Virus record (IMG/VR): IMGVR_UViG_3300030497_000008
Coordinates: 1-64,000 of that record
Strand: one strand, 5' to 3'
Source of the DNA: a virus
Length of the DNA stretch: 64,000 nt
Both the position numbers and the translations under genes were made by a program. The notes under the pieces were generated by a model. That model had not been told where the DNA came from. It saw nothing but the letters and a program-made list of their open reading frames with translations, and ran no database searches. Shown piece by piece: positions 1-64,000 of the stretch. Within the stretch, counting starts at the first letter, position 1. Each line of letters starts with the position of its first letter.

Positions 1-201
1 AGATAATCTGCAAGCATTCCTTCAAGAGTTTAATAATACCTTCTACAACGGACGTGCAGCTAAGGGAGAACTCGTGTTAATCGTTAAAGATTACGAAGGA
101 AAAGAAATTACAAGAATTTATTAAAAAAGTACTTTACAGAAAGTAAAATGAATGATAAGATAAAGACAAGTTAAAGGAAGTTAAATCTTAACAAGAGGTG
201 A

Positions 202-3200
202 TTGGATATGGGGAACAAATCGTATTTAGTAGTAGGTAAGCGCGGTTCTCACGCAAACGAGTATCGTGAAACGTTATATGTAGGTAATGATAGCGCGAAA
301 GCTAAGTCGTTTACTGTCGATGAGACCTTACACGTATTAGAAATGGAAGTGTGGGGAGATGGAGTTAAACTCCAAAAGTACGTAAAGAAAGACATCCATA
401 CATGGGAATTGGTACTTGACAGGTTAGGTATTTTACAGAGAGAACTAACAGAAAAGAAGGAAGAATTAAGTAAACTAGAAGAAGAAATCACTAAAATAAA
501 ATCAATAGTTGAAGAGGAGTGATTGAATATGGCATACGATTATGAAAGTAATGATGGTCTTTGTAAAAGTAACAACGCAGGGTTTATTAATAACTGGAAC
601 AGAATTGGCAAGGAAATGGAAGAGAGTGAACGAGAATGGGTAGCAAAACTACGCTCGCAAGGAGTAAAAGCTGCTCACCCTGACGACGGATGGGTAGACC
701 GCGAGAACAATACAATATACTTTGCATATCCTCAGTTTAATGATGGTGTGCAAGTTGGCGATACAATTGCACTAGGGTGGGATTGGCATCGAACTAGATT
801 AGTACGAGTGATTGGTATCATAGAACAGCCGCTTATGGGTAAGCCTAGATATGCGTTTGAACAAATTGTTGATAAAGAAAAGAATAAGTTAAGATGGTGG
901 GAAAAACTATTACGATTCGGTAACGATAAATAGGGAGGATAATTCAAATGTTATATGAGATTGAACATGAAGGGCGTATTGTTGTAACGTCCGCTAATGC
1001 GAGGTACGCTCTAGAAACATTATTTAATGAGACAATGGTATTATTTGATATTAATGATAAGCTGCCTAAGGTGAAGGCTCTGAGAGCTGGTGAGGTTTTC
1101 TTATTAGGTGCTAGAACATATGTTACAGCGCATGAACAAGATATGATGGGAGGTAAGTTGGTATGAGAACTGTAAAAGTTGTTTATGTTAACTACATAGG
1201 TGATGTGTACGAGTTACAACGAAAAGTATCTATGGATGGCTCTTATTACTTCGTAAACCTAAATGGAGAGCTTAGGTGTACACTAGACCTAAATAAGCCG
1301 TTCCCAGTATCTGCACTCCCTAGAGGTGCTAAACGTATCGGTGAACAAGACATTAATAAAAAAGATTTAACTCTAGGTAAGCTAATCAAAACGCAGAATG
1401 AGCTACAAGACAAGATAGCAAGTCTTGAGGATGCATCTCGTGAAACAGGAAAAGACATATTCGAAATGTTCAAGAATCTCCCAGAAGAAGAAATTCATAC
1501 TTACTATCGTATGATGAATAAAGAGAATGAGAGTCATGTACGCTACGAGATTTTCAGAGAATTCGTAATACATAATAAATCTAATGGAGGTAATTAAAAT
1601 GAGTAAAACATTCGAAGTATACGATGACTTAGTAGCGATAGATGTAAACGAAGTTATAAGAGTGTGTATTGGTACTGAAATAAATCCTGTGAATTACAAG
1701 TATGCAAAGGTTATCGGGAAATCTACAGCAGAGATGCCACCTTATAAAAACTACTACGGTATAGTTTTCAATGGTGGGACGGATGTATGGCGTATCCCAG
1801 AGGAAGAGATGCAAAAACTATTCAATGTAGCTGAGAACAACAACATCAAGGTTGGAGACGAATTTGTAATAACTAAATTTCATCCTAGTTTAGTAGGGTA
1901 TGTAGGGGATACAGGTCGTGTTATTAGTGTTAAACGTAAGCCATCTAATAGTGTTACGTTAGTGGATATATACATCGAAGGTCGTGGGAATAGGTACGAA
2001 TTATGTATAGGTGATTTAGATAAGTATATTGAGGTTATAAAAGAAGCGGAGGAAACGGAAATGAAAATGAAAACAGAAAAGAGCCCATTTAATATTGTTG
2101 TGCAAAAATTTGATTATTCTGAAAGAAGATTGGAAAATGTGTATGTAGGTGCAGATAACGATGAAGCGAATAACATTGATGCTAGTGGTAACGACTACCT
2201 AATCAAACAGTTATGGTTCGATGGCATGCTTATGTTTGAACTCATTCGCGATAATAAAGCACAAACATGGAGAGAACTTAAAAACTATACAACGAACGTT
2301 GTGAAGGATTTGGAGAGAACATTAACAAAGGCTGGAGAGCTATACGAACGCGTATACACAGTCGAACAGATGCGTAAAGAAACAGACGGTATTGTAACAG
2401 GATATCCAGAGTTCACAGCAGACGTTCGCGAAGTTTTTGGACAAGCTCAAAGATTACGTGATTGCTTAGAATCTATTAGAGTAGCAGACTAGGAGGTTTA
2501 CTATGAAATATAAAGTTTTGAGTCCTGATGTGGAAGAGGAATGTACAAGGGACTACCTTTTAGCTACGAATGATTTTCCGTTCTCTCACGCCCGTGATGA
2601 ACAATGTGAGAGGATGTATGAATGGTCTAGAGACAATTTAGGAATCACATTAGAGGAGGAACAATAATGTCTGGATTAAGAAATGTAAATATCACTTTTG
2701 TAGTAACTGGTTTTGATGAGGAGAACCAAGACAGCGTAACATTGTATGCAGGTTTTGATGAGGATGCGGCAGATGTAGCAGCAAAAGAGTCTACATACTG
2801 TGATTTCCATAAAGAGGTATGGCATCAAGGTAAGCAAATTAAACTATACATGAAGCCTACTCCAGAGGATGAATGGGCTGTATGGTATGATGGGGTGAAG
2901 AAACTAGTTAAGGAAGCTAACGAGACAGCATCTATTCTAGTTGGTCAACTTGACAAACTGCATTTCCTTAAACCTTTGTTAGACCCGTTAGAAATACTAG
3001 AATTAGAGAGTGACTTAAAACGAATGACAGACTATGTAAAATCAATCGAGTACATTATGGATGAAATCAATGAGTAAGTGTAACCGTGAGATGGCGAATA
3101 ACGGGACAGGTGGATGTATTACTTGCCCGTTCGCTTGGACGGAAGAATCGGAACAGGCACAGAACTATGGATGCCTACCATGCGAGTATGATATTATTAA

Positions 3201-5533
3201 AATGAAAGAAGAAACTGGACATAATTGGGCTTGTCATTACGATGAAACAGTTATGTGTGGTGGGTTTGCAAAACATGTTAAGAAACACAGACCTAACTAA
3301 GGGAGGATTGATTTCTTATGACACATGGTACAGAGAAGGACAAGACGTGGCAATACACGAGGCTGGGCGTAACGAAAGAACAGATGATTGACTTCTGCTA
3401 TATCATGGCTCGTGTGTTTGAAATGGAGTTTGCTAGTCCGTTCGAGTCATGGACAGACAGAGGGCTTACACATGCGTATAATTACTTTTATGATAGAAAG
3501 CAGCAACTAGTAGATAAAGGAAAATGGAGAGTGGTTGAACAATGAAATTTGCAATAAAACTAGTAGATGAAATAACACGAGCAGAGATGATTGACTATTG
3601 TATCAGGATTGATAAAGTATTTAATAGATTGTCGAAAGATTACGAAAATATGCTTGACGATGAGTTGGACAAGTGTTATACTAAAAGTGTAATAGATTGG
3701 CATGAGTTATTAAAAGATTAGGAGGAATACATAATATGAGCATTTGGGAACTAAAACATGATTTGAAATGGGGCAGAGGGATGCTTGCTGCAACAGGTAC
3801 TGCTTTAGCCGTATGTAGTGGATACATGGCTTTCACAGGAGCACCGAACCTTTTAAACTTCGTGATATCATTCTTGGCTGGTGGAAGCTTTGCGATAGCG
3901 CACACGTTACATAAGGATTTAAAGAGATTATGAGAGGTTTCATAGGGTTTGTGTTCATGTGGGCTGGGGTATTCATAATGCTGCTCACTAACCTATTAAT
4001 CGGATTCACAGTGTTTATAGTAGGAATCGGGATGTGCAAATCTGCACACGATATAAAAGAAGCTAGAGAAACATTAAGAGACTTAGGAATTAAACAATAG
4101 GAGGAAATGAAAATGAAATCAAAAACAAGTAGAGTTATAGATGGTGTGTTAGGATTAGCGTTAGGTATCGGAGGATTCTATCAGTTCGCCGTTAATAAAG
4201 ATTCGTTAGGGTTGCTGTATTCTCTGTTAGGACTACAAATCGGTGCTAATGCGATTGATAATTACGAATTAGATAGTAGAATCAAAAAACTAGAAGGAAA
4301 GATTAATAAGGAGGATGTTAACTAATGCATAACACTTTAATTATTATGAGCGGTACAGCGTTATTTGTAGGTGGTTGGGCTATGATTCTAACAGGTAACG
4401 TTATCGCAGGAGCTATCTTTCTATCAATTGGGATGCTTATGTTAGGTCTGCTAGGAGGTATGGGATTACTGTGGTGGCACTTTAAAACTGAGGGTTGCAT
4501 TGATGAGCATTTTCTACGTAAATACAACGCAAAAGGTGGTAAAAAATAATGCAATGGGTTAAACTTCCACAGGTGGACAAGCTAGTAGCTACCCACAACA
4601 AACTAATGGACTTACCATATTACGACTTTAAAAACATAAATAAAGAGATTGATAAATTTAATAACTCTCTTCAATACATAAAAGAGAATAGTGTAACTGT
4701 ACATAATATGAAAGAGACACTAGCACTAGCTGCTGGTATGCGAGAGTTAATGGAGATGCTAGAAGAATTCTATAAAGACGGTAAATTCAGAGAACACACA
4801 GACTATGAAAATGCTGTTACTGATTTCATTCACGATATGCATCTCGTACACTATAAAGATAGCGTTATTAACGAGTAGGAGGTGCATTATGACATATAGA
4901 GAGCGTTTATTTGACCAGTGGGAGAAGGAAGATGAAGCTATCTACAGACGTCATGTATATGACGATTCTGTTCGCTCCTACAACATAGGAGATGTGTTTG
5001 CTCTAGTATTAACGGAAGAGCCAGATGGTAGATTACATGGTTACTATAAAGTACATAAAACAAATATGACTCTCACACTAGATGGCGAGGGCATGACAAG
5101 AGGTAAAATACTTAAAATGATGTGGGACAAGGCTAGGGAGATTAACCCAGCGCTACCAGTTCCAGTCGCATAGGAGTTTGCTATGAATATACTTACATAC
5201 ATAAAGAAAGTTAGATGTTTACTGGTCGTGAATACCACGTTAGGAGGTCTTAACACCTATCCGTTATTTCGAAAGAGAAGCGCATTTAAAGTAGCTCGCT
5301 ACGATAATCCTAAAGTTAGACGTAAAATGGGAGGTAAGTGGGTTAAAGTAACAGTAACTATACTCTCTGCATACTCAAAATACCATTACTGGATACCTGT
5401 AGATGGAGAGTTTAAGCTTGCTTCTGAATACATAATTGCTGAGGAATACTATGAAAATAATAAGTTAGTAAAAGAACGATGGTTGATTAATGTTAATCAT
5501 CGAAATTCATGGACTACAAAAACTTACAAATGA
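202..5533 (+). other. Block of ~18 small, tightly packed hypothetical phage ORFs (early/middle accessory genes, several membrane proteins)
   Basis: Co-oriented abutting ORFs, most with GGAGG-type RBS (e.g. 202..522, 523..933, 948..1166, 1163..1597, 1584..2492, 2667..3077, 3318..3545, 4107..4325, 4325..4549, 4549..4878, 5183..5533); no recognisable catalytic motifs. Confidence 0.75.
3061..3300 (+). CDS. Small Cys/His-rich putative metal-binding protein
   Basis: CxxCPF, GCLPC, WACH and C motifs in 79 aa. Confidence 0.55.
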   Translation: MKSMSKCNREMANNGTGGCITCPFAWTEESEQAQNYGCLPCEYDIIKMKEETGHNWACHYDETVMCGGFAKHVKKHRPN

Positions 5534-5549
5534 AAAGGAGAAATGTTAA

Positions 5550-6476
5550 ATGACAGGATTTGAACAAAAGAAATACACAAAGGTATTACGTTATGGAAAG
5601 AAAGGCACAGCAGGGTTATTAACCCCTGAGACAGAGATTGTTATCTTAGAGAAGGTTGATGGTAGTAACGCATCGTTTGGTAATGACACAGAGCTTGATA
5701 GATTACGAAAGTTCTCTCGAAACAACGAGCTAACGGATGTATACGGTTTGAATGGCTTCGTAGAGTGGGCTGATAAGACTATCAATCCTAATGAGCTGCT
5801 ACCAGATGTATTATACTTCGGTGAATGGTTAGCGCCACACAAAGTACAGTACCCAGAGTACACACGTACATTCGTATTGTTTGACTTATTTGATACAGTA
5901 ACTCGTACATATGCTTCTTTCGATGATGTAGAGGCGGAAGCGAAACGATTAAACCTTAAACTTGTCCCAGTACTATACCGTGGTAAGTACATCAGCTATG
6001 AGCATCTTGAGTCATTCGTTGGGCAAACTCAAATGGGCGGTATCATCGGAGATAAAAAAGGTGGAGAAGGTATCGTTGTTAAACTAGCATCAAATGATAA
6101 TAGCGTATTCTTGAAGCTAGTAGACGAGGCATTCTTAGAAGTACATAATAAAGGTGGTAACTCTCAACAGAAAGCACCTAAAGACCCTAATAAGGTAAGT
6201 GAGGAGCGTAAATTCGTTAACAATACTGTTACGAAGGCTCGTGTGGATAAAATCATCTACAAGCTGCAAGATGAAGGGAAACTGCCAGAAGAAATTACAA
6301 TCCAAGACATGGGATTAATCTTAAGTCTTGCTGGTAGATTAGTATACGATGACATCATCGAGGAAGAGCGTGACATGCTTCCAGAAGAGTTCGAGCCTAA
6401 AGAAGTTCGACGCGCTATCGGAGGCGTTCTACCTAACATTGTTAAAGAAATCTTAAAAGAACGCGGTACATACTAA
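5550..6476 (+). CDS. ATP-dependent RNA ligase, Rnl2-like
   Basis: Nucleotidyltransferase motifs EKVDGSN (I), YFGEW (III), FVLFDLF (IIIa), EGIVVK (IV) plus helical C-terminal domain; RBS AAGGAG. Confidence 0.85.
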   Translation: MTGFEQKKYTKVLRYGKKGTAGLLTPETEIVILEKVDGSNASFGNDTELDRLRKFSRNNELTDVYGLNGFVEWADKTINPNELLPDVLYFGEWLAPHKVQYPEYTRTFVLFDLFDTVTRTYASFDDVEAEAKRLNLKLVPVLYRGKYISYEHLESFVGQTQMGGIIGDKKGGEGIVVKLASNDNSVFLKLVDEAFLEVHNKGGNSQQKAPKDPNKVSEERKFVNNTVTKARVDKIIYKLQDEGKLPEEITIQDMGLILSLAGRLVYDDIIEEERDMLPEEFEPKEVRRAIGGVLPNIVKEILKERGTY

Positions 6477-6486
6477 TACATATAAT

Positions 6487-6512
6487 GGGAGAGGCTCTGC
6501 CTCTCTTTTTTA
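6487..6512 (+). terminator. Rho-independent terminator after RNA ligase
   Basis: GAGAGGC-TCT-GCCTCTC followed by T run. Confidence 0.8.
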
Positions 6513-7354
6513 TGAAAATTAATAGATAAATTTAAATAAAAGTGTTGACTTAAAGTAAAACGTATAGTAATATATAATCATAAGGAGGAGATAATATGAA
6601 AGAGAAAATGACATATGAGGACGCCTGTGAGTTTATTTCTAAGTACCTAAAGGAGGCTAAAGGTATTGAGATGACAGCGAAACAAATCTTCAACCAATCT
6701 ACTACAGGTGACCTGTTGCATGTACACATCCTATACACTATTGCTGTTAAGTATTATGAACGTAAGAAAGATTTAGCGGATGATAGGTCTGCTAGAGAGT
6801 GGGATGAAGCCATCTGGGGTATACCTTTCTATGGTTAAACAGGACAAGCAATTACTAAACTGGTACATAATGTGTCTAACAAGCCTCAACCAAGGGGGTA
6901 CGCTGGTTATACCTGAGAAGTATTACTCAAATATTATATGTATTCTTCATCAAATGCAACTAGATAGAAGATTAATAAATGTAGGGTTTGTCAATGACAG
7001 CGAAGTTAAGGTAGTTCTGAAATGAGAGAGCAATTATACATTGTGTGGTTCACCTTTACATGGTGCGCGGTATGTGTATGTGGGTTTGATGCTACCGCTA
7101 AAGAGCCTAGAATTGATGGTTGGTTTAGAATACTAACGATTATCAACTTCATCGTTATTGTATGCTTTGCGAAAAGGGAGGATGGTAAGAATGGTTATTG
7201 AGTTCAATGGTGAGAATCATTTCGTAAAAGATATTTGGGAGTTTATTGAGTTGCTGCCTAAAGAAATCCAAAACGATGTTACAGATTTAGTAGATGACGA
7301 GATTGATAAGAACGTAGCACCTATATGGGAGATGCTATAGAAGGAGGAATAGTT

Positions 7355-7657
7355 GTGGCTGGTAGAGAGGAGATTAAGAACTTGACTTGGCAAGAAGCGA
7401 AAGAGTACATGAGACGAGGTAAAATCGTTAGACATGACTCGTGGAGTGGGTATCAGAGTTTATGGATTATGACAGGTTCTGAGATTGCTGAAAAATTCTC
7501 TTGGGGTTTTGGAGAGATGGTAGGAGAGCCTTATATTCAAGATACTTATGTGTATCAAGATAGAGATGATAAACTGTACTTTGGGAAGAAACCGCCTAAA
7601 AGTCTAAGGAAAGATAATGACTGGATTGTGTGCGGTACTTGGACAGATAAACGATAG
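7355..7657 (+). CDS. Tad2/DUF2829-like cyclic-nucleotide sponge (anti-defence), divergent
   Basis: GTG start after AAGGAGG; pattern EA..M..GKIV...W.G...GFGE...EP...DW aligns by eye with recalled SPO1 Tad2. Confidence 0.65.
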   Translation: MAGREEIKNLTWQEAKEYMRRGKIVRHDSWSGYQSLWIMTGSEIAEKFSWGFGEMVGEPYIQDTYVYQDRDDKLYFGKKPPKSLRKDNDWIVCGTWTDKR

Positions 7658-7669
7658 GAGAGATATGAT

Positions 7670-7894
7670 ATGGCATTTAGCTGGGATACAGAAACAGTAA
7701 TTGAAGAAGGTACTATTGATGAGAAGAGTAAGTTCACAGTGCTGCTGTGTACGAAAGGTAAAAACGAATTTGTTCAGTATATTCCTGAGAATATGACAAA
7801 AGAAGGTTGGAAGAAAGGTACATATCGTACAGTTCGGTTGGACGAGCTTCAACGTATTAATACAGCTTTACTAAATAAAGGAGGAAATGAATAA
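7670..7894 (+). CDS. Small protein, possibly PC4/YdbC-like ssDNA-binding fold
   Basis: 74 aa, beta-rich pattern with EGWKKG and a C-terminal helix. Confidence 0.35.
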   Translation: MAFSWDTETVIEEGTIDEKSKFTVLLCTKGKNEFVQYIPENMTKEGWKKGTYRTVRLDELQRINTALLNKGGNE

Positions 7895-8325
7895 TGGAAG
7901 TTATCACAAGAGGTTCTGAGACTGTAGAGGAAAAGCAGTCGTTAGTGGTTATTGGTACGAAGAACACTTATATGGTTGTAAGAGAGAATCATGGGTGTCC
8001 AAGACCGTTCCGAGCTCTAGTAATACCTAGTGCACGAGGGGAAAACCCATTTATATGTAAAACATCTAACGCGGATTTACAGATTGTGCTTGAGTATATT
8101 AAAACTACCTTTAACGAGAAAGAGTTACGACTAGTAGATACAGCAGATTTCTCGCTAGTAGAACGAGGTGCATCATTTAAGTAGGATGTATCTTATAAAA
8201 GTTGTTGACTTTTAGTAAAATGATAGTATAATATAGTTAAATACATATTAGCTCCTCGCACTACTGACTAGACTCTGGTGCTGGGAGCTAGCACTAAAAA
8301 AACTAAATTGATAGGAGAGATTTAT

Positions 8326-8574
8326 ATGAAACAATGTACAAAGTGTAGAGGACGTCATTCTAATTATGGAGGGTTATGCACACGCTGCAAGAATAACAGG
8401 TCATCAAGTTATGGCTCTGGTAAAAATAGTTACGGTTCTAGCAATACTAGTTACGGTTCTAGCAATACTAGCTATGGAAGTATGAATAACTACGATTACG
8501 CTCATGATACAAACACATGTTACAACGATAATTACGATACACCTAGCTACGGTAACGATTCGTACTGCGATTAA
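8326..8574 (+). CDS. Zn-knuckle protein with SYGS low-complexity repeats
   Basis: ATG after AGGAGA; CxxC...CxxC then four SYGS units, partly encoded by a 21-bp tandem repeat. Confidence 0.7.
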   Translation: MKQCTKCRGRHSNYGGLCTRCKNNRSSSYGSGKNSYGSSNTSYGSSNTSYGSMNNYDYAHDTNTCYNDNYDTPSYGNDSYCD

Positions 8575-8600
8575 TAAAAACTAGTTGGAGGTAAAAGAAC

Positions 8601-9014
8601 ATGGATAAAACACAAGTAACAGATAAGGTATTTCAATACATAGATGAGTTCGCTAAGACATTAGGGGTAACGGCTGATAGAGTATTCGAATCAGTAGTAA
8701 AGCAAATGTACGTAGACGCTGCAATCAGTGGGTTAGAGTTTATTGTATTCGGTATCGCATTATTTGTAGTAGTTAGGTTCATGATTAATTATAATAAAAA
8801 GTTTAACGAGAGAAAAGAAAAAGTTATGGAGACTAGCGGTTATTGGTCTGATTCAAATGATGACCAGCGATTCAAGATTAATCTAGCATATACGGTCTCT
8901 ATTATCTTCCTCAGTTTCGTTGTACTATGGAATGCTGAGATGGGTATTAGTAAGGCGGTAAACCCTGAGTACTATGCTACAAAAGAAATCGTCAAACAAA
9001 TCCAAGGTAAGTAA
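8601..9014 (+). CDS. Two-TM membrane protein, phage hypothetical
   Basis: GGAGG RBS; two hydrophobic helices; NPEYYA C-terminal motif. Confidence 0.7.
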   Translation: MDKTQVTDKVFQYIDEFAKTLGVTADRVFESVVKQMYVDAAISGLEFIVFGIALFVVVRFMINYNKKFNERKEKVMETSGYWSDSNDDQRFKINLAYTVSIIFLSFVVLWNAEMGISKAVNPEYYATKEIVKQIQGK

Positions 9015-9018
9015 TGCT

Positions 9019-9087
9019 TAGTAGCTCCTCACAAAACGTGGGGAGTTTTTATTTTACTAGTAGCTCCTTACAAACACTTAGTAGCTC
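9019..9087 (+). repeat. Three TAGTAGCTC motifs (first overlaps a terminator-like hairpin 9025-9055)
   Basis: Copies at 9019, 9058, 9079; two more at 17826, 17856. Confidence 0.8.
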
Positions 9088-9145
9088 GCTGCAAACACCT
9101 TTCGACATATCGTATAATCTAGATTTGAATAGTAGTAATAGTTAT

Positions 9146-9160
9146 AATATTCTGAAAATT
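9146..9160. promoter_or_regulatory. CodY-box-like site upstream of the early cassette region
   Basis: AATATTCTGAAAATT, 1 mismatch to AATTTTCWGAAAATT. Confidence 0.6.
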
Positions 9161-10171
9161 TAAATAATTGCAGCTCCGTCGCTTTCTTTCTATTATATGC
9201 GCGTATAAAGGCTACTTGTTTTTGTCCTTATAATAGAAGAAACTCGATTTTATTAAAAAAGATACGAAAATGTATAAAAAGTTGTTGTTTTACTAAAAGT
9301 ATTATGGTAAGATGAAATCAGTTAAGAAAACAACAAAATAACGAAAGAGGTTGATGTGTATGAAAGCACTAACTATTAAAGAGATTAAAGAAAAGAGTGA
9401 TACGGAATTAATCGCTTCTCTTTACTGGGTTGCTGTTCGTTCTACTAATGAAACAAATAGTTTTCGAGGGTTAACGAAGCGTACGGCACAGGATGAGGAG
9501 CGTATACTTAGAGAAGCAATTGAACGCTTTAATTTAGATGAGCAGGTTTTAATTGATAAAACAGTTTTGATACCAAGATAAAAAAAGTTTTAAAAAGTAC
9601 TTGAAATACCAATTGATACATGATAAGATAATTACAGGTTAAAGAAACACCAAAAAATATAAAACGAAAGAGGTTATTATAATGGAAATCAGAGCAATTA
9701 ATTGGGAAGTAAACTTTAAAAGTGAAATGAGCGAACTTGAGTTATACGGGATTGAAAGTGTAATTGATACTTATTGTAACGATGAAGTGTTTAACTTCAA
9801 TCATGAATCATTAGGGCTTGCTTATACATCTTCCAGCGCATACGCAATGTACAACGTTTGTAACGGAGAATTCACTTATTATGATTGGAACACTGAAAAG
9901 GATTTAATTGTTAGTCACTTCGCGGTAACAACTGGAGGATATCTTGTTATGGTATGTCATGATGAATTTGAAAGAGAATTTATGTTCGAACTCGTGTGAG
10001 CGAGTATAAATAGCCTTTAGGCTCACAGCGTTAGAGAGGGTTTCTCCTCTCTAGGTAGGAAAATAAAAAATTCCTAAATAATTTTAAAAAAGTACTTGTA
10101 ATACTAATTAATACATGATAAGATGATTACAGGTTAAGAAAACAAAACAAATTAAGAGGAGATGTTTTAAA

Positions 10172-11056
10172 ATGACAAAAAAATTAGAATTAGCTCAATA
10201 CGATTATATCGAGGTTTTAGAAGATGAAATTGATGTATTAGCAAGATTCAATGACTATGACGGCTCAACTTGTGTATGTGATGCTATCACTGAAATTGCG
10301 GACACGGCTGTATCAATTTATCCTGCTGATTTATGGAAAAATGCTTATGAAATGAAAGAGTACATTGAGGAGGCTATGTCAAGCGGTTTATGCGAGACGC
10401 CACGCGGACAGCAACCCGACTTAGATAAAATATTTGCGGCTGGATACTATGAATATTACTCACAACTATTATATAACAACGAAAGTGAAATGTATTATAA
10501 TTACATTGCTAACATCGTTAATAAATGGATTGAAACCCTTAATTACGAACAGTTAGAAAAGCTAGATATTGACAATCTAGATGAGCGTATCGAATATGAA
10601 AAAGGCGACATTGATAATAATAGTTATATGGAAGACTTGGAAGATATCGCGAAACGTATTATTGCAGAGTTCAAAGGGAAGGTTAACAAGAATGATGCGT
10701 GGGAGAATCACGGAGACGTCGATGCACTCGACCAAGGCGGGATTTTCATCCGTCCTGATGAAGAACAAAGACATTGCTATTATGTTGTAAAGGTTGACAA
10801 CTTAGAATATATAACAAATGAAGATAAAATTCGTATTACGGATATGTATGTTGATATTTCCGATGACTGGTTTGATTGGGCTGGTATTGAATCTTACAGC
10901 GGTACAGAGGAAAGTGACGACGACATAGAAAAAGTGTTGGCTGTAATTGATTATCACGGCGCAGAAAATTTCAATCCAGATATGGAAGATTTCGAAGAAA
11001 AGACGGATGCTATCGAGTATCTAGCGAATATGGGCATTGCTGTAGAGGAGGCTTAA
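10172..11056 (+). CDS. Ocr-like DNA-mimic (antirestriction) protein with extra acidic C-terminal domain
   Basis: Very Asp/Glu-rich; DAITEIADTAVSIYPAD...SGL...DLDKIFAAGYYE matches recalled T7 Ocr DAIHMAADNAVPHYYAD...SGL...DVIRILQARIYE. Confidence 0.7.
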   Translation: MTKKLELAQYDYIEVLEDEIDVLARFNDYDGSTCVCDAITEIADTAVSIYPADLWKNAYEMKEYIEEAMSSGLCETPRGQQPDLDKIFAAGYYEYYSQLLYNNESEMYYNYIANIVNKWIETLNYEQLEKLDIDNLDERIEYEKGDIDNNSYMEDLEDIAKRIIAEFKGKVNKNDAWENHGDVDALDQGGIFIRPDEEQRHCYYVVKVDNLEYITNEDKIRITDMYVDISDDWFDWAGIESYSGTEESDDDIEKVLAVIDYHGAENFNPDMEDFEEKTDAIEYLANMGIAVEEA

Positions 11057-12404
11057 TAATGGAAGATATAACAAATCAAATACATCATATTATGGATAAA
11101 ATAAGTGAATGGAACGACCACATAGAGTACTTACAAGACGAACGGGAGCTCGCTTATCATGAGCAGGACAGAGAATACTACACAGAACAAATACAGTTCT
11201 GTAAAGACAAAATAGAGCTGTTACAAGTGCGGTTGTCAGAGTTAGAACAGGAAGAAACAAGACGCTTCCCCAATAGCAGGGAGCGAGCACAACACGAGGC
11301 GGGCATGAGTGAGCGGGACTTTTTATAGTCCTTCTCCTCCTTCTTTTAAAAAAGTACTTGAAATACTATTTTACATATGGTAAGATGAGGACAGTTAAGA
11401 AAGGGAGTTATTGTATATGTTAAAAGCGATGGACAACCATTATACAGAGCATTTCAAAGGGTTTGTATGTGTGAATAGTGAAGGGATTAGAAGTGTATGG
11501 GCTTCGTACAACGAGGATTTACACGACATTGACATCCGTGTTGTATTAGGTGCAGCGCGAATTGATAATGTAGCGGCTGCCTTCTCTATAGGTGTTGAGG
11601 ATATAGAGAATATTGTTGAGTGCTTACCGCAATTAATGGGGAAAGGGAAGGTGTTAGTATAATGAAATATATTGTAAATGTATACAAGGATAACAATTAT
11701 AAAGAAGGCGCTAAAAGGGAGTTTACCGAACTTGGTGACGCTATGATACATATAACGCTCACTATCTCGCACCCTCATTTTATTTTGCAAGACATCGAAA
11801 CATGTATTAGTCATGATGAAACAGAAACATTCTATATGATTTATGGGAGGGAAGTTAAATAATGGTACGCGCGTTTATTCACGGGACATCAGTTAGTTTC
11901 TTTGTTAAAAATCATGAGAAGTATTCAAAAGGTGATTCTATACACTTTAATAACAAGGTGTATAGAGTCTTACATAAAACTAGTGTGGCTATGTTTGTAG
12001 ATTGCACATCACATACACATAATAGGAAAATTAAAATTATAAAAAGTACGTGCAATACTCAATTATCTATAGTAAAATGAAAATAACTTAAAGAGAAGGA
12101 GATGTTTTACATGTATAATCCTTATTGGGTTGATGTTAAACTATTACCACTAGCAAGCAAGATGCGCCGTAATTATAAAATTATTGAGGCGTTCAACTTC
12201 AATACTTATGTTCACTTTGAAGTATTTAAAAATTACAGTTTGGTTATGAGTAGCCATAATAATAACTTAAAATAGGGAGTGTATCAATCATGAAAGAGTT
12301 TTTCCGCGGCTCACTTAGAGTCACTGTATATGGAGGTATATTTTATTTATATGTATATGTGCTCTCATTAATGATTGTACACCTATAGAGGAAGGAGCGC
12401 AACG

Positions 12405-12776
12405 ATGAGAAAATCAAGGGTTACGCCTTATCAGGTAACAAACAATTTGAACACGCTTATTAATGATATAAAAGAAATGTCTGGATTGAAAAAGTATGTT
12501 ATTGTCGATGAGATAGCGCAATATTGCGGCTTAACATCAGAATCAATAAAAAAGATGTCAGAAAACAGAATACAACCTTCGCTGCCTGTAGCCTTCAAAC
12601 TGGCTCAATACTTTGAAATAGGTATAGAATCATTGTTTACCTTTCATGACGCTCCTGTCGAGGTGTCAGACGCGTTTAAATGCACTCAGAGTGGTTGTGA
12701 CTTGGTAGCAACAGCGCGCGGACTGTGTAGAAAGCATTATAATGAAATATATCAGAATGCACGAAAAAAAGATTAA
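12405..12776 (+). CDS. XRE-type HTH protein with C-terminal CxxxxC...CxxH zinc motif
   Basis: EIAQYCGLTSESIKKMSENRIQPSLPVAFKLAQYF HTH; CTQSGC...GLCRKHY; RBS AAGGAG before ATG 12405. Confidence 0.7.
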   Translation: MRKSRVTPYQVTNNLNTLINDIKEMSGLKKYVIVDEIAQYCGLTSESIKKMSENRIQPSLPVAFKLAQYFEIGIESLFTFHDAPVEVSDAFKCTQSGCDLVATARGLCRKHYNEIYQNARKKD

Positions 12777-15700
12777 AAAAAGTACTTGTAATACTAAAAT
12801 AGATATGGTAAGATGAACTTAACAAAACAAAGGGAGATGTTTTAAAATGAAAGATGTATATAAAGGTTTCTTATATAAAGGTGAGGCGGGTAAGACAACA
12901 CAAGAGCGTACTTATAGAAAGTTCCGTAATAGTAACAATAATGATATGCTAAAAGAACTACGAAAAGCGAAAAAGGGAGCTGTTAAGCATGCACTATAAA
13001 GATAAATTTGTTGGTATTAAAATCTGTGGTTTCTGTAATGGATATTTTGGTCGTGATGACTACGACGACAAAATTATTATTGCTAGTGGTTCAGATTGGA
13101 TTGTAGCACTTGATGACAAAGGAAACAACTGTTTTGCATCGTTCGACGATGGGGAAGAAATGGAAGAAAACATATTGAAATGGAGTAATGACGAAAGTTA
13201 TTAAAAAGTACTTGCAATACTATAAAATACATGGTAAGATATAAATAACTTAAGAAAAGGGAGATGTTTTAAAATGAAATTCAAAGAATATGATATGTTG
13301 GTTGTCGGAGAAGATAAAAAGGTTTATGGTTTAGAAATTGGTCGTCGTATCGATTCAAAGGATGATATTGCTTTCGTTGTTGAACTAAACTTAATCGCTG
13401 GATGGGATTACGTCAACCCTGATTACAACGACATTCAAGGTTATGTCCCTGCTAATCGCTTTGTTGAATATGTACAGTATGAGCATTTCGTTTGGTATGC
13501 GGATAGCGAGTCATTAAAAGAGGCTTTACATGAAAATAACTATGAACAGGCTTCTAACGCTGTATTTGATAGAATCATGAAATTAACAAATGAATGGGCA
13601 GAGTTAGAAGGTGAGGAGGAAGGACTATAATGAAAACATTTAAAACGATTGGCGGATTGAAAAGAAGTGTAACAGCAGCGTTAAAACGTGCGGGAGTTAA
13701 TATAAGTCATGAAACTGATTGGAGAATATATGCAGGGATTTACGTTAGTACAAATTCATGGGATGAAATCAAAGTGCGCCGTGTTGTTAATCAACACGAG
13801 GCGCAAAAGTACGAAGACAATACAAAGTTTATAAACGGCTTTCGACATGTCGATTATTTCCGTGAAGGTGAAGAAGCGGAACTACTAGAGATATTAAAGG
13901 ATTATAAGGCAGTTTCAAAGGATAGATTGTCATTTACTCGTAAAGAGCGTGAAATCATTATAACATGGGATAGACAAACGGGAGAAGTTATTTAAAAAAG
14001 TACTTGCAATACTATATAATACATGGTAAGATGTAAATAACTTAAGAAAAGGGAGCTGTTACATATGCAAGCGCAATTAATCGGATTACAAACATTAGTG
14101 AATTTAAAAACAGAGGAGTTACACGAGTTAGAAAAGATGGATACAAGTTTTTGCGGCTCAATTACTAAGATTGAGAAGATATACAAGAAGATAGGCGAAA
14201 TCAGAGGCTTAGAAGAAGCGATTGACTTGTTAAAGAAAATGGAGGTTGAATATAATGTATAAGTTCAAACAAGGAAAGTTACAACCGAACGGCGTTATCA
14301 GTGCGTATGAATGGAGTAAAGGAAGGGAGCTTGCAAGACTCCTTGAAAATGGTGATTATCTAATGTTTAGCATGCAGGTTGATGCCATGCACGAAACAAA
14401 GGATGAACAAACGATAGTTAACACGCTGTCAGTTATGCGTGATGAGCTCAAGGCGGGTAGATACTAATGAAGGATACTAAACATATGCAAGAGGCTAAAA
14501 AGACAATGGAGGCGGCGGAGGAGGCTTTACACTTCGCCTACTGCGGTAATGAAATGTACATTGATGATTATATGAGAATACGTAATAAATTATGGGAAGC
14601 TCAAAACGATTTAAGGAAGGTGTTAGAGAAATGTTAAGAAATTTTATTATTGGTACGTATAGCAGTTTTGCAAAACAAATTGTTGACAAAGTGGGAACAC
14701 ATGGAGCTAGAAAGTTAATTAATGCATTACAAAAAGAAATATCTGAGAGGGAAAGCAGATTCAATAAATAAAGGGAGGCGTTACATATGAAAACTAAAGA
14801 GGATTGGTTAACAGAAACGATTGAGAAAATTTACAGGTTTATGGATTTAGGTATGATAGAGGCGGCGATTGAGTATTCATTGAGTCAAGCGTGTACACCT
14901 CAATATATTATAGTCGAGGCAATGGCGGTTGTACATCATGAATTGTATGAGCAACAGGTGTTAGAGGAGTTAGCGTTAGAGCGAGAGTTAAAAAATAATT
15001 AAAAAAGTACTTGTAATACTATAAAATGCATGGTAAGATATAAATAACTTAAGAAAAGGGAGATGTTATTAATGAATGAAGTGTTAAGTTTACATGAATT
15101 AGGTAAAAATATTTTAGCTGCTAAGGAAAGTTATTATGATAGAAGGGAAAAAGTTAGAGCTATGGTTGATTATAAGGCTCAAAAATATGCAGAGTACGCG
15201 CTGGAAGATTTCGCGGAAAGCATTATGGAAATGGAGCAACATTATATAGAGCAATGCAAACTATATAATGACTTCGATGAAAACGACTCGGTTTTAGACT
15301 GGGAGGAGTGAAAGGGCGGGCGCTCTAGTGTAGGGCGCTTGATAACTTAAAAAGGGAGATGTTGCACATGTTAACAAAAATGCAAATTGGAAAGAAAATT
15401 TTACGCTTACAAATAAAAATTATGGATGACTTAGAAGAAGATGGAGGTATCAGAGCGGAGCATTTAGGACGTAGCTGCTTAACGGTGGGACACCCAGAAA
15501 GACATATCAGAATTGAAACGAAATACAACGAAGAAGCACATGACTTTGATTTCACTGTAATAGCTGTAAAGAATGAAAAGAACGAGATTACAACAATTGT
15601 AACAGGTGAAACACATCTATACATCGCTACAGATATTATCAGAAATTATGTTGAGCTATACAATGTTGATAAAAACTATACAGGATATTTGGAGGGCTGT

Positions 15701-18522
15701 TAATATGAAAACGAGAATTGATGTAAACGAAAGAACGTGTGTACATGTAGAGGGTGATTCCCTTAAAATCAATCAACTAAACCCACTCGCGAAAGATGGA
15801 TTTGATTATAAGGCGATTTATCTAGATAAGCAAGAGTTCGAACACATAGCGGAGGAGCTCAACGCCTTTGACGTACCAGAGGAGCATATTATATATGGTA
15901 GTCAATTGAAAGATTTATCTAACGAGGAGTTAATTAAGTATCATGAGCGATTAGAACACTGGATAACAAAAGGATGGAAACATGAAGGCTGCTACATCTT
16001 GCAAGATTATGTGAAGTATGAAATGTTAGACAGAATGAGAGGAGCTAACAATAATGGCTAAAATAGAAGAAATCGAAAAAGGACGTTACATGGTTGTACT
16101 ATCACAAGCAGAACTTAATACTATCTCACTATTACTGGGAGCATACGAAGGAGACGACTATATCAGAAAAATCGGTGCAGAATTTGAAGACTACCCACAT
16201 GAACCAGATAACGCAAATAACAACTACGTGACAGGCATTGCGGGAGATGACCTATTTAATGCATTCAAGAATCATAGAACTATCTTATGAGGCTGTGTGA
16301 CGTTCCTAGACAATGGCAATGTATTTGTACTCATAAAATACTACAGGAGCGTCACAGGCTCAACAGACACGTTAAAACAAATAAAAGGAGATGTGTACAA
16401 TGAGCAACGAAAACACAAAATCAATTGAAAATGTTATAGCGACACTAGAGGACAATTTATCAACAGTTGTAAGTACTAAGATATTAATTGAGTCTAGAAT
16501 GGATTTAGCAAACGAAAGAAAAGACTACTATAGACGAGAGAAAGAAACAGAACTAGAGAATGCCATCAACCGTGAAGTAAAGGCGCTATACTCTCACCTA
16601 TTAACATTAGACTTACAAACCAAACAACTACAGTCAGTTATTAAACAATTGAAAGGAGTTGCATTATCATGACATTCTTATCAAGTAAAGAAATATATAA
16701 AAGAAACTGCGAGCTTATAGCGGAGGAGTTCACAAAAGATAATGATTACATTGTAGAGGAAATGTACACAGATACAATAGGCACATACCAGTATAAAGTA
16801 AAGTTAAAACATATTGATACAGCTATACTCGTTAGTTACAATAATGAAACACGTAAATATGAGGGATATGTACAATGTAATCACCCAGACTTTCACCAAA
16901 CGTATAATATAGAATCAGAAATAACAATGGAAATATATAAGTTCATTCAAAGTAAAGTAGAAATGATAACAAGAATACTCATATATTGTAAAGACTGGTA
17001 GCCAACACATAGAATATAATAAAGGAGATGTGTATAATGATAATAGCAAAAGTAATGGATATAAGAGAAGGTATTTCAGAGAAGAAGACATTTAAGAATG
17101 GAATAGAACTAAATGAATATCTTAATAATAATCCCTTTGTAATAGTAAGACATAAAGAGTATATACCAGAGGAGGCGGAGAAATGATAAGAGAACCATAT
17201 ATAAGCCCGTTCACACTATATACAATAAATGAACTACATATAACAGCACGACAACGAGCGTATAACGATTATCTAGATATGGTAAGAGGTTATTATGAGC
17301 CGCATGAAATACTTGGTTATGTAGAGTTCAAAAAGAAAGCTATAAGAGAGTCACAGTATTATTATAAAGACGGAACATTCTTTGATTTGTAGAAAGGAGC
17401 TGTATATAATGGAAGTATATATAAATGAAATAGTGATTGTAACGTATGAGTCATATAATAGTGAGTGGACTATAGAAGGGAAGGTTAAACGAGTTACACA
17501 ACATCATATGGTTGTGACAGTAGAGAAATATAATAAAGTTCGTGATAGATATATACCGATAGAGCACATAACCAACGTTGATATTATAACACCTTATAAT
17601 AGTATATAATACATAGCCTGAGAGCTCAATGAAATTAGTCAGAGCCTCAGGTGTTTCCTTTTGTAATAAACAACAAAACTCGTCGAGCCCAACAAAAGGA
17701 GTTAGAGCCTCAGGTTTTATTTTTCAAGTGTTGCTCTAGCTAGGTATAACAAGTTGCATCTATAATCGATTCTATTGATATACTTGTCTATTATTCTGAT
17801 AGTCGAAATACTCTGACAATTTACTTAGTAGCTCACCACAAAACATACGAAAGCCTAGTAGCTCCTTGCATACTAGACTCATATATAATCCCTCTATTAA
17901 AATGTTAAAATTCCTCCGCTGCTGCCTCTATCATACTTTCATAGAATTGTCAAGTTAAATACGCACGACAAATTACAACATTAAATTGTGTGAATATTAT
18001 ATACAATTCGTACAAGCTCGACAGCATTTTTGTTTCTGACATTAGAATACTATAGACGACAGTAAATTACAACATTGTCCCATTTAAAAGTGTATTCATA
18101 ATATTCTGACAATTTGAATAGCGTGAATAGTCTGACAATTAGAGTGATTATAATTAGTTAAATATTCTGACAATTTAAAATAGTTGTCTATATTATCAGA
18201 TAATTAAGAATATTCTGTTATATATAATAGTGTGAATAGTGAGAGTATTCTGACAATTATGATGAACAGGAGCAGAGGGAGTTGTCTTAGTATTCGTAAT
18301 AGTCTGACAATTTAAATGTTATGAATGTTTAGAATAGTCTGACAATTAATATACACAATCTTCATACTATTAAGAATATTCTGATAATTCTGATAATTCA
18401 AACAATTAGCATTAGATTGAATATTCTGACAATTGTTTGATACGAGCTGCTCCAGAGTTATTATAATATTCTGACTATTTAGACGATTCAAATTATCAGA
18501 CAATTCAGAATACATTATTAAC

Positions 18523-18551
18523 TTGACAATCGAGAGCGGGTGTGTTATATA
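18523..18551 (+). promoter_or_regulatory. Sigma-A-like promoter inside the repeat array
   Basis: TTGACA-17 bp-TATATA with extended TG. Confidence 0.6.
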
Positions 18552-18561
18552 TGGGGAGCTG

Positions 18562-18642
18562 TTAGAATAGTTAGAATAGTTAGAATATTTAGAATAGTTA
18601 GAATATTTAGAATATTTAGAATTATCAGACTATTTAGAATAT
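18562..18642 (+). repeat. Nine tandem 9-bp units, consensus TTAGAATA(G/T)
   Basis: ttagaatag x3, ttagaatat x4, ttagaatta, tcagactat, in register. Confidence 0.95.
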
Positions 18643-18917
18643 TCATATTATCAGACAATTATATATGAAACTGTTAGTCTGGGAAGCCTTGATATGACTG
18701 GTCTGAGAGGCTATTTCCTCTGTATGGGCTTCTAGAAGGCTATCTAATACAAATACTAGGGCTATAGGTTAAAACGCCTCTACGGGCTTCTGAGAGCCTT
18801 TAAAATAGATTTGACAAATAATAGATTGTGTGGTATGGGAAGTAATTATAATATTCTGACTAACTGAATATTCTGACAATTCAACTTCTACTATATATGC
18901 ATGAGCAGGTGCGCGCG

Positions 18918-18946
18918 TATATACCACACTAGAGCAGCTATGTCAA
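18918..18946 (-). promoter_or_regulatory. Sigma-A-like promoter pointing back into the array
   Basis: Minus strand TTGACA-17 bp-TATATA with extended TG. Confidence 0.6.
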
Positions 18947-19156
18947 GTATTAAATGTATTATAAATATTCTGAAAATTTAGAATAAACTTTCTTTTACTT
19001 TTTGTCATAAAAGGGTTGTCAGCAGCGTATAATAATAGTAAGATGAAAGCAGTTAAGGAAGCGACAAACTTCCCCAAAAATAATTAAAAAAAGTACTTGA
19101 AATACTCATTAATAAATGGTAAGATGAACTTAACAAATCAAAGGGAGCTGTTGGAA

Positions 19157-19645
19157 ATGACAAATACTTACAATTTAAATCAAGAGGTACAAGTGGAAAT
19201 GGTAAGCGGATTCGAATTAGAAGGGAAGATTGTAGACTTCACAAGCGCTGGGGATATCTGGGTAGAACGTCACTCTGATAAAGATTGGTTGCTTGTAAGT
19301 CCAGAGCTTGACAAAGTGACTATCATTGAGAAAGAGGAGGAAGTGCCAGCACCTCACAGCATCCGCACTCTTAAGGAGCTTAAAGCCCTTATCAAGGAGG
19401 AGCTAACTCAATACTGGTATGAGGAGATTGAGAGCGTTAAGGTAGCTGTATATAATAGCGATGAGGACGGAGCAGAGGTATACGACTGTGAGGTTCAAAT
19501 TGTACTTGACAGCGGCGATACTCTATATCCTACATTTGGTACTTATTACAATGAGAAAGAAGCCCTTAAAGCTGCTCGCGATATGCGTACTAAATTAAAG
19601 CGTACATATGATATTACTGAACAAGTATTCATGTACACTTGCTAG
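19157..19645 (+). CDS. Early acidic hypothetical protein
   Basis: ATG after AAGGGAG behind promoters at 19016 and 19097. Confidence 0.75.
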   Translation: MTNTYNLNQEVQVEMVSGFELEGKIVDFTSAGDIWVERHSDKDWLLVSPELDKVTIIEKEEEVPAPHSIRTLKELKALIKEELTQYWYEEIESVKVAVYNSDEDGAEVYDCEVQIVLDSGDTLYPTFGTYYNEKEALKAARDMRTKLKRTYDITEQVFMYTC

Positions 19646-19680
19646 AATATTCTGACAATTTAAAACTAATATAAAGGGAG

Positions 19681-20040
19681 ATGTTTATTATGTTAACTGT
19701 TAAAATGGAGCTTGCTATTATTGAATTGAAAGGGATTGCTAATCATGCCCACTTCTTAGCCGACCAGTGGGAGCAGGGCATTGCATATAATACTGATATT
19801 GTCAATGATATTAATGATAGACTAATCAAGGCTAGTGAGCATATAGAAGGCGCGTTCAATACCACTCGTAATGGCATCATAGCTATTGAAATGCAGTTCA
19901 TTGAGAGCCGTATTAAGCAGGTCTATAATGGTATCTATATAGGCGATAGAGTCACTAGCACTGGACTATCATACCTAGCAGAGGCAGCCTATCAGACATG
20001 CAAGACTATCACTACATTTGCTATGGAGGTGAGCGCATGA
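19681..20040 (+). CDS. Hypothetical helical protein
   Basis: AAAGGGAG RBS; CodY-like box at 19646-19660 in the preceding gap. Confidence 0.7.
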   Translation: MFIMLTVKMELAIIELKGIANHAHFLADQWEQGIAYNTDIVNDINDRLIKASEHIEGAFNTTRNGIIAIEMQFIESRIKQVYNGIYIGDRVTSTGLSYLAEAAYQTCKTITTFAMEVSA

Positions 20041-21322
20041 GCCTATACTATACTAGTGATACTTATGTCATTGATATGCCCGTAAAGACTCATAAAGGCT
20101 GGACATTTAACGTCCATACATTCGAGGGTATACTCGTTCGGGAATGCACGTATTGCACTAAGTCATCTGCTATGAAGGCTCGCACACGTGAACGTCGAAC
20201 GCGCATGAGTGAAGGAGCTAAAGTTATCTATATCTAGAATCATAAATGTATTAGGTTGTCAATGATTATTTTGTCAACCTTTTTATTTCAATTTATTTTA
20301 CCATTTCATTTGACATATAACCCCACCCGTGCTTTACGACCATGTGTTCGGTTACCTCCCCTCTCTACCCCGACTACCTCAGGTAAAAATCCCAGAAAAA
20401 TTTTGAAAAGTCGCTATATCTATCTTGCACAAGAATTCTAATAGCAGCCCCATAATAGCAGCCCCTTATATAACTCCTAAACCCTACTTATTCATAATGG
20501 CATCTAGTATAAGGATAATGCAGCCCGCTACTCCTAAGTTGAATAATATATAGCACGTAGCAGCCCTAAAGTATGCTCTATCTGTCATCTGGTCATATAC
20601 GTACCTTGTCTTTAACTTCTCCATATATAAACTGGTTAACCACCCAACCGTTAAAAGTCCTACTATTCCTATAATATGTAATAACATTCATGATACCTCC
20701 TTAAAATTTCCTAAAAATTTTTCGACTTGGTTTAAAGGTCACTTCCATATTTTACCAATTTAATAGTTATAGAAAGAGAGGTTGTTAGCCTCTCTGTGTT
20801 ATTGTTTATCTGACAAGGTCTGCTATCATTGATGATAGAATGTCTACTGCTACGGTAACTCCTGTTATAAGGGCTAACATACCGTATATGACTAACTTCT
20901 TAACGTCTTCTTTCTTTATCTCTTCGAATGCCATTTTAATGAAACTATAAGAAGAGAATAAGAATATGGTGATAAATATAGTTCGTAATATCATTTTATG
21001 TACCTCCTAGAATAATATAAGTATGACTGTGGATATGCAGATAGAGGAGACGATACCTGCGAAGAGGTTTAGGTCTCTCTCGTCATCTCCTGTAAATGAG
21101 TCGATAATGTATGCGATAATATCCCATAAGAAGAGGCATATTATCATTATGTATTTGATATCGGTACTCACCTACTGTTCCTCCGCTTCATCTAGTAATA
21201 TGTCTAATGCCTTTTTCTTAAAGTCCTCTATAGGAATATTTTTCATGAAGAAGTGTCCTCCATAGTCTCCTTTAATAACGACTGTCTTTTTATCTTCTGA
21301 TAGGAACATCATAACTGACATA

Positions 21323-22060
21323 TTATTGTCCCTCCTTGAGTTTATTCACCTTCTTATATAGATAGGACGTATGAGCTTCTGATACATCAGGGAACGTTAC
21401 TGTGTAGTATAAGGAGTTATCAGCTTTTATTTCCTTATGTGTATTTATATCAAAGATTGCTGTTCGTTCTTCAATTACACCTTTATCTCCTATAGGAGCT
21501 GCTGAGTATGCTTCTTCAATGATACCTAAAATTTTATATGTCTCTGTTTTCTCTCCATATGTATCTCTATCGGGATAGTACACTTTTGCTACACGTGTAT
21601 CTCCTACGATTGGGAAGTTTTGATATCGGTCTCTTAATGCTGATAAGTATTCATGTTTTACCAATACTGTATCGGGGTGTCCATCCACCATTAAGTCACG
21701 TGAGTATACCGCATCTGACATATAAGATATAAGTCTCATTGTAGCCATTGATACTGTTATGTATCTGTTCTCAATACCTATTCTTGGTTCATGTTTAGCT
21801 TGGAATGTATGCTCATCTTCGTCTACATGGAACACTTCAAACTCTAGGTAATGATGAAATGATGTAGGTTTGTGATATAACGGTAAGTACACTTTATCCC
21901 CGTACTCTACTGGAGAGATAACTACCTCATGTACATAGTTTACTGTCTTAACTCCTACGCACTTCTGTAGTTCTACCTTATCCTTAGGCTTGTCCCCTTC
22001 TGTTACAGGTTCTTCCTTCTGGTTTGTTAGTAATTCTTTTATCTTTTGAATGACACTCAT
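21323..22060 (-). CDS. Hypothetical protein, paralog of 22260..22892
   Basis: Shared YK(I/V)LG(I/V)I..AYSAA...TAI.D..TH.EI...FP domain. Confidence 0.75.
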   Translation of the reverse strand: MSVIQKIKELLTNQKEEPVTEGDKPKDKVELQKCVGVKTVNYVHEVVISPVEYGDKVYLPLYHKPTSFHHYLEFEVFHVDEDEHTFQAKHEPRIGIENRYITVSMATMRLISYMSDAVYSRDLMVDGHPDTVLVKHEYLSALRDRYQNFPIVGDTRVAKVYYPDRDTYGEKTETYKILGIIEEAYSAAPIGDKGVIEERTAIFDINTHKEIKADNSLYYTVTFPDVSEAHTSYLYKKVNKLKEGQ

Positions 22061-22259
22061 TCGCTCTCCCCCTCATTTTATCCATGAATCATCGTCATAA
22101 TAATTACAAGTATCTGCTTTACTGAAATCTTTTATTTCCGTATCACAGTTAACGTTTTCACATATACTTAACCAAACAACATCTTCCTCTGTAGATAATC
22201 TTCTGTTTACATATGTCTTACTATAACCGAAGTCTCCACAGTTTTTCATAATACTCTCC

Positions 22260-22892
22260 TTACTCCACTATTAGCTTTAATCGATTGCAGATATATGCGT
22301 TATGTGATTCTTGCTCCGTCGGGAAGAAATGTACTACCGATTTCGCATTGGGTTTCACGATTTCTGTATGAGTCTTAGTGTCTACAATGGCTGTATAGTT
22401 CTCTACAACTTCTCCTTCGTTATTTATAAGTGCAGCAGAGTAAGCTCTATCTATTACACCTAGCACTTTATACCTCTGCGTATATACACTTAGCTTTTCC
22501 GTCTCTTTATCGTACTTCTTACCATATAAGATATCTCCAAACTTAACTGGAGCTTTATCTTTAGTATTGGTGTTGATTCGTTTATCATCAATATTAACTG
22601 GACGTATATGTACGTTTACTGAGTTGCCAGTTGCTGAACCGTTCCAGTGAGTGACTTTCATTGTTTTCAAACAGAATTCTCCATGAATCTTTTTACATGT
22701 ATTATCTGAAAATTTGTAGAACCCTATAAATGAGGCTTGAACAGCAAACCCTCCAATTCGTATTTCATCTACAATGATTTTAATCTCCTTATTATCATTC
22801 GGTACACCGAACTGACCTGCGTAAACGTATAATGATTGTCCTACGTAAATAGTTTGACCTGCCATATTTGGATAACTATAAACTGATTCCAT
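22260..22892 (-). CDS. Hypothetical protein, paralog of 21323..22060
   Basis: Same C-terminal domain; AGGAGA RBS. Confidence 0.75.
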   Translation of the reverse strand: MESVYSYPNMAGQTIYVGQSLYVYAGQFGVPNDNKEIKIIVDEIRIGGFAVQASFIGFYKFSDNTCKKIHGEFCLKTMKVTHWNGSATGNSVNVHIRPVNIDDKRINTNTKDKAPVKFGDILYGKKYDKETEKLSVYTQRYKVLGVIDRAYSAALINNEGEVVENYTAIVDTKTHTEIVKPNAKSVVHFFPTEQESHNAYICNRLKLIVE

Positions 22893-25320
22893 ATTCTCTC
22901 TCCTCCTTAAGCGCTATATCTATCGTGCTTATCGTAAAATGTGTATTTATCCTTACCATTAAACGTGCCGCTCTTAAATCCTACTAAATGTGATAAATAC
23001 AACCTATATGTAAATACGCGACCATCTTCATCCTGACTGATGGTTCTTGTTAATTTTCTAACATCTTTTCTTGTTTTACAACGTTCGTGAAGTTCTGAAA
23101 ATGTAGGTAGTCGTCCACCTTCTTGTTTTTTAATTTTATTGATTTTCTTATGTAATCGATAATTACCTAAAAACGAGTTCGTGTTCGGTACAAACTTAAA
23201 TACATTTACAGTGACTAACGTATTATCGATAGTTCCTACATATTTCATAAAGTCTACATTCTCTTCAATCGTGACATTCTTTGTCGGAATACCCTTTACA
23301 TTCCTAAAATTCATTTCTTGTCTTCTTCTTGTATGTCTTGTCATTTTATCTCCTCCTATTGCATAGCTGCTGCGGCTACGCCTTGTATAATTGATAAAAA
23401 CAGTACACTACCTAAAAACCCCATAAAACCCCATCCCATTAATTTAAGACCGTTAGTAGCTCGTTCTAGGTCTGTATCGTGATACCTGACCATTTGTATT
23501 AGACCAGCAATTAAAGGGGTACAGCAGAGTGTATAGGAAGCTACCATGAACCATATAAACTCTTTGTATATTTCGTATCCCTCTGTCATTCCCATACATC
23601 CTTTTCTCCCGTATATACTTTACAGGTAATGGAGTCGAATAAATATGTAGAATCTGGGTTATCCTCATGGTATACGAATGCGTATTCTTCATTATCTGTA
23701 GTATATACAACGTCATCTAGACCACCTAAAGGGAATAACCCAACTTCAAAAATCCAGTACCTGTGTTGTAAGTTAGTTTGTATCATATCTACTACCCATC
23801 CAAAAACAGACATTATTAGTGTGGCTCATACCTACTCCTAGAGATTCCAACTCATCTAAGACTTCTCTAACTCTAGGTATCCAGCATTCAACTAGGAAAG
23901 GTGTATCTTTTTCGATACAACTAATCATCTTTCTCTTTAAGGATTCGTACTCGTCAAGTAAGTCCTTTATACGTACAGTCTTTTCGAAGCTCAGTTTACT
24001 CCTATCCACCATGATTAACATGCAATTACTTCCTCCTCTTTCTAATCTCCAACGCGCAGAAAGCCTCGTACATAACAAATTTAACAATCTCTCTATTGTA
24101 ATATTGTTCTACCATAGTGACAACACAGTACATGTCCATATAATTGAATGTATCGCTCCACTCAGGGAGGTCTCTATCCGTTACATATACAGGAAGTGTT
24201 TTCATTAATCGCCCTCCTTAAGAACCGTAATAGGTTGTCCAAGGTCGTTGACCATATTTGTTTACTAGTTCATCTATGTATTCTTGTGCGCTTTCTTCAT
24301 GCGATTCTACGCTTGCATACTTTACAGTATCGCAATATATGTTTTCTAGGCTTCTGTCACTAATATCTTGTACCATTAGCCATTCCTCTAAGTACTCCAT
24401 TTCCTTACGAGCTTCCGCGAACAGTTTTGCTGTTCTTTTAATTGACTCCTCTAAATCCATTGGTAGGTTGTGCATAATCCATCTCCTTATTTATGTAATA
24501 TATAATCCACACATCCGACTACACAAAATGCACTTAAGAATAAAAAGAACATAATGAATGCCAGTTGTAGTATGGTGAATCGCCAAGGTTCAGCGAGTGC
24601 GTAATCGAAAAGTACTACACTCGCTAGGAATACCAGACAGGCGATAGGGAACAATACCCATATCATGCTACGATGATGTCTTTTCTTAAAATTTCAAAGT
24701 TCTCTATGCTATCAGGTAATAGGTATGCATACTCTACCTCATCACCTTCATCCAGAACTAATTTGTTTGTATAGTGCTCTAATTTCGCGATATTACCGAT
24801 AGCCATGTACACTTTACCGAATTTTGTATCAATACGACTAATGTATTCGACATACTCTTGTTTAATATGTTCTACCGTACATCCAATTTCTTTCAGTACG
24901 CTAGTATCGACTTGAGATTTGTCATTAATGTATCCAATCTTTTCACCTTTATAGTAAATGTTGTACATTTTCGATTACCTCCTATTGTAATTCGTGTGGC
25001 ATATTTAACGATAGTCCACGCATCTCGTTAATCATCATTAGTTTAACAAAGTTGTCGAATGAATCTGGAATCAGTTTAGCGTGTAGAACTTCCTCACCAT
25101 CTAATAACTCTAAGTTCGTTGTTGCCTCATCAAGATTATGTAGAGTACCGATTGCGATATGTACAGAATTTGTTGTCTCTACCTGCACAATGTACTCTTG
25201 CTCTTCTCCCTCGAACTTAACCTCTAACTCTCTTAATCCTTTTGAATCTACCATTTTATGTTCCTCCTTAGTTATTATACTTTAAGTATAACATAGATTG
25301 ATATTTTTGCAAGACTTTTT

Positions 25321-26508
25321 TTATTTAGCTTTGAAATTGTATAAAGGTTTGATGATATCTTTGATGTCGATTGTGTCTTTTGTGTTCTCGATAATCTCAT
25401 CCATAGGTTTGTACACCATAGGCGCTTCATCTAATGTGCTCTCAACAACAGAAGTTGTCCAAACACCAGCCATTGTATTTGTGAATTCTTCGATGTCTAA
25501 TGAATCCTTAGCCTTTCTACGACTCATAATACGTCCTGCTCCATGAGGTGCAGAGAAGTTCCAATCAGGATTACCTTTACCAAACGCAATGATAGAACCA
25601 TCTCGCATGTTGATAGGTATAATTACTCGTTCTCCTTGTTGAGCTGAGATAGCGCCCTTACGCATAATCATGTTATCCATATCGATATAGTTGTGGATAG
25701 TATCGAATGAATCAGTGATTTTCCACCCCATCTTAGCAACGATTACATCAATCATCGCTTGGCGGTTTAACGCAGCGTAGTATTGCGCGATTTTCATATC
25801 ATGCATGTAGTCTTTAAATCCTTGCCCTTCTAAGTAAGCGAACTCTTTACGGATTTTAGGTTGTTTAACTCCTCGCAAAGCATCATGAATCTCATGTTGG
25901 CGTCCCTCTTTTGTTAATCGTTCGATAATTTCGTCCTTAACAGATTTAACATTCATTAGCTGCTCATATGCAAGGTTCTGGTAGTGCTCTGCAATTTGTT
26001 TACCTAAGTGACGAGAGCCGCTATGAATAACAAGGTATACGTTACCTGCTTCGTCTTCGTTAACCTCAATAAAGTGGTTACCTCCACCTAATGTACCAAT
26101 ACTGTTCTGTGCTCGTTGCAGGTTGAATGGAGCTCGTACAGATTTGAAGTCTACCATATTAGCGAAGCTATGCGCCGTACCACGAATCGAGAAACCGTTA
26201 GGTACATGGTTATAGATTACTTCATCTAATTGGTCAAACTTGATTTCTTCTTTCTTTTTATCGATGATAGCAACATGCATCCCGCATCCGATATCAACCC
26301 CTACTAGATTTGAAACAATTTTATCTTGGATTGTCATAGTTGTGCCAATTGTACATCCTGCACCTGCATGCGTGTCAGGCATGATACGAATCTTATTACC
26401 TTTTACAAACTCTTGGTTACAGAGTTCAATAATCTGCCCTGTTGCAGTCTCCTCGATATTATTAGTGAATACCTTCGCCTCATTATATTTACCTTTTAGT
26501 GTTAACAT
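25321..26508 (-). CDS. rtcB: RtcB-family 3'-phosphate/5'-OH RNA ligase
   Basis: MPDTHAG, VGVDIGCG, GTLGGGNHFIE, HSGSR, HNYI, RKGA, SAPHGAGR, DEAPMVYK motifs. Confidence 0.95.
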   Translation of the reverse strand: MLTLKGKYNEAKVFTNNIEETATGQIIELCNQEFVKGNKIRIMPDTHAGAGCTIGTTMTIQDKIVSNLVGVDIGCGMHVAIIDKKKEEIKFDQLDEVIYNHVPNGFSIRGTAHSFANMVDFKSVRAPFNLQRAQNSIGTLGGGNHFIEVNEDEAGNVYLVIHSGSRHLGKQIAEHYQNLAYEQLMNVKSVKDEIIERLTKEGRQHEIHDALRGVKQPKIRKEFAYLEGQGFKDYMHDMKIAQYYAALNRQAMIDVIVAKMGWKITDSFDTIHNYIDMDNMIMRKGAISAQQGERVIIPINMRDGSIIAFGKGNPDWNFSAPHGAGRIMSRRKAKDSLDIEEFTNTMAGVWTTSVVESTLDEAPMVYKPMDEIIENTKDTIDIKDIIKPLYNFKAK

Positions 26509-26575
26509 TATGTATTTCCTCCCTTTATTTATTATACTAAAAGTATAACACTACAAATCTATCTTTGCAAGTATT

Positions 26576-29500
26576 TTATCCTAAAATTACAGTTGTCATC
26601 ATCATTTGAGTTGAAACATCGATAGCGTCATCTAACATCTTCTGTTCTTCCTCACGACGTCTTTTTTCCTCTTCCTGCTGCTTCTTTTTCTCTTCTGGAG
26701 TTAACTCTACCTTTTCTGGTTTCTTTTCGACATGAACTTGCGTCTCTTTAGGTGGAGCTTCGTATTTGTACTCCCACGGATATGCTACAAAAATGAAAGT
26801 GAATAGAATCGAAGCAGCTACTATAATACCTTTAAATAAATCGCTCATATAACCCTCCTTAATATCCTAGAAAATATCCAATCCCACCGATTAATAAGAA
26901 AACCGAGAATACAAATGTAATAAACAACACAATCAACAACAGTACATCCATAAAGTCTTGTATATTGTGAAGTACACTAACAAACCCACTAGCAGACATC
27001 AAAACTAGTAATATCACTAAGATAAAAATCAATACTGCTACCATTTAAATCCCCTCCGTCACAATAAAGATGATTAGAACTGCCAGCACCATAGTGACAA
27101 TTAGAGTAAACATAACTTCAAAAACACTTTGTTGACCTATATTGTTCAACTGATACAAAACAACTACTACTCCGTATGCGAACAGTAATGTAAGTATAAC
27201 TGCTGCTACCACCATTTCTTACCCCTCCCAGTTAACTCCTTGTATGTATATCGACGCTCCCACTCAACAATAGGTAGCCATCTAACAGTTGTCACTCTAT
27301 CATAGCAACGACTGCAAATACTCTCCCCAGTAAACAGCGCTTGCTCTACTCCGTCTTTATTACGCGCTACACCTACAGGGTCTACCCTAGTACCTCCATC
27401 AAGCTTATGCCCGAAAATCTTACATCTTAATGAACTCATTGTATCCCTCCTCTCTTTAAGTTACTTATATCATAGCATGTCTAATAGAGTGTTGCAATAC
27501 TTTTAGTAAAATAAATTATAAAAAAAAAAGCAACCCGAAGGCTGCTTAATGATTACGCACTATAACTAGCGAATACAACTATATTCAATATAACTGCCAA
27601 GAAAGCCAAAACTCCGAATATGCAAGTTCCTATAAGCCCTAGAAACTCAAATAAGTCACCGCTCGTACTATAGTTATCTTCCATAACTCGGTAGCTATAC
27701 ATAGATAATAATGTCAATATTACTGGAGATAATACAATTAACAATCCCTCTCTCATAGAACTTCATCCTCATCGTATGTATTCTTAGACTTTAAATCCTC
27801 TTCCATAGACTGTAATTGATGCTTCCACTCTGCTCTATGGTTATACGAACTTTTATATTTCTCTCCATGCTTCACTGGTACTATGCGTATCCCTGTGTAA
27901 TAGTAAAGTAGATTACCTGCTCCACCTTTGACGTGGAACGATATGGAGTTACTTAAGGTTTTTCGTCCTTTATTGTAGTTTACAGTTTCACATCTATGCC
28001 ATGAAAAAGTTTTATCTATTTCATCTGTTAGCTGTATAGACGCCCACATGGGTAAGTTTGTCCCGCGTTGATAGTTCCATTTATATATCGGTACGTGATA
28101 TCCCTGCATAAAAGCTAATTTAATTAACTGCCTATTACGAGTTGTTCTTGCCATTTCTCTTCAACCTTTCTAAGACTAGGATAGACATCTCGTAAGCATT
28201 CATGCTACCTAAATGCATTCCACGCTCTAGAATACGAAACTCCCTATCTGTAAGCTCGTTGTGGATAATGTCTTCGTATCGTTGAAGATGCACTTCCTGT
28301 CTATCGTATTTTCGTTCTAGACTGCTTATGGCTTTATCTAATGGATTTGTCATTTATCTAAAATCTCACTAAATAATTTACGAAATCCTAAGTCATCTAG
28401 AATCTCTTTTAATAGTTTTACCACACCTAAGTTGAATATAACCTCATATGTATCAACATCATACATGGGTTGTCCAAATGTATTAAATTGTTCGACTGCG
28501 TAAAATATCTCATTGTCTGCGTCTTTTTGAAAACGTCCAATCAACTTTTCTACTCGTTCTATGTATTCGTCTTCTGTAGCTGTTTCTAAGATAACATCTA
28601 TGTGAGTTGTTAATATAGTGCAAGCTTTGATATCACCAAGAGCTAAGTACTTTTTAGTGTACTCAGCGTCTGGGTCATTCACAACGTTTACTGCTGCATC
28701 ATTTTTCTCTACGAAGAAGTTTCTCCACTCTTGTAGACTTCTCATAGATTTGCCTCTTCTTTTTCTTCAACTAAACCATTTACGATTTTAGCTAACTCAT
28801 TGTAAGCAGTTCGTAAGAATGTTACCTCTCCTAACATCTGCTTGTCCATTTTTCCTTTTTCTTCGAAGTCGTTTGACACAACATTTAATGCATTGAAGTA
28901 TTTCTCCTCAACTTCTCTAGCGAATACAAAGATAGCGAATGCTTGTATAGGCTCTAACGGATGTTTAAGTGCTAAATTCAACGTATCTACGATAAAGTTA
29001 CAAGCATCAATTTCACTAACAGCTTTGTAGATTTCATCTGAATCAATCTCAAATCCCTCACATAAAACTGTTTCCTTAAGCTCCGCTGCCTTTTTAGTGT
29101 AACCTTCTAATTTCTTTTCTAAGTAATTCATATTCAATTCCTCCTAAGTTTTGTTTGTTTTCTACTCTTTTATAATAACACACTTTTTACTATTTGTAAA
29201 CTACTTTTTATTCATTTTCCTCATAATACTCATTATCGTCCCTATAAGCTTTTAAGGCGTTGCTTAACACTCGGATAATCATACCTAACGAGCTCAGTTG
29301 TAAGTATAGCTGCTCATTCATATGTCCATCATCGATGGTAGATTTAACAGTACGTAATAGTATTTCGTGATTGTCAAGCTCTCTATCAACTGTGATAGCT
29401 AAGAAAGTATCTGGAATATCTCGAAGAATTTCTTTAATAGTACGTAATGCTTCTTCACTCTTATAAATATTGCGAGCTTCCGTCGATAACGCTGCTGCTG

Positions 29501-32500
29501 ACGCATCCTCTTGTAATAAATTCGAGAATCGTTTTCTCGCGATATCGCGATAGCTAGTAACAAGTTCTAATTGCTTCTCTAAATATACTCTCATTGTAAG
29601 TCCTCCTTAGAATTATTTACTGCTAGTACTCTTGTTCCGCTATTTAACAAAGAATCATGCAGCTTCACCAATGTTTGATAAGCTAGTTCTGGGTCGTTTT
29701 TCAAACGTTCTAGAGGTAAATCTAACAGGATGATAAACCCATCCATTACATAAGTGAAACCGTCTTCGTTAATATTTAATAGTGTTTGGCTCATTATAGC
29801 TCCTCTTTTCTATTAGTCTACTTTAACTTTATCTTCTGACCAGAATTGGATGATACAATTTTTACCTAAAACTAGTTTATCAGTACCGTCATAACCTTTC
29901 AATCTAACAAAACCATCATCTGTAGTTTCTACTACTTCACCTGTACCATATTTATAATGAGATACAATATCACCAACTCTATATTCATAAGGTTGTCGTC
30001 CTTTTCTGATAAAAGTTTTCTTGTACTTAAACACCTTAATTTCTTCTTCGTCCATCTTCTCATAGGATACGTTGTCGTCTGATAAATCGACATTAGATAG
30101 CTCGTTTGAGTATTCACGATATCCACAAACAACATCACCATTAATTGTTAACGCTCTTAAAACAAATGTTGATTGTGAACCGAAGGTAGTTCTTGTCACT
30201 AAAATGTACTCTCCAGACTTCACATCATGATTAACTTTCTCTAATTTATGGATTATTTCATTTAGATTGGTCGATGATGGTTGCCATGAATGAGTTGAAG
30301 TTGACGCCTCTAAGACTCCCTTATTCAACCTGTACGTAATACCTACTCCAGAGTTGTAGTAATGAGCTCCATTCACCATATCTACAATAACTTGCGAGTA
30401 GTCTTTAATATCTCTCTTCAATGCACTCCACGCATTTGTATACACTGTGCCGCTCATCGATTTCCACTCTGCAAACCACGCATTGGAATCTCCATGTCTA
30501 TACACCCGTAATACCTGTCCTAAAGTACCCGCGTTACTAATTACTCTATCACCTTTTTTAAGCTCTTGTGCCATATCGTTTCTCCTCCATTATAATCGGA
30601 TATTCGTTAATCACTAAATTAGCTTGATAAAGTCCACACAAACCTAGTGGAATCATGAACCACCACATTCCTGATTGAATGGAATTTGAAATACCTATCG
30701 CTGCTGTAGCGCTCAATATGTACATAAACCTGATTCTATCCTTTGTGCTCAACCACATTCTTTGCCATCTCCTTCTGGTATCTTCGTTTAATCGCTCGTT
30801 TAATAAGGTACTTATGCCACGTTTCTTCTTTCACTGTCTCTTCTTTATCACACTTGGGGCAATATGCTATTACATATGTATTGTATTCGAAGTCATACCC
30901 TGCATCTTCCCATTTAACTTCCATACACACCATTTCAAAATCATGGTCGCATTTTCTAGGAGGAACTTTTTTATTCTTTTTTCTGAAAAAATTAAGCATA
31001 TTATCATCCCTTCGGGTATATCATTTTACTATAACCTGCTAAATCGAATAAGAAAATCCTATTACCAACAGGTGTACTTTTGTGCCATTTACGAGGGGAC
31101 ATCCAGAAGAATCCCCTATCGTAAATACCCATAACCTTATACACTTCAATATTCTCTTTGATTGAAGGCGTTTTCAGTAACACACTATTAATTGTTGCTT
31201 GTTTAATAGTTACCTTGTTTAGTTGTTTATATCGGACATGTCTTGTCATGCGTCACACTCCTCTTTTTGTAATTTATCTAGTTCTCTTTGCCAATGTTCA
31301 GCTTGAGATTTGTAGAAATTTTCATATTCTTTAGAAGCATTAATCTTACCTTCGATATCTTTAGCTCGATGGTCTTTTGTGTACTTTTTCCATTTCTCCT
31401 CATCTTTCCATAAATCACGCTCTTGACCTTTATACGCCCCATATGCCATAGATGTAACTAACTCCACTTCGAATCTAGGAGCAATCCAGTCGCATCCATC
31501 TCCGCAGCATCCTTTATCTGGATTGTAACCTTCATCTCCTTGTTGACATGAGCAATAACCCCAAGGTCTATCATCTTTAAGAAGCTTGATTTCGTAACGT
31601 CTTTTGGTATGGTGTATATAAACTACTATAACTCCATCCGTGTAAGGTGTATCTGGTCTTTCGTATCTGAAATACACACCGTTCTCTTCTGCATCTACAA
31701 GCATAGTAGATACCGTATCTGCATAATCTAGCAAGTTCTCATAGTGCGGTATTAGTGTGTCCAAGTAATAAAAACAATCCTCCAAGATAAATTCCTTTAA
31801 TTTAGTAAAAAACGTCTCTCCAAACCCCATGTTACTTGTCCCCTTTCTTTTTACCCGATGTTTTAACGAATGAGCCTAATAGGATAAACAGAATCCACAG
31901 CCCGCCGTAACCAAACGCCATATCCTCATTAACATTTATATTTTGAATCATCTGGAAGCATGATATTGTAGCTATCCCAAAGCATGTTAAGTACGCGATA
32001 TTCCTCATTGTGCCACCTCCTCTTTATGTACAACTTGTCCATTCTCTTTCACTGGAGCAGCTTTATGGAACGCAGATTCTAATTCTGTTAATCGTTTCGG
32101 AGTGTAGCAGCGACTTTCTTGTAAGTTCTCAATCTGTCTAATTTGCTGCATGCAATTTTTTAAGTCTTTCTCAATACCATTATGTTTAGCTAACAACATT
32201 TTAATAGGCTTTGTCGCTTCCGCTAATTCCTTAGCTCGTCTACGTTTTTTAGCAGACTCTTCTAAAATGTTCCACTTTTCAATCTTTTCTTCGTCTGAGA
32301 ATTCTAGGAACTCTGCGCTATGCCAAATATCTTGTCGAACCTCATCTAAGTATTTCACATCTTCTAAAGCCGCATTATGTGCTTTTGGATATTTAGAGAA
32401 TACATTTACCGCTGATTGCATATCCTTTAGCAAAGTCGTTACACCGTACTCTGCAATTTCTAAACCTTCACCACGAAACACGTCTCTAGCTTCGTTGTCG

Positions 32501-34060
32501 CGTACTTTGTTGTCCAATAGAGTAAATGCCTTATGTAAGTTTTCTTTTGCGTCCTTAGTCATTCTACCTGCATCTACAACGTCTTTTAATAAATCTCTAA
32601 CCTCTACGATATTTAATGTCATTTTAATTCTCTCCCTTTTATGTATTAGTCATTTAATTTTTTACCGCATTCTGGGCAATAATTAACTTCTATGTATTCC
32701 CTTGCAAAACCATCGTTATAATAATCCCACGTAGTTGTCATTACAACCAATACCCATCTATCTCCATCTAACTGTAGGTCTTCGATACAGGTTGTACATT
32801 CTTTTGGTTCACTCACCATTTATCACCTCCCTTACATCTATTATTCTATCATTTATTTTACTAAAAGTAAAGTACTTTTTATATTATTCTGTATACCATC
32901 CCATATCTGTATAATTCGCTAACCATTCATCATGAGCCTCATTTAGAAAAACACGAGTTTCTTCATCCGTCATGCTGCTGTCCCAACCTAGTTCGTGTAG
33001 GGTGAATTTCTCTTCGCGTTTCGAACCTACATAACCTGTCGATGCATAAAAAGTTACTAGTGTTGCATATTTATAATCAGTCATTGAAACACATGCCTCC
33101 TGTAAACTCATTGTAAACCCCTGTTGCGATAGCAAACTCAACTTCTATCACTTCTTTCTTAGCGTAATACTCTTTCATGAAGTCCTCAGTGTATACAAAG
33201 TCCCATTCATCAGGATACATCATGTCTTCTCGCTCATCCTCCGAAATCTCTCGTGTCGTACCGTTCTGCTCCACCCACGATGAGAAAGAATCTTCGATAG
33301 AATCGATAACTTCAAATAGTTCCCACTCTCGTCGGAAAGAGCCGCTTATCATCCACTGACTCTGATGAGGGGTTAACCCTTTACCATCAAATAGAGGTAT
33401 ATTACCGAATCTACCAGCGTCCACTTTTAGATTAATAAGTTTATCCTTATTAGGGTAGTGTATGTTTACCGCTAGATTTTTCGTCTGCACTACTACAGAT
33501 ACCCCATGCAAGCTGCCTTCACCACTACGGAAACTTGTTTCGCAACCTAACTTTTTGTTCAGTTTATCTTCCAGCCTCCATTCACTGGTAAACCAAACAA
33601 CTACGCGATTTTGATTATGTACACAAATCACCGTACCACTTGATAGCGCTGGTATATGTATATCTCCATTGACAATATCCTTTGTATTCCGTACTCGCAT
33701 AAGTTCTCTGTATTCGATATAAGGTCTAGATGGTAACATTTACTTTTCCTCCCTTGTTAGCGAAATAATATTCATATTAAGAATCTCATGTTTTGTTCTC
33801 TCGATGCTCTCAAGTAAGTCCATAAGGCTTAAAATTACACCTGTACCTTCACTTTCTTTGTATACTTTGTTAATGATTCCTACGCATGCTTTCTCAATAG
33901 TAGAGTAATATCCGATAGCTACGTATTTAGGTTCTTTGGTACGTCCCTTAAACGCTTCATCCGTTTCGTCCTTCTTTTGTTTCGGTACAACAATCTCATT
34001 TAAAATTACATTGTACGCATCTGATGTAAGCTTGTACTTCTCTCCAATATATATCTCCAT
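26576..34060 (-). other. Block of minus-strand hypothetical ORFs (membrane peptides, Zn-ribbon and helical proteins)
   Basis: Abutting ORFs with RBS, e.g. 27206..27439 (C..FGHK...CSRC, DUF1660-like), 29813..30574, 31246..31830, 32005..32622, 33077..33739. Confidence 0.7.
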
Positions 34061-34125
34061 TGGTTATCTCCTCCTTGATTCTATAATACTACCAATTTTA
34101 CTAAAAGTAAAGTTAATTTTAAAAA

Positions 34126-34626
34126 TTAATCTACTTTTTTATAAACTCTAAAGTAGTATTCGAATCCTAGCGCTGCTATTGATTTTTTATCACCTTTTCG
34201 CTTATAAAAACACTTATAAATCTCTCTATCAAACTCAGGAAAATAAGAGTCCGCTTCAAACGATTTTCCTAACTCAGTTATGTAAAATCTATTAGCCATC
34301 GGTGCGAACTGCTCATATATGCTAGAGCCTCCGATTACCATTAGTTCTTTTTCATCTTTAAAGTCATTAAGTATGCTATGTATGTCGTGGTATACCTTTA
34401 CATCATCGTCTAGTGGTTTGAAATCTTTGTTTCTAGTAAGTACAATATTAACTCTATTTTTTAGAAACTTACCGATAGACAGATGCGTTTTACTCCCCAT
34501 AATAACAGGCTTATGTATCGTCTTTTCTACGAACCAATCGAAATCTTCTTTTATCTTTACTAGTAGCTCGTTGTCTTTTCCGATACCCCCTTTCTCATCA
34601 ACTGCCGCAATCAAACTAATTATCAT
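34126..34626 (-). CDS. Dihydrofolate reductase
   Basis: LIAAVDEKGGIG, VIMGSKT, R.NIVLTR, VIGGSSIY, DSYFP motifs. Confidence 0.95.
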   Translation of the reverse strand: MIISLIAAVDEKGGIGKDNELLVKIKEDFDWFVEKTIHKPVIMGSKTHLSIGKFLKNRVNIVLTRNKDFKPLDDDVKVYHDIHSILNDFKDEKELMVIGGSSIYEQFAPMANRFYITELGKSFEADSYFPEFDREIYKCFYKRKGDKKSIAALGFEYYFRVYKKVD

Positions 34627-34678
34627 CTACATTTCTCCTTTCTTCGAAAGTATACCACAAAATACTTGATAAATCAAC

Positions 34679-34707
34679 AAAAAAAGAGGCTATTAATTTA
34701 GCCTCTT
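34679..34707 (-). terminator. Rho-independent terminator
   Basis: AAGAGGCTA/TAGCCTCTT hairpin with T run on minus strand. Confidence 0.7.
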
Positions 34708-35548
34708 ACTCATCTTCTCCTCGAAGAAATTTCTCGAATCGTTCTGTATAAATTTTACTTTCCGAGATGAACTCCGCCAACATTTTCATAGCACGGTGGT
34801 ACTCCTCTTCTGTTCTATCCTCATCCACAACTAAGGCGAATTCTATATCGATATCATCTGTATAAATATAGTAGTTAGGGTCATCCGCTTCTAAAGCAGG
34901 ATACATATCCTCCCACTCGTTGAATTGATACTGGTCAATGTAACCTTTCGCATGCGCCCAGAACATGAAATTAGGTGCATTAATAAGGTAACCAAATCGG
35001 TCTACAAATGACTCCCCATGTTCACGTTCCCACTCAATAATTGCGTAAAACACTTTATTCTTATCCATTATTTTTCCTCCCCTACGATTACAAAGTCTAA
35101 ACTCTCCGCTAAATCGCAATCGATTAAACCTACGTCATACAGGAAATTAACGAATTCTTTATCAACTTTTCCAAACTCGTGAAGTTTAACTTTAATTCCG
35201 TCATCGTCGTAGTCATCCGCGAGAACCATTTTAGTTAAACCTTTCTCTAGCATTTCCTGATATATAGCTTCCGATTCGTAATTGTCTAAGAAATATCGAG
35301 CTGCTCCATCACCGTCACCAGAAATTAATAATACTTTCATTTATTTATCCTCCTTGTGTGCTCTAAAGTGTACGATTTCATCATAACGTATATACTCATC
35401 GTCGATTACTACATAGTCTCCGATTGGCTCAATATCCTTGTAATTTGTAAATCCTTTGATTTGAGAACATGCCAAGTGCTCTGCAAATGAATCCATTGAC
35501 GCGTGACGAGTATTAACTACCACACAAGAATTATTCTTTAAGTATAAA

Positions 35549-36151
35549 TCAATCTTCATTACTTTTCAACTCTCTTTCGATAATTTCTAAAACAATATTA
35601 TCGATTTGTCGGTATAAAGTCGGAAGTGCTCCGTTATTGTATACATCGAAATCTACCTCAGCTTTATCCACGCACTGCTCTGTCTCATCTGTGAAATCAT
35701 CCATGTCGCAGATATCACCAGCATCTTTAATTCGTTGTAATCGTACCTTGTCATCAGCATTTATACGAATAATAGTATATCCTTCTTCACGAAGCTTACG
35801 GAATTCATTTTCCTGACGAACACCTGTAACTACGACTTTGAAGTGAGGTAAATTACGGAAGAACTCACGAGACGTAAAAGGCGTGCTTTCGTATTTCTCT
35901 ACATCATCTTCGATTCTATTGAGTGTTCGTCTAACCCAATAATCTTCACCGAACGCGAATTTCTGTAATTCCGCATACAACTTGTACCCTTTTCGTGGCT
36001 TCTCACCTCTATTATAGGGGTACTTTTTAGCGAAGTCATCTTTTACACCGTCAGACAAGTCATAAATATAGAATCCGTATTTAATAGACAGATACCTTTC
36101 AACAATAGACTTACCAGCTCGCATCTTCCCTGCAATTGCAATTTTAATCAT
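35549..36151 (-). CDS. Deoxynucleoside monophosphate kinase-like P-loop kinase
   Basis: IAIAGKMRAGKS Walker A; VVVTGVRQENE; close to thyA and DHFR. Confidence 0.8.
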   Translation of the reverse strand: MIKIAIAGKMRAGKSIVERYLSIKYGFYIYDLSDGVKDDFAKKYPYNRGEKPRKGYKLYAELQKFAFGEDYWVRRTLNRIEDDVEKYESTPFTSREFFRNLPHFKVVVTGVRQENEFRKLREEGYTIIRINADDKVRLQRIKDAGDICDMDDFTDETEQCVDKAEVDFDVYNNGALPTLYRQIDNIVLEIIERELKSNED

Positions 36152-36308
36152 TTCACTAACTCCTTTTCATATTTTTCTACTGTTTTATGGAAGTCTCTTA
36201 AAAACTCTTTCACATGAGTAGGGTTTGTTCGTTTCGTCCCATCTTCACGAATTTCCGTTCTACGCATCAACCATGCATGCATACTTAGAATCTCTCTTTC
36301 GAAATCCG

Positions 36309-37976
36309 TCACTTAGCTTCCTCCTTTAAACCAACTGACACAGGCGCTTTAATAGCTTTGTGCGGGTTATAATCTACAATCTCAAAGTCTTCAATCTCAT
36401 AATCTTCTAAATTGTCTTTCTTGTTCTTAATGACTAGTTTAGGCAGCTTTCGTGGTTCGTTTAATAACTGCTCTTTAGCTTGCTCGATGTGGTTAAGATA
36501 TAGATGTATATCCCCACCATTGTAAATGAGAGAACCTACTTCTAATCCGCACTCTAGTGCGATTAAATGCAGCAACAACCCGTAACTAGCAATATTGAAC
36601 GGAAGACCAAGGAATGAATCATTCGAACGCATGAAGAATTTTAAATCTAACTTACCGTTATTATGAACGTATAACTGAAATGCATTGTGACAACAAGGCA
36701 ATGACGCATCGTACTGTTCTGTAGGACTCCAAGCATCTACATACAACCTTCTCGATGTAGGGTTACTTTTTATATCCTCTATAACCTTATGTATCTGATT
36801 TAATGGTAATTTATATCTGTATAACTCACCATCTGGTAAATATTCAAAAGTAAAACCTTTGTGATGCTTCCTCTTTCCAGATAGCACCATGCTTATTTTC
36901 GAATCTAATAATCCTAAATCATTAGCGCACTTAGTTATAGATATATACTTATACTCACATCCTTCTGGTGTCGTTACTTTAAATAACCTACTATTCCTAT
37001 ACAACATGTTGTCCGATTTACTAATCCATACGCATGTATCTGGTGAATAACAATTGGACGAGTAATAATCTTTATCTAACTGGTACTTATTGGGTTCTCT
37101 TTCTTTTCTTTTCCAGTTAACAAGCCTCTTAACATCTTTTACAAAATTTGAAAAGTTATGCCAAGAATCTTCCACAAATACTCCCTTACCACCGTAGTAT
37201 TTGTACTCTTTACACTTTTGGTTATAACATCTATCTATCATGTGATTCCATACTTTTTTAAGATGCTTGTCCATTTTCGTCTTAACTTCATACTCACCGC
37301 TGTAACCGATACCTGCCACAGTTTTTTTGTATACATCTCTAACTCTACCTTCTTTAGCAGCGTCGATTCTAACGTTCTTTTGAATGAATCCTGTATCTAA
37401 AAACTGAATATTAACTGTTTTTCTTTCTCTACCTTTGTATTTATAACTTTCCCCATCTCCTATAATTATGTAATCACCAAATTTTTCACTGGTGTATATG
37501 GTCTTTCCTGTTATGTTTACTTTTACATTATTTTCACGATTAAGGGTTTGTTCTTTTATTATCGGATTTACTTTTTCTATAACTCTATCTGGGTAGGGTA
37601 AGTCCGTCCAGATTCCTCCATAAATTCTACCTAAATCGAATCCATTCTCTTTCACAAACTCAATAAATTCTTCCTTAGACAACGTACCGCCTAGTTCCTT
37701 ATACCAACGATATCCATCTGGAGTCCAGATATTTACATTCTTGTCTATAAGTGTTTTAAGGTTCGTATCTCCTTTTAAGAACCACAGCAGCTCTTCTGCT
37801 ACAAGTCTAAAGGCTACGTGCTTCGTTGTAAGTAATGGGAATCCTTCTGACATATCGAATCGCATGGTATAATCGAAGATACTCAATGTACCTGTACCCG
37901 TTCTATCACTTCTAACTTCCCCGTGTTTAAGTATGTAATCATATAAATCTAAAACTTGTTTATCTACGTTATTCAT
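36309..37976 (-). CDS. thyA: Thymidylate synthase with ~260-aa in-frame endonuclease-like insertion
   Basis: DRTGTGT, FPLLTTK, ELLWFL, DLGRIYG, SRR, LPCCH, RSND.FLGLPFNIASY, GDIHLY; ATG 37976 after AAGGAG. Confidence 0.93.
   Translation of the reverse strand: MNNVDKQVLDLYDYILKHGEVRSDRTGTGTLSIFDYTMRFDMSEGFPLLTTKHVAFRLVAEELLWFLKGDTNLKTLIDKNVNIWTPDGYRWYKELGGTLSKEEFIEFVKENGFDLGRIYGGIWTDLPYPDRVIEKVNPIIKEQTLNRENNVKVNITGKTIYTSEKFGDYIIIGDGESYKYKGRERKTVNIQFLDTGFIQKNVRIDAAKEGRVRDVYKKTVAGIGYSGEYEVKTKMDKHLKKVWNHMIDRCYNQKCKEYKYYGGKGVFVEDSWHNFSNFVKDVKRLVNWKRKEREPNKYQLDKDYYSSNCYSPDTCVWISKSDNMLYRNSRLFKVTTPEGCEYKYISITKCANDLGLLDSKISMVLSGKRKHHKGFTFEYLPDGELYRYKLPLNQIHKVIEDIKSNPTSRRLYVDAWSPTEQYDASLPCCHNAFQLYVHNNGKLDLKFFMRSNDSFLGLPFNIASYGLLLHLIALECGLEVGSLIYNGGDIHLYLNHIEQAKEQLLNEPRKLPKLVIKNKKDNLEDYEIEDFEIVDYNPHKAIKAPVSVGLKEEAK
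36805..37590 (-). mobile_element. HNH-type homing endonuclease-like domain inserted in frame in thyA
   Basis: WNHMIDRCY, YGGKGVFV..W..F..F, LDKD....NCYSPDTCVWISKSDN and NUMOD1-like HTH; boundaries approximate. Confidence 0.8.
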
Positions 37977-38306
37977 TATGTAACTCCTTATTTGTCGTAT
38001 TTCACGCATTTACACGTTCTGCATATGTATCTATCTTTTCTTCCTAGTATGTTTACCTCATACCCATCGTATTCCCATATATGACCTCTTAACATGCATT
38101 TAAATTTAGGTGTCATATTTACTTCTCCCACAAGTAATCAATGAACTCGAAGTAGTCTGTTAGCGCGTCTACAGTCATATCTTCTAAAGGAGCACTAGCC
38201 ATACAAAACTCTTCTTCTGATTCACGAATGAACTCTCTGTATGTTTGTGGGTTATCTGCCACTTCTTCTACATCACAAATTCGTTTATCTAACATTTCAT
38301 GTGTAA

Positions 38307-38546
38307 TCATTGATATCCCCTCTTCTCATATTGTTCGTTTTGCCATTGTTCAATCCAAGATGGTATCTCATCAACACCTTTCAACTCCAAATGTCCTGTC
38401 GTCTCTTTACATTGATGGCAGTACATATGTTTTAAATGCTGCGGCTTCTTTAGGCGACTGCGTTTTCTCCATATTTTCACAACATTTTTACAGACCTCGC
38501 ATTCTAGGCTTGTCTGTTCGTTAATAACTTTTGACTCTGTAGCCAC
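38307..38546 (-). CDS. bL33-like zinc-ribbon protein
   Basis: LECEVC...YCHQCKETTGHLE spacing resembles ribosomal protein L33. Confidence 0.55.
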   Translation of the reverse strand: MATESKVINEQTSLECEVCKNVVKIWRKRSRLKKPQHLKHMYCHQCKETTGHLELKGVDEIPSWIEQWQNEQYEKRGYQ

Positions 38547-38602
38547 TGTTACACCTCCCTTCTAGATACATCTTATACTACTTTTAGTAAAATGTCAATC
38601 TA

Positions 38603-40000
38603 TTATCGGAGTTTTTTAATATTTTTGAACTTTTCGATTGCAGCCATTTCCTCTTCATCTGGGTTTCTATTAGCGAATCCACGAGCTTGTACAACTCTTC
38701 CGTTTTGAATCTCCATTGTAATGAGAGACTTTTCGGGCTTCTTCTTGAGACGCATGAAGATGATATCCGTTGTACCTTCTGCGACTTGGCTTGCATATGA
38801 GGCAACACAATGAGATTGCTCACTACCCTCTGTTGCGATATCTCGCATTGTTTTAGGGGCGATAAAAGAAAAAGCACCAACCTTGCACTCATAGTTCTGC
38901 AACTCAATACGTCGCGCTTCAAACTTCTCAACAAGAACCGTGTCTTCTACTAATTTATAATTTCGAGAAACGATGTCATGATATGTTTTTAAGTATTTCG
39001 GGTATTTATTATATGTATGATTTCCTAACGAGCGATTCATATTAACGTAATCGCGATATGTAGTGATGGCATCTCCAAGCTCCATCCCTTGACTCAATAG
39101 ACATTCGAAAGCCAAGTATTCAATTAAACGTGCTTCATTCGTTATGTAAGGCTTGTCCAATAAAGACCAACCGCTCCAACTCATATAGTGAGCGTACCCG
39201 TTCTTTGTATATTCTCTTAGCTCCGCAAAATCCTTCAAACTCATGTTGTTATCGAACACTTCTAACCTATCGTATACTTGGTACTTATCTTGAAGTTTTT
39301 CTACTAACCCTCTAATATGTCGATAAAAACTAACATCTTTTACTTCTAAGTTTCTTATGTGCGAAATCGCATTTAATGGGAATTTCTCATTGTTAGAAAA
39401 GTCTTTAAATGCTTTGAATTGATTCTTGGTCATTTTCAGTATCTCATGTGCCTTTGTTACATTCTTTTGACCTGCTACAAGAACCCAATGCAGTAAAGCC
39501 TTATCACTATCAAAGCGTTCTAGGTTTACACCAGCTTTGTATAACAGCTCCAACTTATTATAATCATTCATCAACCGTATCAAGGCTCGCGATGTCATGT
39601 CTCGCTTCTCGTTACCGATAGAACCAATTAAGTATAACATCTGATTATACATCCCTTTATTCTCATCTGTCTCCACAAAGTCAACAAACTTATCTATACT
39701 GTCCCTTGTATTGAAGTCCCGCCGTGCTCCCATGATACGTCTAGGAACTATTTCATCTAAATTGTTAACCGTAAACTTAACTTCTTTACCATTTCTTTTT
39801 ATGTAATGTTCTTTGTTCCGTAAGTCGTAGTACATTTCTGCGACAACAACTCTACCAGTCTCAGTTGTGTACTTCGCATAGAAATGGAACATGCTGCTAG
39901 TTTTGTCAATTAAAAAATACTCAACATGCCCAATTGTAGTAGTCTGTTTGAATTCTGTAGATGTCAGTTCGTCTATTAATCTATTTTTATCGTTACTCAT
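38603..40000 (-). CDS. PcfJ-like domain protein
   Basis: C-terminal EG..QSHCVASY...IIFMR...LITMEI....VVQARGFAN. Confidence 0.8.
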   Translation of the reverse strand: MSNDKNRLIDELTSTEFKQTTTIGHVEYFLIDKTSSMFHFYAKYTTETGRVVVAEMYYDLRNKEHYIKRNGKEVKFTVNNLDEIVPRRIMGARRDFNTRDSIDKFVDFVETDENKGMYNQMLYLIGSIGNEKRDMTSRALIRLMNDYNKLELLYKAGVNLERFDSDKALLHWVLVAGQKNVTKAHEILKMTKNQFKAFKDFSNNEKFPLNAISHIRNLEVKDVSFYRHIRGLVEKLQDKYQVYDRLEVFDNNMSLKDFAELREYTKNGYAHYMSWSGWSLLDKPYITNEARLIEYLAFECLLSQGMELGDAITTYRDYVNMNRSLGNHTYNKYPKYLKTYHDIVSRNYKLVEDTVLVEKFEARRIELQNYECKVGAFSFIAPKTMRDIATEGSEQSHCVASYASQVAEGTTDIIFMRLKKKPEKSLITMEIQNGRVVQARGFANRNPDEEEMAAIEKFKNIKKLR

Positions 40001-40073
40001 GATTCTCCTCCTCGTTTATTATACTAAAAGTATAACACAAAAACAAAAGACAGTCAATGACTGTCTCTAAAAT

Positions 40074-42790
40074 TTACAATATATTTTTTCGATACATTAG
40101 TAGATTCCAAGCTCGAACTAAATCACGATTCGTCGCTTGATTCACCTCATGTGCATCCTCTTCTGTTACGTGCGTTAAGTATGTACGGAGTAAATCGAAC
40201 TCATCCTCTTCAAGGTCGTCCACTTTTAATTTTTGAAGACCGAAGTAATCTTCAATCTCTTCCTTGATGATGTCGATAGAGTCTTTAATAGAATCTAACT
40301 GCGAATTTACAATAGATACTACGAATTCTAGAGCCTCTTCTTCCGTTTCCTCTTCGCACGGCTCTTCATCGCAGCAATATGCACCATACTCTTCGTAGCA
40401 AGCATCCTTCTCTTCCTCCTCTTCGGAAGGTACGATTCCCAATTCCACTTTATCCTCATACGAGAATTCATATGAGAAAGTCTTAGGCTCAGGAATTCCG
40501 TAACCTTGTACTTGCTCTTCTAAAGAGATGCCTGAGTTATTCATAATAACTTTATATGTATGTAGTTTATCATCTAATTGGAATGTAGTTAAGAAATACC
40601 CATGCTGCTTAATAATAATTTTAATAGCTTCTTTCATTTTATCAAAGTACGATTCGCGGTCGTCTTTATGGTAGTTAACCTCGTCCAAAAAGTGGTCGAT
40701 GAACTGTGTTAACGATTCTGGGGCAGCTTCTACTTTAATTTCTAATTGCGCTTCTGCCTCTCTATTAATTTCATCTAATAGTGCCATCACAGTCTCTAAA
40801 CCTTTATGTAGTTCCTTAACACTCTCTAAAACATTATCTTTCGTAATCATCTTTTCCATTGTTTCTCCTCCAATTAATTAAAATTTATCCGCTAGTTCTA
40901 GAAGTCTATCAAAATCCGTAAACTGATTAAAAGTAAATACAAATGCGATACCTTGTACAGATTCACTAGCAGATAATCTTACAACTTTATCTTTTTCTAG
41001 TGCGACGAGACAACCTAATTCTTTATCGTTCTTTATGTATTTTGCCATCTTAATAAAGTTGTCCGTATCTTGCGCTTGATTCACCATCAGTTCTACAGGT
41101 ATAAACACTTCATACTCTAGAACAGATGAACCTTTTATTTCTCTACCTTTGTATTTTATCACATTAATCTTGAACAAGTCAATTAAATTTTTGGGTTTTT
41201 GTTGTGTTGTCATCCGTTATTCACTACCAACTGGATTTTTGCATCCTCAGTTTTACCATCTTGTTTTTCTGCATCACCTTCGAAAGTTTCTTTGCACCAC
41301 GCATGGTAATTTTCTTTCTTAATGAATGTGAAGTTAAATGAAATCTCTCCACCTTCTAAACCACTTGTAATAGGCGATACACCTGTAGGTGCTAGATTCG
41401 AACCATCGTCCGTGATAATCATAACATCGCTACCTAAATCTAATACATGACCGTCTCGAACGTGGTCTACGAAATACTTCTGTAAGCTTCCCATATTAAT
41501 ACCGTATTCGACACCTTTAGCGAAAATTAGCTTATGTAGTTCTGGGTCATCATGCCAATTACTTACGATAGACATAAAGTTCGCATCGCTTTCTGTTGGC
41601 GCTTTAGCTAAATAGAATTGATAGTTTTCAAATCGGTTGCGCGCTAGTTTCGATAGCAGCTCTACAACTTCTGCATAATCATGCAATGATGGCTTTCTAT
41701 CCACCAAATCTGTTAAACTCATTTTATTTTTTACTTCTACTTCCGTTGTGTTAATCTCTGTCATTTTTTCATCTTCTCCTTTAATATCTGTTTTTATTTC
41801 ACTTAATACTGATAAAGCTTTCTTGATTGACTCTGTATAGCTCATTTCTTCTTTATGTTCTTTCACAGACTTCTTAACCCCAAAAGCAAGTATCATTGTA
41901 TAAATAAACAATGCTATTAATATCATTTTTGCTAATAAAAGGTTATAGTTGAACGTTGCATCCAACTCAACCGCGCCCTTTGAATAACTGACCAACAGCA
42001 CATGCCATAAAGACTACTAACATAATTGGAATGGAAATCACTAGGAACGCTACCATCACCATTAAAGCGATAGCAGATAGAACAACGCCCACTAATATAA
42101 GCAACACCCATAATATTACACTAACAATACAATATAGTACAGCTACGATACCAGCTACGATTGATTTAACCGCATTCATATATGCACCTCTTTTACATCA
42201 TATACTTTTATTATATCATACTAATTATAGCTCGAAGGTAAGTTGTCCTTCCTCTTCGTGAGTATCGATGTGTTCTACCCATTGCTCATCTTCATATTGA
42301 GCTTCTGCTTCTTTTAAATCTTCTTCGTAGCTTCCATCATCCCGAACCCACTTACCTCCAACTTCATAACTAAACCTATCTACCACACTAAGATTATGTA
42401 CAATACCACGTCTGTCTGCTTCCTGAGGAATTTTAGCCTCTGCTTCTTTCATAGTATCACCAGTTTTAGTAAATTCATATTCTTTGTCATTTTCTGCAAT
42501 CGTGATAAACTTGTACAACATTATTCTCTCTCCTTTAACGTTACCTTAAATTCAAACTCTTTATGCTTAAGACCGTGGTCACCTATCCAATCGTTCATCA
42601 GTTGTTGGATGTGCGGCAATCCACCAGAACCATAAAAATTACCATTTAAAGTTAATACATAAAACCTCTTATTTTTCATATAATCTTCGTAAGAGTCGTA
42701 GATAAATTCTGGATGTGTACAGTAACAAGTTGTGCTCCACTCACTCCAATTTAGACGACCGCATTTCGCGCAAAACTTTTGCTCTGGCAT
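40074..42790 (-). other. Hypothetical ORFs (acidic 261-aa protein, membrane proteins, small Zn-binding ORF)
   Basis: Co-oriented ORFs 40074..40859, 40878..41213, 41210..42001, 41967..42179, 42225..42521, 42521..42790. Confidence 0.7.
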
Positions 42791-42854
42791 TCTATCACCT
42801 CCTCTGTAATCTCATAATACTACCATTTTTACTTTAAGTCAATAGATTTATATA

Positions 42855-42880
42855 AAAAAAGAAGCCCCGAAGGACTTCTT
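42855..42880 (-). terminator. Terminator after endolysin
   Basis: AAGAAGTCC-TTCG-GGGCTTCTT plus T run on minus strand. Confidence 0.75.
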
Positions 42881-42882
42881 AA

Positions 42883-43977
42883 TTATTCACTGTACATGTA
42901 GTATGCAATTTTCTGAGCTTCTAGGATGTTTTTGAAGTTTTGTAAACGACTCTCATCTAACGGAGTAGACTCTAATCGAATTAACCCATCACCCTTACCT
43001 GTAAACACAATAGCAGTTTGCATACCTTGGTATGCTAAGACATTAGACAATTCTGGGATTTTGTTCGTACCCATATCATATGTAACAACCTTAGATTTAC
43101 CATTGTAACCCTCTCTGCTGTTTGTGTAGTAATAAGCCCAGCCTCGTTCATCTAACCATGCAGTAAGTTTGTCTAACTCAGCACCTACTTGATGTGATGT
43201 TTCAATACTTACTAGTCCATCACCTAAACCAGTGAAGTTGATGCGAGCTTCGTAACCTAAGAATGCAAGTTTATCTTGAATCTCTGGGATTAAGTTTGTA
43301 CCTACTTCGTATGTTACGATTTTGTTTAAAGCAGGAACTAGAGTTTCCTTAGCACCCTCTTTTTCTGTGAAGAACGACATAGGTTTATCTCCGTATAGTA
43401 CGTTGATATCACATTTACCAATACCTGCGATGTCACCGTACTCTGTCCATTGCCATAAATCACAAGCGAACGCTGGTTTATTACCGTAACGAGGAATCCA
43501 AGTGAAGTCACAGTTTACATCTTTACCTCCGAACTCTTGGTACTTGTGATGTCCGATGTATAGACCGACTTTCTTTGCACCTAACTCTTTTAATCGGTCA
43601 ATAAACACTTGAATACATTCTTTCATATTCGGAGCTGTAGAAACCTCTGCATCACATACCCAAACAGTTGCATCCTTGTCTCCGTAATTCCAGAAAAATT
43701 CTGCTTCTTGTTTAGCTGATGCTACTCCAGAGAAACGGTTAAACATATAGTTACCAAACGGGATACCGCGCGCTTTCATGTTCGCCACAAATGTTTTATA
43801 CTTGCGGTCAACAACACCTTGTAATTCTCCGTTTGAATTGTATCGATGTCCGTCACCTGTACGAGCGATAAACATGCTTACATAATTCTTCGCTGTGTCA
43901 AAATCGATATCCGCATTATGATGGGAAATATCGACAATCGTTTTGTCTTTTGGATACTTATTAGCTTCTAATGCCAT
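42883..43977 (-). CDS. Endolysin, GH25 muramidase plus two repeated cell-wall-binding domains (PlyBa-like)
   Basis: VDISHHN, CDAE, WIPRYG, DLWQWT, CDIN; duplicated K(I/V)VTY..GTN.IPE module. Confidence 0.92.
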   Translation of the reverse strand: MALEANKYPKDKTIVDISHHNADIDFDTAKNYVSMFIARTGDGHRYNSNGELQGVVDRKYKTFVANMKARGIPFGNYMFNRFSGVASAKQEAEFFWNYGDKDATVWVCDAEVSTAPNMKECIQVFIDRLKELGAKKVGLYIGHHKYQEFGGKDVNCDFTWIPRYGNKPAFACDLWQWTEYGDIAGIGKCDINVLYGDKPMSFFTEKEGAKETLVPALNKIVTYEVGTNLIPEIQDKLAFLGYEARINFTGLGDGLVSIETSHQVGAELDKLTAWLDERGWAYYYTNSREGYNGKSKVVTYDMGTNKIPELSNVLAYQGMQTAIVFTGKGDGLIRLESTPLDESRLQNFKNILEAQKIAYYMYSE

Positions 43978-44003
43978 TTAAAATTCCTCCTTTAATTTAT
44001 AAA

Positions 44004-44510
44004 TTAAACTACTGCTGCTCCTGTTGCATCTACCCATCCGTTGTTATCCTTGTTTCTCCAGATAGGCTTATTCAAAGTTGTATCGAAGAACGGTTGCCCT
44101 ACATAAGTACCTGTTGTTGGACGCTGCGCTGTTGTCCCTGATGTAATCAAAGGTACTGAAACCTTACCTGTCGCATCAGGGTTAGCCCCGTTTACTGTTT
44201 GAACAAACCCAGTAACCTTACCGTTCCCGTCAGGTGTCGCGCTGTTAATCTGTTTAATGAAACCAGTCGTACTAGGAATTGTAATTGTTACGTTTCCTGC
44301 TGCATCTGCTGCTTTACCGTTAACCGACTTAACCATACCCTTAATATCGTCCTTTGTAGCGAAGTCTCCCGTAGGAGCTCCATCTACACTAACATTACCG
44401 TGGATATCAGGAGCTTTACCATTAACAGTTTTAACCGTCTTCGTTAAAGTCTCCTCAACGTCTCTCATCCTTTTTTCGGGAGAACCGTCATACATTCCAT
44501 CTCTTAACAT
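44004..44510 (-). CDS. Late fibre-like protein with VK.VNG..PD..G.V repeats
   Basis: Four repeats plus GTTAQRP...G..FFDTTLNKPIW...WVDATG terminal motif; late promoter at 44546-44555. Confidence 0.65.
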   Translation of the reverse strand: MLRDGMYDGSPEKRMRDVEETLTKTVKTVNGKAPDIHGNVSVDGAPTGDFATKDDIKGMVKSVNGKAADAAGNVTITIPSTTGFIKQINSATPDGNGKVTGFVQTVNGANPDATGKVSVPLITSGTTAQRPTTGTYVGQPFFDTTLNKPIWRNKDNNGWVDATGAAVV

Positions 44511-44556
44511 GAATATAATAACCTCCTTCTTCTATTGTCCTAGACTAATATAGCAC

Positions 44557-46353
44557 TTACCATCCTTTGGCAAATATATCAGGTTTGTCAGTTCGCATTA
44601 CATTTACTGTCGTATAATCGAATGCGTTCTCTATTTCCTTCTTGATATAAGGCTCTAGTACGTGCTCCATACCAACCATAGAGTATACAGAAGACTGAGC
44701 AAAATGGTCGTCACCTTTTGCCATGATAATTTGATAGATTGCTTTCGTTTTCTCATCTTCCTCATCTCGAATTACGACGTTTTGCCAATGTTCTAGATAA
44801 AGTTTTAATTCTCTATCATCAACTTGGTAGAATCCTAAGCGCCCCATTTTCATATCAGAAATATGACGTTTATTTTGTGTTAACTTGTCCACCGTAACCA
44901 TACAGCGTTGCTCAGACCACACAGGGCTGATTTGACCTGTAGAACGAGGGTTTGGGTTAACTTTAACTCCGTACGCTACACCTTCACCGAAATGCTGGAT
45001 TAGCTTGTCTACGTAGTTACCAGAGTCACCGATATCCGCACAGATAATATCTGGTTGGTATGGGATTAGTTCTACAATAATTCTTTCTAAGTCCGCTTCG
45101 ATATTCGATACACCGCGAGCACGTTCTACTGAGAACATACGAATCATATCAATACGACCGTCATCACGGAATCCACGAATCGTTACCCAGTGGAAGTTCC
45201 CCCAGTCAATACCAACAGAAATGAATCGGTAATCACTACGATTAAATAGAGGCTTCTCTAGATACTCTCGTTTATTCTTTTCGATGTCATCTGGTTGTAC
45301 AGCTAACGCTACGTCTTGGTACGGGAATCCTAAAACGTAGTTATAGAAGTGCTGTTTAGACTCTGCTTCTAATTCTTTTCGTTTTAAGGCATCTGCTGTT
45401 AACCACACGGCATTTAGCTGTGTAATCATATATCCACGTTTACCTTGATTGTTTAACGTTCTGTCAGGGTATTTAGCTACCCATTCACCGTTATACCATC
45501 TATCTAATGTTTTCTTACATTTTTGACAGATAAATCGGTATGTACCATCTTTAACTGTTTTCGCTAAAGTATCAACGCCGCTTTCATCCATACACTCGAT
45601 GTTCAAATCATAATCGATTTGCTGTCTGTAACCACAATGGTCACATTTATGCATGTATACACGTTGGTCTGACTCAGTGAAAATTTTATGTATTCCGAAC
45701 GCAGGTACTGTTGGAGTTGACCATCTTCGTAAAATCTTAAATTTAGATGATGACATAGACTCCATCGCTGACATCTCTGCGGAAGAGTTTACACGGTCGT
45801 ACTCATCCATTGAAAGGTAATCGATATCGACACCCTCTACTGCTGACGCTTTAGAAGAAGAACGGAACAGCATGAAGCTATTACGAATACGTTTCTTTTC
45901 TAACGAGTCTACATGCGGGTCAGAAATAGTAGAATAGTAACCAGCACCTAGTAACGGGTTAATACGTGTGGATACGAAGTCTTTCATTTGTCGGTTTGTT
46001 GGGAATGTATATAAACATTTAACCCCTGCGTAACTATGTAAGTCTGCGAAGTGGAGCATTTCTCCTACCCCAACCTCTGATAATCCTAACTGACGTGACT
46101 TGATAACGCATTTATCTGGATGTGTATCGTTGATAATGTCTACCTGCCACGGTCTGTGTGCTAATGCTCGTGTAACGTCTCTACCGCTAACGTGGAACGT
46201 AATCGGGTGACCTTTTACCGAGTGATTTTTCAATAGATACGAAGAGCAGTTAATCATAGTAAGGACATACGCTAACTCTTCTTTCGATAAGTCAGTACGA
46301 CCAAACGTCTGCTTCGCCACTCGCTGTATCATTTCTCCTGTAATGTTATACAT
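44557..46353 (-). CDS. terL: Terminase large subunit (uninterrupted)
   Basis: KSRQLGLSE Walker A, LSMDEYD Walker B, STPT, GIDWG and GDDHF nuclease motifs. Confidence 0.93.
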   Translation of the reverse strand: MYNITGEMIQRVAKQTFGRTDLSKEELAYVLTMINCSSYLLKNHSVKGHPITFHVSGRDVTRALAHRPWQVDIINDTHPDKCVIKSRQLGLSEVGVGEMLHFADLHSYAGVKCLYTFPTNRQMKDFVSTRINPLLGAGYYSTISDPHVDSLEKKRIRNSFMLFRSSSKASAVEGVDIDYLSMDEYDRVNSSAEMSAMESMSSSKFKILRRWSTPTVPAFGIHKIFTESDQRVYMHKCDHCGYRQQIDYDLNIECMDESGVDTLAKTVKDGTYRFICQKCKKTLDRWYNGEWVAKYPDRTLNNQGKRGYMITQLNAVWLTADALKRKELEAESKQHFYNYVLGFPYQDVALAVQPDDIEKNKREYLEKPLFNRSDYRFISVGIDWGNFHWVTIRGFRDDGRIDMIRMFSVERARGVSNIEADLERIIVELIPYQPDIICADIGDSGNYVDKLIQHFGEGVAYGVKVNPNPRSTGQISPVWSEQRCMVTVDKLTQNKRHISDMKMGRLGFYQVDDRELKLYLEHWQNVVIRDEEDEKTKAIYQIIMAKGDDHFAQSSVYSMVGMEHVLEPYIKKEIENAFDYTTVNVMRTDKPDIFAKGW

Positions 46354-46566
46354 TTCTATCTTCCTCTCCAGAATACGGGACAGCTAACAATATATCTTTG
46401 TACACTAAATCCCTGAGTTCCCTAAAGTGCTTTTTCTGTGCCAATACATTGTCAGGTGAGGGATATGGTATATATGAAAGCCCCATAGCCCTAGATTTTT
46501 TAACTGATTTGTATTGCGTTGTATCCTCATCTCCAATGATATCAATGTTCCAAGGTCTTTTCTCCA

Positions 46567-46992
46567 TTACATCGACTCCTCGTTTGCCCTATTTTGTGCG
46601 ATATCCATTTCTGTAAGTAACTTAGCTAACTCTGCATCACTAATTCCACCGATATCGATACGACCTTCTTCTGTCTCACCAAGAGTACCTTCACGTACCA
46701 TATCGTCAACAACCTTCTCTTGACGCATATTAATCTCTGGAAGCATCCCAGCTCCTTGCTGACCGTTAATCACTTCATCGATACCATTTAACTCTTTATA
46801 AGCACTGAATACACGAATCGCATCAGCTACGTTATCGATTTTAATTTCACCCATTTGCAACTTCTGGATAAATTGGTTCATAGCTTCGGAAAATCCTAAG
46901 TTTAAATTCTGTCGTAGTTCTTCTTGTGCATCGAATACAGAACTTCTTTTCTGTACTCCTCGTTTGATGTTATCAACCATTGCCATCTGCAA
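46567..46992 (-). CDS. Probable terminase small subunit
   Basis: 141-aa helical ORF two genes upstream of terL; positional inference. Confidence 0.5.
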   Translation of the reverse strand: MQMAMVDNIKRGVQKRSSVFDAQEELRQNLNLGFSEAMNQFIQKLQMGEIKIDNVADAIRVFSAYKELNGIDEVINGQQGAGMLPEINMRQEKVVDDMVREGTLGETEEGRIDIGGISDAELAKLLTEMDIAQNRANEESM

Positions 46993-48037
46993 GCTCTCCT
47001 TTCCTATCTAGTACTCTGTAACAAGAATTGATGTCCTTACATATATGAACACTAACAAGTGCGCTCAACTCAAATCTGTACTGGTTTTGCGTTAGTATGT
47101 ATTTTTGTGTACGCTTTGTTAAAGTAGATAAGGGTCTGCCGCATATCGAGCAAATCCTTGGATAGTTAACACGCTTGTCCCCTTTTTTAAACTCTTTATA
47201 AGTTTGACAATTTTGGAACAGACGTTTTCTTTTATCTACTATTTCTTTCTTCGTAATCATTTTTCAGAATATTCCAACTTCTCATGATAGGCGTGTAGAA
47301 CTTCTGATAGGAACATTTCGTATCCTTTTTCATTGTCACAAAATGCATTAGCGTACGCAAACGGTAATTCTAAAATCATCTCAGTAATCAAATTAGAAAT
47401 CATATTATCCGTATAAGGAATCCCGTGTTGTACGAATTGACTTTTCAGATGGGACGAATATTTAGTATCTAGCATCTCTACAATCAACTCTTCAAAAGCT
47501 CCCACGTATTCATAATTGGCATCTTGATAATCTGCATACTCGTTAGCCAGTCGCAGCATCGATGTCGTGATTACTAATTTCGCTTCATCTTTAACACTTT
47601 CATTAAATCTACGGTCTCGAAACTTAACTCCATGCACCTCAAAAATCGGGGCAAGCTCTTTCGCATCTTCCTCAAACGTTTTAATTAAATTGATTTCCGC
47701 ATATTCTTGTACTGCATCTAACATTATATCTAACTCTTTCTCATAAATCATATTAATCTCCTTTCTCCTTATGTCCCGCGACTGTATCATATCGTTTCAG
47801 TACGCAGTTTAAAATAAGACTGAACTCTTTCTGTACTTTCATCGCATTCTTTGTTACCACATAATCATATATCCCTAACGTGATTAAGGCGAAAACACCT
47901 CCCGTCACGAAATACGATACTGTTGAACTCTCTACTTCCACTCCTACAGAGCTAAGGTATTGTACTGCTTCATAACCTATCACCTGTGCTAAAAATATTA
48001 GTAGGAGCTTGTTCCTAGTATGTTTACTAATTACCAT
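46973..48037 (-). other. Three hypothetical ORFs of the terminase operon
   Basis: 46973..47260 (CxxC), 47257..47790, 47753..48037 (two TM). Confidence 0.7.
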
Positions 48038-48156
48038 TTTCCAAATACCTCCATTGAGAAATATTTTTTATATCTCTAATATAGAGGTTTGTATAAAAAC
48101 GATAGTAAGAAGTGCTATATTAGAAACGCAAAAAACTACGGAAGAGGGTAATTACT

Positions 48157-49381
48157 ATGGTGTACTTGATTCTAGCAATAGCCTTTACCCTTGTTTTCTA
48201 CTCAGTAGCTGCTTATATGTCCTATGTAACTGCATCTATCCTTCATAGAGGCTGGATATTCCGTTTAGTGTTTCCGACAGTTAAGGCTTTGCTGTTTATC
48301 ATTATTGTCTATACCTCTATTATAGCAGACATCGTTCTGTTCAACGCTTCCAAGTACGAGACTATCACTTACAAGAATGGCGTCATGTCTACGGTAATGG
48401 TTACGTCTTTAACAACAGGAAAAGAGAAAGGAGGTAAAGAAAATGCGACAAAACGAAAAATCCATTAATGCGGCTGTTCGCGATGAATTGATGGAGCTGA
48501 TAGGTACAATAGTTAACGGAGATAGGAAACAATTTCATATCTATACTATACATCGTCTAATTTCTCTAGGTCTTCTCAACGATTTCCACTTCCATTATTT
48601 AGAATGTAATCGACCTGATTGGATTAAATTACAGATTATTACTCCAAAGGATAGAATTGTGAACGTATCAATCGATATCAATTCGCAGTATGGTAAAATA
48701 GAAGATGAAGAGAGTATAGAAGTTTTAAAGGAGTTGCATGAAGAAAATAAAATAAAACAACCGTTTTACAGACATATATTTAAAATGGGGCATTAACAAG
48801 AAAGGTGGATTGTTATGGAAAACACTGAGCTTGAATATAAAATCAAGGAAATCGAGAGTATCCTAAAAGAGCACTCCGAGGATTCTGAGGATATCAGAGA
48901 AGTACTTGAAGAAATACAAGTAATCGTAAAGGACTTAGATAAAAGCGTAGCCCTTAACGAAGAAAAACAATCCCACTTACGCTACCGAATAGACTTACTG
49001 AACCAGAGGTTAGCAGCTTTAGAGACTAGAGGAGAAAAAGGTACAGATAAGCAAAGAGCTTTAGTTGAGAATGCTCTTATGGTGGTCTTAGGTGGAATTA
49101 TAAGTTACATATTTAGCTTGTCGCAAAAATAAGAAAGGATGATAAATATGGCAAGACCAATGGACGTAGAAATCACTTTAATGGACGGTACAAAAGCATT
49201 TATTCCTCAGGATGTATTCAATCGAGGTAACATTCCTGAGAAACCAGAAGCGGTAATCGGGAACGCTGTGAAAGGTAGCGGTAGTCCTGTATTCCGTGTT
49301 AACACATCAGCAGATATGAATGGGGAGTGGGAATTCGTAGTCGCGCAAAATATTTTAAAATTTAAGGTCACATATAAATAA
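48157..49381 (+). other. Late operon of four small ORFs incl. membrane and coiled-coil+TM proteins (holin candidates)
   Basis: Late promoter TGCTATATTA 48113; 48157..48468 two TM; 48815..49132 coiled coil with C-terminal TM. Confidence 0.6.
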
Positions 49382-49420
49382 AATAAAATGGGGCATACTT
49401 AAAAGACCGTATATACGGTC

Positions 49421-49669
49421 TTATTTTTTGTCCTTTAATCCCCTCACTTCCTCATCTGACAGCTCTGCAAATAAATCCCTATAGTTCATATTGAACATAT
49501 CTTCCAACTGCATCAATTTATCTTTTCTAGGGAATCTGAGACCTCGTTCCCAGTTACTAACTGTACTATAACTAACATTTAGTTTCTGACATAACTCAGG
49601 AATGTCAATATTCCTATCTAATCGAACCTTTCTTAAACGCAATACAACTTCTTTATTTTTATAAATCAT
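49421..49669 (-). CDS. XRE-family HTH transcriptional regulator
   Basis: ELCQKLNVSYSTVSNWERGLRFP. Confidence 0.9.
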   Translation of the reverse strand: MIYKNKEVVLRLRKVRLDRNIDIPELCQKLNVSYSTVSNWERGLRFPRKDKLMQLEDMFNMNYRDLFAELSDEEVRGLKDKK

Positions 49670-49850
49670 TTCTGATACTCTCCTTTATGTTAAGTTTTAA
49701 ATGTTTTTATTTAGAGTATAATACTTTGTTTACTAATTGTCAAATATATTTTTTACTATTAGTATTTATTTTATTCTTGATAGAGGGAATTAGTATTTAT
49801 TTCTGATGAAGGGAATTACTTTTTATTAAATTAAAATGGGGCAACCTAGA

Positions 49851-49987
49851 TACCCTATTTTATTTTATCTATTCTCTATATAATATTATTTATATTATTA
49901 TTAATTATTAAATATTTATTTATAATATTAGTTATTAAATATAACTCTGTAATATTATATAGACGTCCGAAAAAATAAAATAGGGTA
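49851..49987. repeat. 16-bp perfect inverted repeat flanking a very AT-rich core
   Basis: TACCCTATTTTATTTT 49851-49866 / AAAATAAAATAGGGTA 49972-49987. Confidence 0.85.
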
Positions 49988-50213
49988 CTGTGTCAGAGAT
50001 AAACCTAATAGAAGTGTGTATCAAGATGTAGAAGGTATTTACTATAGAATAGGACTAATTGTATTCATTAAGGTATAAAACATCCTCATCGAGCTCTCAG
50101 ACCCCTTAAAAGTTAAATTAATATGTGTATGCGTTGTGTAAATTCCATCAGAAATAATTATTCAGAATATTTAAAATATTTTTTATAATTACAAGGATTC
50201 TTGTATCAGATTT

Positions 50214-50223
50214 TGTTATAATA
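50214..50223 (+). promoter_or_regulatory. Late promoter motif TG(T/C)TATA(T/A)TA ahead of the ncRNA/tRNA cluster
   Basis: Same motif at 44546(-), 48113, 51700, 55064, 56865, 56935, upstream of late genes. Confidence 0.7.
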
Positions 50224-50415
50224 GAGTTGTAGGATGTTCCTCCTGCGGTATCCATGTTCTCTCCTCCTCTAACCTCGTGAAGACAAGGATATCATTCGTA
50301 AGTTTAATACGCCTTAGAGCAAATGTGCGGAAACACGTTTTCTCTCCCTTTATTAGAATTTTCTTATACCCTTTGCATGTCAGTACGATATGTAGGGGGT
50401 AACTTTTTATATCAT

Positions 50416-50488
50416 GTGCTTGTAGCTCAGTCGGTAGAGCGCCAGATTGTTAATCTGATGGTCGTTGGTTCGATTCCAACCTAGCACG
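50416..50488 (+). tRNA. tRNA-Asn(GTT)
   Basis: Cloverleaf, anticodon loop TT-GTT-AA, TTCGATT T-loop, G73. Confidence 0.9.
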
Positions 50489-50578
50489 TTATCATCCTTT
50501 CAATTATCGTAACTCATACTCAACCAAATATACGGTTGACTACACCTACCTAAGCAGGGAGACGATAGTTGAATTTCA

Positions 50579-50652
50579 TGGGTTAGTGGCTTGGTTAGCT
50601 CAGAAGCCTTGAAACAGCATCTGCGATGGTTCAATCCCATCTCTACCCACCA
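50579..50652 (+). pseudogene. Degenerate tRNA-like element
   Basis: Acceptor TGGGTTAG/CTACCCA, T arm GATGG-TTCAATC-CCATC and CCA end, but non-canonical D and anticodon arms. Confidence 0.55.
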
Positions 50653-50655
50653 CAT

Positions 50656-50729
50656 GGGAGTTTAGTTTAGTGGTAAAACCTCGGTCTCCAAAACCGAAGT
50701 CATATGTTCGATTCGTATAGCTCCTGCCA
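50656..50729 (+). tRNA. tRNA-Trp(CCA)
   Basis: TCGGT-CT-CCA-AA-ACCGA anticodon arm, encoded CCA. Confidence 0.92.
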
Positions 50730-50730
50730 C

Positions 50731-50818
50731 GGAGGGTTGGCAGAGTGGATTATTGCAGCGGTCTTGAAAACCGCCGAGGGTAAAACCTCCGTGAGTTCAA
50801 ATCTCACACCCTCCTCCA
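50731..50818 (+). tRNA. tRNA-Ser(TGA)
   Basis: GCGGT-CT-TGA-AA-ACCGC, long variable arm, encoded CCA. Confidence 0.93.
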
Positions 50819-50820
50819 TT

Positions 50821-51392
50821 GGGGATATAGTGTAGAGGTAAACACGCAAAAAGGAGCAGTAAAATGCCGACTTGTAAAAAATGTAATGTAGATTTTCCAA
50901 ACTTCATGAAAATAGAAGGTAAACGTCGCAATTTACAAAAACGTCAGTATTGTGTTGATTGCAGTCCTTTTGGTAGACGTAATACAAAACAGATACATTT
51001 AGATAACAACAAAGAGATTGAGTGTACTTGTACCTTATGTGGTAAAGATTATGTATATGCTCGTAGTACAGGATGCACAAAGACTAAATGTAACACTTGT
51101 TGCGTTAGGGTTAATAGACAGAAACTGAAAATCAGAGCGGTAGAGTATAAAGGTGGCGCTTGTCAACGCTGTGGCTATAACAAAAGTTATAGAGCCTTAC
51201 AATTTCACCATCTAGACCCAGAAGAGAAAGATTTTCAGATAGGCGGAAAAGTTATTCTATGGGATAAAATCAAAAAAGAATTAGATAAATGTATTTTACT
51301 ATGCGCTAACTGCCATCTTGAAGAACACGAATCTCTTGATAACCTTAAATTACGTCTACCGTGAAGCACGGGTTCGAACCCCGTTATCCTCG
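50821..51392 (+). pseudogene. tRNA-Asp(GTC) split in the anticodon arm by a 505-nt HNH insert
   Basis: 5' half 50821-50848 (GGGGATA, D arm GTGT/ACAC); 3' half 51354-51392 (GTC-TA-CCGTG, T arm ACGGG-TTCGAAC-CCCGT, TATCCTC-G); acceptor strands pair. Confidence 0.85.
50864..51364 (+). CDS. HNH endonuclease with N-terminal zinc fingers
   Basis: GGACQRCGY...LQFHHLDP...CILLCANCH..EH; several CxxC; RBS AAGGAG. Confidence 0.9.
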   Translation: MPTCKKCNVDFPNFMKIEGKRRNLQKRQYCVDCSPFGRRNTKQIHLDNNKEIECTCTLCGKDYVYARSTGCTKTKCNTCCVRVNRQKLKIRAVEYKGGACQRCGYNKSYRALQFHHLDPEEKDFQIGGKVILWDKIKKELDKCILLCANCHLEEHESLDNLKLRLP

Positions 51393-51538
51393 TAAACTAT
51401 AAAATCTCAGTCATGTTGAGATAGCTTAGGCGAAACCCTAAGCAAAGCATGTCCGTCCTAAGGAGACATTATAAAAAGAAGGCAAACATGACGTGGCGAG
51501 CTATCCGCAGACACGTAAAAGAATAGATAGTGATACAT

Positions 51539-51613
51539 GCCGAAGTAATCCAATCAGGTAGAGATAGCGGTTTTAGAAACCGTCCAGTGAGGGTTCGACC
51601 CCCTCCTTCGGTA
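51539..51613 (+). tRNA. tRNA-Leu(TAG), short variable loop
   Basis: GCGGT-TT-TAG-AA-ACCGT, GAGGG-TTCGACC-CCCTC, A73. Confidence 0.85.
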
Positions 51614-51622
51614 TCATATTTT

Positions 51623-51704
51623 GGCAGAATAGTCAAGCAGCAACGACAGGTGACTGTAAATCACCCCTCATTCGAGTTCGCAGGTGCAAGTCCTGCTTCT
51701 GCTA
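51623..51704 (+). tRNA. tRNA-Tyr(GTA), atypical D and T loops
   Basis: GGTGA-CT-GTA-AA-TCACC, variable arm, acceptor GGCAGAA/TTCTGCT, A73. Confidence 0.85.
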
Positions 51705-51761
51705 TATTAAAACATGACGAGAGTTTTTATTCTCGTCTATACTTATTTGAGGGGGCAATAC

Positions 51762-52598
51762 ATGATAAATGTGAAGGATTTTAGTGGATTAACACCTGCC
51801 GTACAGATACAGAATGCTATCAATGCAGCAGCCTTATCAACATCTTCATCAAAGACCGTACTGCTAGAAGAGAAAGATTATTACCTTGAATCATCTCTTA
51901 CATTGCTAAATGATGTAGAGTTATTGTTTGGCTACCGTTCAAGACTAGTTATTGGTGGTAATTTCCCTGTTTTATTAATAGGGCGAAATGCTTCTGTCAC
52001 AAATCCATTCATAGCTATCGATTCCCCGAATTTTGATTCACTTGTCTTTTCCTTTGACGGTAAGAATAAATATTACAATACATGGAATAAGACAGCTATA
52101 AAAGATGGTGTAGTCGTTAACTGGACAGGTTCTCACAAAGGTGTTGGTATCCGACTCTTTTCTGGAGGAACTGACCATGAGATTTCATTTGTGGATATAT
52201 CGAATGTCAAATTAGTCGGTCTAAGAAAAGGTATTGAGCTAGAGGCTAAAGCGCCAACAACAGGAATGGCGTGGGTAAACGCTAATAGATTCAATAACAT
52301 TTCCATAGAAGACTGCGTAGAAATGATTACGATTGACAGTAGTGAGACAATCCCAAATGAATGTAGTGGTAACATTTTCTCAGGACTTCAACTACAACCA
52401 TCTACAGCAACAACAAAAGTCTTGAAAGTAAGCGGGCAGCATAACCGATTCGATGGTATGCTCTGGGACATCTCGTTAATACCTACAGCTAAATTCGTAG
52501 ATATTACAGCGAACAGTTCCTACACGAAAATAGACTTTAATCGTTCCTTACCTAGTACGAAAGTACAGGATAGTGGGGCGAGCACAATATTACTATAG
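51762..52598 (+). CDS. Pectate-lyase-like right-handed beta-helix protein
   Basis: N-terminal NVKDF.G....IQNAINAA motif and Asn/Gly-rich beta rungs; ATG after GAGGGGG. Confidence 0.6.
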   Translation: MINVKDFSGLTPAVQIQNAINAAALSTSSSKTVLLEEKDYYLESSLTLLNDVELLFGYRSRLVIGGNFPVLLIGRNASVTNPFIAIDSPNFDSLVFSFDGKNKYYNTWNKTAIKDGVVVNWTGSHKGVGIRLFSGGTDHEISFVDISNVKLVGLRKGIELEAKAPTTGMAWVNANRFNNISIEDCVEMITIDSSETIPNECSGNIFSGLQLQPSTATTKVLKVSGQHNRFDGMLWDISLIPTAKFVDITANSSYTKIDFNRSLPSTKVQDSGASTILL

Positions 52599-52618
52599 CG
52601 CATTCGTGCGCTTTTCTT

Positions 52619-52705
52619 GGAGGGGTACTCAAGCGGTGAAGAGGTTAGTTTGCTAAACTAATAGGTCGAGTAATCGGCGCGAGGGTTCGAATCCCTTCCC
52701 CTCCT
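52619..52705 (+). tRNA. tRNA-Ser(GCT)
   Basis: TTAGT-TT-GCT-AA-ACTAA, long variable arm, GGAGGGG/CCCCTCC acceptor. Confidence 0.92.
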
Positions 52706-52845
52706 TACTAGTTTTATGGTGAGTATAGCTATACGCTGTGCTCATTTTTTATGCCCTATTTTACGGGTAGATATTTGTACATGGTATAATTAAAGTAAGG
52801 AAAAAGTGTTGAAAGCATTATATTAATAGAGATAGAGGTGTTGTC

Positions 52846-53112
52846 ATGAGCTTTCATCAAGTAGAAGATGTATGGATTAAAGCGAAGTCTCTCCTATCTC
52901 AAGGATACACGTGGATTGAGGTTGTAACATACTACAAAATGCTAGGTGGTATGAAAGTGAAGGTATACGTCTATTTAGATAGAGTGAAATATAGAATCGT
53001 AGGCGTTGCAGAAGAACCAGACAAAGTACTCCTAGAGAATAAACACGGAGAGATAATTAGGGCAAATTACACAGATGTCAAGAACGGTAGGAAGAAGTTC
53101 GATTGCGATTGA
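52846..53112 (+). CDS. Hypothetical protein upstream of portal
   Basis: RBS GAGGTG; position directly before the portal gene. Confidence 0.7.
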   Translation: MSFHQVEDVWIKAKSLLSQGYTWIEVVTYYKMLGGMKVKVYVYLDRVKYRIVGVAEEPDKVLLENKHGEIIRANYTDVKNGRKKFDCD

Positions 53113-53144
53113 GCTTTGCCCTATTTATTTTATTATAAGGTGGT

Positions 53145-54824
53145 ATGCAAATGAGCTTTTTAGACTTTTTTAGGTTTAAAAAACGCCCATCTACGACGAC
53201 ACTGGAACTTATGAATCCAGTAGATAAGCAGGAGCTATCTATTGCAATACGAGGGTTAGAAGAAGAGACAGTAATGAAGAGCGCAAACGCTGGTCAAGGA
53301 CGAGCTAAGGCGTATGAAGAGCCTATATTAGGTCAGTTCTCTATTAATCCAGATTACAAAGAAGCCCCGTCAAAAGATGGACGATACAACTTGCTAGAGA
53401 ATTTAAAAATCTGGTCAAGTAAAAATATTATTGTTAACGCAATTATCAACACCCGTGTGAACCAAGTATCAATGTTCTGTTCACCCGCCCGCTACAGCAA
53501 CAGAGGTGTCGGCTATGAGGTTCGATTAAAAGACCCATTAAAGACCCCTTCGAGTCACGAGAAAGCGACTATCGAGCGTATAGAGTCGTTTCTGGAGTAT
53601 ACAGGACGAGTCAAGGATGATTTTACACAAGATAACTTCCGAGCGTTCATTAAGAAGATTACTCGTGATAGATTAATATACGACAAAATAAACTTTGAAT
53701 TGATTTACGATAAAGATGGAGAGCTTGGTAGATTTAAAGCTATTGACGCATCCACCATTTACGTAGCAGTCGATGAAAAAGGAAAAGAGCGTAAAGGCGA
53801 TAACGTTGAGAAGTATGTACAGGTTTTAGACCGTAAGAAGGTCGCAGGGTTCAAAGCGAACGAGATGGCATGGGAAGTACATAATCCTCGAACAGACATC
53901 CACGTCGGACGATACGGGTACTCAGAACTTGAATTATGTTTAGAGCACTTACAGTACCATGCAAATACCGAGTTATTTAACGCTCGTTACTTTGCTCAAG
54001 GTGGTACGACTCGCGGGTTATTACATATTAAAACAGGGCAAGAGCAATCTCGTCATGCGCTACAGTCATTCCGTCGTGAATGGCAAACAATGTTTAGTGG
54101 TATTAATGGGGCATGGAAGATTCCAGTTGTATCAGCAGAAGATGTTAAGTTCATTAACATGACACAATCATCTCGTGATATGGAATTCGAAAGATGGCTA
54201 AACTACCTTATCAACGTTATGTGTAGTATTTACGCTATCGACCCTTCTGAGATTAACTTCCCGAACCGTGGCGGAGCGACAGGTAGTTCTGGTAGTACTC
54301 TAAATGAAACGAGTGCTAAAGAGAAGAACCGTATCTCTCGTGACAAAGGTTTAGAGCCGTTACTTAAGTTCTTAGAAGATATCATTAACAAGTACATCGT
54401 ATCTCAGTTCGGAGATAAATACATATTCGTATTCGTAGGTGGAGATGCAACGACAGAGAAAGAGATTCTAGAATTACTAGAGTTGAAAACAAAAGTCGGT
54501 ATGTCATTCAACGAAGCGCGTAAAGTACTTGGATTACCAGAAATTGAAGGCGGAGACGTTATCAATAGTGCGTTCCACGTTCAAAGTAAAGGTCAGATTT
54601 TACAAGAAAAACTTATCCAGTCTAAAGCAGCACAAGAAGGCTCAGACGATAAACAAACATCTGAGATGAAGCAGCAAGGTTTAGATGGCTCTAACGCTAA
54701 GGTATCTGGTAAAGATAATGGCGTGGGTAAGGATGGACAAGTTAAAGGTAGTCGTAACGCTAACTCTACTAAAGAGGGAGGTAAAGGCGAAAATGGAGAA
54801 ACGTATAATCGAGATACTCGATGA
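53145..54824 (+). CDS. Portal protein
   Basis: YGYSELE, NARYFAQGG..RG, FRREW....G..GAWKIPV, DMEF, IDPSEINF motifs. Confidence 0.92.
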   Translation: MQMSFLDFFRFKKRPSTTTLELMNPVDKQELSIAIRGLEEETVMKSANAGQGRAKAYEEPILGQFSINPDYKEAPSKDGRYNLLENLKIWSSKNIIVNAIINTRVNQVSMFCSPARYSNRGVGYEVRLKDPLKTPSSHEKATIERIESFLEYTGRVKDDFTQDNFRAFIKKITRDRLIYDKINFELIYDKDGELGRFKAIDASTIYVAVDEKGKERKGDNVEKYVQVLDRKKVAGFKANEMAWEVHNPRTDIHVGRYGYSELELCLEHLQYHANTELFNARYFAQGGTTRGLLHIKTGQEQSRHALQSFRREWQTMFSGINGAWKIPVVSAEDVKFINMTQSSRDMEFERWLNYLINVMCSIYAIDPSEINFPNRGGATGSSGSTLNETSAKEKNRISRDKGLEPLLKFLEDIINKYIVSQFGDKYIFVFVGGDATTEKEILELLELKTKVGMSFNEARKVLGLPEIEGGDVINSAFHVQSKGQILQEKLIQSKAAQEGSDDKQTSEMKQQGLDGSNAKVSGKDNGVGKDGQVKGSRNANSTKEGGKGENGETYNRDTR

Positions 54825-55114
54825 GCTAGAGCTTAAGCTAGACACTCGAATGTATGATGAAGATGTTTTAGAATATTACAATATCGATGAACTTGTATTA
54901 TTCAGAACATTGACAATTGATTGTCACATGCATCCTTCTATCGCAGTAGACTGTTTAGCTAGTAGAAACATCGATAGCATAAAAGAGTTGAATAAATTCT
55001 TTAGTCGATATTTACCATTAATGAAATTTAATTAACAAAAAACTCTGGTCTAAGTGGTACTTTTGCTATATTAATAACAGTTGAATTCGTACCACTTAGA
55101 AAGGAGGAAAATAT

Positions 55115-55927
55115 GTGCATACAGTCGTAGACAAAGCAACAGGAATGTTCAATATGTTCGTTCCAATCGATATCAAAGAATCTATCAAAAAGAATGATGA
55201 CACACCTTCTGAGCGCTCATGGTACTTACAAGGTTACGCTACAACTACAGACTTAGATAGACAAGATGACATCGTAGACCCAGCAGGTATTGACATTAGC
55301 TACTTTATGAATCACGGATACATAAATTACGAACATAAACAAGGTGACTTCTATAAAGTCGGAGTTCCTACGGAGGGTACATACGTAGACCCCGATGTAG
55401 GTCTATATCTTGAATGTAAGTTATACAAAGAAAATCCTTATGCAAAGAGCATGTGGGACTTAGCGAATAACATTTCTAAATCTGGAATTGATAGGAAACT
55501 AGGATTCTCTGTTGAAGGTTTCTGTTTAGCCAGAGACAAAGATGACCCAAGGATTATGCGTAAACTCCGCGTAACGAACGTAGCTGTTACCACTAATCCT
55601 GCTAACCCTCAAGCTACATGGGAACACATCATGAAAAGTTTCCAAGCAGGTTATGGAATTACTCCCGAAGATTCAATCGATGCGGGAGCGTTAAGCCCAG
55701 AAAACTTCGCTCGTAGCCTATACAATTTAACATGGGCTCTTAAAGAGACTGACGATAGTAAATTTGAAGAAGTATGGAAGAAGGTAGGTATCTACTTAGA
55801 TGATATGAATAGAAACATGCCTGAGTGTGCCGTACTATTCTTACAGATTTCAAAAGGTATGTCTCGTTCAGAAGCCTTAGAACATATAAAAACGGTGTAC
55901 ACACCTAATAAAAAGGAGAATGAATAA
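55115..55927 (+). CDS. Prohead (capsid maturation) protease
   Basis: GYATT..DRQDDIV, INYEH, GFSVEG, VAVTTNPANP. Confidence 0.9.
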   Translation: MHTVVDKATGMFNMFVPIDIKESIKKNDDTPSERSWYLQGYATTTDLDRQDDIVDPAGIDISYFMNHGYINYEHKQGDFYKVGVPTEGTYVDPDVGLYLECKLYKENPYAKSMWDLANNISKSGIDRKLGFSVEGFCLARDKDDPRIMRKLRVTNVAVTTNPANPQATWEHIMKSFQAGYGITPEDSIDAGALSPENFARSLYNLTWALKETDDSKFEEVWKKVGIYLDDMNRNMPECAVLFLQISKGMSRSEALEHIKTVYTPNKKENE

Positions 55928-56835
55928 TGGCAGAAGTTAAAATTTCAGAATTAACAAAAGAGTTAGAAGAGGTATCAAAATCTGTTGCGATTCCCGTAGA
56001 CGAAGTAGTTGCTCCAGAAGCCCCAGAATTTAAACCTGAGGATAAAGAAAAGGAAGAAGACGAAGTAGTCGAAGCTCCTAAGGAAAAGAAAGAAGATAAA
56101 GAACCTGAGGATAAAAAGGAGGAAGCACCAGTGGAAGAAGTAGTCGAGAAGTCGGATAAAGAAGACAAGAAAGACGAAAAGGAAAAAGAAAAAGGTAAAG
56201 AAAAGTCCGATAAAAAAGAGGATAAGAAAGACAAAGATAAAGATAAAGATAAAGAGGATAAAGAACCAGTAGCGAAATCTGCCGAAGCTTTAATCTCTAA
56301 TGGTGAGTTAATCTCAGCATTCGAATCTGTTGTTAAATCTTATGGTGCAGTTGCAGAGTCTCAAAACGGATTAGCAGAGCGATTAGAACGTATCGAGAAA
56401 TCAGTCTTACCTATGATTGAGAATATCGCAAAACACATCGAAGAGCTTAAAGCTAAAGAAGTAGTAGAAACTCCTGCCGAAAAGCCTAAGGAAGAAGAAG
56501 AGGAAGTAGTAGAAGAGGATAATACCGAGGATACGAAACCAGAAGAGAAAAAAGAAGAAGTCTCTAAATCTATGAACGACGACCTAGAAGGCAAAGGAGT
56601 AGAATACGTTCAGAAATCTGCGGATAATGTTTTAGTAGAGGACGAAGAGGAAGCTCCTGAGGAAGAAGAAGTCTTCAAAGCTGCTGACCACGTTAAGGAG
56701 GTAGTAAACTATTACACATCTGGTCAAGCTTCTGCTAACGAGCAATACTTCTTATTCGGTGCAGTAAACCGTGTTAAAAACGGTCGTGAAACAGAAGAAG
56801 ATGTTAGAGCTTTCCGTGCTATTGTAGGTAAATAA
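55927..56835 (+). CDS. Scaffold-like acidic/Lys-rich head assembly protein
   Basis: E/K/D low complexity, recurring (V/E/A)KS sites, between protease and capsid genes. Confidence 0.65.
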   Translation: MAEVKISELTKELEEVSKSVAIPVDEVVAPEAPEFKPEDKEKEEDEVVEAPKEKKEDKEPEDKKEEAPVEEVVEKSDKEDKKDEKEKEKGKEKSDKKEDKKDKDKDKDKEDKEPVAKSAEALISNGELISAFESVVKSYGAVAESQNGLAERLERIEKSVLPMIENIAKHIEELKAKEVVETPAEKPKEEEEEVVEEDNTEDTKPEEKKEEVSKSMNDDLEGKGVEYVQKSADNVLVEDEEEAPEEEEVFKAADHVKEVVNYYTSGQASANEQYFLFGAVNRVKNGRETEEDVRAFRAIVGK

Positions 56836-57054
56836 TTAGAAAATTAGAAAAACATAGTACGAAGTGTTATATTATACTCGTAAGCTCAAAAAAGGATTGG
56901 TAGCGACCTCCTCCTAAGCTACCTCTCCTCCATGTGTTATAATAAATATATAGGGGAAAACAAGTGGCGGTCGAGTACCGCACGTAAAAGTCAGAATACT
57001 CAGAAAATTTAGTTTATAAAAACAAACAAATCATATTGAAGGGAAGAATAATTA

Positions 57055-58494
57055 ATGACAGAATTGAAAAAAGAAGCAGAAGCTAAGAATAAAAAGCTTC
57101 CTGTCGAAGCAGAAGCAGAATTAGCAGAATTAGTGTCTAAGTCGTTTACGACTGGTTATGGCATTACACCTGATACACAGTTAGATGGAGCAGCAGTTCG
57201 TCGAGAACTATTAGAAGACCAAGTTAAAATGCTTGCATTCTCTAGCAACGACTTCACTATTTATCCGTTAATTAACAAACAACAAGTAAATAGTACAGTT
57301 GCTAAATACGCAGTATTCAACCAACATGGTCGTACTGGTCACAGCCGTTTCGTACGTGAGGTCGGAGTAGCTTCTATCAACGACCCTAACATCCGTCAAA
57401 AAACGGTTCAAATGAAGTTCTTATCTGACACTAAGCAACAATCACTTGCTGCTGGTTTAGTTAACAACATCGCAGACCCAATGACAATCTTAACGGAAGA
57501 TGCTATCGCGGTTATTGCGAAATCTATCGAGTGGGCTATTTTTTACGGTGACGCAGCATTATCATCTGAGGCTGATGGACAAGCAGGTATTGAGTTCGAT
57601 GGTTTACATAAACTGATTGACCAAGATACAAACGTAATCGACCTTAAAGGTGCTCGTTTAGACGAAGCTACTTTAAACAAAGCAGCAGTTATTGTAGGTA
57701 AAGGTTATGGTCGCGCTACTGATGCGTTTATGCCGATAGGGGTGCAAGCTGACTTTACGAATAATCTATTAGACCGTCAACGTGTAATTCAACCGTCAAC
57801 TGCTGGTGGATTCTCAACTGGTTTCTCTATTAACCAATTCTTATCTACTCGTGGTGCAATCAACTTACATGGTTCAACAATCATGGAGAATGATAACATC
57901 TTACTTGAAGGTCGTAACCCAGAGCCTAACGCTCCTCAAGCGCCAGCATCTGTAGTAGCTTCAATTGTGGATGACAAAAAAGGTGGATTCCGTGACGAGG
58001 ACATCAAAACTCATTCTTACAAAGTTGTAGTTCATTCTGATGATGCAGAGTCATTACCATCTGAGGCAGTTACAGCAGCAGTTGCGAAAAAAGACAACAC
58101 GGTTAAACTTGAAGTTAAACTAGCTTCTCTATACCAAGCGCAACCACAATTCATCTCTGTATACCGCGAAGGTACAGAAACAGGTCACTACTTCTTAATC
58201 GCTCGTGTTCCTGTATCAAAAGTAAATGACCAAGGTGTAATCGAAGTCCTTGACCGTAACCAAGTAATCCCTGAGACTACTGACGTATTCGTAGGTGAAT
58301 TAACTCCTAACGTTGTGAGTTTACTAGAGTTACTACCAATGATGAAATTACCATTGGCTCAAATGAACGCTACAACTACATTCACAGTTCTTTGGTACGG
58401 TGCATTAGCATTATACGCTCCGAAGAAATGGGTTCGTATCAAAAACGTTCAATACATCCCAGCTCTTGCAGCAGATGTTACAGTTAAATACTAA
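57055..58494 (+). CDS. Major capsid protein
   Basis: KSFTTGYGITPDTQ..GAAVRRELL, Herelleviridae MCP signature; tandem late promoters upstream. Confidence 0.95.
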   Translation: MTELKKEAEAKNKKLPVEAEAELAELVSKSFTTGYGITPDTQLDGAAVRRELLEDQVKMLAFSSNDFTIYPLINKQQVNSTVAKYAVFNQHGRTGHSRFVREVGVASINDPNIRQKTVQMKFLSDTKQQSLAAGLVNNIADPMTILTEDAIAVIAKSIEWAIFYGDAALSSEADGQAGIEFDGLHKLIDQDTNVIDLKGARLDEATLNKAAVIVGKGYGRATDAFMPIGVQADFTNNLLDRQRVIQPSTAGGFSTGFSINQFLSTRGAINLHGSTIMENDNILLEGRNPEPNAPQAPASVVASIVDDKKGGFRDEDIKTHSYKVVVHSDDAESLPSEAVTAAVAKKDNTVKLEVKLASLYQAQPQFISVYREGTETGHYFLIARVPVSKVNDQGVIEVLDRNQVIPETTDVFVGELTPNVVSLLELLPMMKLPLAQMNATTTFTVLWYGALALYAPKKWVRIKNVQYIPALAADVTVKY

Positions 58495-58678
58495 TTCTAA
58501 GTCGTAAGGACATTCCGAGGGCTTCGCGCCCTCATACCTTAAATAGAGTATATCACAGGTTGTTATAGAATACAACGACATTAAAAATAAAGATATACTC
58601 CCGATAAACGATACAAACGAGGTTGCCGCACTCCCAGTAAGCGGTACAGTCTTTGACAACTAAATAGAAAACTGAATA

Positions 58679-58707
58679 GGGGCAGAGAAAATATCTGCTC
58701 CTTTTTA
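58679..58707 (+). terminator. Terminator after major capsid gene
   Basis: GGGGCAGA...TCTGCTCC followed by T run. Confidence 0.75.
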
Positions 58708-58741
58708 TGTATATAAACCAAAATTTAAGGAGGATTTATTT

Positions 58742-58963
58742 ATGTTAATTGGAGAACGCGTAGCAGGTAAGGTAGTTGCCACAGTTTTAGGACAAGTTAC
58801 ATTTAATGAAAAAGGTGAAGCAGAAGGTTTGACTGATGAACAAGAACAGTCATTAGCACATATCGGTGGATTCACTTACATCGCTCCCGAAGTTAAAGAA
58901 GAGCCTAAACAAAAAGCAGCACCTAAATCCAAAGCAAAGCCAGCACCTAAAAAAGCGGAGTAG
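58742..58963 (+). CDS. Small virion-associated protein with Lys/Ala/Pro tail
   Basis: AAGGAGG RBS; position after MCP. Confidence 0.65.
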   Translation: MLIGERVAGKVVATVLGQVTFNEKGEAEGLTDEQEQSLAHIGGFTYIAPEVKEEPKQKAAPKSKAKPAPKKAE

Positions 58964-58972
58964 GAGTGATGA

Positions 58973-59854
58973 GTGATGTATAACAATCCTATGCATCAAG
59001 ACGGGACTCAATACCAGCATAATAACGAAAAGTTAATCGATTTAGATAAAATCGAAGAGCTTACTCTAGCAGACTATGGGTTCACTGTAGACGCCGTTAA
59101 GATGAATCATTTCGGTATAGATGTTACAGACCCTAGAACGAAGCAACCTATGCCTGACGCCTTCTATGAGGCTTCTTTAGAGAAAGCTATTGCACAAGTA
59201 GAGAAGATGCTTGACATCGTAATATTACCTCGATATAACGGAGAGCATCATGACTACTACCGTAATGACTTTGAAAGTTTTATGTTTATCAGAACAAGAC
59301 AAAGACCCGTCCTACAAATGGAAAAAGTAACATTAGAATACGGTGGAGGCACAGTATTCAACTATCCTACGAAGTGGTGGAGAGTATATAAACTAGAAGG
59401 TCAACTGGAGATGTTGCCTACTTTAATGCTATCAGAGCAAGGACAAAGTTTAAATCTAGCACAGGTATACTCAGGTTACCCGATGATTGCAGGTATTCCT
59501 AATTTAGTCGGCAATAACTATGCACCGCAAATGTTCCACGTAGAGTATGTAGCAGGTATGCTCCCACCAAAACGTAGAGGGGTTTCAAGAGAGTACGAGA
59601 TGCCAGCAGACTTATGGACACTGGTTATCAAAGTAGCACTAAAAGAGATTCTACAACAATGGGGACGTTTAATCGTAGGTGCTGGTATTGCATCTATGAG
59701 CGTAAACATCGATGGTATTTCTCAAAGTATAGATACAACTCAGTCTGCTATGTATGGTGGAGCATCTGCCGATATCATGCAGCTAGACAGAGATATCGAA
59801 GACTTAGTTAGAGGATTAAAATCATTCTACGGAATTAACTTAGGAATCATTTAA
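58973..59854 (+). CDS. Head-tail adaptor/neck protein
   Basis: GAGIASMSVNIDGISQS...SAMYGG motif; synteny. Confidence 0.7.
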   Translation: MMYNNPMHQDGTQYQHNNEKLIDLDKIEELTLADYGFTVDAVKMNHFGIDVTDPRTKQPMPDAFYEASLEKAIAQVEKMLDIVILPRYNGEHHDYYRNDFESFMFIRTRQRPVLQMEKVTLEYGGGTVFNYPTKWWRVYKLEGQLEMLPTLMLSEQGQSLNLAQVYSGYPMIAGIPNLVGNNYAPQMFHVEYVAGMLPPKRRGVSREYEMPADLWTLVIKVALKEILQQWGRLIVGAGIASMSVNIDGISQSIDTTQSAMYGGASADIMQLDRDIEDLVRGLKSFYGINLGII

Positions 59855-59865
59855 GGAGGGTTTTT

Positions 59866-60651
59866 ATGGCAGAGAAACCAATGATACTGCAAAGCATTGC
59901 CCAAGCTACTCATAGGCTTCCTGACCTAGATAATCATATTGATAACTTCTCACAAAAAATACTGTGGGAAAAATCATACCTATGCCCTTGTCGTGATAAA
60001 GCTACAAGACAGCCTGACCAGACTTGCCCTATTTGTCACGGCAGAGGTATCGCCTTCTTACCAGCTCAAGAGATTGGCATCATGATTCAATCACAAGCTA
60101 AAGGGGCGATTAATGAGGATATAGGTATTATGGATACAGGTACAGCAATCGGAACACCTGACAGGTCACACCGTATTGCATTTAGGGATAGAATCACTGT
60201 AACGAATGCAATCATCTCGCAATCTATGATTTTTGATGTAACAGATAGAAGAATCAAGAATGGGTTCTATATGGTGTACGATGTGAAGAAAGTTGAACTA
60301 GCTATGTCTGTAGATGGTGAACTATTCGAGGGTTCTGACTTTAAAATCGATTACAAGAAGAATTTAATATACCCTAGTGAACACTTGAAGGGTATGAACA
60401 TTTCTCTTAACGTCGAAACTACTTTGCGATACTTAGTAGCAGACCTATTGAAAGAGCACCGATATGTACGTGATATGGATTACTCGCAGCATGACGCATA
60501 TCAAAAGCTATTACTAAAACGTGAGGACTTATTTATCGATAAAGAGGCATTCGAATCAGGAGTTAATGATAGAGATATCCAAGACATCTTTGATGCGAAG
60601 AAAGGTCTTAACACTAACGGTTACAACGGATTCTTTAAAGGTATGGGTTAA
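59866..60651 (+). CDS. Head closure/neck protein
   Basis: CPC....PD..CPICHGRG motif; synteny. Confidence 0.6.
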   Translation: MAEKPMILQSIAQATHRLPDLDNHIDNFSQKILWEKSYLCPCRDKATRQPDQTCPICHGRGIAFLPAQEIGIMIQSQAKGAINEDIGIMDTGTAIGTPDRSHRIAFRDRITVTNAIISQSMIFDVTDRRIKNGFYMVYDVKKVELAMSVDGELFEGSDFKIDYKKNLIYPSEHLKGMNISLNVETTLRYLVADLLKEHRYVRDMDYSQHDAYQKLLLKREDLFIDKEAFESGVNDRDIQDIFDAKKGLNTNGYNGFFKGMG

Positions 60652-61271
60652 TGGCTAAGAAACGTCCTAAGATATTCCAAAGCGAAGCCAACATGAAGAA
60701 GGCTATGAATAATCTAGGAAATAATCTTGTCAATAATGCTCTTGATGAAACTGCTAAATCTTTAGCACGTAACCTGCCTGATGGTATGGAACTCAAGAGA
60801 AAACCTAAATATCTAGAGCTTACAGAGAACCGTTTAAATAGTTTAGGAGTTATCGACCTTAAGCCTTATTTCGCACGTAGTAGTAAACGTAAGAACCGAA
60901 AAGGTGGAGGATGGTATTTAACCGTCCCTATACGCCGCAGAGCGCGTGGTATGTCTCGTAGGATGTACGAGCAGTTGAGAGCGATAGATATAGCTCCTAG
61001 CCAACGTAAGACTGTTATATCTGATTACATGTACGACAACAGAAAAACATCTGATGCATCCATGCTGAACTACACGCCACGCTCTAATAATATTACGAAA
61101 ATACGTTCTGGTACGAATCGACATGACTACATCGCATTCCGTACCGTATCAGATAAGTCACCTGCGAATAGTTGGATTATCAATCGTGATAGAGTAACCG
61201 TTAGTAATACATCAAAAACATTCGTTGCCAATGTAAATAGACTTATGAAATACAATATGAAAAATCAATAG
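60651..61271 (+). CDS. Basic neck/morphogenesis protein
   Basis: GGWYLTVP, AFRTVSDKSP..SWI; synteny. Confidence 0.6.
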   Translation: MAKKRPKIFQSEANMKKAMNNLGNNLVNNALDETAKSLARNLPDGMELKRKPKYLELTENRLNSLGVIDLKPYFARSSKRKNRKGGGWYLTVPIRRRARGMSRRMYEQLRAIDIAPSQRKTVISDYMYDNRKTSDASMLNYTPRSNNITKIRSGTNRHDYIAFRTVSDKSPANSWIINRDRVTVSNTSKTFVANVNRLMKYNMKNQ

Positions 61272-61286
61272 GAGGAGGGTTGAGAG

Positions 61287-62165
61287 ATGCTATCTAGTAT
61301 CGATACATATATTTATACGCAAGTTGAACAGACATTAGGAATTTTATTGTCGAACCGCTATATTATAGAGGAACTATTAAAGGAAGTACAGCCTAATGTT
61401 CGTGAGTCTTTTATAAAAGCATATGTGTACGATGAGAGGTATAATCCAGTTCCAAGGGAAATCCCAATCGTATATACTATGCCGCAGGACAAGCAGCACT
61501 TACAAGGGGCAATCTATATCGGTTTACGCGAAGGAGAAGAAACAAATCCTAGTATCGGAAACCTAGAAAGTACATATCCTAGCCCATCACTTGGACTAAT
61601 CCGCGAAGTAGCCGATGTACAAGTAGATGCGCTATCAAATCGAATGTATTTTGAATTAGAAAAGCCAGTTGCTTCTCTGTCATCTGTAGAAGGTATCACC
61701 TTCTCTAATAAAGATAATATCACTTACGAGGGTAATAGAATCTACTTCAAGTATAGTCCAGACCTCGAAGGATTAGGTGGTTTTGTAGTTTGGTACGAGG
61801 AACTATCAACCAAGGAGTCTCGTAAAGGAGAGTTTGGTGTTAGGTCTGGTTTTACTACTACAGAATACTACTCAATCTTGGTCTTGTCAACCAATATGAA
61901 TACCGTTAGATGTTTAGACCTTCTTTTAAAAGCCGTTCTTATCTATATGAGAAGTACAGCCGAGGAACAAACAAACAATCTTTTACAAGGTATCAAGTTT
62001 GGTCAAATTGAGGAAGTAAATACAAACACAGGTGAAGAAACTCCAGAGATTCTATATGGGAGAGAGACACTTGTTAAATACGTCACTTCTTATAGCTTAG
62101 ACGTTCCAATCGAAAATAGCATTAAGGAGTTAGTCCTAAAGGCAAAACTAGATGTTGAAAGTTAG
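61287..62165 (+). CDS. Tail completion/terminator-like protein
   Basis: Two genes upstream of the sheath; synteny. Confidence 0.55.
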   Translation: MLSSIDTYIYTQVEQTLGILLSNRYIIEELLKEVQPNVRESFIKAYVYDERYNPVPREIPIVYTMPQDKQHLQGAIYIGLREGEETNPSIGNLESTYPSPSLGLIREVADVQVDALSNRMYFELEKPVASLSSVEGITFSNKDNITYEGNRIYFKYSPDLEGLGGFVVWYEELSTKESRKGEFGVRSGFTTTEYYSILVLSTNMNTVRCLDLLLKAVLIYMRSTAEEQTNNLLQGIKFGQIEEVNTNTGEETPEILYGRETLVKYVTSYSLDVPIENSIKELVLKAKLDVES

Positions 62166-62177
62166 GAGGAAGCTAAC

Positions 62178-62390
62178 ATGGCAGAGAAACAAGCCACAAA
62201 GAAAGAAGTACAAGCCGAGCCATTAAAACCTTACGTACATATCGATAAGTTTTTAAACTCTGTAAAACTAGTGTACGAGCTGTCGGATGTAGAGTTAGCA
62301 GGATTCAAAGCGCTAATGGCAGGGCAGCATTACCAAAGAGATGAAGAGATTTTCTTAGAAGCTCTTAAAAAGCATTTCAATTTAAAATAA
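62178..62390 (+). CDS. Small protein preceding the sheath
   Basis: AGGAGG RBS; synteny. Confidence 0.65.
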   Translation: MAEKQATKKEVQAEPLKPYVHIDKFLNSVKLVYELSDVELAGFKALMAGQHYQRDEEIFLEALKKHFNLK

Positions 62391-62415
62391 CCAATTAGAA
62401 AGGAAGATTACATAT

Positions 62416-64000
62416 ATGGCAGTTTCATATGGTTTCAATAGAAAACGTCCACGTACCGAAGTTACATTGGACTCAACAGCTTTAGGTTCTGCAAATGTTC
62501 GTAGTGAAAAACCGTTAATTTTAATCGGTTCTGCTACAGGCGGAGAACCAAACAAAGTAGAAGTAGTAACAAACTTATCACAAGCACGAAACATCTTCCG
62601 TGGCGGAGAACTAGTAGATGCTATCGAGATGGCTTGGAATCCATCAGTCAACTTAGGCGGAGCAGGTAAAATCTATGCTGTTCGTTCTGATGAAGCAACA
62701 CAAGCAAAACTAGTGAAAGATGGTTACACATTCACATCTAAGCTTTACGGTGCAGATGCAAACGGTATCCAAATCTCATTAGAGGACAACACAATCACAA
62801 AGTCTAAACGTTTCAACGTCTACTTCACAAGAGAGCGTTACGAGCAGACTTACGATAACATCGGTAACATCTTTGCAGTTCAATACACAGGTTCTCTAGC
62901 TTATGCATCTATCGAAGTAAAAGTAGATACTCAAACTAAAGAAGCTAAAACGCTTGAACTAAAAGCTGGTGCTGATAAAGAAACAGCGGCTGTAGTTCGT
63001 ACATACGAGTTAGGTGAAGGTTTCTATCAAGACGTTAACGTACTAGTAAACGATATTAATAACCTACCAGATTTCAAAGCAGTAATGAACTCTTTAGGTG
63101 GTTACAAAAATGTCTCTACTAACTACTTAGACGCTTTAGCTGCAACACCACTTGCGAAAGATAAGGACGTAACAGTAACAGCAGTATCAGCAGACTTAGC
63201 GTTAACACTTGCTAATGACCGATACGTATCTTTAGACATCGACTTAACAAAACCAGCTCCAGCTACTATCCCTGTAACAAGTCTTGCTGGTGCAGAGACA
63301 AAAGCTCCACCTGCTTCATGGGCTAAGTTGTTCGCATCTGTAGCAGACTCTGGTGGATACTACGTTGTTCCATTAACAGCAAATGAAGTTATCCATGCTG
63401 AGTTAGGTCACTTCTTACGTTCTGAATCAAGCGCAGGTAACCAACTACGAGGATTCGTTGGTGGAGGTATTGAGGAATCATTTGACGCGTTACGTGCTCG
63501 TCAAGCAGCGATTCGAAACCCACGTGTAGCTTTAGTCGGTGACTCTGTAACACGTCGTATGGCGGATGGTCGCGTATACAAAGCTCCAGCTTACATGTAC
63601 GCAGCTCAAGTAGCAGGTCTAGCATCTGGACTACAAATCGGAGTTCCAATGACATACAAGAAAATGAACATCGATGCATTAAACCTTAAGTTCTCTGACG
63701 ACCAATTAGACCAATTAGATTCTACAGGCGTAATCATGACGTTCTACCGCAGAAATCGTGATGAGTCTACGTTCCGAATTGCGTCTGACCCAACAACTTA
63801 CAACAACGTTGAGGATATCGTTCAGAACCGTATGTCTCTTGGTGAAACATCTGACTTCTTGACAACAGACTTACGTACAGTCCTTGATGAAGAGTTCATT
63901 GGTACTCGTATCAAGAACACATCAGCATCAATCATCAAGAACCGTGTTGAGTCATTCCTAGACGTTCAAAAAGGCGTAGACGGATTAATCGTAGACTACA
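62416..64000 (+). CDS. Contractile tail sheath protein (runs off the window end)
   Basis: Own translation MAVSYGFNRKRPRTEV...LILIGSATGGEPN; not in the ORF track, consistent with no in-frame stop before the edge. Confidence 0.9.
   Translation, partial: MAVSYGFNRKRPRTEVTLDSTALGSANVRSEKPLILIGSATGGEPNKVEVVTNLSQARNIFRGGELVDAIEMAWNPSVNLGGAGKIYAVRSDEATQAKLVKDGYTFTSKLYGADANGIQISLEDNTITKSKRFNVYFTRERYEQTYDNIGNIFAVQYTGSLAYASIEVKVDTQTKEAKTLELKAGADKETAAVVRTYELGEGFYQDVNVLVNDINNLPDFKAVMNSLGGYKNVSTNYLDALAATPLAKDKDVTVTAVSADLALTLANDRYVSLDIDLTKPAPATIPVTSLAGAETKAPPASWAKLFASVADSGGYYVVPLTANEVIHAELGHFLRSESSAGNQLRGFVGGGIEESFDALRARQAAIRNPRVALVGDSVTRRMADGRVYKAPAYMYAAQVAGLASGLQIGVPMTYKKMNIDALNLKFSDDQLDQLDSTGVIMTFYRRNRDESTFRIASDPTTYNNVEDIVQNRMSLGETSDFLTTDLRTVLDEEFIGTRIKNTSASIIKNRVESFLDVQKGVDGLIVDY

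Follow-up and report, generated by a model that had tools for sequence, protein, structure and literature searches.

What reads the 15-bp sites that crowd a non-coding stretch of this phage genome, and to what effect? We analysed a window of 64,000 nucleotides (positions 1 to 64,000 of IMG/VR record IMGVR_UViG_3300030497_000008), in which a preliminary description had proposed positions 17790-18980 as a landing strip of host CodY. CodY is a repressor of Firmicutes which senses branched-chain amino acids as well as GTP and is active in the well-fed host.

The phage is a Bequatrovirus-like myophage of the Bacillus cereus group, and the array occupies the non-coding left half of a predicted direct terminal repeat (DTR) of about 2.67 kb (17712-20380). 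The repeat is present as a single collapsed copy in the permuted assembly, and the physical genome ends are predicted at 17712 and about 20380. The predicted left cut site is GAGCCTC/AGG (17705-17714, + strand, slash marking the cut), with 17712 as the first virion base; the motif recurs at 17642. The exact DTR of SageFayge (2812 bp) begins with AGCCTC/AGGTTTTT, and over its first 53 bases the sequence from 17712 onwards shares about 80% identity with the left ends recorded for five Bequatrovirus genomes. In the sequencing run of a relative (X3), a contig begins at 17712 right behind the Illumina adapter letters GCTCTTCCGATCT, which argues for a DNA end at this base. The runs were available as contigs, which give no depth readout of the terminal repeat, and the adapter junction alone was informative. 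The right boundary CTACCTC/AGGTAAAA (20377-20383) agrees with CTACCT/GAGGTTAAAA of SageFayge. For comparison with the left cut site, the termini of Thurquoise are cut within an inverted GCCCCAGGCT (PMC10043171). The gene order is that of relatives with determined ends, namely a non-coding leader, two to three plus-strand genes and then minus-strand genes. Between the predicted left end and the start of the array lie 95 bp, and the best-conserved stretch near this end is the first 53 bp, not the array.

Sites were scored by the number of mismatches to the CodY consensus AATTTTCWGAAAATT, and not with a weight matrix from Bacillus CodY experiments. All 17 15-mers reported earlier were recovered at their positions with no more than 3 mismatches, and 17984 was found as an additional site. 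The window contains 33 such sites compared with 8.5 ± 2.8 in shuffles, so that the motif proved clearly commoner than in shuffled DNA, a check which the preliminary description had proposed. In the leader (17712-19100, 1.39 kb), 18 sites with ≤3 mismatches and 7 sites with ≤2 mismatches were found, where first-order Markov shuffles gave 0.26 and 0.03, respectively; the density is about 16-22 sites per 1.2 kb of non-coding DNA. Two sites, 18964 and 9146, are a single mismatch away from the consensus. The likeness to the CodY consensus noticed before was borne out above chance, since the array sites and the CodY box have the dyad skeleton AAT-NN-TC-N-GA-NN-ATT in common. The distribution of the skeleton is strongly skewed, with half of all matches of the whole genome (22/43) inside the leader, which is 0.86% of the genome length. 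The leader also holds 17 of the 23 24-mers of the whole genome with ≤5 mismatches from a double CodY box.

The actual consensus of the array is AATAKTCTGACAATT. Its bases A4, T8 and C11 differ from the CodY consensus and are nevertheless conserved in 46/48, 46/48 and 40/48 sites of five phages, roughly to the same degree as the positions that follow that consensus; with an ascertainment blind to these three bases, A4 was still present in 16/22 and C11 in 14/22. This near fixation departs from the loose, largely shape-based preference of CodY. Since a binder that mostly reads DNA shape should not fix these three bases, the sites may belong to another protein, whose optimum they would represent. 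The sequence ATTCTGACAATT occurs 15 times at ≤1 mismatch (expected 0.92), and all 15 matches are on the + strand, in agreement with the earlier remark that the repeats are co-oriented; such co-orientation is not required by a symmetric dimer and speaks against CodY. The array was also rightly described as free of credible ORFs: only ORFs of 42-67 aa are present, and SageFayge and Chotacabras have no CDS before the first DTR gene, while one small hypothetical ORF is annotated in each of the leaders of Troll, AvesoBmore and Spock.

From the left end, the leader contains an outlying 15-mer found by motif scan, AATACTCTGACAATT (17807-17821, + strand), and, occurring twice, the second motif YTAGTAGCTC(N5)CAAA (17826-17864, + strand), which SageFayge has three times in the same relative place. 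The core array with consensus AATAKTCTGACAATT (18100-18479, + strand) comprises co-oriented sites at 18100, 18126, 18161, 18244, 18298, 18333, 18375/18384, 18420 and 18465. It is followed by the dyad-type site AATTATCAGACAATT (18491-18505), which may be compared with braB motif 2, TATTATCTGACAATT (PMC4608796), and by two dyad-type sites from the motif scan, AATTATCAGACTATT and TATTATCAGACAATT (18620-18660). Outside the leader, a perfect site AATATTCTGACAATT (19646-19660, + strand) begins one base past the stop of gene 1; it is kept there in B5S, Chotacabras and Taffo16, and lies 26-31 bases downstream in AvesoBmore and Troll. A satellite copy of the leader motifs at 9019-9160 (+ strand) consists of three TAGTAGCTC repeats and one AATATTCTGAAAATT overlapping TATAAT.

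The sites are interleaved with tandem promoters, and this arrangement, like the placement in the DTR leader, was missed by the preliminary description, which had otherwise found real sites. Promoter-like P1 (18523-18551, + strand) was read from the sequence as TTGACA, 17 nt and TGt-TATATA, with TTGACA at the same place in SageFayge; because its -10 ends in A, it escaped the consensus promoter scan. A G+C-richer block at 18681-18839 (+ strand) ends in promoter-like P2, with TTGACA (18811-18816), 17 nt and TGg-TATGGG (18834-18839). The block is kept across genera, its counterparts in B5S, SageFayge, Spock and Troll, among others, being 76-88% identical, and TTGACA and TG-TAT of P2 are invariant in the eight phages compared. 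Immediately 3' of P2 lie two sites, AATATTCTGACTAAC and AATATTCTGACAATT (18850-18881, + strand), which B5S shares and of which SageFayge has variants. Then AATATTCTGAAAATT (18964-18978, + strand), the leader site with 1 mismatch, stands 5' of P3, and the identical variant is found at the identical position in Chotacabras, Troll and AvesoBmore. P3 (TTGTCA-17-TAAGAT) and P4 (TTGAAA-17-TG-TAAGAT) are promoter-like sequences 5' of gene 1 (19016-19125, + strand). In 17000-21500, 48 sigma-70-like sites were counted compared with 23 in shuffles. The conserved block yielded no convincing RNA structure at 18660-18880 (-8.2 kcal/mol, little covariation), an Rfam search of 16500-20500 at E ≤ 1 matched nothing, and the GC skew tracked the direction of transcription and marked no origin at the array.

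The sites had further been described as partly in 9-bp phase, and this was upheld only for one tandem and a few doublets. The tandem (18561-18641, + strand) consists of nine 9-bp units (G/T)TTAGAATA and stretches, relative to P1, from about +1 to +80; its Fourier power at period 9 was 5.65 compared with 0.53 ± 0.37 in shuffles. Taken as overlapping 15-mers, its units are 3-4 mismatches away from the CodY box. Doublets with the 9-bp step are 18324/18333, 18366/18375/18384, 18593/18602 and 18620/18629. The core array showed no 9-bp periodicity between 18090 and 18560 (Fourier power 0.59 vs 0.57 ± 0.36 in shuffles), and most canonical sites are isolated, with 5-10 mismatches in the partner positions at ±9 bp. 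In close relatives the copy number of the tandem differs, with 45 bases fewer in the contig of X4, or the tandem is replaced (X2), which argues that it is dispensable.

The same 15-mer array was found in SageFayge (Wphvirus) and in B5S, Chotacabras, Spock, Troll, AvesoBmore and Taffo16 (Bequatrovirus). Across these relatives the spacers between the sites are no longer alignable while the sites are kept, and by this comparison of sequences the array sites are under selection in both genera. The first gene of the terminal repeat, gene 1 (19157-19645, + strand, 162 aa, phrog_2236), is only about 30-86% identical among the array-bearing relatives. Phrog_2236 is present in 84 Bacillus phage records, mostly in two copies (one in B4/B5S, W.Ph. 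and some others) and usually 1-2 kb from the left end. Genes 2 and 3 (19681-20237, + strand) are phrog_2782 and an overlapping 79-aa ORF. No Pfam match above cut-off was obtained for the terminal-repeat genes and their upstream neighbours.

Arrays of the same motif were also found in five IMG/VR contigs (G001-G005) with SPbeta/YonF-type terminases, which carry 20-55 sites per contig. In G004 and G005 the arrays are strictly 9-bp periodic (power 15-21 vs 0.6-0.7, maximum 3) with the unit ATTCAGAAW. The sites of G001 and G002 are placed as operators would be, overlapping the -10/+1 of TTGTCA-17-TGnTAATAT promoters, and such promoter-located sites are spread across 6-12 kb. The variant AATATTCTGACAATT is preferred in these unrelated phages too. 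The genes which these contigs have in common with the phage are ribonucleotide reductase, ThyA/HNH, tail and similar genes, without a small DNA-binding protein; all-against-all BLASTP of ORFs ≥40 aa from the six genomes gave no common binder, and what G001-G003 have in common within their site-rich regions is a 5'-nucleotidase, besides proteins of no known family. A CodY-type HTH (PF08222) is encoded in none of G000-G005. Skewed distribution and occurrence both in Bastillevirinae and in the unrelated contigs match the pattern described for host-regulator site fields of the CtrA type (PMC9437464). No arrays were found in PBC2, vB_BcoS-136, Sundance and Lactococcus AM1 (cultured phages with G005-like terminases) or in Caeruleovirus Thurquoise; since phages such as Thurquoise and PBC2 do without it, the array is not a general need of B. 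cereus-group and related phages. A scan of bacterial genomes with the doublet pattern returned mostly unrelated tandem repeats (cyanobacteria, Bacteroidota, others), and informative matches were limited to a small number of contigs from Firmicutes or of phage-like character (L092, L077) and to two doublets on Streptococcus chromosomes. In a Streptococcus genome, a chromosomal doublet of TTCTGACAATT boxes lies 5' of a hisC/hisZ-like operon, in favour of a CodY reading.

Published CodY boxes resemble the phage sites closely. The exact phage 15-mer AATATTCTGACAATT is the predicted CodY box of CodY-repressed thrC of S. salivarius, and AATATTCTGAAAATT is that of ilvD (PMC5966866, Table 1). In B. 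subtilis, site II of braB (+14 to +43), a strong CodY site defined by experiment, contains tATTaTCTGAcAATT, and TCTGACAATT, the right half of the phage 15-mer, falls within this site (PMC4608796). Overlapping CodY operators follow a 9-bp step, and single boxes bind weakly, at about 700 nM for E. faecalis CodY (PMC10415144). As unrelated phages bear the same arrays, candidate CodY sites probably serve the phage to sense a host signal or to mop it up. The landing strip proposed earlier is favoured by a likeness beyond chance, by published boxes and by the unrelated arrays, and disfavoured by the fixed A4, T8 and C11 and by the mostly isolated sites; we give about even chances to host CodY as the predicted binder of the array, in which case it would probably gate the tandem promoters of the leader. 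Repression of early genes in a well-fed host would also bring no obvious gain for a virulent phage.

If CodY does bind, for which together with its effect the balance is likewise roughly equal, the array would be a dense set of CodY-type operators that fills the DTR's non-coding leader. In a well-fed host, active CodY dimers would occupy the 15-bp dyads and polymerise along the 9-bp tandem and the doublets. Because sites lie at or just 3' of the tandem sigma-A promoters P1 and P2 and between genes 1 and 2, bound CodY could act as operator and roadblock, tying the terminal-repeat genes and the leader transcripts to the nutrient state of the host. Titration of CodY by the array, which may derepress the amino-acid supply of the host, is possible, given the two copies of the repeat per virion genome and genome replication. 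The placement in the DTR leader with tandem promoters speaks more for a gate on early transcription than for a pure sponge, and leaves functions related to the DNA end in play. A broader proposal is that large phages of Firmicutes, virulent and temperate, repeatedly evolved non-coding CodY strips, two per genome here by virtue of the terminal repeat and in some cases made of 9-bp units that keep perfect phase over hundreds of bases, along which CodY would polymerise; replication would drain CodY and switch on host amino-acid uptake and synthesis, and the terminal-repeat genes would report the nutrient state. We consider this generalisation rather unlikely.

Other readings have to be weighed against host CodY. 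A specific protein encoded by the phage, with AATAKTCTGACAATT as its optimum, might serve the genome end (recognition by terminase, processing of concatemers), replication initiation or the shut-off of early transcription, and the CodY likeness would then be a coincidence of AT-rich dyads; we hold this to be a real rival, though the less probable one. The R sites of lambda cosB and the SRL/SRR repeats of T7 beside the cut site offer a comparison, as the array starts 95 bp inside the predicted end; however, sites are also found at many G001/G002 promoters. Co-oriented, sharply defined sites with fixed non-CodY bases would suit such a binder, as would the second motif TAGTAGCTC, which goes with the sites both in the leader and at 9019-9160, and several HTH proteins are annotated in relatives. 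The array co-occurs with gene 1, but the AlphaFold model of gene 1 (pLDDT 86) has an N-terminal Tudor/SH3-like barrel and a C-terminal alpha-beta3-alpha, dsRBD-like domain, with Pelota and Tudor domains as best PDB matches (E about 2e-3) and no DNA-binding fold, and by this model gene 1 was rejected as the array binder. The arrays in phages without any common candidate binder also tell against a phage protein, and the same motif across genera whose proteins are about 40% identical would require an unusually conserved one. Iterons of a replication origin were rejected, since the spacings are irregular (26, 35, 83, 54, 35, 42, 45 and 45 bp; 26-97 bp overall) and the neighbours include no initiator gene or known family.

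The sites might instead be promoter parts or RNA polymerase decoys, with CTGACA mimicking a -35 (5/6 positions of TTGACA) and AATATT a -10, or an expanded satellite DNA without function. The doubled number of sigma-70-like sites around the array, the use of the left half of the site as -10 in G001 and the variable copy number of the tandem are in line with this, but neither flank of the 15-mer has a conserved element at constant spacing, by which the array sites are not promoters, and a motif kept while the spacers diverge speaks against neutral DNA; this reading is improbable. Hardly likely, too, is an anchoring device as in T5-like phages, in which CodY or another host protein would bind the first-entering DNA and pause or organise its entry or protect its end. 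A conserved non-coding repeat field with host-protein site matches in a terminal repeat is indeed known from these phages (bioRxiv 10.1101/866236), and the array would stand at both genome ends. The promoter sites across 6-12 kb of G001 and G002 fit regulation better. The T5 model itself is unproven, and to our knowledge no two-step DNA entry has been described in Herelleviridae.

Clustered sites by which a phage reads a global regulator of its host have precedents with CtrA and, in phi29, with Spo0A. A literature search found no paper connecting CodY with Herelleviridae or with phage site arrays, and we know of no phage DNA sponge for a global regulator as a counterpart of RNA sponges. If CodY binds, the widespread biocontrol phages of B. 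cereus, B. thuringiensis and B. anthracis would couple their earliest genes, and perhaps host metabolism, to the nutrient state, and their efficacy on starved or sporulating cells would be affected. Existing codY mutants and purified CodY allow a direct test of reading by CodY, and the strictly periodic arrays of the unrelated phages are natural substrates for studies of higher-order CodY oligomers.

Among known systems, SPBRE (SPbeta repeated element) is likewise 15 bp long and recurs at the promoters of a large Bacillus phage; it is bound by the SPbeta repressor MrpR, which maintains lysogeny (PMC10516654). MrpR, however, is phage-encoded, and the array motif is not enriched in SPbeta (17 matches with ≤2 mismatches vs 18 in the reversed control), so that an SPBRE/MrpR operator was rejected. 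The left terminal repeat of T5 has conserved untranslated repeats with eight paired DnaA boxes in inverted repeats, proposed to hold the first-entering DNA in two-step injection (bioRxiv 10.1101/866236). Both regions are repeat-rich, non-coding, better kept than the adjoining genes and matched to sites of a host protein, but the phage array consists of about 16 co-oriented dyads instead of paired boxes. CodY operators (box AATTTTCWGAAAATT; 9-bp-offset boxes at hutP, ureA and braB site II) have the same dyad skeleton. With 1-3 mismatches the phage sites equal or surpass functional chromosomal boxes (up to about 5 mismatches), and some lie just 3' of promoters as braB site II does. Chromosomal regions contain a handful of boxes, five at braB (PMC4608796), whereas the phage has about 16-22 sites in 1.2 kb, which are of a fixed variant (A4, T8, C11), co-oriented, mostly non-overlapping and predicted from the sequence. 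The fields of CtrA sites in phages of Alphaproteobacteria, for which CtrA binding and regulation were shown experimentally, underlie 'lytic deferment' (Mascolo et al. 2022, PMC9437464). They also are dense sites for a global regulator of the host in a large intergenic region, skewed in distribution, placed at promoters and found in several unrelated lineages. The regulator, the phylum and the signal (nutrient state vs cell cycle) differ, as does the DTR location, and CodY binding is predicted. In the phi29 family of virulent Bacillus phages, host Spo0A boxes and parS sites are reportedly clustered near the genome ends (work of Meijer and Salas). There, clusters of host-regulator sites near the ends couple phage development to the state of the host, though motif and phage family differ, and the logic would be inverted here, as starvation activates Spo0A whereas CodY is active in fed cells.

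All of the 15-mers listed in the preliminary description were found, each with no more than 3 mismatches to AATTTTCWGAAAATT, and their density far exceeds that of shuffled DNA: the region 17712-19100 holds 18 sites at ≤3 mismatches versus 0.26 in Markov shuffles. The dyad skeleton AAT-NN-TC-N-GA-NN-ATT has 43 genome-wide matches, 22 of which fall within the array stretch (0.86% of the genome). An ORF scan upheld the absence of a credible ORF in this stretch; SageFayge and Chotacabras have no CDS annotated ahead of the first gene of the direct terminal repeat (DTR), and Troll, AvesoBmore and Spock have one small hypothetical ORF each in the leader. The true repeat unit is a sharply bounded 15-mer, AATAKTCTGACAATT, present on the + strand only, and no conserved flanks around it were found in the array. 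The suggested 9-bp phase was only partly confirmed, because it is present in a nine-unit tandem (18561-18641) and a few doublets, but the core array (18090-18560) is without 9-bp periodicity and a usable partner at a 9-bp offset is missing for most canonical sites.

The window is the opening 64 kb of a phage genome of 161,391 bp. Judged by DNA and protein similarity, the phage belongs to the Bastillevirinae (Herelleviridae) as a myophage of the Bacillus cereus group, with Bequatrovirus (Chotacabras, B4/B5S, Spock, Troll) as the nearest genus and Wphvirus (SageFayge, Zuko, Hakuna) as more distant kin. The DTR of SageFayge is an exact 2812-bp direct repeat with the left boundary AGCCTC/AGGTTTTT and the right boundary CTACCT/GAGGTT, and the window counterparts are GAGCCTC/AGGTTTTATTTTTCAAG at 17705-17714 and CTACCTC/AGGTAAAA at 20377-20383. 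The first 53 bases from 17712 share ~80% identity with the starts of five Bequatrovirus records, which open with GGGTTTTGTATTTCAAG or AGCTTTTGTATTT. In the public sequencing run X3, which contains contigs of a relative, one contig begins at 17712 right after the Illumina adapter letters GCTCTTCCGATCT; another, longer contig of 4.3 kb stops at 17706. Such an adapter junction indicates a physical DNA end, and it coincides exactly with the left DTR boundary predicted by SageFayge homology. In Thurquoise (Bastillevirinae), the termini are cut within inverted GCCCCAGGCT (PMC10043171). Based on the matching boundary motifs, the end homology, the X3 junction and the Thurquoise cut, the array is therefore placed in the non-coding left half of a predicted ~2.67-kb terminal repeat (17712-20380), with two copies per virion genome. 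The remainder of the repeat contains two or three small genes without assigned function. Thurquoise is array-free, yet its 8-kb terminal repeat carries a single AATAGTCAGACAATT site, ~70 bp short of the right end (L009 7930-7944, both copies).

From left to right, the leader starts with the cut site, followed by one 15-mer and two copies (in 17826-17864) of a second motif, TAGTAGCTC, with the form YTAGTAGCTC(N5)CAAA. This family has three copies in the intergenic region 9014-9350 (within 9019-9090) and two near the left end of the terminal repeat; it is always accompanied by a 15-mer site in the window, the pairing recurring at intergenic 9019-9160, and SageFayge has three copies close to its left end. 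Nine co-oriented sites (18100-18479) are followed by the promoter-like P1 (TTGACA-17-TGtTATATA, 18523-18551) and directly by the 9-bp tandem and two dyad-type sites. The otherwise AT-rich leader contains a G+C-richer block of ~160 bp (18681-18839) that shows 76-88% identity across Bequatrovirus and Wphvirus and closes with the promoter-like P2, in which TTGACA and TG-TAT are unchanged among eight phages. Zero Rfam matches were obtained for this block, and a search for a conserved RNA fold gave nothing convincing. Two sites lie immediately downstream of P2, followed by the site at 18964, with one mismatch to the CodY consensus, the promoter-like P3 and P4, and gene 1. A perfect site starts one base past the gene 1 stop; B5S, Chotacabras and Taffo16 keep it in this position, and AvesoBmore and Troll have it 26-31 bases downstream. 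Gene 1 (19157-19645, phrog_2236) is present in 84 Bacillus phage records and annotated as an RNA-binding protein in one record. Its confident model (pLDDT 86) shows a Tudor/SH3-like barrel and a dsRBD-like domain of alpha-beta3-alpha form, and the C-terminal YxC is invariant; a DNA-binding match to the model was looked for and none was found.

A corresponding leader with 7-13 sites and a common consensus was present in all seven relatives examined. Since this consensus was kept while the leaders diverged, being alignable only in three short blocks, and gene 1 retains only about 30-86% identity, the sites are under selection. In public runs, close relatives have a 9-bp tandem (18529-18616) that is five units shorter, absent or replaced, and their ATTCTGATA doublet at 18378 is one 9-bp unit short; the copy number of the 9-bp repeats therefore changes quickly in both directions.

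IMG/VR was scanned for two sites in a row, and the matches comprised Bastillevirinae and, beyond them, contigs in which this site family likewise forms dense arrays. Five such phage contigs, G001-G005, have a terminase of SPbeta/YonF type and share with the window phage only genes such as ribonucleotide reductase, ThyA/HNH, RtcB and tail proteins. The RtcB RNA ligase gene of the window (25321-26508, minus strand; Pfam E 3e-65) is 57% identical to that of the otherwise unrelated G005, which suggests exchange or a common need for tRNA repair. The repeated operator of SPbeta was ruled out as the motif, as it differs from the 15-mer. In G001 and G002, the 15-mers overlap -10/+1 of many TTGTCA-17-TGnTAATAT promoters, an operator position; in G001 at 1-12.2 kb (L042) and G002 at 18-24.5 kb (L044-L045), the promoter-overlapping 15-mer is often followed by a TGCCG...CGGCA hairpin, with about one unit per small gene. 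The site form of G003 is a perfect dyad, AATTGTCTGACAATT. The uncultured phages G004 and G005 (92 kb and 129 kb) have non-coding arrays of ~3 kb (34.9-37.9 kb) and ~0.8 kb (101.1-101.9 kb), respectively (L037-L057), which are strictly 9-bp periodic (power 15-21 versus about 0.7 in shuffles) and consist of 30-40 phased ATTCAGAAW units in blocks of both orientations. Overlapping CodY operators have this unit and this step, and each of the two arrays reads as a long series of CodY-type boxes that overlap.

Two CodY dimers cover 24 bp at a 9-bp offset, longer oligomers are predicted, and isolated single boxes are bound weakly (PMC10415144). In S. salivarius, the predicted box of the CodY-repressed thrC is the exact phage 15-mer AATATTCTGACAATT, that of ilvD is AATATTCTGAAAATT, and AATTGTC half-sites are tabulated at the most strongly derepressed genes (PMC5966866). 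The strong CodY site II of B. subtilis braB (+14 to +43) includes tATTaTCTGAcAATT (PMC4608796). The Streptococcus tangpeifui chromosome (L078 3976-4019) has a pair of TTCTGACAATT boxes, 29 bp apart, at ~200 bp upstream of a divergent hisC/hisZ-like operon with a class I/II aminotransferase gene first and a HisZ-like gene; the pair is likely a chromosomal CodY operator of a histidine operon. Since the thrC/ilvD, braB and Streptococcus boxes contain such variants, C11 and G5 of the 15-mer are compatible with genuine CodY boxes.

A phage-encoded protein that binds the sites, with a role at the genome end or in early transcription, was favoured at first, as the non-CodY bases A4, T8 and C11 are conserved as strongly as the CodY bases. 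We moved away from this reading because the IMG/VR scan gave the same sites in unrelated phages, and the gene comparison of the six genomes found no small DNA-binding protein common to the window phage and G001-G005; a phage binder is now considered less likely than CodY, but a serious rival. A host factor is the simplest account of the 15-mer and 9-bp step shared by unrelated phages, and CodY is the sole known factor having such a site and geometry. No CodY-type HTH is encoded in any of the six genomes. Against CodY, the variant consensus is unusually fixed, the sites are co-oriented and most are isolated, single boxes being weak CodY binders; furthermore, arrays are missing from other B. cereus-group or related phages among those checked, such as Thurquoise and PBC2. 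Taken together, we give host CodY about an even chance of being the binder of the array. A T5-like entry or anchoring role and promoter decoys or functionless repeats share the small remainder.

If CodY binds, the site positions favour gating of terminal-repeat transcription by the host nutrient state as the putative function, because sites are found immediately downstream of P1 and P2, in the interval separating genes 1 and 2, and at operator positions in G001 and G002. The two arrays of each replicating genome might conceivably titrate CodY as well.

In the literature searches, no paper tied CodY to Herelleviridae or to site arrays on phage DNA. The nearest precedent in function comes from the CtrA-site fields in phages of Alphaproteobacteria, where CtrA binding was shown experimentally (PMC9437464). 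Like the present array, these fields occupy a large intergenic region with skewed site density and arose independently in several lineages (PMC9437464), whereas the present array is found in Firmicutes phages, lies in the terminal repeat, and its CodY binding is predicted from sequence. The array would be the CodY counterpart of the CtrA fields, in Firmicutes phages and within the terminal repeat.

Follow-up and report, generated by a model that had tools for sequence, protein, structure and literature searches.

Graded CodY-like boxes at four loci outside the terminal-repeat array of a Bastillevirus-type phage

CodY operators of Firmicutes are 15-bp pseudo-palindromes, and the longer 24-nt sites consist of two such boxes with a 6-nt overlap (PMC10415144, PMC5633148, PMC5966866). 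Recognition by CodY depends mostly on DNA shape; up to 5 mismatches are tolerated, and binding to overlapping sites is cooperative (PMC10415144). The CodY proteins of B. cereus and B. anthracis use the same consensus, and activation occurs from an upstream site with 4 mismatches (PMC5633148). Operators for a host regulator are also found in lytic phages. In the Bacillus phages phi29 and Nf, Spo0A boxes are located at early and late promoters (Castilla-Llorente, Meijer and Salas, PMC2731898). In phage SPbeta a 15-bp element, SPBRE, is repeated at many intergenic promoter regions, and one protein, the phage master repressor MrpR, reads all of its copies (PMC10516654).

The phage considered here is a 161-kb Bastillevirus-type myophage of the Bacillus cereus group; the window covers its first 64 kb. 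Its main array of about 20 boxes (17807-18978) lies in the collapsed direct terminal repeat and is the reference for the box family, with the copy at 18100-18114 as consensus. The consensus 15-mer of the array is present in both terminal repeats of BJ4, SalinJah, AvesoBmore, BigBertha and TsarBomba. Besides the array, the same 15-bp box is found at four further loci, 9146, 19646, 50157 and 56986/56995, and the phage thus resembles SPbeta in having a 15-bp element repeated at intergenic promoter regions. Like CodY operators, the phage boxes are 15-bp dyads with a C-W-G centre and AT-rich arms, and they occur upstream of, over and downstream of promoters. Four satellite boxes have 1-3 mismatches, the 9-bp register is used, and the A10 and T15 that are nearly invariant in the 24-nt site are found at 9146, 50157 and 56986. 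Unlike CodY operators, they are carried by a lytic genome, and their consensus is asymmetric, with two positions fixed at off-consensus letters. Both the array consensus and the sequence at 9146 appear letter for letter among the CodY boxes predicted for CodY-derepressed genes in S. salivarius (PMC5966866), and the satellite boxes lie within what is accepted as a CodY operator.

The initial annotation listed boxes at 50157/50166, 56986/56995, 9146, 19646 and 20705, with one mismatch to the CodY consensus at 9146 and two each at 19646 and 20705. These coordinates, letters and mismatch counts are right, and the ORF map places all of the sites between genes. Against the same published consensus 56995 has 2 mismatches and 50157 has 3, while the partner boxes have 4 (50166, central C..G core lost) and 5 (56986, core intact). 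Matches at ≤3 mismatches number 33 in the window against 8.5 expected, and the excess comes almost wholly from the 17.8-19.0 kb array. In intergenic DNA outside the array the CodY consensus has 9 matches at ≤3 mismatches and 3 at ≤2, and composition-matched controls (C/G swapped or reversed) have 6-7 and 0-2, respectively. Since the controls nearly equal the consensus, counts of mismatches are by themselves not enough to tell the satellites from the AT-rich background.

A position matrix trained only on the arrays of three relatives was scanned over the whole 161 kb. The best non-array scores are 23.3 bits for 19646, 19.0 for 9146, 13.8 for 50157, 12.5 for 56995 and 11.7 for 56986, with coding matches at 47259 (between 9146 and 50157) and 22700 (between 50157 and 56995). 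The sites 50157, 56995 and 56986 are thus 4th, 6th and 7th of all non-array positions in the genome. Non-array intergenic matches of ≥11.5 bits number 5, compared with 0.38 ± 0.66 in dinucleotide shuffles, none of 200 of which reaches 5; coding matches at this threshold outside the array number 2, with 4.8 expected. Control matrices yield 0-1 matches, and 0.5% of 200 column-permuted matrices reach 5. By the array-trained matrix the satellite set exceeds chance, and the satellites are dispersed members of the array box family, of graded quality, at four loci. Because they belong to the same family, a single reader for array and satellites is a reasonable assumption. Two candidates are base-composition look-alikes, that is, noise: 20705-20719 (2.2 bits, rank 199, central G missing), which immediately precedes the RBS of minus-strand gene 20484-20687 and is conserved only in the near-identical relative G001, and 50166 on its own (rank 292). 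Of the sites proposed as one operator set, 9146, 19646, 50157 and 56986/56995 are members of the box family and 20705 is not.

What protein reads these boxes? A dimeric DNA-binding protein would stack on box sites that overlap by 6 bp, and the boxes are predicted to be sites of such a protein. Its most likely source is the host, with CodY as the leading candidate, a reading to which we give somewhat less than an even chance, because to our knowledge CodY is the only regulator with this operator sequence and the 9-bp overlapping design. Box clusters are found in at least three phage lineages, with the same half-site repertoire, the same commonest full site (that of 18100-18114) and 9-bp runs. 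A complete 123-kb genome (G004) has 29 boxes and none of a control pattern, with 25 of the 29 around the genome ends; a complete 62-kb genome (G005) has 6 boxes in a 1.3-kb stretch, including a 9-bp run of four; and L034 has 27 boxes in 8.8 kb, including triple 9-bp runs. The Herelleviridae capsid protein is absent from the complete G004 and G005; the other genomes are fragments, where absence proves nothing. What these lineages have in common with this phage is limited to replication-type enzymes of 21-36% identity; BLAST, which divergent small proteins can escape, detected no small DNA-binding protein common to the box-bearing lineages. The same box family in lineages without a detectable shared small DNA-binding protein would favour a host reader. 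No phage-encoded CodY-type HTH was found.

Several observations count against CodY. Caeruleovirus phages, which infect the same hosts, have neither an array nor a box at the tRNA promoter, and arrays are absent from phages of B. subtilis, B. megaterium, Listeria and Staphylococcus, all of which have CodY. The distribution of arrays does not track hosts. The array motif is also sharper and more asymmetric than the CodY optimum. In a set of 79 boxes anchored on TCWGA, C occupies position 11 in 54, T in 18 and A in only 5, orientation is skewed (59 versus 20), and the arm that matches the CodY consensus perfectly occurs in 2; at position 4 the left arm of the motif has A and the right arm T. The off-consensus full site is likewise preferred in the unrelated lineages, and this shared preference suggests that the optimum of the reader differs from the CodY consensus. 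Two observations speak for CodY instead: the array is flanked by a degenerate extension with a 9-bp period, and Bequatrovirus has a perfect overlapping CodY-type site, described below.

A sequence-specific reader encoded by the phage, with the satellites as extra operators and the likeness to CodY coincidental or a case of mimicry, is possible but rather unlikely. It would account for the sharp, asymmetric and oriented consensus, for the same departure from the CodY optimum in every genus, and for the confinement of arrays to one Bastillevirinae clade and their absence from Caeruleovirus. Many array boxes overlap the -10 element and start of early promoters, where binding would shut early transcription off on schedule. 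In the Bequatrovirus array 7 of 9 boxes abut a -10 hexamer, as do 18465, 18850 and 9146 in this phage, the last lying directly 3' of a -10-like hexamer. There is a precedent in the phage repressor that binds a 15-bp repeated element at about ten promoters (PMC10516654). SPbeta differs from the present case in being temperate and in having a known, phage-encoded reader, and here the boxes and their preferred full site also occur in unrelated phages that share no detectable DNA-binding protein, which argues against a phage reader. In addition, the two genes inside the terminal repeat match no DNA-binding family.

For 50157 only, a phage candidate lies nearby. A divergent minus-strand gene (49421-49669) encodes an 82-residue Cro/C1-type HTH protein (Pfam HTH_3, E = 9e-8) that has a homolog with 51% identity in Bequatrovirus and none in three Wphvirus genomes, and the gene is found in exactly the two genera that keep the 50157 box. 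The matrix scan found no box-like site near its own promoter, which speaks against this candidate. As the array reader it is ruled out, since the three Wphvirus genomes have arrays and no homolog.

By sequence, the two early-region sites are full-strength copies of the array box. The box at 19646-19660 (plus strand) is an exact copy of the array consensus and is fourth in the whole genome by matrix score. It occupies the spacer between the first and the second gene past the array, some 20 nt 5' of the RBS for the gene at 19681, and has counterparts at the same position in AvesoBmore (L008:1998) and BigBertha (L009:1683). The closest complete relative, G001, lacks it through an indel. The box at 9146-9160 (plus strand) differs by one letter from the array consensus as well as from the CodY consensus and is identical to the last array copy, 18964. 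Outside the array no site fits the 24-nt overlapping model better (4 mismatches), and its intergenic region shares TAGTAGCTCC-type repeats with the left edge of the array. G001 also has it, but with flanks of about 97% identity this conservation is uninformative; no orthologous DNA was found in other genera.

The remaining question is whether 50157 and the capsid sites belong with them. It is doubtful, and less probable than a phage reader, that only 9146 and 19646 are spill-over from the array and that the other sites are ordinary AT-rich sequence with no dedicated regulator, 50157-50180 being a UP-type element of a strong promoter and 56986-57009 an unstructured A/U-rich translation leader. 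The near-equal control counts and the 4-5 mismatches of the partner boxes fit this explanation. The matrix ranks of 50157, 56995 and 56986, all intergenic and rarely matched by permuted or swapped matrices, argue against it.

The site at 50157 consists of a box (50157-50171, 13.8 bits) and an AT-rich second half (50166-50180, 0.8 bits), and the composite is centred at about -61 from the predicted start of the 50217 promoter. This promoter (50214-50222, plus strand) is a predicted extended -10 element (TG, one base, TATAAT) with no recognisable -35, and it is kept in Bastillevirus and Bequatrovirus. In genera with the box the promoter has no -35, whereas in Wphvirus, which lacks the box, it has a near-consensus -35; five Caeruleovirus genomes have no box at the equivalent place either. 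Like UP elements and class I type activator sites, 50157-50180 is AT-rich and precedes a promoter without a -35. The core-less 50166 half, at about -59 to -45, is retained as a plain AT-rich stretch in Wphvirus, as expected of ordinary promoter sequence. Unlike UP elements, the conserved part holds a specific C-W-G core in a dyad. Identity to AvesoBmore over 50151-50180 is 0.88 versus 0.4-0.55 in the flanks, higher than at the -10 or the RNA loop, and this peak includes the TCWGA core, which a UP element does not need. In the comparison with Bequatrovirus no other 30-nt stretch of the intergenic region is as well conserved as the one that holds the box. The first box is unchanged in Maceta and G001, and the second half has one substitution and a 1-nt deletion. 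The 50157 site is best read as a weaker yet selectively conserved copy of the box.

Downstream of the promoter is a structured RNA of about 185 nt (50226-50412, plus strand; MFE -53.2 kcal/mol, z = -4.4) that exposes a CU-rich, anti-Shine-Dalgarno-like loop, ends in an intrinsic terminator (50367-50401) and matches no Rfam family. The CU-rich hairpin is kept in four genera. The tRNA cluster follows, beginning with tRNA-Asn at 50415. The box does lie about 60 bp upstream of the proposed tRNA-cluster promoter, but the structured RNA with its own terminator comes first, and Bequatrovirus keeps the box and the RNA with no tRNAs at that place.

The pair at 56986-57009 (11.7 and 12.5 bits) lies in the leader of the major capsid protein gene (57055-58494, plus strand, from the ORF list and the annotation of relatives), 46-69 nt upstream of the ATG and at about +37 to +60 relative to the predicted start. 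Its extended -10 promoter (56935-56943, plus strand) is kept in all three genera of the capsid-region alignment. A second conserved promoter (56845-56873, plus strand; conservation peak 0.83) has hexamers that we take to resemble SPO1-type late promoters, and a consensus match at 56831 (≤3 mismatches) overlaps its -35. The pair has 5 mismatches to the 24-nt model. It is identical in Maceta and G001, Wphvirus retains one box with 2-3 mismatches and Bequatrovirus has none. Its identity (0.46-0.62) is no higher than that of the flanks, and the leader is predicted to be single-stranded there, both of which are in line with ordinary leader sequence. However, two TCWGA cores 9 bp apart in non-array intergenic DNA are found only here, and of the two proposed 9-bp pairs it alone keeps both cores. 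The pair probably acts weakly or not at all. CodY is bound to DNA when amino acids and GTP are abundant, so a roadblock in the leader would repress the capsid gene in rich conditions, which is the wrong nutritional direction for a CodY operator that was proposed to gate the capsid gene by its amino-acid cost.

The satellites turn over, which counts against the preferred reading. Besides the loss of 19646 in G001 and of the capsid pair in Bequatrovirus, the ortholog of a perfect (24/24) overlapping CodY-type site located 2 nt upstream of a -35 in Bequatrovirus is decayed and core-less in this phage (129225). Both lie directly upstream of the -35, which fits the explanation by ordinary promoter sequence. 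The ortholog of array copy 18964 has C at box position 11 in G001 and A in this phage, and site turnover tolerates either. Conservation above the flanks, which the initial annotation had suggested as a check, was found for 50157 but not for the capsid pair.

The initial observation is partly confirmed and its interpretation partly supported; a CodY regulon that would gate the tRNAs and the capsid gene is not demonstrated. Under the preferred reading, with a host protein and tentatively CodY as reader, 9146 and 19646 would be part of an early-region operator set. At 50157 the box and its AT-rich extension most likely aid recruitment of RNA polymerase, as an upstream activator site or a UP-like element, so that the conserved structured RNA would be transcribed, and the tRNA cluster by read-through. 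The regulator and motif differ from those of the Spo0A boxes of phi29 and Nf, and for phi29 the binding, repression and spore entrapment are experimental whereas the present boxes are known from sequence. As in those phages, the number and position of sites vary between relatives, and the lytic programme may be tied to the physiology of the host.

The 15-bp CodY-like box that is repeated about 20 times in the direct terminal repeat of this phage (array, 17807-18978) also occurs outside the array. Four such satellite loci, 19646, 9146, 50157 and 56986/56995, are genuine members of the box family found in the terminal repeats of the Bastillevirus/Wphvirus/Bequatrovirus/Tsarbombavirus clade. In BJ4, SalinJah, BPS10C, AvesoBmore, BigBertha and TsarBomba, the two direct terminal repeats are packed with the 15-mer of window:18100-18114. 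A position matrix was trained on 54 TCWGA-anchored boxes from three relatives only, and the genome of the phage (161,391 bp, of which the window covers the first 64 kb) was then scanned. Array copies score 16-24 bits. The best matches outside the array are, in order, 19646 (23.3 bits), 9146 (19.0 bits), 47259 (coding), 50157 (13.8 bits), 22700 (coding), 56995 (12.5 bits) and 56986 (11.7 bits). Five intergenic matches outside the array reach at least 11.5 bits against 0.38 +/- 0.66 expected, and coding sequence holds two against 4.8 expected. Control matrices (reversed, C/G-swapped or A/T-swapped) give 0-1 matches, and 0.5% of 200 column-permuted matrices reach five. The box at 20705 was rejected as a family member, as it ranks 199th with 2.2 bits and its central G is missing, and 50166, the partner of 50157, falls outside the family with 0.8 bits (rank 292). 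On the basis of these ranks and controls, the four loci are counted as family members and 20705 is not. The initial annotation had proposed that one factor acts at all of the sites; matrix-based membership makes this reasonable for the four loci, but 20705 has to be left out.

All of the quoted boxes were found where they had been placed, and every one is intergenic in our own ORF map. Compared with the 15-bp CodY consensus from the literature, 9146 has one mismatch and 19646 and 20705 have two each, as previously counted; 56995 has two and 50157 has three. The C-W-G core is intact at 9146, 19646, 56995 and 50157, so that these boxes, with 1-3 mismatches, have the sequence pattern of CodY operators. 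This holds neither for 20705, which has no central G, nor for 50166, which has no core. The pairs offset by 9 bp do exist but the partners are poor, with four mismatches and no C..G core at 50166 and five mismatches with the core kept at 56986. A10 and T15 are a feature of the 24-nt CodY site, in which two boxes overlap by 6 nt (PMC10415144). Both bases are found in the 24-mers at 9146, 56986 and 50157, which are the genome's best outside the array under this overlapping model, with 4, 5 and 6 mismatches, respectively, and weak partner boxes. Mismatch counting proves little, because controls that share the base composition and A/T tracts of the CodY consensus match almost as often. Outside the array, intergenic matches with at most three mismatches number 9 for the CodY consensus versus 6-7 for the control motifs, and those with at most two number 3 versus 0-2. 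The whole window holds 33 consensus matches versus 8.5 expected, an excess that comes from the array (17.8-19.0 kb). For the sequence beyond it, dinucleotide shuffles point to enrichment.

The 50157 locus offers a compact test case, with a single conserved box whose distance to a -35-less promoter is fixed, and a conserved small RNA downstream. The stretch 50157-50180 is the best-conserved part of its intergenic region in comparison with Bequatrovirus (identity 0.88, flanks 0.4-0.55). The spacing from the box to the extended -10 (50214-50222) is constant within 1 nt, and the promoter has no -35 in both genera that carry the box. In Wphvirus the box is missing and a near-consensus -35 is present at the orthologous promoter; the box was also not found at the orthologous position in five Caeruleovirus genomes. 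Counted from the start that the -10 (50217-50222) predicts, 50157-50180 lies at about -72 to -49. Its composite centre is near -61, a position typical for upstream activators and UP elements. A reading of the box as the -35 element of a separate sigma-A promoter (50161-50189) was rejected, since the -10 that would belong to it is not conserved in Bequatrovirus though the box is. The box had been placed just upstream of the promoter of the tRNA cluster. It does lie upstream of a promoter, but the first product is a structured RNA of about 185 nt (50226-50412; z = -4.4) and the tRNAs come after it. This strongly folded RNA, located between the promoter and tRNA-Asn, ends in a terminator of its own and bears a loop that is CU-rich and anti-Shine-Dalgarno-like. 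Bastillevirus, Wphvirus, Bequatrovirus and Caeruleovirus all retain its CU-rich hairpin, and Bequatrovirus has the box and the structured RNA with no tRNAs at the locus. Rfam searches over 49.6-57.1 kb returned only tRNAs and no family for the structured RNA, which is a candidate phage small RNA. In place of the box array, Caeruleovirus genomes carry 4-5 copies of a different short repeat, which shares the TTCTGAC core and is clustered upstream of their tRNA cluster (Deep Blue, L027, 1-330, and other loci).

The nearest public record is Bacillus phage Maceta, a Bastillevirus, with 91-97% identity, and the IMG/VR genome G001 (complete, 159,837 bp) is near-identical. In the early region, 19646 is an exact copy of the array consensus about 20 nt upstream of the RBS of the second terminal-repeat gene. 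A counterpart is found at the same position in the Bequatrovirus phages AvesoBmore and BigBertha. G001 does not have the 19646 box because of an indel, and the box is considered dispensable as it is lost in so close a relative. The first terminal-repeat gene, 19157-19645, is strongly diverged in G001, while its flanks and the next gene are kept and the genomes are otherwise about 97-99% identical. The sequence at 9146 is identical to the last array copy, 18964, and adjoins a -10-like hexamer; this region is about 97% identical in G001 and has no alignable DNA in other genera. No alignable ortholog of the 20705 region was found outside the genus. Pfam and PHROGs searches of the terminal-repeat genes and the genes flanking 9146 gave no DNA-binding family. 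The 9146 intergenic region (9015-9100) and the array's left edge (17823-17866) have a further repeat family in common, in which ..ACAAA comes after TAGTAGCTCC.

The pair 56986/56995 is located in the capsid leader at about +37 to +60 from the predicted start; nowhere else in intergenic DNA beyond the array do two intact cores stand 9 bp apart. The structural region is about 65-80% identical to that of Wphvirus and Bequatrovirus. The conservation beyond flanking DNA that was looked for in the satellites is present at 50157, which forms an island in Bequatrovirus, but not at the capsid pair. The identity of the pair is 0.46-0.62, not above its flanks, and it is drifting in Wphvirus and lost in Bequatrovirus. 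What is conserved upstream of the capsid gene is two promoters and a hairpin whose loop is CCUCC-rich. The hairpin (56899-56931) lies between the promoters, and its loop, CCUCCUCCU, precedes another CU-rich run; it is among the best-conserved elements of the region across three genera. One conserved promoter is at 56845-56873, with its -35 overlapped by a weak consensus match at 56831; we take its hexamers to resemble SPO1-type late promoters. An RNA-level role for the capsid-leader pair was rejected, as the leader is unstructured (z = 0.12). Gating of the capsid gene by CodY is the weakest of the proposed cases, and the polarity would also be wrong for CodY. At 54897-54935, a 3-mismatch box in the small ORF that separates the portal and protease genes comes directly before a perfect inverted repeat composed of the array's right arm.

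Boxes also occur elsewhere. In Bequatrovirus genomes (AvesoBmore, L012, 108393-108416; BigBertha, L013), an overlapping CodY-type site that matches at all 24 of 24 positions stands 2 nt ahead of a consensus -35. The ortholog in the present phage, at genome position 129225, keeps the AT pattern and has lost both C..G cores. A 3-mismatch box at genome position 92233 (10.2 bits), outside the window, adjoins an extended -10 promoter that precedes the gene 92290-94062, and the box is kept in G001. An exact-match scan of IMG/VR revealed dense box clusters in other contigs: G004 (123,246 bp), G005 (62,439 bp), L034 and L075. Their half-sites and commonest full site are the same as in the array, and the clusters lie near genome ends or early regions and include runs of three to four boxes in 9-bp register. 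The 123 kb and 62 kb genomes G004 and G005 are complete, and their closest known relatives are distant. No Herelleviridae capsid protein was found in these two; the other contigs are fragments, for which an empty search is uninformative. The box-bearing contigs and the window phage have in common only replication-type enzymes with 21-36% identity. No small DNA-binding protein common to the box-bearing lineages was found by sequence search, which a diverged protein could escape. G004 (1135-1905) and L034 (5596-6336) have in common a protein without a known family, encoded inside the box-rich regions.

What reads the boxes? Judged from the sequences, a host reader common to the lineages would be the simplest account. 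In sequence the box stays inside the variation accepted for CodY sites; the predicted CodY boxes of S. salivarius include the array consensus and the 9146 sequence, at thrC and ilvD (PMC5966866). CodY uses DNA shape readout, tolerates up to five mismatches and binds overlapping sites cooperatively (PMC10415144). CodY of B. anthracis and B. cereus shares this consensus and is able to activate from an upstream position, and a 4-mismatch CodY site is bound in vitro and needed for clhAB2 expression (PMC5633148). The degenerate 9-bp extension in the array flanks and the perfect Bequatrovirus site beside a -35 also count for CodY. The motif itself speaks against CodY, being sharp, asymmetric and oriented, with the CodY consensus base avoided at position 11 (5 of 79 boxes) and the same off-consensus full site preferred in every lineage. 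In addition, no arrays were found in Caeruleovirus, which has the same hosts, or in Herelleviridae of other CodY-bearing hosts. A CodY regulon that gates early genes, tRNAs and capsid, as the initial annotation suggested, is not established.

Because of these points, a phage-encoded, SPBRE/MrpR-like protein stays a serious rival as the reader. Such a protein would fit a sharp, asymmetric motif that is off consensus at position 11, and arrays that are missing in Caeruleovirus on the same hosts. Sequence searches, which a diverged protein may evade, found neither a candidate cognate protein nor a small protein common to the box-bearing lineages. No CodY-type HTH encoded by the phage was found. 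Next to 50157, a gene for an 82-aa Cro/C1 HTH protein (49421-49669) co-occurs with the box. As a general reader it was rejected, since it is missing from Wphvirus genomes with arrays, and it is a minor candidate for 50157 only. The suggestion that the array boxes serve as -35 elements was rejected, as there is no consistent -10 at the correct spacing.

A literature search for CodY sites in phages returned nothing relevant, and no report of CodY-type boxes from this group of phages was found. Among lytic Bacillus phages, phi29 and Nf, with their Spo0A operators, provide the nearest documented parallel for sites of a host regulator. We consider it possible, though unlikely, that host CodY directly programmes this virulent myophage, that infection follows the GTP and amino-acid state of the host, and that unrelated phages converged on this sensor. 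In this scheme CodY would occupy the early-region boxes and, from about -61, would activate a promoter without a -35, giving rise to the anti-Shine-Dalgarno-like small RNA and the phage tRNAs. The infection programme would thereby be tied to the GTP and amino-acid state of the host. Unrelated lineages would have acquired the same boxes near their genome ends, converging on one host sensor.

Should a host nutrient sensor read the boxes, the metabolic signalling of the host would reach into a strictly lytic phage, a link so far documented chiefly in the phi29 family, through Spo0A. Its regulatory output would then lie at the satellites, and the terminal array could be a mere docking or titration site. 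If the reader is a phage protein, the satellites would define its regulon.

Follow-up and report, generated by a model that had tools for sequence, protein, structure and literature searches.

The window analysed here, a 64,000-nucleotide stretch of a 161,391-bp parent genome, is Bacillus phage DNA of the Herelleviridae, Bastillevirinae. Its tRNA cluster is closest to that of Bacillus phage Maceta, a member of the same groups. ARAGORN and Rfam identify six ordinary tRNAs within 50415-52705 and call none at 50821-51392. This interval holds a tRNA-Asp gene that is split in its anticodon arm by the gene of an HNH endonuclease (Table 1). The 145-nt spacer that separates the split gene from the following tRNA-Leu(TAG) is present in Maceta as well.

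Table 1. Features of the split tRNA-Asp locus (window coordinates) and comparable cassettes at three other loci
Feature	Coordinates	Strand	Content or evidence
Intact tRNA-Ser(TGA), end 2 nt before the split tRNA	50731..50818	+	ARAGORN, Rfam
tRNA-Asp 5′ fragment, positions 1-28	50821..50848	+	28/28 identical to Maceta intact tRNA-Asp; acceptor 5′ strand, D arm, G26, anticodon stem bases 1-2 (CA)
505-nt insertion in place of CGGCT (tRNA positions 29-33)	50849..51353	+	Maceta alignment
Shine–Dalgarno AAAGGAG, 7 nt 5′ of ATG	50850..50856	+	direct sequence reading
HNH endonuclease ORF, 166 aa + TGA	50864..51364	+	PF01844, phrog_2255
tRNA-Asp 3′ fragment, positions 34-73	51354..51392	+	38/39 identical to Maceta; anticodon GTC, TA, 3′ anticodon stem CCGTG, variable loop AAGC, T arm, acceptor 3′ strand, G73
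Next intact tRNA, Leu(TAG)	51538..51615	+	ARAGORN, Rfam
Spare-tRNA HNH cassettes splitting a tRNA	L021:1446-2127; L049:1434-2139; L115:462-1063

The intact gene is found in Maceta (L001:1069-1142) and in phage Belinda (L002:603-679), where it reads ...ACACG CACGG CTGTCTA CCGTG AAGC ACGGG.... The window reads ...ACACGCA, followed by 505 nt and then GTCTACCGTGAAGC.... The 5′ fragment is also 100% identical to the tRNA-Asp of Belinda over 31 nt, and the sole difference of the 3′ fragment from Maceta is T-loop position 60. The insertion junctions are clean, with a loss of 5 nt. The acceptor (7 pairs, one of them G-U), the D arm, the T arm and G73 are all intact. The insert consists of a 15-nt leader (AAAAGGAGCAGTAAA) and then coding sequence only, and is thus 97% coding. 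The ORF overlaps the tRNA from G34 onward and ends in CGT CTA CCG TGA, so that its last 11 nt, the TGA stop included, are tRNA sequence: the anticodon GTC, TA and the 3′ anticodon stem. A sequence-only reading of this stretch had described each of these points, namely the preserved arms and G73, the replacement of positions 29-33 by 505 nt holding a ribosome binding site and a 166-amino acid HNH ORF, and the last codons with a stop supplied by the tRNA. All are borne out by the sequence itself, by reading against the Maceta and Belinda genes and by the Maceta alignment. It had also proposed an alignment with relatives that have an intact tRNA-Asp, and those of Maceta and Belinda match both halves.

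The tRNA-Asp of the window phage has been inactivated by this insertion. Searches of the whole 161-kb genome with ARAGORN and Rfam revealed no second tRNA-Asp, and thus this tRNA has been lost to the phage. The HNH gene itself is present in a single copy, with no second copy in the 161-kb genome.

The HNH gene is missing from Maceta, although the same tRNA cluster is present there with conserved flanks, which are 265/269 (98.5%) and 353/366 (96.4%) identical to those of the window. This comparison of presence and absence involves one close endonuclease-free relative, Maceta. The two tRNA halves differ from Maceta at 1 of 67 positions, and the flanks at 4 of 269 and 13 of 366. As the halves are as Maceta-like as the flanks, a recent insertion accounts for their intactness without selection, and on these comparisons the insertion appears both recent and precise. 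Proteins 97-98% identical to that of the window are encoded by phage Vinny (AMW61828.1) and by a 159,983-bp phage contig, with the same tRNA-derived KLRLP end. The presence of this C-terminus in two further phages indicates that the junction is not an assembly artefact. A search of IMG/VR for the exact junction sequences gave no match, and a search of genome and metagenome contigs for close relatives returned distant ones only.

There are several other differences between the two clusters. In Maceta, tRNA-Asn is separated from the next element by a tRNA-Gln that is lacking from the window (window 50490-50579 against L001:662-828), and therefore the clusters differ by at least two tRNA genes in phages that are otherwise 96-98% identical here. 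The element at window 50580-50652 is a degenerate tRNA-like sequence with an Rfam tRNA score of just 17.4 bits (E 6); its Maceta counterpart, different at 3 positions, is annotated as tRNA-Leu (L001:829-901). The tRNA-Tyr of the window (51622-51705) has the T loop TGCAAGT against TTCGAGT in Maceta (U55 to G, G57 to A). A stem change renders its T stem fully Watson-Crick, and the Rfam score is still 48 bits. These changes alter the universal GGTTCRANTCC motif, the target of SegB-type enzymes, and might thereby protect the gene from a nuclease that reads the T arm. The usual anticodon loop of tRNA-Asp is CUGUCAC. The loop of these Bacillus phage tRNA-Asp genes is CTGTCTA, in which position 37 is a pyrimidine and position 38 an A, and it is conserved in four loci (window 51354-51360; L001:1096-1108; L002:630-642; L018:707-781 and 1121-1195). 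Evasion of anticodon nucleases is one possibility.

The protein is assigned as an HNH endonuclease on the basis of profile matches and conserved residues. It matches the Pfam HNH family PF01844 with an E-value of 1.5e-5 (25.4 bits against a cutoff of 21.4) and phrog_2255 with an E-value of 1.5e-54 over residues 1-163. An alignment of 16 homologues places two four-cysteine zinc modules at the N-terminus, whose eight cysteines are invariant or nearly so. The C-terminal HNH finger comprises C100, C103, H115, H116, C147, N149, C150, H151 and H155; all are invariant in the 16 homologues except N149 and H155, which are nearly so. The AF2 model has a mean pLDDT of 85 and predicts a strand-strand-helix arrangement over residues 112-156, with values below 50 for tail residues 159-166, the part read from the tRNA. 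Foldseek returned weak matches, all of them to HNH nucleases (Cap5, T4 endonuclease VII, the Cas9 HNH domain and Gme HNH), and no PDB fold match was found at E ≤ 0.001. Sequence matches in the PDB were rejected as spurious zinc-finger matches. Against its ortholog at locus L018 the ORF has a pN of 0.20 and a pS of 0.92. As the synonymous sites are saturated at this pN, the protein has been maintained by purifying selection.

Relatives of the protein were found by tblastn in 448 phage records, many of them on annotated tRNAs. Members of the family lie between tRNAs in Bacillus phage BCU4, in Acinetobacter, Yersinia, Vibrio and Shigella phages and in a T5-like Vibrio phage, and the end of the ORF in those phages abuts or overlaps the next tRNA. 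A survey of the family collected 142 loci with 76 distinct ORFs carrying the family motif. A same-strand tRNA lies within 1.5 kb of 56 of the 76. The stop codon falls within 5 nt of the next tRNA, or inside it, in 25, and a further 14 have a tRNA within 100 nt. The protein thus belongs to a large family of phage HNH enzymes, phrog_2255, whose genes reside in clusters of tRNA genes. Two observations were made in the course of the survey. At L023:1501-2070 the HNH ORF and the downstream ARAGORN tRNA overlap by 68 nt, so that nearly the whole tRNA is read through. An HDV-like ribozyme (RF02682) is matched below threshold, with 34.3 bits against a gathering score of 44 and an E-value of 0.0067, at L045:3104-3172, a stretch of a phage tRNA array that immediately follows a tRNA.

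The association with tRNA-Asp extends to a diverged ortholog, P0002, of 71% amino acid identity, which is found in two Bacillus thuringiensis assemblies and one Logan contig. Its array (L018) holds three tRNA-Asp genes. The ORF ends in ...ATT AGG TAG and is followed by CACGGGTTCA. A stretch of 16 nt at this end, AGGTAGCACGGGTTCA, agrees exactly with positions 41-57 in the resident copies of tRNA-Asp, a match equalled by 0 of 500 shuffles. The stop codon lies in the variable loop and is again supplied by the tRNA. A 5′ remnant of tRNA-Asp upstream of this gene (GTAAACAC) was dropped, with 54 of 500 shuffles as good, and so was an acceptor remnant downstream (111 of 1000). Apart from the 16 nt, the tRNA-Asp shell is gone at this locus. 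It follows from the tRNA-Asp tail of P0002 that the subclade had joined the 3′ part of a tRNA-Asp before the two lineages diverged. The link between the subclade and tRNA-Asp is therefore an old one, with the enzyme gene kept and the shell not preserved. A separate element of this array precedes the HNH gene by 105 nt (L018:1315-1396): an 82-nt tRNA-like gene, called tRNA-Thr(agt) by ARAGORN with the anticodon at position 32, which has normal acceptor, D and T arms and an aberrant middle.

Further split tRNAs were sought with a script that looks for an orphan T arm and acceptor 3′ strand and, over 300 nt upstream of them, for a perfect 7-bp partner with U8 and a D arm after it. As exact acceptor pairing is required, it finds intact shells only. 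It matched the window locus and L024, L045, L049, L081, L115 and L127. In the first 98 loci there were five matches, against a mean of 0.86 and a maximum of 4 with shuffled acceptors (200 trials). Another case, a tRNA-Ile(GAT) interrupted in its D arm at L021, was spotted by eye. At least seven more HNH genes therefore lie inside split tRNAs. Those at L024, L045, L049, L127 and L021 are members of the phrog_2255 family, and those at L081 and L115 belong to another HNH subfamily. In the nested cases a 7/7 acceptor, a D arm and a T arm surround each ORF.

The insertion points vary among these cases, from the D arm to the anticodon loop to the whole anticodon arm, so that these are independent events and the family is without a single conserved target position. 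The ORF at L024 extends across the T arm and acceptor to a stop directly after the discriminator, and the stop codon at L045 is apparently in the anticodon loop, although the parse of this locus is tentative. In three of the cassettes (L021, L049 and L115) the HNH ORF is immediately followed by a complete spare tRNA. The spare is Ile(TAT)-like at L021 and L049, and at L115 the anticodon loop CTTTTAC occurs in the broken and spare copies alike. Removal of 1469-2073 from L021 leaves a plausible tRNA-Ile(GAT) with an ARAGORN score of 118. No group I signal was found by Rfam in the nested cases.

Group I introns in the anticodon loops of tRNA genes are a known arrangement, and some of them carry HNH ORFs. 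A search of positions 49500-53500 against Rfam revealed no group I or group II intron and no ribozyme at E-values up to 10. The same search does detect the group I intron in the tRNA-Thr of L091 (RF00028, 76.6 bits). Restoration of the tRNA by simple deletion was also rejected. None of 912 joined variants scored like an intact tRNA; the best, constructs of 81-91 nt, reached ARAGORN scores of 105-108 against 121 for the intact Maceta gene. As five tRNA bases are missing, splicing would be unable to rebuild tRNA-Asp. The sequence-only reading had likewise seen no intron-like non-coding sequence and no means for simple splicing to restore the tRNA, and both statements stand, given the Rfam result, an insert made up of leader and ORF only, the missing CGGCT and the joined variants.

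Shorter anticodon-loop inserts are seen elsewhere in such arrays. Inserts of 200-230 nt occur at L091:1125-1426, L026:160-441, L046:1105-1385 and L062:2064-2339; that of L091 is the group I intron, and the other three have no Rfam match at E ≤ 0.1. At L063:407-545 and 652-795, and identically in L065, there are inserts of 50 and 66 nt, which are too short for a group I intron. The tRNAs that bear them are Leu-TAA and His-GTG (ARAGORN with introns), and an Rfam tRNA alignment spans 407-544 with 43 bits.

The explanation considered probable is that a free-standing HNH homing-endonuclease gene, of a family associated with tRNA clusters, has inserted into the anticodon arm of the phage’s own tRNA-Asp. 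The insertion took out five bases and brought its own ribosome binding site and ORF, which now ends 11 nt into the 3′ part of the tRNA. During co-infection, the enzyme may recognize and cut the intact tRNA-Asp genes, or tRNA genes more generally, of related phages. Repair of the break from the genome that carries the endonuclease would then spread the gene. The interrupted allele would be immune as its target site is destroyed, and the insertion would be tolerated because phage tRNA genes are dispensable. The tRNA pieces would look perfect since the event is recent, and not since they are needed. These steps are drawn by analogy with free-standing homing endonucleases in general and with SegB in particular. 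The presence and absence of the gene among near-identical phages, the tie between the family and tRNAs and the signature of purifying selection all fit with homing. They lend support to the earlier proposal of a free-standing homing endonuclease, as a reading of the sequence comparisons.

The HNH gene is probably expressed from the transcript of the tRNA cluster. The cluster transcript probably starts near a promoter-like site at 50161-50189. A promoter of the gene’s own was rejected, as the candidate has just a 9/12 match and lies inside the tRNA. The tRNA-Ser ends 2 nt upstream, and ordinary tRNA trimming would thus free the message whether the shell is folded or not.

It is possible, though unlikely, that the split tRNA is itself put to use, as the sequence-only reading had suggested. 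The acceptor and T arm would pair across the 505-nt insert, and RNase P and 3′ trimming would release a closed, tRNA-capped endonuclease mRNA of 572 nt, similar to tmRNA, with the shell stabilizing the message or throttling its translation. This would set the stability of the mRNA and a low level of translation. The predicted folds are compatible with such a structure. Both the minimum free energy (MFE) and centroid folds of the 573-nt RNA retain the 7-bp acceptor helix, the D hairpin and the T hairpin, and the predicted MFE is -136.1 kcal/mol, with a z-score of -2.49 and 0 of 100 shuffles folding as well. Pieces of a tRNA whose acceptor strands pair perfectly also surround at least five further HNH genes of the family, and the L024 ORF is read through the T arm and acceptor to stop right past the discriminator. 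In addition, endonuclease expression has been linked to tRNA processing for SegB (PMC2330249), and the tRNA region of T5 is annotated with several stable tRNA-like RNAs. A functional shell would likewise show perfect preservation and a closing fold.

These features may also have other sources. The predicted closure of acceptor and T arm would follow from descent from a tRNA, and as the search selects intact shells, their perfection is partly an ascertainment effect. The halves are no better conserved than the flanks in comparison with Maceta, and hence there is no sign of selection on them. Most family members have no shell at all. In the single diverged relative linked to the same kind of tRNA the shell is not conserved: the L018 locus keeps 16 nt of tRNA-Asp only, yet its ORF is conserved, and the other apparent remnants are no better than shuffles. 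Furthermore, termination of translation at the TGA, which lies 9 nt short of the T arm, would require the ribosome to unwind the shell. If a functional shell were nevertheless true, the recurrent layout of an HNH gene in a tRNA shell would be an adaptation of the family for expression from tRNA operons.

Less probable still is an HNH protein that is not, or not only, a homing enzyme, with its insertion in tRNA-Asp being incidental. The protein might instead promote recombination or amplification of the tRNA array as a counter-defence, in the manner of SegB, or act on tRNA or RNA. SegB drives segmental amplification of tRNA genes and aids the evasion of tRNA-targeting defences (PMC13096335). 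The spare tRNA behind the HNH gene in the L021, L049 and L115 cassettes and the unusual CTGTCTA anticodon loop of the phage tRNA-Asp would be in keeping with such a role. Against this, the insertion here removes a tRNA and neither adds nor amplifies one, the region is without a tandem repeat, and the protein is built like small DNA-targeting HNH endonucleases, with zinc modules and an HNH finger. The weakest reading, removal of the 505 nt from the RNA so that a functional tRNA-Asp results, can be rejected as highly improbable: phage tRNA anticodon loops do host group I introns, as in the tRNA-Thr of L091 (RF00028), and the intron mode of ARAGORN finds inserts of about 200 nt in other tRNAs of such arrays, but Rfam yields neither an intron nor a ribozyme match at E-values up to 10, an insert that is 97% coding leaves no space for a ribozyme core, positions 29-33 (CGGCT) are absent with no sequence near either junction to supply the CGG that would pair with CCG, and no credible joined tRNA can be made.

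Homing endonucleases in phage tRNA clusters are known, with SegB and the T5 enzymes as examples, and endonuclease genes are also known in tRNA introns. The likely homing insertion described here is best placed by comparison with these. SegB of T4 and T6 is a free-standing GIY-YIG endonuclease encoded in the tRNA cluster, which targets tRNA genes through the T-arm motif GGTTCRANTCC and for which cleavage and homing have been demonstrated; the stop codon of segB is removed by the processing of tRNA-Arg, and the gene is absent from close relatives (PMC2330249, PMC13096335). The window gene is similarly free-standing among phage tRNAs, with an ORF end entangled with a tRNA, and is missing from close relatives. 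It differs in that it encodes an HNH rather than a GIY-YIG enzyme, and in that segB lies between tRNA genes, whereas the window gene sits inside one and destroys it. In addition, homing by SegB is established by experiment, whereas that by the window enzyme is predicted.

[quoted passage not shown] 2004 where that work is cited in PMC2330249 and PMC3326045. In the T5 record (NC_005859), the genes hegC, hegD and T5.069 share 14-24 nt with the tRNA that follows, an overlap of the kind also seen for many relatives of the window gene. In contrast to the window gene, they lie between tRNAs and are not nested, and BLASTP detected no similarity between the window protein and these three tRNA-region HNH genes.

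An endonuclease gene placed directly in a host gene, leaving two pieces and no intron or intein, has a parallel among protein-coding genes. MobE of Aeromonas phage Aeh1 is an HNH gene embedded in the ribonucleotide reductase gene nrdA, as given by reference 38 in PMC2330249, and the “fractured genes” of Dassa et al. 2009 (PMC2677866) are host genes split without an intron or intein. The protein pieces in these cases still make a working product, whereas tRNA-Asp has lost five bases and is not reassembled. The group I introns of tRNA genes share with the window locus an HNH ORF that interrupts the anticodon arm, with a real example in a similar phage array (L091), but the window locus has no ribozyme, its exon bases are missing and its ORF runs into the 3′ exon. 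The likeness to tmRNA and to RNA1, RNA2 and RNA3 of T5 (NC_005859) lies in the predicted fold only, in which an acceptor/T-arm module encloses a long internal domain. The window shell is a broken tRNA-Asp and not a dedicated gene, and its ORF is a normal one led by a ribosome binding site.

The literature searches turned up no account of an HNH gene that lies within a tRNA gene without an intron. The locus presents a third arrangement, in which the endonuclease gene sits in the tRNA gene itself, no intron being present, and takes its stop codon from the tRNA. The layout is a clean and instructive case and not a new RNA class. It also has consequences for annotation, as the broken tRNA is missed by tRNA finders and the end of the ORF is easily misjudged. 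Judging from its sequence, the protein is a candidate for a natural tRNA-Asp-specific HNH enzyme, whose target could be read from the intact alleles of sister phages. The locus shows that tRNA genes in phages are expendable enough to serve as landing pads, and the nested cases, some of them with a spare tRNA, suggest that these elements help to reshape phage tRNA repertoires.
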